NCBI GenBank assembly: GCA_949358305.1
Contig: OX442314.1
Location: 8,804,001 to 8,868,000 of the forward strand
DNA: 64,000 bases
From: Strigamia acuminata
Lineage: Eukaryota
Direction of reading: 5' to 3'
Numbering within the stretch: position 1 is the first letter of the stretch; the number at the start of each line of letters is the position of its first letter. Shown here in pieces: positions 1-64,000 of the stretch. The position numbers and the translations under genes were made by a program. Below the pieces are notes generated by a model that was not told where the DNA came from, did no database searches, and saw only the letters and a program-made list of their open reading frames with translations.

Positions 1-42987: not shown

Positions 42988-44994
42988 ATGGTCCGAGTGG
43001 CCGTCATTGGATGCGGACTTCTCGGAGTAAACATTGCCGGTATATTTCCCTCAAATTTATTCCCTTTAAACTTAAAAATTCCGTTATTTTTTTTCAAATT
43101 TAAATTCCAGGCGAATTAGCGTACCATGGCCACCACGTTAAAATCCACGACAACGAATCACCAGCACTGGACAAAGTTCCCGAGAGACTCAAACACGAGA
43201 AACGAATGTTGGAAACCGAAGGCATTTCCTTCGATTTTAGCGTAAATTCATTCCTAAATCAAAATTAACCTCTAGTTTAGGCGCCAACTTTGAAAAATAA
43301 AATGGCACCACTATTTTCCCATACATTTGCACGTTAATTTGTAAATTATTTCGTAAATTAAAATATATTGTAGTGCAAACACGACAAAAGCAATTTTAAT
43401 GTCTCTCAGCCCGTAAATTTTGAGTTTATCGCAATTTTTGCTCAATTTTATTTCCTACAGGGTCCAGTTTACTGCCTGGGAAAATTAGAAGAAACCGTTA
43501 AAGACGTGGATTTCATTTTCGAGGCCGTCAACGACAATCTAGAAGTGAAAAAAGACATTTTTGAACGTAAAAAAGTATTGAAAAAATCAGAATTTAATTT
43601 AAATTTTCTTGTTTATTTTTTTTCCTAGGGATTTCTCACTGCTGCAGTGATGGCGCAATCATCGCCAGCAATTCGTTGAAACATGACGTGACAGATATAA
43701 GCGAAAGGACCGCGAATAAACAAGTTGAGTATGAGCGTAACGCATTGGAATGAAGTTTGTAATTTGTGCAATAATAATCATCTTTGATTGCTATCCAGCG
43801 TGTTATCGGTGTGCGTTTCCTGTACCCCGTGTACTGCATTCCGGAAGTCGAGATCTCCATGGGAAAAGACACATCCGTGCACACCTTGGACAAAGGTGCG
43901 CAAATATAGAAAGGAATGTTCGAAAAAATGCATTTTTATTCATTTATTTTTTGTCCATTTTACAATATAATATATAAAAGTACTCCGTATTTTCATTTAA
44001 AAAAATCTTACGTTTAAAATGGCGACCGGATGTAGATGCGTCGCACGTGACCGGAAACCCAAAATAAACATGGCGCCCGATGTTAATACTCGGTTTTAAC
44101 AATTTGTCGAGTTTATGAAAGTTTTTAACAGTTTCCGACGTGAATTTTTGAGTTTTTTTCATTAAAAATTAACATTTCTTCGTGATTTTGATTTGCAACA
44201 GTCCTTGCTTTGAGAATTTCTAACGACAGACCGATACCATTGCATTTACGTTGTAAAAACATTTAAAATTGTAATTTTTCGAGCATTTGGGCACCCAAAA
44301 ACGATATAAAGTCATAAATCGTGATGGAATGTGGTTAAAATAGCTTTGTGTGAATTGTTTTGACTGAATAAATTTTCTTTTTCAGTTCAGAAATTTCTGC
44401 AACGGATGGGAAAGACAATTTTTTTCCGCTCGGGCCCCACGCCTTTAATTCTGTCTGAAAGTCAAAGGGAGGAGAGAAAATGTGGTAAGGAATTGGCAAA
44501 CAACCCGTTCTCCTTTGCCTACCGGCACGTTTAATAAATGGAAATAATAACAATAAAAATAGACATAAAAAAAAAATAAAAAAATTGATTTGACTAGTAC
44601 AGTAAGACCACACTGTTTGACTCACCTACTGATTGTCAGACCCAGTTTCAACCTGAAATTAAAACAATAGAGAGAGTGTCCTTGTAAATTGATTACATGC
44701 CAAATAAATGGCGACACTAAACACTATTGTGTTTTCTATTAATCATAAAATCAATTATTTTTGATGCCGTGAAATTCAATCACAGGTTTTCGCATTTGAA
44801 TCGAACTTGGTTGCCTCCATTTTGTTTTGTGTTTGACAAGTCTCAAAATCGCTTACCGAAATCGCAAAATCACCTTTTGCTTGATTTTTTGATTTTTCGT
44901 TTTTACTCTTTGGTGTTTTCTCAATAATGCGCGTGATTGGTGGAACTGATATCACGTGACAAATCCAAAAGTGCAAAATTACAAAATTGCCTAT

Positions 44995-45025
<31 letters not shown>

Positions 45026-46472
45026 TTTTCTAGCAAGAATAGAACAAATCAGGCTGAACAGACGTTTAGGCGGGCGCACGAAATATTTTCTACCGGAACT
45101 GGCCCATTTGGGGAATTTTGCACCGGACAGAGATGACTTAACAAGTAAGTTAACCTTTTAACCAATTCTACATTTTAACTAATAGTGCCACCTGGTGTGA
45201 TAAACTGTCATGTCAGCCATTTTATCTATTATTTTTTTCCATCTAACAACAATTATTACAAAAATAAGCAAAAACCAGCTAAATACTTGACCAGAAATCT
45301 GAGTTTTGTGTTAATTTAAGCAATTCTAAGATGACAGCTGCTTGAAACAATTAATTTTAATTATTCCAAAAGCACATTCACCTACTTTTACAAGGCTTGA
45401 ATAATTTATCTCAAGTCATTGCATACCATAATGTCACTCGGAAAAAAAAATGAAGGATAGATTCAGCTCCTTGTTTAGTCAGATTGTATAATGAGCTTAG
45501 TTTGTGACATCACATAAATGCAATTTGCATTCTTATTAAACTAGCACTTAACAGTTAATAACACCTGTCTGCTCAGTCCTTAGGTTCTTCAGCAGCTAAA
45601 CATTACAGAATAAACAGCTCTTGGGTGACCTTTACACACTCATGTTAAAATTCAAAAGCAAAGAAGAAAATTAGCATATTCAGGGTTAACAAGTTAACTT
45701 CCTGCCAAGTGCCAAAACATCTTCCATGTCTTTTGACAGGGGAAAATGCCTATTGATAAGTAAAAGAATCCTGGTCTTTGTTCACATCTTCGTATCTCAA
45801 AGACGAAAGGTCCGTCTGATTAGTTGTCCCAATTGCAGGATGGGATTCGGAAAGATTTAGATGATTATTTTAATAAAAAAGTGGAAAATATTTTAACTTT
45901 TGTTCAGTTTTCGACAAAAAATTCAAAATTTTTATAAAATGTAAAGATTCGGGATTCGGGGATTCCGAACGGGATTCGAAAGCCCATGTCAGAGATTCGG
46001 TTGAATGTCGTACCCCTTATAAAAATGGATTGATTGGCCATAGAACACCATGTTAAAATATTTTGATATAACGAACTTCCGTTCTAAGTTCCAACGAACC
46101 GATTTCTCGGGTTTCTTAGTTATAACGAGGCTTGACCGCACATTTTAGCATGCTATTGGTTTGCAAATGATGATACAATATCTTACAAATTAACGATGTA
46201 ACTCTGTTGTGTTGTTTAATAAAAATGAAGATGAGTGTATGAATATATGAAAGCCTCCATTGCATGTTTGGCCCTTTGTTTCAGACGCAAACCGATCCAA
46301 TGCCGACAACGAGTGCGCCGTTTGCATGGACCACATTCGGGACTGCGTGTTCAACCCGTGTCACCACCTGAGCACCTGTGTCAAATGCGGCCATTTGCTT
46401 CTGAGCAGGGGCGAAGGTTGTCCCATCTGCCGCAAAGACATTGTCGAAATCATTCGGATTTTTCATCCTTGA
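42988..46472 (+). CDS. 3-hydroxyacyl-CoA dehydrogenase-like NAD-binding domain fused to a C-terminal RING-HC finger, ~292 aa (putative pseudoenzyme E3 ligase)
   Basis: 8 phase-consistent exons: 42988-43039, 43111-43241, 43461-43566, 43629-43723, 43799-43895, 44386-44484, 45034-45144, 46285-46472. MVRVAVIGCGLLG (GxGxxG), VKIHD, DFIFEAVNDNLEVKKDIF, IIASNSL, RVIGVRFLYP, EVEI, MGKT; then CAVCMDHIRDCVFNPCHHLSTCVKC..CPICRKDIVEIIRIFHP*. Confidence 0.9.
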
Positions 46473-46808
46473 AAATTGGAATTTGAAGAAAATAATTATC
46501 TTTTTGTTGTTAATTTTTTTTCTTTAAAAAAGCCGGAAGTTCACCTTGGCTAGCCACATAAAAGTTCGTTGTGTTTACAACCTGCGCGTGTAAAATATCA
46601 ATCGTTCCTCCTCCTTGAGCCGTTCTGCTCCTAGCCTCGTTTAATAATTCCTGGCTCGTAAATTTTGCTTTCATCCCTTTTTTTTAATTTATTTTTTTTT
46701 TCCTCGGCTGGCGGTGAACATACGGAAGAGCCGCATTCTTGCCTTGGACTTTTGTACTTAATTTCTCACATGATGAATTTTACTTTTATGGGAAAGTGAA
46801 CAGGTAAA

Positions 46809-47307
46809 CAGGGTTTGACCGATACCATAATTATCCGATATCAGCCGATACTGATATTGTCCGGTTAATATCGGCTGATACCGATAACTATTTTTATGGT
46901 ATTTGTGGTATACCGAGGTGCGGTAATTTTGCCATTTACCCTTTATTGTCAAACTCTATTTTTAATTATCTAAACACAGTAGATCCAAAAATAACTTAAT
47001 AACTGAAATTAGATTCAAAATAAATTCAAAACTAATTGAATGAAGTGGGACACTTAGACACATCTATTGCTGCAGCGGCCATCTTTGTTGGGGTAAAAAA
47101 TGACCCGGGTTGGGTTAGTATTAATTTTTTTTAGGTTTGTACTGCTAGGATTAATACAACAGGTTTAAACAATTTAATTTTACTGCAATTAATTATTTTG
47201 TTTTTAAAAAATGTGATCTTCTAAAAATAATTTAAAAAAATGGTGCAAAGTTTGTGCGATTTTTTTTCTTTTACCGATATTGATATCGGTATCGGTATCG
47301 ACAGCTA
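46809..47307. mobile_element. Degenerate CCGATA-rich hAT-like MITE in the presumed 3' UTR
   Basis: CAGGGTTTGACCGATA start with CCGATA/TATCGG subterminal repeats at both ends, similar to the 57030-57454 element. No clean TSD. Confidence 0.45.
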
Positions 47308-47536
47308 TTTTGTTTTTCTTAATAAGTGCAATGTATTGTGGGTAATTAATGAGCAAATTTCACTAAATCATGTAATATTTATTCCCATGAATGTTTGTGT
47401 GTGTATTTTATGGTATTTTAACACATGTTCTACTTTCTGAACAGGTTTGTGAATGACTTTAAACTTTCATTGCAGTGTTCCTTTAAAAAAAAATTTTACT
47501 TTGTTTTTCATGCCCCTGGTGAGCAAACTTAAAATC

Positions 47537-47562
47537 AATAAAGTTTCAAATAACATTTTATT
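47537..47562. terminator. Opposed polyadenylation signals of convergent genes
   Basis: AATAAA on + at 47537-47542 and on - at 47562-47557, where T-rich sequence switches to A-rich. Confidence 0.5.
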
Positions 47563-49122
47563 TCATTAAAGTGTTTTACAAAAAAAAATTATAAGATTAA
47601 TTCCGATTAGTACCAGAACCTATTTCACAACAACATTAGAAGAAACAAAACAAAAAAAAATTCAAAATTTAAAAGATCGAAATCAAAACCGGTGAAATTT
47701 GTTATAAACTGTACAATTAAAACTAGGATTAAGTAAGAATAATGTAAACTATATACTGACTTGATGAAAGAGGATCCCCATAAATTAAAATTATAAAAAC
47801 AATGAGACAACATTAAATTAAAATGAAAAAAAAAATTAGAAGAAAACAAAATATTCTACAATTAATTCAAAAATGCCAAAAAAATTTGAGCAAAAAGTGT
47901 TCATCTTTCTTCCTAAGAAAACATAAGCCTGAGGATTACAATAATGTTACAACTGGATATTTTTATTGTTTTAAATTTGATTCATCTACTGACTTGATTT
48001 GTGAGTATCTTGAGCTTTTTTTTCCCTAAACAATACTGCAATAACAAACAATATTATTTTGATTCTTTCACTAACAACAATACCTTAAAAGTGTCAAAAA
48101 CTTGATGGCAACAATCACAAAATTATTTTTCCCAACAAATAACTCCACTCAAAATCCACTGTTGAAAACTCAACAACTGGTTTTTAACAATCAATTTCAT
48201 TGCATCATCAACAACAATAACAAAACAGATTTACTAATGCAACAATAATTTTTCAACAATCGGTTCGTGGCATTCTTCAACTGCATTTTCACCATTGTCT
48301 GAACATGCCAAAAGTCATTTTTATATTTTCTAAACAATAAACCACTTGTGGCCATTGTAAATAATCAACATTTTACAAACAATTCTTTACAAAAAACAAA
48401 ACATTCAAAACAGCAAATTGTTAGAAAGTTATTCAATCAACTCTGTTGAAGATTATAAAAAAATATGCCTAAAAACATCGTCAGCACTAGAGCAAAGGAC
48501 GGATAAGTGCCATAGTTATTCACACAATTGACAAAACAAATGCCCATTTTCAAATGTAGGACTTGAAGAATAATCGCTTGATTTTTATAAACCGTCGACT
48601 GTTTTTACGATTTTCCTGCTTAATCAGTTACTGGAAATATTTATCTAAACAATACGATTGGACAGGTAGATACACACAACACTGGCCAAAATATCTTCAC
48701 ATGCTCTTTTGCTGCTTCAGCTCTGAATGAGAAGTTCATGTTTCTGCCACCAGTGGGTTATGGAAATACATCATGTAGTACATTAATTACCTAAAAATCT
48801 AAACTTTTGATGTCATTGTTATCAACGCAAACACGGCATCAAAACACTGATGGGTTTTAATGTTCTTTTAATATCCACAAAATTGTTGAACACTATAGGT
48901 AAGTCCACAACTGCATTCAGAGCTAAAGAATTACGAGAAAGCGTGAAGATTTTTTTGGGTAAAGGTGTACATTCTTTGTGGAAGATATGGAATGTGGAAT
49001 TTCCTAATGTTTCTCTTACAGTCTTTGTCATCGGAGACTTCCTACGACATCTTCTTAGAACAAAATTACAATTTATTGATTCCAATTCCAATTTCCTCTT
49101 GGAAACAGATGCACCTGGTGTT

Positions 49123-52100
49123 TTATTGTGGTGGTTGCAAAGTCGGCGGCGGAGATTCCAGTCCTGAATCACCGACGACCGGCATCACCAACTGCGGGCC
49201 GGATATGAAGACCGTCTTGGCCAAAACCGTTTGGCCGCTCTGTGAAGTGACTGAATAAGCGTCCACATCCCCAGTAGAATTTTTCCCCTCGTTATTCACC
49301 GTCACATGCATCGTCGTCACTGTAACATTGTCGTGGTGATCGTAACCAGAAGTCGACCCGTTGTGCTCTCCGTTCTCTTCGTGCTGGGTCTTAGGGCGGA
49401 CATCCTTGTTTGGAGACGGCGTTCTCGACAGTTCCCTCGTGCTGATGATCGGCGGGATTATTGGAATCGTAATAGTAGGACTGCGCGCTGGACTAATAGC
49501 CACCAAGCCAGAGTTTGGCCTCAGATTGGTCACCGATGCCGTTGTTGTCGCCACAACTTCTTCGTCGCTTTCGGAATCATCGTAGGTCTTAATGGATGGA
49601 TCTATCGACAACATATGTCGCTTCGGTTTCATCGGCTCGTTTTCGATGCTGTCTTCAGACAAGGAAGAACTCGACATCGAAGAGCTTCTGTTCAGAGGCA
49701 CGGCTATCAGAGTTACATCATTGTTCACCTCATTCTGCTTCTCCAAGTACTTCTCTATCTTGCCCCTATCGAGGTTCTCCTTCACCCACTTCTCCAAACC
49801 AGAGGATATCTCTAGTTTCTCTTTGTTAGCTGCTTCCTGTGATGTCTTTGTGAAATAAGTGCTGAAGAGCTGTTGATCGCTCGACTTATCGGCCTCTTCC
49901 AATTCGTCGGAATTGTTCAACTCCATAGAGACAGCCCTCTCCAAAGGAAGAGACTTAGTGTCTTCGATCTTCGTCAAGTCGTCCAACGAAGCCGTTCGTC
50001 TGGATGAAGTTGCTTTGTCACTACCGGATCCTGTCTGGATCAATCCGCTCCGGGGTATGGAGTTAAACCGTTCATCCCCACAGGCCTTATCCAAACCCTC
50101 ATCATAATTTGTCTTGATAATGGCGCTCAAGGGCAAATAGCCTCCAGCAACTTCCACCCTACTCCTTTTGGGAGATTTTGGTTCGGGCGAAGGACTACCG
50201 GAGTTCACCTGAACACTGGTAACATTGTTCGGCTTCAAGAAAACCACAGACTTGGAGTGGTTTTGGTCCGAAAAGGTCAAGCTCGCCTGGGATGGAATTC
50301 CCTCGACAAACGGATTGCCTACACCACCCTCGATTTCCGTTGGCGACGACGGTTGGGACGAAGGTGGTTGTGGAGCTCGTCTTTTTCCTGCTATTGGATT
50401 CCGCTTCGGCTTCAGCTTGGGTGAATTCTGCAATACCTTCTGCATCTTGGACTCAAAGTATGTTATGTTTTCGTCCAGGGAATCATCGCTGCTAGACTTC
50501 CGATTGATGTCCCCTTCAAAATCTGCCGCCGAGGGCGTTTTCAGATCAACCCGAGGCAGAATGACGGTTTTTTCCGGTTCAACTTGGTCGGCAAGGAGGT
50601 TTTCTTCACTCAATTTCCGAACAATCGTCTGCTTGATAGAACTCAAGTCCGGCTGCCGCGACAACGCTTCCGGACTTTCTTTCGCATTCTTCATTGCCTC
50701 ATCAAGACTTATCTGCACATCGTCCAAATCCATGGCTGGAATGTCAAAATTCTTCAACGTATCTTCGCTGGTTAGTTCTCGGATAAATGTACGTCTTGCG
50801 TCCGGAATGTCCACTCTGGGACCACTTCCAGCATCGACTTCGTGGATCGCATGCGGGGAATCTGCAGGAACCACACAAGGGCCTAAAACCGGCGTCACTT
50901 CATCTTCCTTTCTATCACTAGAAGCAACTGTGGACAATCCGAAGGTCGGAATTTCAATAGTCAAATCTTGCGGAGGAATGAACGCAGTGGAAGTTTGTGT
51001 CGACAATCTTCGATTTTCAGCTTGACTGTCGACAAAGGGATTGTAGTTGTTGCTTTTCACTGCATGTTTCTGCACCTCGTTGACCTCGACAGAAACTACG
51101 GTTTCGTTATTAGCCTTGTCGTGTGCAGGCACTTCACCCTCTTTGATTGGCTCCACCCTTTGGGCCACTCCAGTACCAACAACTTTGCCTCGTGGACCCA
51201 AAACCCCAACACTTAAAGAACGTTTGTTACTCCCGGTGTCACGGGATAGCTGACTCACGTCATCACTCGATTGGCTCCGGTAAACTGGGTGCGACAATAC
51301 TTCGGCGCCCACCATGCCCGTACCTGACACCGAACTTGATGTTGAGCCTCTTTTCTGATGACCAGGTAGAAATGGTGCACCTGATTGCTCAGACGTCTTC
51401 TGTATGTACAAAGTGACATCGTATGGAGATGCATAACTAAGAATAGTCAAAGCATCTTCGATGGTGATTTGGTCGAAACACACAGACACTCCCAGGATAC
51501 GATCACCTAAAACAAAAAGTGTATGTATAAGTATAAGTAGTATGACACTTAGCATAGTCAGTGCCCCATAAGTAGAATACCTATAATGCTTAAATGCTCT
51601 GAATTATGGGTACATCTGTTCACCATTTCAGTGTCATTTCTTTATCCTCGTCAGACCTAACCTTGCATTTGCACCGAGAACCGGGGAAAACCACAGAAAA
51701 CCCAGTTGGAGGCGAGTTCCATAGAAACAGTACCTTAGTCAGACCTAGGTCAATCAACTACAGGACTTCTCATCCGCCAATTTTTGAAATCTAACTTATC
51801 TCTTACAATTACGAAGGAGCCGTCTGTCGTCACAATGTGAAAACTTCTTTTGGGGAAATGGCGAGCAGCTGACATCCCGCATTTACATTTATGACGGACG
51901 TTACAACGTAGTTCAATTTTATTTAATGTTTGATTTAAAAATATCATCTAAAAATTTAATAAATACGGAGTAATTTTCAGACATTATTTTTAACTTCAAA
52001 CTACCGCTTTATAATGTCATCTAAAAATCTAAATGCGCGATGTCAGTTGTCCGCCATTTGCCCGCACAATAACGTTACTTGTGCCGCTTCGGCTGGATGG

Positions 52101-55100
52101 CGCCACGATCGCAAGACAAAATCGCATTACAGTCTAACAATTAAATTGTGCTAGATGGGAAGTCCTGTAGTTGATCGTCCTAGGTCAGACAAACGAGATT
52201 CAATTGTCATAGCCCCTGTTGAGGATAATATCTTGAAAATACAGTCGAAACTCTTTATAACGAATCGCAAGGAACCCGAAAAATCAATTCGTTATAACGA
52301 GAATTTGTTACATCGACATTATTTAACATGGTGTTCTATGGCCAGCCAACCAAACCAGCCACCTTTAGGTATTCGTTACATCGATAATTCGTTATATCGC
52401 GATTCGTTATAAAGAGTTTCGACTGTATCTAAAATCAAGAGAGATCTTTCGATCTTGCGATTATCTTTAGTGGTGTGATTTTTAGACCATATCATGCTTA
52501 GATGTGCACAATGTCAACGTCTGCACATGTATGCAAGAAGAAAGTATCAGCATGAGGCGTAAAAAGGTTATTGCTTTAACATTTGCCAGAAGATGGAGCA
52601 AAAACTCTGACTAGTCAGCAACTATTAACTGCATTGTCAGAATGACTAACAGAAAGACTCCAATAAAGCATCAACTGCATTCAAAAAGAAAGCTTGGTCA
52701 GTTAACAGCAGTGAACCACCCACAACAATAAATCAATTTTAAAGCTTTTAAAACTCCCCATTGGTCAAAATAAAAAATCAACCAAAACCTGTAAATACAT
52801 TTTCTAAGGCTCAATAATAACAATAAATAAAAAAAAATAAAGTAAACAAATAAATACAAGAAATCAGAAGAAAAAAAAATGACGCAATGCTAAAAAAAAA
52901 ATGTGCCAATATCAATGTCAAGGTAAACCTGCAGCTCTGGCCTCTTCTATGAAAAACACTGCAATCCAAGGTCACAACGTGAAAATTCCGCTAGGGGCGC
53001 TTACACTGGGTCCCGCGACCTCCAAATCAAGAAATCAGAAATGTGACAGACATAATGTTGTAATTCCAAACCATTTCATAATAAATAGAAATTTAAAAAA
53101 ATCTAAAATTTAAAATAACTTGTCAGAGATTTGACTTTTATGTTGGATAATATTCCTGAGTGTGGTTGGAGGTCCCCCTGGTGGAGAAAAAGTGATATGA
53201 TAGTTGAGAAATTGGTTTTGGAGTTAATTCTTGCTGCTTGACATGGCCAAGGGTGAAAGTGAAGAATGCTCTCTCTTCACCCCTGCAACCATAAATCTGA
53301 GGCAATGCCAAGCATGGTGTCAGAACATTGTGTATGTACTATTTAGGTGGCAGGGGGTACATGTTTTTCAAGTTTGGAGTTTAAAGGGATTGTTGGAATT
53401 TTGGGTCTTTAAGGGTTTGATTGGGAAATCAAAGTGGGGAGTAGAGTTTGGGCAGTGGTAATTAATTTTGAGGGAAAATAGTTTATTGGTGGTTTTGTGG
53501 TTTTGGAATTTTTCTGGCAAGTTTTTGCAGTTTTTCTACAGAATTTGTTCAAATTATGCTTGGTTTTCTCAAAGTTTGTTTTAATTTTCTAGTTTTTGGA
53601 CACATTTTGCAGTTTTTGAGCAAACTTTACAGTTTTGACAATTTTTGTTATTGTTTTAGAATTTTGTTTTGCAGATTTTGTTCAAATTTTGCAGTTTTCA
53701 TTCAAATTTTGCAGTTTTAATTTAAATTTTGCCAATTTCCTTCAAAATTCTGCAATTTTCACCAACATTTTGCAATTTCCCTTCAAAATTCTGCAATTTC
53801 CTTCAAATTTTGCCAATTTCCTTCAAATTTTGCCAATTTCCTTCAAATTTTTGCAAATTTCCTTCAAATTTTGCCAATTTCCTTCAAATTTTGCAATTTC
53901 CTTCAAATTTTGCCAATTTCCACCAACATTTTGCATTTTCCTTCAAAATTCTGCAATTTCCACCAACATTTTGCAATTTCCCCTTAAAATTTCGCCAATT
54001 TCATCTCCATTCTCTCTTTTCTAAATCCAACCAAGTTGAATAAACAAAATCACCCACTTTCAAAATTGAAATCCTTTGTGTAGTTGAAGGGTTATTACAC
54101 ACAACTTAATGAAACACCAATTCCTCTCAATGCCAATTACACTTTGCTGCCCTCAGGTGCAAAATCACCGCCTCAATCTCATTTATCCGGTCAAGATGAC
54201 CACATCTCAAGGTCGCCAGTCCAACTGGGCGTGGCACACAGCACCGCATCAACAAAACCGGAAGTGACGTCTCCCAAAACCATTGCACTACGCTACTCAC
54301 CAGCTTTAATTTTGCCCGATTCACTCGCGGGACCTCGGTGCAGCACGTCACGCACGTAGATGCCGTGGCGTATGTTTCCACAAATGTTGAAACCGAGGCC
54401 TGTGAAGTCACAGCCGCGCAAACTAACTTCTAATTTTTCCGGCTCCTAATCAAATAGAATAGAAAACAATAATCAGTAAACAGTAAAAGTAACTAAAGTA
54501 GGGTTTCGGTACCGGGGTACCGATTTCCCGGGGAAACCCGGTGAGAAATCACGGTACCGGGAACTGAGAATTTTGAGAAATACCGGTTTCGTCAAAAATT
54601 CGTTGCTAATTTTCGTCATTGAAACGTTTGACGAAAAATGGCTAAAAATGGCTATTTTTGACAAAAAAGACCATTTTTACCATGAAAAATGGCTAAAAAT
54701 GACCATTTTTGACAAAATACAGCCATTTTTACCACGAAAAATGGCTAAAAATGACCATTTTTGACAAAATACAGCCATTTTTGTGAATGAATTTAAACAC
54801 TGAAATAAGTAATTGCGCGATTGTTTGATTGAAAGACAAAAGAGCTTTATTGTTTGCGTGTTGTTGTCCTTGACAACAGTCTTGTACAAATGGATGATTA
54901 AAATGAGTGACATTTCTTCTTTTTCAACGTTTAAATGATTGTGGTTATTTCCGGTTGTACCAACAATTTTTACCATGAAAAATGGCTAAAAATGACCATT
55001 TTTGACAAAAAACGGCCATTTATTGTCATTTTTCGTCGCCTCTCGCCTGACTTTTTTTTAGTCTTGGGAGTACCGATTTCCCGGGAGTACCGGCCATTTC

Positions 55101-58100
55101 GGTACCGGGAACCGGGAATCGGAAAAAGGCGGGAAAACAGAAACCCTAACCTGAAGTAACTAAACAGTAACATTCAATAATTAAAAATATAATCTATGGC
55201 ATCAATTACCATGTTTACATGTACTCGGTTTTCCAGAAATGTTAAAATCCGGATTTTATTTATCCGTAAACCGTGTGCGTTTACATGGCATTAGTTTTCT
55301 AGTAAACACGACGCCGCATGTGAATTACCGATAATGCACTTTGATTATCTGGAACAACAAAATGGGTGTCGATCTATTTCAGCCCCTAAACAAATCAAAT
55401 TCTGACTGCAGAAATCGTGTTTTTAGTTCATTTCACATCATTTTCGGTACTAAGTGTCGTTGGTAGGTCGGTCTAACACAGGGGTCGGCAAGTAATTTTA
55501 AGTGGGGTCCAGATACTATTGAAAATTTTTATCGAGGTCCAGAAAAAAACACTTAAAAACCTTACTAAAAACCTAAGAAAATGGAAAAAACACTGAAAAA
55601 CCAAATAAACCCCCCAATAAACACACAACCCAAAAAATACCAATAAAACCTAAAAAAATAAAACAGGAAAAAACAGAAAAAACAAGAAAAGAAACACCGA
55701 AAAACCAAAGAAACCGAGGGAAAAACGTCGCTAAAACGTCACCGCGGTCCAAGTTTCGACCTTCCACGATCCGGATCTGGACCGTGGTCCGCCTGTTGCC
55801 GACCGCTGGTCTAACATATCGTTACTATGCCGATTCGACGATATTCCGATTAAAGTTTTTAATTTTTGCATGCATGTGTAGTTTTCAATGTGAAAAACTC
55901 CCAAAATCTACCTCGTACAACTGAAATTTAGTTTTCCGAATAAGTCTGTCTTTTCTGAAAAACTGTTTTATCAGATTTCCTGAAAAGTAAAAATTCGGAT
56001 TTTTACTTATCCAGATAACTGGGTACATGTAAACATGGTAAATATCTAAAATTAATTAATTAATTAAATTAAATAAAATATTAAAATTAATATTATCTCG
56101 TAAACCCGATTGAATACAATCAATTAAAGACCATACAAATATGGCCATTAATAAATCTGTGTACATACAGCTGTATCGCTACCACAGCAACCAAATCTAA
56201 AACGAAAGTCTTTCATCCAGTATATTCATTACGTAGTTCAATTCTTCTACCACAAGACCATCCGTTGAAAATAAAATATCAAATCATCATAAGTTCCTTT
56301 GCCTAATGCTGTGTGTTGGTTAGTTCTATTCAGGACTAAAATATTTCAATTTTGTTATATTATTTTATTTTTGATAAATGTCCCCAATTCTCATTAGTGA
56401 CGCCAGTTAGCCGCCCACGCGATGATTGTAGTTTGTTGTGTACGTAGTTACAATAATTCAGTCTTGGATCGTTCCTTTTGGGACTCAGGCCCGAGGAATA
56501 GAAAAGTCGGGTCTTTTCAGGTCTACTCATTGATTTATTAAGTGATGGTTGTCGGGGGAGAAAGTCCTGACAACCTTACATTGTTAAAACACGGTATGAT
56601 GCATTATACTGTATAAGCGTGTACACCACTTGGTTGTAATGGTGCGTGTCAATTGTAAACTCATTCGTTCATACAAATAAACTTTATAGAAGGACATAAT
56701 AGTTACTATACACAATAACTCATAATGGGACATGTTAAGTGCTAAATGTTAAATTGTTAAATATCAAACTAAAGACGTGCTTTGATCACCCTGTGTGGAA
56801 ATCAAGATGGCTGAAAATCAAGAAAATCAGAAAAGCGACCCCGCATGTAAATATTCAGAAATTCGATTTTCTGAAATCCGATTTCCAATTGATGACGTAA
56901 AAATCATCATTCCTGTCTCCAGAAATCAAGAAAATCAGCAAAATCAAAGAAATCCATTTAAGATTGAACGCACGTACTGATTAAAATCCTAAAATACTAA
57001 AATTCCGAAATCAACGATATCCTGGAAATTAGACTTGACCGATACCGGTATCGGCTATCGGCCAATATTTCTGTATTCACTGATATCGAATCCGATATTT
57101 TTTGGCGTGGCCGATACCGATATTGCCACGTTTCTAAAACGTATCGTTTTAGAAACGTGGCAATATACGTTATAGAAACGTGGCAATATCGGTAAACGTA
57201 TCGTTTTAGACTAAAACGATATGTTTTAGAAACGCTTTTGAAGCAGCATATATTATATACTGCTTCAAAAACGTTTCTAAAACATAAATAAATTAATAAA
57301 CGCAATTTTAATTTTATTTTTTTTATTTTGTGGGGTGGGGGGAGTCCGGACATTTTAATTTTAATATCGGCGCAGTTATTGGTATCGGCCGATATTCGGT
57401 TGCCGATTATCGGTGTCGGCGATACTGCAAAATATCGATATCGGTCAAAGTCTACTGGAAATCCAAGAAATCGTATGAAATCATATCAGAAATTATAGCA
57501 AAATCGAGCCAAATCTTTAAAGAAATCCACCTGAAATGCTAAAATCTACAAACCCATAGCAAATCCCTGAAATCTTTAAATAATCTCCTGAAGAGGTTTA
57601 TGTCGGCGTTTGAAATGAAGCCCCACCAAGAGGCGAAAAACTCAACCAATCCAGAAATAATTAAAAATTCTTTGTCCAAAAACTGGCATAATAGATGCAA
57701 ATGGAAATGAAGCGTACGACTTGTTTTGCTTGTTTGAAAACATTTGCACACCTTTGTGGTGGTGAACCTGCGGGAGGTGGGTGCGTCTGTCCATGTGTGC
57801 ATGGCATAGAGCTATTAAGTCCTAAAGGCGCCACTGCATTTTGCCACTATGAGCTGGGCATCAAATTTTTTTTTTTACATTTTTATTTCCGTCCTTGAGA
57901 AACGAAAATGAAAAAGCTCTCAGCAGGAGCACATCGTGCGAATTAATTTTTTTAAAATTTGTTTTTAAAATTTTTATTTTTGTTTTTTTTTAATTTTGGG
58001 TCTTTTTTTTGTTGTGAAAATTGATTTTTAAAATTGCTATTTAATGTGGCCTAGAAGAAGGTTGGGATGAATGATGGAAGGAGAAATGACTTTGTTAATC

Positions 58101-60791
58101 GAGTTGGCACTACGACTAAGATGGATTCGTTAAATTAGCAATCGAAGAAAAAATTAAAATTAAAATTAAATTAGTATGATAATTTGAAAAAATTTGAAAA
58201 AGAATTGTGAAAGAATTGTGAGAACTGTGAAAAAAATAATCAAAAAATGTAAAAAGTGGTCAAAAGATGTAAAAAAAATGATCAAAAGATGTCAAAAGTG
58301 ATCAAAAAATGTTAAAAATGATCAAAAAGGGTAAAAAAAATGATAAAAAAACGTAAAAAGTGATAAAAAAATGTAAAAAATGATCAAAAAGTGTAAAAAA
58401 AATGATCAAAAACAGTAATAAATGATCAAAATGATCAAAAATAGTAAAAAAAAATGATCAAAAATAGTAAAAAATGATCAAAAGTAGTAAAAATGATCAA
58501 AAACAGCAAAAAATGATCAAAAACAGTAAAAAATGATCAAAAACAGTAAAAAATGATCAAAATCAGCAAAAAATGATCAAAAACAGAAGAAAAAAAAATG
58601 ACCAAAAACAGCAAAAAATGATCAAAAGTAGCAATAAATAATCAAAATGATCATAAATAGCAAAAAATGATCAAAATCAGTAACAAAAAATGACCAAAAA
58701 CATCAAAAAATTATTAAAAACAAAAAAAAAGTAATCAAAAACAGTCAAAAATGATCAAAAACAACAAAAAATGATCAAAAACAGTCAAAAATAATCAAAA
58801 ACAGCAAAGAAACGATAAAAAAAATGATCATAAAATATAATCCATAAGTGTAAAAAATTTAAAAGTTAATTTTTTTAAAAATTTTCCACTACATTCTATA
58901 AAATCCAAAGACTCCTCATGCATTTATTACGCAATTCTATTTCCCTTCAAAACGTTACACAACACGTCCGCTATTTCCCACTTGTTATGACTCAAACTAA
59001 GCGAATCGAAATTCTTCCTCGTGCTGCACGAAACCAAAAAACCACGAACAACAATTCCGGAAGTAACTCGTTTTCGCAAACATTCACCGTGGTCAATCGA
59101 TGCACTTGAAACCACGTCCACTAATGCGCATCAACGCCATTACGCATCACATTGTATTCAAATTCAACACACCCAACATATTTCAGGATGTTGCGGCGAC
59201 AAATTCCACCCAAAAATCGCCGCAAACTCTCACCGCGCGGCGCCCATCAAAATGGCCGTCCGGCCACAGTTAGTGTGTTCAAACCTCAGCTTTATCAGCA
59301 AATCCTTGCATTGATCACTGATGACCTTAATACTCCAATCGTTTATTTTATTTTTACAGTTGATCTAAATTCACCAGGAAATAGGTTGAATAAATTCCAA
59401 CCTTGCTCGTATTCCCTTTATTGTACATTCCACGGGGAAATTTATGTTTAATTATTTTAAGTTTGACGTCTAAAATGGATAAGTTTATTTTTATTCCAAA
59501 TTCTAAACTTTTCCTTTTCGGTTAAAATTTTAACGACGTATGCAGCTAGTATCTGCATCATACCCAATGTTCGCTACAACCTGCGTGATACCAAGGGGTT
59601 TCATTAATGCGCCGCCTCGCAAAGCGATTTTGACGTCATCAAAAATGACGTCAGGTCACACCTGATTGACTGTGATCAAAATCGCAAACCAAAAAGTACT
59701 TTTTGATGACGTCAAAATCACTTGGCGACGCGATTCGCACCACATCGCTCCTAGTGTGTCCCCGGCATAAACTATACTCAAACCCACTCCAAGAGTGGCC
59801 TAACTCCCATTGGTCAGGCCTTATTACCCCTAAAGGTGGGTTCACACTTGTGTTCACACTAGGGGCGACGCAACGCAACGCAAGGAAAAAGTAATCAAAC
59901 GCAACGCAGAGTCTGTTCACACTGTACGGCACGTGTGAACAGAGCTGCAACAATTGATGCTGCGTCTGGCCAATCGGATGGTTTCAATGAAACCTGGAAT
60001 TGGATCTAGTTCTAGAACTAGTTCCAGAATCCGAAAATGGCGGCCTGTTTGCAAGAATTAACCACGCTAGCAGCCAAATTTGTTTGCCAGATTATTGGTC
60101 TGGCACGAACTAACTCGATTAAATTCGATTAAATTCACCGCTAGCCATGCTGATTTGAACCGCCGCCATTTTTAAAAATAATTTTCATGTGATAAAGTCT
60201 CATCAACCAAACGTGAATCGACGAGAGTTGAAGTCGATCGTGATTGGTTGGCCGCAAGACCTTTCCTTGCGTTGCGTCGCTTACTTCAACTCGGAGTTGA
60301 AGCAGGAATTGGCGTCAAGGTCAAGAATTTTTGGACGCAAGCAGCTTGCGTTGCGTCAGTTTTCCTGCGTTGCGTCTAGTGTGAACACAAGTGTGAACCC
60401 ACCTTAAGAGACTGTGCACTACCGCAAGGAAAAATCGCAGAAACTACCTTCCGCTTGATTTCGTGATTTTGCGTTTTACCGCTTTCGTGTTTTTGCAATT
60501 ACGCACATGATTGGTGGAACCATCTCTATTAAAAAAAATAAAAATAAAATAAATACTGACTTGTTGAATACAAGAGTCATCCAAAGCCCTTTGTATTGTG
60601 TGTGGTTTATTATTACTAAAAACACTAGTAAATGGCTTCGCTTTGTTGTTTTTACTCTTTTTCCCTGCCTTGGCATCACTGGCAACCTATAACAAAATCA
60701 ATCAATCTCTTTCCTTATTTCATTTCATTTCTTATCCTTTCTACCTTATCCTTATTTGGAGGTGATTTTCCAACTTCAGGATTTGCTGTGC
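49123..60791 (-). CDS. AHNAK/periaxin-type PDZ-domain protein with long low-complexity tail; 5' end not found in window
   Basis: Exons 60791-60745 and 60686-60561 (phase-compatible, lower confidence), 54445-54301 (EPEKLEVSLRGCDFTGLGFNICGNIRHGIYVRDVLHRGPASESGKIKA) and 51506-49123 (GDRILGVSVCFDQITIEDALTILSYASPYDVTLYIQK plus ~755 aa of Ser/Pro/acidic tail). The GLGF loop and the GDxI..F....EDAL.IL....PY.V motif match the periaxin/AHNAK2 PDZ pattern. Confidence 0.85.
51745..52183. mobile_element. MITE with 7-bp target duplication
   Basis: CTAGGTCAATCAACTACAGGACTTCTCATC ... GATGGGAAGTCCTGTAGTTGATCGTCCTAG; GTCAGAC on both flanks; additional internal inverted arms at ~51853-51896 and ~52016-52063. 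Confidence 0.8.
52242..52425. mobile_element. pogo/Tigger-like MITE; a related right end lies at ~12250-12302
   Basis: TA|CAGTCGAAACTCTTTATAACGAATCGC perfect 27-bp TIR; TA duplication. Confidence 0.9.
53510..54000 (+). repeat. 20-21-bp minisatellite (CCTTCAAATTTTGCCAATTTC)
   Basis: Tandem units; source of ORFs 53635-54024 and 53729-54043. Confidence 0.9.
54499..55148. mobile_element. hAT-like MITE with CCCGG-rich subtermini and internal ~53-bp repeats
   Basis: TAGGGTTTC...GAAACCCTA termini; flanks AACTAAAG/ACCTGAAG (6/8). Confidence 0.65.
55207..56040. mobile_element. PIF/Harbinger-like MITE hosting a nested hAT MITE
   Basis: TACCATGTTTACATGTAC...GTACATGTAAACATGGTA; AAT on both flanks. Confidence 0.75.
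55479..55808. mobile_element. hAT-type MITE (nested)
   Basis: CAGGGGTCGGCAA...TTGCCGACCGCTG; perfect 8-bp TSD GTCTAACA. Confidence 0.9.
57030..57454. mobile_element. hAT-type MITE (CCGATA subterminal repeats)
   Basis: TAGACTTGACCGATA...TATCGGTCAAAGTCTA; perfect 8-bp TSD CTGGAAAT. Confidence 0.88.
58230..58835 (+). repeat. ~20-bp minisatellite (AAAATGATCAAAAACAGTAA)
   Basis: About 28 degenerate tandem units. Confidence 0.9.
59834..60404. mobile_element. PIF/Harbinger MITE
   Basis: TAA|AGGTGGGTTCACACTTGTGTTCACACTAG ... CTAGTGTGAACACAAGTGTGAACCCACCT|TAA: perfect 29-bp TIR with TAA TSD. Confidence 0.92.
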
Positions 60792-61349
60792 CTACAAATA
60801 CAAAATATAAAAAAAAAAAATTAAAAACTCAGACAAGTCAGACAATTTGTAGCAATTGCAACACAAATCTTTCATTCTTTGATCAAGTAGTTTTTTTATA
60901 ATACTATTTTTATGAGAACAGATGATTGATTAGGTTTAATTACAGCTTGGTTGCATTTTTAGCTGACAGCACTTGCAATTCAAATTCAGTGCTTTTAAAT
61001 CCAGATACCAGAAGGAAAAAAATTAGACATCAAATCAATGAGTTAAGTGTCCTGGGTGGTTAAACATGTGTAATTAAGACTCACTTCTTCAATCTAATCT
61101 TGTAAACATTTTTTAAAAAAAAAATATTTTGTTTTTATTTATTTTAATTTTTGCTCCTTATAAAAATGCATGGAAAATTTGTACTCTTTACATGCAGTGT
61201 AGCAACAGCACAGAAAATCACTATTTATAGTGACCATGCTAATTTTTTCTGATGTAAAACCGTGTTGTAAAGGTTAGAGGAAGTCTATTCATTTTTAACA
61301 TTATTCTGTGGTTCAGGTGTTTTAAACTCTCAAATTGAACATAATATCA

Positions 61350-62180
61350 TCCAAAACTATTTAAAACATTTTTTAAATACTTAAACATCAATTTTACACC
61401 CTTTAAACCCATTTTACACACTTTAAACCCATTTTAAACTTTTCAAACCCAATTTTAAAACACTAAAATATCAATTGTAGACACTTTAAACCAATTTTAA
61501 ACATTACAAACCAATTTTACACCAATTTTAAACACTTTAAACCAATTTTAAACACTTTAAGCCAATTTTAAACACTAAAATATCAATTGTAGACACTTTA
61601 AACCAATTTTAAACATTTCAAACCAATTTTACACCAATTTTAGACATATAAAAACCAATTTTACACCAATTTTAGACATATAAAAACCAATTTTACACCA
61701 ATTTTAGACACATAAAAATCAATTTTAAACACTTAAAACTAATTTTAGATACTTAAAACCAATTTTAAACACTAAAATGTCAATTGTAGACACTTTAAAC
61801 CAACTTTACACCAATTTTAGACACTTTAAACCAACTTTACACCAATTTTAGACACTTAAAACCAATTTCAAATACTTTAAACCAATTTTAAACACTTTAA
61901 ACCAATTATGAACACTAAAATATCAATTTTAAACACTTTAAACCAATTATGAACACTAAAATATCAATTTTAAACACTTTAAACCAATTTTACACCAATT
62001 TTAGACACTTAAAACCAATTTTACACCAATTTGAGACACTTAAAACCAATTTTGAACACTTAAAGCTACTTGTAAACATTTTCAACCAATTTTAAACACT
62101 TCAAACCAATTGTAAACACATTCAAACAGATTTCAAACACCTAAAACCAACTTTAAACCAAACTAAAACCCAATTTAAAA
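61350..62180 (+). repeat. ~20/31-bp minisatellite (AAACCAATTTTAAACACTTT)
   Basis: Degenerate tandem units. Confidence 0.9.
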
Positions 62181-64000
62181 CTCTAACTACAACCCCCTGA
62201 ACCAAAACTAATTAGGCTTTCACCTTAATTGAACTAACCCCCCAAACACCCCGCCCCCCACCCAAAAAAAAAAACCCACCCCAAAACCCACCTAAAAAAA
62301 ATCAAAAACAAAAATTAAAACAAATCGATTCAGCGAACCAAAAATTCCTGCACATTTAATGTCACTTAAATTCAGTAGCGACATCTGGGCGTCGCCTAAA
62401 ACATATTCAAAACAGCCCATTTGATGGCAGCACTCACCTTGACCCCACGCCCCCACCACAATGACACATTCCCTCGCAAACAGGTGTGATACTCTCGCCA
62501 GGTGGGGTTAAAAGGCGTCCTTGATTTTTTTGTTTGCTTTTGTTTCCACAAACACAAGAAAAAGGGGCCACACTAAAATTGACTCACAAAAGTTCCCCAA
62601 ATTGCCTCAAAAGGTGTCACCAATCCCCGTTTTGGGCCATTTTAGGCCTTTTTAGTCCATTTTAGGCCCGAAAATGGTCAAATTTGTGTGATTTTATACG
62701 GGAAAGTTCACCATTCGTATAAATTGTTACTTTTTTTGTGTTTTTTAGACCATTTTAGGCCCAAAAATGGTGAAAATGCGCGATTTTTAGACTGCGAAGT
62801 TTTCAACCCTTTTTTCAATGTTGTTCGTATTCATGACTGCAGAGGTCGCGTATCAAGGTCGCCTGCTTTAGGAATGTTTAACAAAAAAGAAGAAAAGAAA
62901 AGATGGGAGCTACATAGCTATTTATTAAACACGTTTTTCACTTGTTGACCGAGTAGAAAATATCTTTTATTCGATTTCAAGGTTGTTTCGATGCATGTGT
63001 GCGCGAATTGTCTGTTTTGTGTTCAAAATTGGCTAAATCTAAATAAATAAATAACTTTATTTAGTTATTTATTCATTTCTTCATTTATTTTACGTGTAAC
63101 TGATCGTTGCAATTGCAATTTTTCCAATAAAAACAATTTAAAAACAATCGAAACGATTGTACGGAAAATCTCTCTCGCCCATGCCGCGTACGACACGCCT
63201 TGGTCGGCCTGCTCCAACCCCGATTCCCGTGCTCTTCGTAGCAGTCGCATAATCCTCGAAACAAAATCAATTTTTTTTAAAAACTTATGTTGTACTGGTT
63301 GTTTTTCACCGAGTATAAAACGTTTAATTATTGAAAAAAGCAATAATTATTTCTAATTGAGGAAGACGGGGGGTTCGCGAGTGTTGCTAGTATCGCATCG
63401 CTGAATATGCGTCTTTCCCAATTCCGCCGCCAGAGGGGGATAAATGCGTGCTCCAGCTCGTGTTTTTTCAATTTCCATTTCGTCCATAATTAGCAGTTTC
63501 CTCTCTGTTACATAAAAATTCATCTCATTCTGCCTTTTCCACCGCTGCATACTGATAAATAAAATGCGATTTAACCTTCAGATTCACTGCCCAGTTAAAT
63601 TACTGGTCAGTGAAGGCATTTTTGACCATTTTGTTGCTCAGCAATTTCAAGAAAAATAGGTCAACTCAGCGATTTAACGCTTTTTATGACAAGAGAAAAT
63701 CATGATCAGACCATCAATAAACAACTGATAGTGTGATAAATCCATCAAAATGTGCTGTTAATTGATTCCTCCTCTCAAAAATGTCAAGAGAAACAACATT
63801 TGAGGTCAAACAAGTGTTTTGTTTTGCTTGTATTTAGTGTGTGGCGCTTCTGGTTGTGAGTTAATGCCATCTGCACACACCAGACTGCTCGATTCTATTG
63901 GAATCAGCAGCATCTGGTGAGAATTACTGGAGAAATTGTCCAAGAAAGTTGAAAATGTTACTTTTCTTCAAAAGGGGTCTGACAATCAGAATATGCGTGG

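Follow-up and report, generated by a model that had tools for sequence, protein, structure and literature searches.

In the window, the whole 64,000-nucleotide stretch of Strigamia acuminata DNA that was analysed, we found a gene (42,988 to 46,472) in which the NAD-binding domain of an L-3-hydroxyacyl-CoA dehydrogenase (HAD) is joined to a C-terminal RING finger. We propose that its product would be a pseudo-dehydrogenase E3 ligase, likely cytosolic, whose open, nucleotide-loaded cleft recruits targets, a reading to which we give a probability of about 0.5.

A single gene joins a Rossmann domain to a RING finger

The gene model consists of eight exons on the + strand that splice into 879 nt (292 codons and a stop), with GT-AG boundaries in seven of seven introns. 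Strand A, in exon 1, is not preceded by a presequence. The features are as follows, with equivalent residues numbered as in HAD:

42988..43039, + strand: exon 1, start codon and Rossmann glycine loop (G8, G10, L12 = HAD Met26, G13)
43111..43241, + strand: exon 2, strand B with D31 (= HAD Asp45), and a long helix
43461..43566, + strand: exon 3, E82 (= Glu106), D86 (= Glu110, nicotinamide-ribose contact) and K91 (= Lys115)
43629..43723, + strand: exon 4, N111 (= Asn135), and L113 at Ser137 (codon 43676-43678)
43799..43895, + strand: exon 5, remodelled active site, R134 at His158 (codon 43814-43816) and Y137 at Asn161; also E144 (animal-specific) and E146 (= Glu170)
44386..44484, + strand: exon 6, end of the Rossmann domain, animal-conserved segment, start of a helix
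44485..45033, + strand: intron 6, high-copy repeat at about 44765-45066
45034..45144, + strand: exon 7, end of the helix and predicted disordered linker; conserved P214 and L216
45145..46284, + strand: intron 7, 1140 nt, phase 1, high-copy repeats at about 45822-46274
46285..46472, + strand: exon 8, C3HC4 RING C241-C279 (46314-46430), linchpin R280, tail with R288 and F290, stop

Exons 1, 3, 4 and 5 matched consecutive segments of PF02737 (profile positions 2-23, 72-98, 100-129 and 131-161; E 0.087 to 1.8e-4, every one below the gathering score), exon 8 matched PF13920 (E 4e-13), and exons 2, 6 and 7, tested singly, gave no Pfam match. Two DNA runs from a single study, possibly the window's own source, covered every exon at similar depth, and no difference inside the exons was listed in them. 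The neighbouring genes encode a CaMKMT-like protein, a kinase, an Argonaute and a PDZ protein, and offer no functional clue.

A homologue search returned 180 matches, 120 of them listed, and the spliced protein is 39-58% identical to these 120; together with shared intron positions, this identity argues that the exon model is not a product of chance. In 41 loci of relatives, which include many near-copies from related animals, 90 of the 103 junctions called coincide in position and phase with one of the seven introns of the window gene. All seven positions were found again in loci of other animals, the match for intron 7, which sits in a poorly aligned linker, being 1-2 residues off. The RING exon lies 1140 nt downstream of exon 7, past a repeat-filled intron, as it might if the model were an artefact that merged a decayed dehydrogenase gene with a separate RING gene beside it. 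Against such an artefact, both Pfam domains occur together in most of the 120 listed homologues, in proteins of about 293 aa, one relative (locus L001) has the complete frame, RING included, without introns, and a single contig (L054 with L017) holds six matching junctions from the Rossmann exons through the RING exon, leaving the artefact with practically no probability. The splice frame, the homologues and the shared introns support the initial annotation, which had described the eight exons as one gene of 292 aa.

All 292 residues could be assigned, and no domain besides the Rossmann domain and the RING was found. Profile searches recovered PF02737 (127.5 bits in family member P0025, against a cut-off of 22) and PF13920; the dimerisation domain PF00725 gave no match at E 0.1 in one full-length member and none at E 0.001 in 20 further members.

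The dehydrogenase active site is remodelled

The window protein has the NAD-binding fold of the L-3-hydroxyacyl-CoA dehydrogenases (human HAD, 1f0y; bacterial HBD, 4kug, 6aa8 and 9fbd) and, like the HAD family, keeps the Gly loop, Asp45, Glu106, an acidic residue at Glu110, Lys115 and Glu170. Unlike HAD and HBD, which consist of PF02737 followed by PF00725, the window family has a C-terminal RING instead of PF00725, Arg at His158, Leu, Met or Ile at Ser137, and an aromatic residue at Asn161. Alignment to human HAD chains confirmed the three substitutions first noticed in the sequence (L113 = Ser137, R134 = His158, Y137 = Asn161). As described in parts of PMC10988713 and PMC6333283, Ser137 and His158 of HAD face the nicotinamide, Glu170 orients His158, and activity requires both His158 and Ser137 as well as closing of the two domains.

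The His158 position was Arg in the window protein and in 120 of the 120 listed close homologues, most of them with both domains, which answers the question raised in the initial annotation whether the change and the fusion are conserved. At Ser137 the same 120 homologues had Leu (79), Met (36) or Ile (5), so that none retained His or Ser at these positions; Ser was present in 98% of 119 His-bearing enzyme rows, whereas almost all rows of the family have a bulky hydrophobic residue there. Across 180 domain rows from RING-bearing proteins we counted Arg in 178 and His in 0, and across 155 rows without a RING, His in 121. The 178-to-0 split reflects one ancestral event and not many independent ones: with the motif columns removed, the family formed one side of a branch with support 18 (IQ-TREE), and four changes were needed in the FastTree tree. 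Arg also occurred in 27 rows without a detected RING, of which 13 end less than 80 residues past the Arg and 4 have a U-box, divergent RING or partial RING; another 3 belong to enzyme-type proteins, and the last 7 are unexplained or come from doubtful gene models. With His, Ser and the dimerisation domain all gone, the domain would be incapable of HAD chemistry.

The initial annotation had called the domain catalytically dead, which holds for HAD chemistry and may go too far beyond it. Conservation within the domain is highest at the former active site (174 rows: Arg 99%, Phe 95%, Leu 97%, Pro 100%, Val 99%, Glu 97%), the Glu being the one that orients His in HAD (E146 in the window protein; 120 of 120 listed homologues). 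A site so nearly invariant presumably has a job, possibly a catalytic one. An enzyme-plus-ligase with new chemistry is therefore a live rival, in which NAD(H) would still be used and an Arg-Glu pair would clamp a substrate that is anionic, or else a modified residue of a protein, for redox, NAD cleavage or ADP-ribose handling, and the RING would then ubiquitinate what is clamped; the kept NAD contacts also speak for it. We nonetheless consider it rather unlikely, since the lid described as having to close for HAD hydride transfer is absent, the Ser137 position is bulky and hydrophobic, and Arg is a poor general base.

The nucleotide-binding site is largely kept

Most NAD-contact residues are as strictly conserved as in the enzymes. 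G8, G10 and G13 were found in 100% of 141-149 rows and D31 in 93% of 161, the Glu110 position was acidic in 174 of 174 rows, and the Lys115 position was conserved in 100% of 174. In a distant set of 36-48 rows, conservation of the three Gly and of the Lys was likewise 100%. An acidic residue at the strand-B position favours NAD, not NADP, and D31 accordingly points to NAD. At the Glu110 position, 99% of 119 enzyme rows have Glu, but the family is relaxed to Asp in 26%, the window protein included; Asn135 is replaced by Ser in 18%, and the nicotinamide-facing Ser137 and His158, as well as Asn161, are all substituted. The dinucleotide features first proposed are present, with one refinement for the EA motif: its Glu, E82, corresponds to Glu106, and the ribose-binding Glu110 to D86.

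Several of these residues also hold the fold together, the equivalent of Glu110 being anchored to the Ser137 loop (part of PMC5715344), a point against the nucleotide reading. With most of the contacts kept, binding of NAD(H) by the Rossmann domain is plausible, as would be regulation by it. The replaced nicotinamide-side residues and the relaxation of Glu110 to Asp would equally suit a plain substrate receptor, a Rossmann fold serving as protein-binding module of the E3 with nucleotide absent or structural and nothing sensed; in many E3s a borrowed fold serves simply as an adaptor. The second loop Gly, the strand-B Asp and Lys115 are, against this, kept at 93-100% across distant eukaryotic groups, a retention that an empty pocket would hardly need, and the plain receptor is, in our view, a minority possibility.

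The position of HAD Lys68, which we take to be a residue with a CoA role, is acidic in 109 of 119 listed close homologues. This argues against an acyl-CoA-sensing E3, which was part of the idea in the initial annotation and which descent from acyl-CoA-binding enzymes would favour. In HAD, loops of the dimerisation domains form part of the pantetheine tunnel (part of PMC5715344), and since these are absent here, acyl-CoA sensing was not borne out and is very improbable.

The RING finger and its tail resemble those of IAP-type ligases

The zinc-ligand spacing is as first described (C241-x2-C244-x11-C256-x-H258-x3-C262-x2-C265-x10-C276-x2-C279). All eight ligands are present in 178 of 185 RING-flagged proteins, with the 11/3/10 spacing in 162; the linchpin Arg (R280 in the window protein) is found in 175 of 178, a 13-residue tail in 153 of 178, and Tyr or Phe at tail position 11 in 145 of 178, F290 being the aromatic ten places past the linchpin. 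Window R280, R288 and F290 have the spacing of cIAP1 linchpin Arg606 and tail residues Arg614 and Phe616 (part of PMC6349121). Both the window protein and the family counts thus support a RING with the E3 hallmarks that had been proposed, the linchpin Arg and an IAP-like tail. The closest solved RINGs were those of MUL1 (E 3.5e-8) and MGRN1 (4.8e-8), followed by MDM4, cIAP1, cIAP2, MDM2 and XIAP, that is, C-terminal RING-HC E3s of the same type (PF13920). Unlike IAP-type E3s, the window family lacks a BIR domain (no match in full-length members), and its recruiting module would be a metabolic-enzyme domain.

We expect with some confidence that the RING would activate E2~ubiquitin, probably as a tail-assisted dimer in the style of IAP and MDM2. 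The presence of MDM4 among the nearest solved RINGs is what one might cite for a RING that is not an active ligase and acts as scaffold or MDM4-like partner; the near-constant linchpin makes this highly improbable, as does the Arg-type relative P0255, in which a U-box (E 6e-11) takes the place of the RING, suggesting that an E2-recruiting domain is what the family keeps.

A structure model and a proposed open cleft

We used a structure model of the Capitella orthologue, 56% identical to the window protein, as a stand-in. The model superposes on NAD-bound HAD and HBD structures with Z of 26-28 (top 27.8) and an rmsd of ~2 Å over ~183 residues, and where the dimerisation domain would stand it shows one helix, a loose linker (pLDDT <50 at 208-219 and 225-235; pTM 0.67) and the RING. 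In the exon 6 segment, F173, R175 and L183 are present in 120 of the 120 listed homologues. A homodimer prediction of the Capitella member with NAD and zinc scored 0.00 in both runs (alignment unused, controls not folded), which speaks neither for nor against a dimer.

The helix after the Rossmann domain occupies the position of the last helix of L-gulonate 3-dehydrogenase/lambda-crystallin CRYL1 (3ado, 3f3s) and FHMPC dehydrogenase (4om8), which are dimeric enzymes with His; this placement hints that the family arose when a middle domain was lost. Among the best 50 structure matches, an alignment of ~200 residues was obtained for these three structures only, extending to model residue 203-204 and to the C-terminal end of the chain. 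The helix profile compared with the C-terminal helix of 22 CRYL1/FHMPCDH-like proteins gave no significant match (probability 0.3%), so common descent of the helix is unproven.

In the recruiting-cleft reading, the Rossmann domain would probably bind an NAD-type dinucleotide (NAD(H) or a related nucleotide of the ADP-ribose kind). Loss of the lid domain would leave two surfaces exposed, the nicotinamide face and the invariant Arg-Phe-Leu-x-Pro-Val...Glu surface, and the odds are near even that a partner protein docks there. Nucleotide occupancy or redox state would set target capture, and the loose linker would let the RING reach the target. Speculatively, Arg in place of His would make the site less suited to the cationic ring of NAD+ than to NADH or ADP-ribose. 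Against this reading, the nucleotide could be a constant structural cofactor that senses nothing. A bolder and doubtful version has the lidless domain hold NADH or ADP-ribose as a molecular glue, nucleotide and invariant Arg together forming the docking surface, with degradation reading cytosolic NADH/NAD+ directly; the same tentative grade covers, jointly, an E3 family possibly as old as LECA and missing from the usual model organisms.

Dehydrogenase folds have been reused in NmrA/HSCARG, CtBP and Rex, where bound NAD(P)(H) controls partner binding; these belong to other Rossmann families and, to our knowledge, none is fused to an E3 domain. The nucleotide-sensing E3 that we met in the literature, MARCHF6, is a precedent for direct control of a RING ligase by a pyridine nucleotide, as outlined in part of a commentary (PMC9583509). 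It is a different device, an ER membrane protein with NADPH at a short regulatory region, whereas the window family would use a Rossmann pseudoenzyme.

Family range and significance

Family members were found in sponges, cnidarians, many invertebrates, amphioxus and choanoflagellates, as well as in one haptophyte, one cryptophyte, one green alga and one euglenid; by this distribution, the gene is a member of an old eukaryotic family spanning distant groups. Vertebrate, insect, nematode, fungal and land-plant members were absent from the named matches listed (120 of 180; 23 proteins looked up), and loss in these groups is a lead only. A scan of prokaryotic genomes gave 77 pattern matches, of which 6 were confirmed as relatives; all of these matched in the N-terminal part and stopped by residue 130, none reaching the Arg motif or a RING. 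Viral contigs gave 10 pattern matches with 0 confirmed. The patterns in both scans were derived from animals, and the scans say little about true absence.

We found no description of the dehydrogenase-RING architecture in the literature searched (main texts and abstracts; supplementary domain tables may list the pair), in line with the initial annotation, which knew of no characterised protein of this kind. The main text of PMC3499355 does not contain '3HCDH', and that of the human E3-ome paper PMC13061254 contains neither 'dehydrogenase' nor 'Rossmann'. Automatic names do mislead, as had been predicted, relatives being called, e.g., '3-hydroxybutyryl-CoA dehydrogenase-like'. Whatever its function, databases misname an entire gene family as fatty-acid or carnitine dehydrogenase, an error that would skew metabolic interpretation of invertebrate transcriptomes. 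With its small size and two domains, the protein lends itself to simple binding, ligase and structure work. If the recruiting-cleft reading is true, the family would connect the NAD pool directly, through a soluble protein, to control by ubiquitin, and this connection, built on the fold of a core enzyme of beta-oxidation, would have been retained from protists to amphioxus.

Gene Structure and Genomic Context

An eight-exon gene reading in one frame had been proposed in the initial annotation, and our analysis recovered it at 42988-46472 on the + strand, with seven GT-AG introns and 879 nt of coding sequence (292 codons plus stop). Exons 1, 3, 4 and 5 each gave weak matches to consecutive parts of Pfam 3HCDH_N (PF02737) and exon 8 matched zf-C3HC4_3 (PF13920; E 4e-13), bearing out the assigned RING; exons 2, 6 and 7, searched singly against Pfam, gave no match. 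All exons were covered at similar depth, with no listed exon difference, by two DNA runs of one study; as these may be the source of the window's own sequence, they argue against nothing more than base errors. The same runs reveal interspersed repeats of high copy number within introns 6 and 7 (44765-45066 and 45822-46274), over which depth reached up to several hundred times exon depth.

Querying with exon 5 and a few flanking residues yielded, from 7 candidates, 3 proteins of 282-293 aa, all three with both domains. A profile built from these scored 7996 proteins, 180 of them at E <=1e-20; among the 120 matches listed, most are ~293 aa long with both domains, and identity to the window protein is 39-58%. 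One of 80 metagenome loci (L001) holds the entire frame without interruption on 1105 nt. A script called 103 splice junctions in 41 loci, many of them near-copies from related animals; 90 match the window's seven intron positions and phases and 13 lie elsewhere. A single contig has six matching junctions leading from the Rossmann exons through to the RING exon. The gene model is sound, and we see next to no chance that it is an artefact of a decayed dehydrogenase gene adjoining a separate RING gene.

Neighbouring features of the window
1-444, + strand: 3' end of an Argonaute/Piwi-domain gene (PF02171, E 9e-27)
3893-4733, - strand: broken frames with a presumed likeness to a pogo/Tigger-type transposase
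about 7400-10800, - strand: gene for a protein kinase (one exon matches PF00069), presumably resembling an MSK/RPS6KA5-type kinase
42007-42505, - strand: calmodulin-lysine N-methyltransferase-like gene (one exon matches 4pwy, E 1.5e-4)
49126-54445, - strand: 826-codon open frame without match in a Pfam search, PDZ exon upstream of it; the two perhaps make up one DLG5-like gene

The methyltransferase-like gene has its apparent start ~480 nt upstream of the pseudo-dehydrogenase-RING gene, and this head-to-head layout suggests a shared promoter region.

The Rossmann Domain and the Former Active Site

The Capitella orthologue, modelled with AlphaFold on a 105-row alignment (mean pLDDT 88.8, pTM 0.67), shows a Rossmann domain to residue ~176, then a helix (187-204), a linker of low confidence and the RING. 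The model aligned to NAD domains of the HAD (L-3-hydroxyacyl-CoA dehydrogenase) family at Z 24-28, the next family reaching Z 19. Residues were numbered by alignment to human HAD chains. In HAD, the proton goes to His158, which is anchored by Glu170; Met26 packs against the nicotinamide, and catalysis requires the protein to close against its dimerisation domain (PMC10988713). The Ser137 equivalent is indispensable (PMC6333283), and Glu110 binds the nicotinamide ribose (PMC5715344).

Replacement of the catalytic His and Ser, noted previously in the window protein, extends to all 120 close homologues listed, with Arg at position 158 and Leu, Met or Ile at 137; position 161 (Asn in HAD) is Phe, Tyr or His in close homologues. 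The helical dimerisation domain is likewise missing, PF00725 giving no match in the family members searched. We tallied residues over 335 domain rows, which represent 324 proteins after removal of 36 members of 90% clusters; a row with a gap at the column in question does not enter the count. At position 158, RING-bearing proteins have Arg in 178, another residue in 2 and His in none, whereas proteins without RING have His in 121, Arg in 27 and another residue in 7. Of these 27 Arg rows, 13 stop <80 residues beyond the Arg and 4 show either a U-box or a RING that is divergent or partial; another 3 belong to enzyme-type proteins, and the other 7 lack an explanation or come from doubtful gene models. 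An annelid copy, P0151, has Gln at this position.

At the nucleotide site of the family, the three loop glycines (100%), strand-B Asp (93%), Lys115 (100%) and Asn135 (75%) are kept, and position 110 is acidic in 174/174 rows (Asp in 26%, including the window protein; Glu in 99% of enzymes). The remodelled site is near-invariant (Arg 99%, Pro 100%, Val 99%, Glu 97%). As judged from sequence, this pattern indicates that HAD chemistry is lost, that the pocket retains its ADP-ribose half, and that the nicotinamide face was rebuilt and then kept under strong selection. We regard new chemistry at this Arg-Glu site as unlikely. Acyl-CoA sensing, part of the earlier idea, appears very improbable; dimerisation domains form part of the HAD pantetheine tunnel (PMC5715344), and they are missing here. 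E144 (43844-43846) and F173-L183 (44421-44453), (near-)invariant in the 120 close animal-type homologues and variable in distant members, may form a partner surface specific to animals.

The RING Domain

The nearest solved RINGs are those of MUL1, MGRN1, MDM4, cIAP1/2, MDM2 and XIAP. All eight zinc ligands are present in 178 of 185 RING-flagged proteins; among these complete RINGs the linchpin Arg is found in 175/178, the chain ends exactly 13 residues past the last Cys in 153/178, and tail position 11 is Tyr or Phe in 145/178. In cIAP1, closed E2~Ub is stabilised by linchpin Arg606 together with Arg614 and Phe616 from the partner subunit's tail (PMC6349121), and R280, R288 and F290 of the window protein have the same spacing, in keeping with the IAP-like tail described initially. 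Ligase activity is thus very probable on grounds of conservation, and we give little credence to a RING inactive as a ligase. One protein, P0255, has the Arg-type domain and falls within the family in both trees described below, with a U-box instead of the RING; though a single case, this swap suggests that recruiting an E2 is the role that has been conserved. Among other arrangements, P0202 and P0227 have a kinase fragment ahead of both domains, P0157 has the complete unit twice in tandem, and P0095 begins with a PX domain, perhaps because gene models were merged.

Family Range and Origin

Members occur in chelicerates, a millipede, a barnacle, a priapulid, molluscs, annelids, a brachiopod, nemerteans, a flatworm, rotifers, echinoderms, hemichordates, amphioxus, corals, jellyfish, two sponges, two choanoflagellates, Emiliania, the euglenid Peranema, the cryptophyte Hanusia and the green alga Pterosperma. 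In an HMMER search of 1.84 billion representatives, 117 proteins reached E <=1e-30, some of them family members and some ordinary enzymes, and in the ESM Atlas the architecture forms one automatically named cluster (152/152 members eukaryotic). Misleading automatic names had been anticipated, and sources indeed give 3-hydroxybutyryl-CoA dehydrogenase-like and L-carnitine dehydrogenase, besides lambda-crystallin homolog and RING-type domain-containing protein.

In a Rossmann-only FastTree (157 rows), 68/68 RING-bearing rows, joined by 8 Arg rows in which no RING was detected, made up one side of a branch (support 99), and the window protein clustered loosely with millipede and amphioxus proteins (support 84). 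With motif columns removed, the grouping weakened in both programs: FastTree needed 4 changes, and IQ-TREE, run on 60 chosen rows, needed 1 change with support of only 18. A single origin is compatible with these data, though unproven. That groups so far apart share the family suggests that it arose early in eukaryotes; protist-to-protist transfer is a possible alternative source of the wide range. Among the top 50 structure matches, only CRYL1 (3ado, 3f3s) and FHMPC dehydrogenase (4om8) aligned with helix 187-204 of the Capitella model, onto their C-terminal end, a hint that the family may descend from a CRYL1-like ancestor by loss of the middle domain; it stays a hint because a sequence test of the helix failed.

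Proposed Function

The family protein lacks the three defining features examined and is not an enzyme member of the HAD family, from which it nonetheless descends; its sequence does carry the features examined for PF13920-type RING E3s. We propose, with a probability of about 0.5, a cytosolic E3 whose Rossmann pocket would be occupied by NAD(H) or a relative of ADP-ribose. The target would dock on the cleft, now open for want of the lid domain that formerly closed there, so that nucleotide state would govern target capture. Nucleotide binding is probable from conservation, and sensing goes a step beyond both binding and ligase activity. The location is predicted to be cytosolic because animal members have no presequence and their C-termini show no recognisable peroxisomal signal. 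That the domain is a plain adaptor without any sensing is unlikely, about as much so as new chemistry at the Arg-Glu site. MARCHF6 is a precedent, being a RING ligase under nucleotide control, though it works through a different device (commentary PMC9583509).

Exact and broader literature searches, conducted outside supplements and subscription journals, found no work on the combination of a HAD-type domain and a RING. Since the domain pair is already visible in automatic annotation, the novelty lies in recognising that it marks an ancient family of pseudoenzyme E3s. The gene is real and belongs to a real, old and apparently unstudied family of RING E3s with an unusual module, whose function, predicted from sequence, is easy to test.
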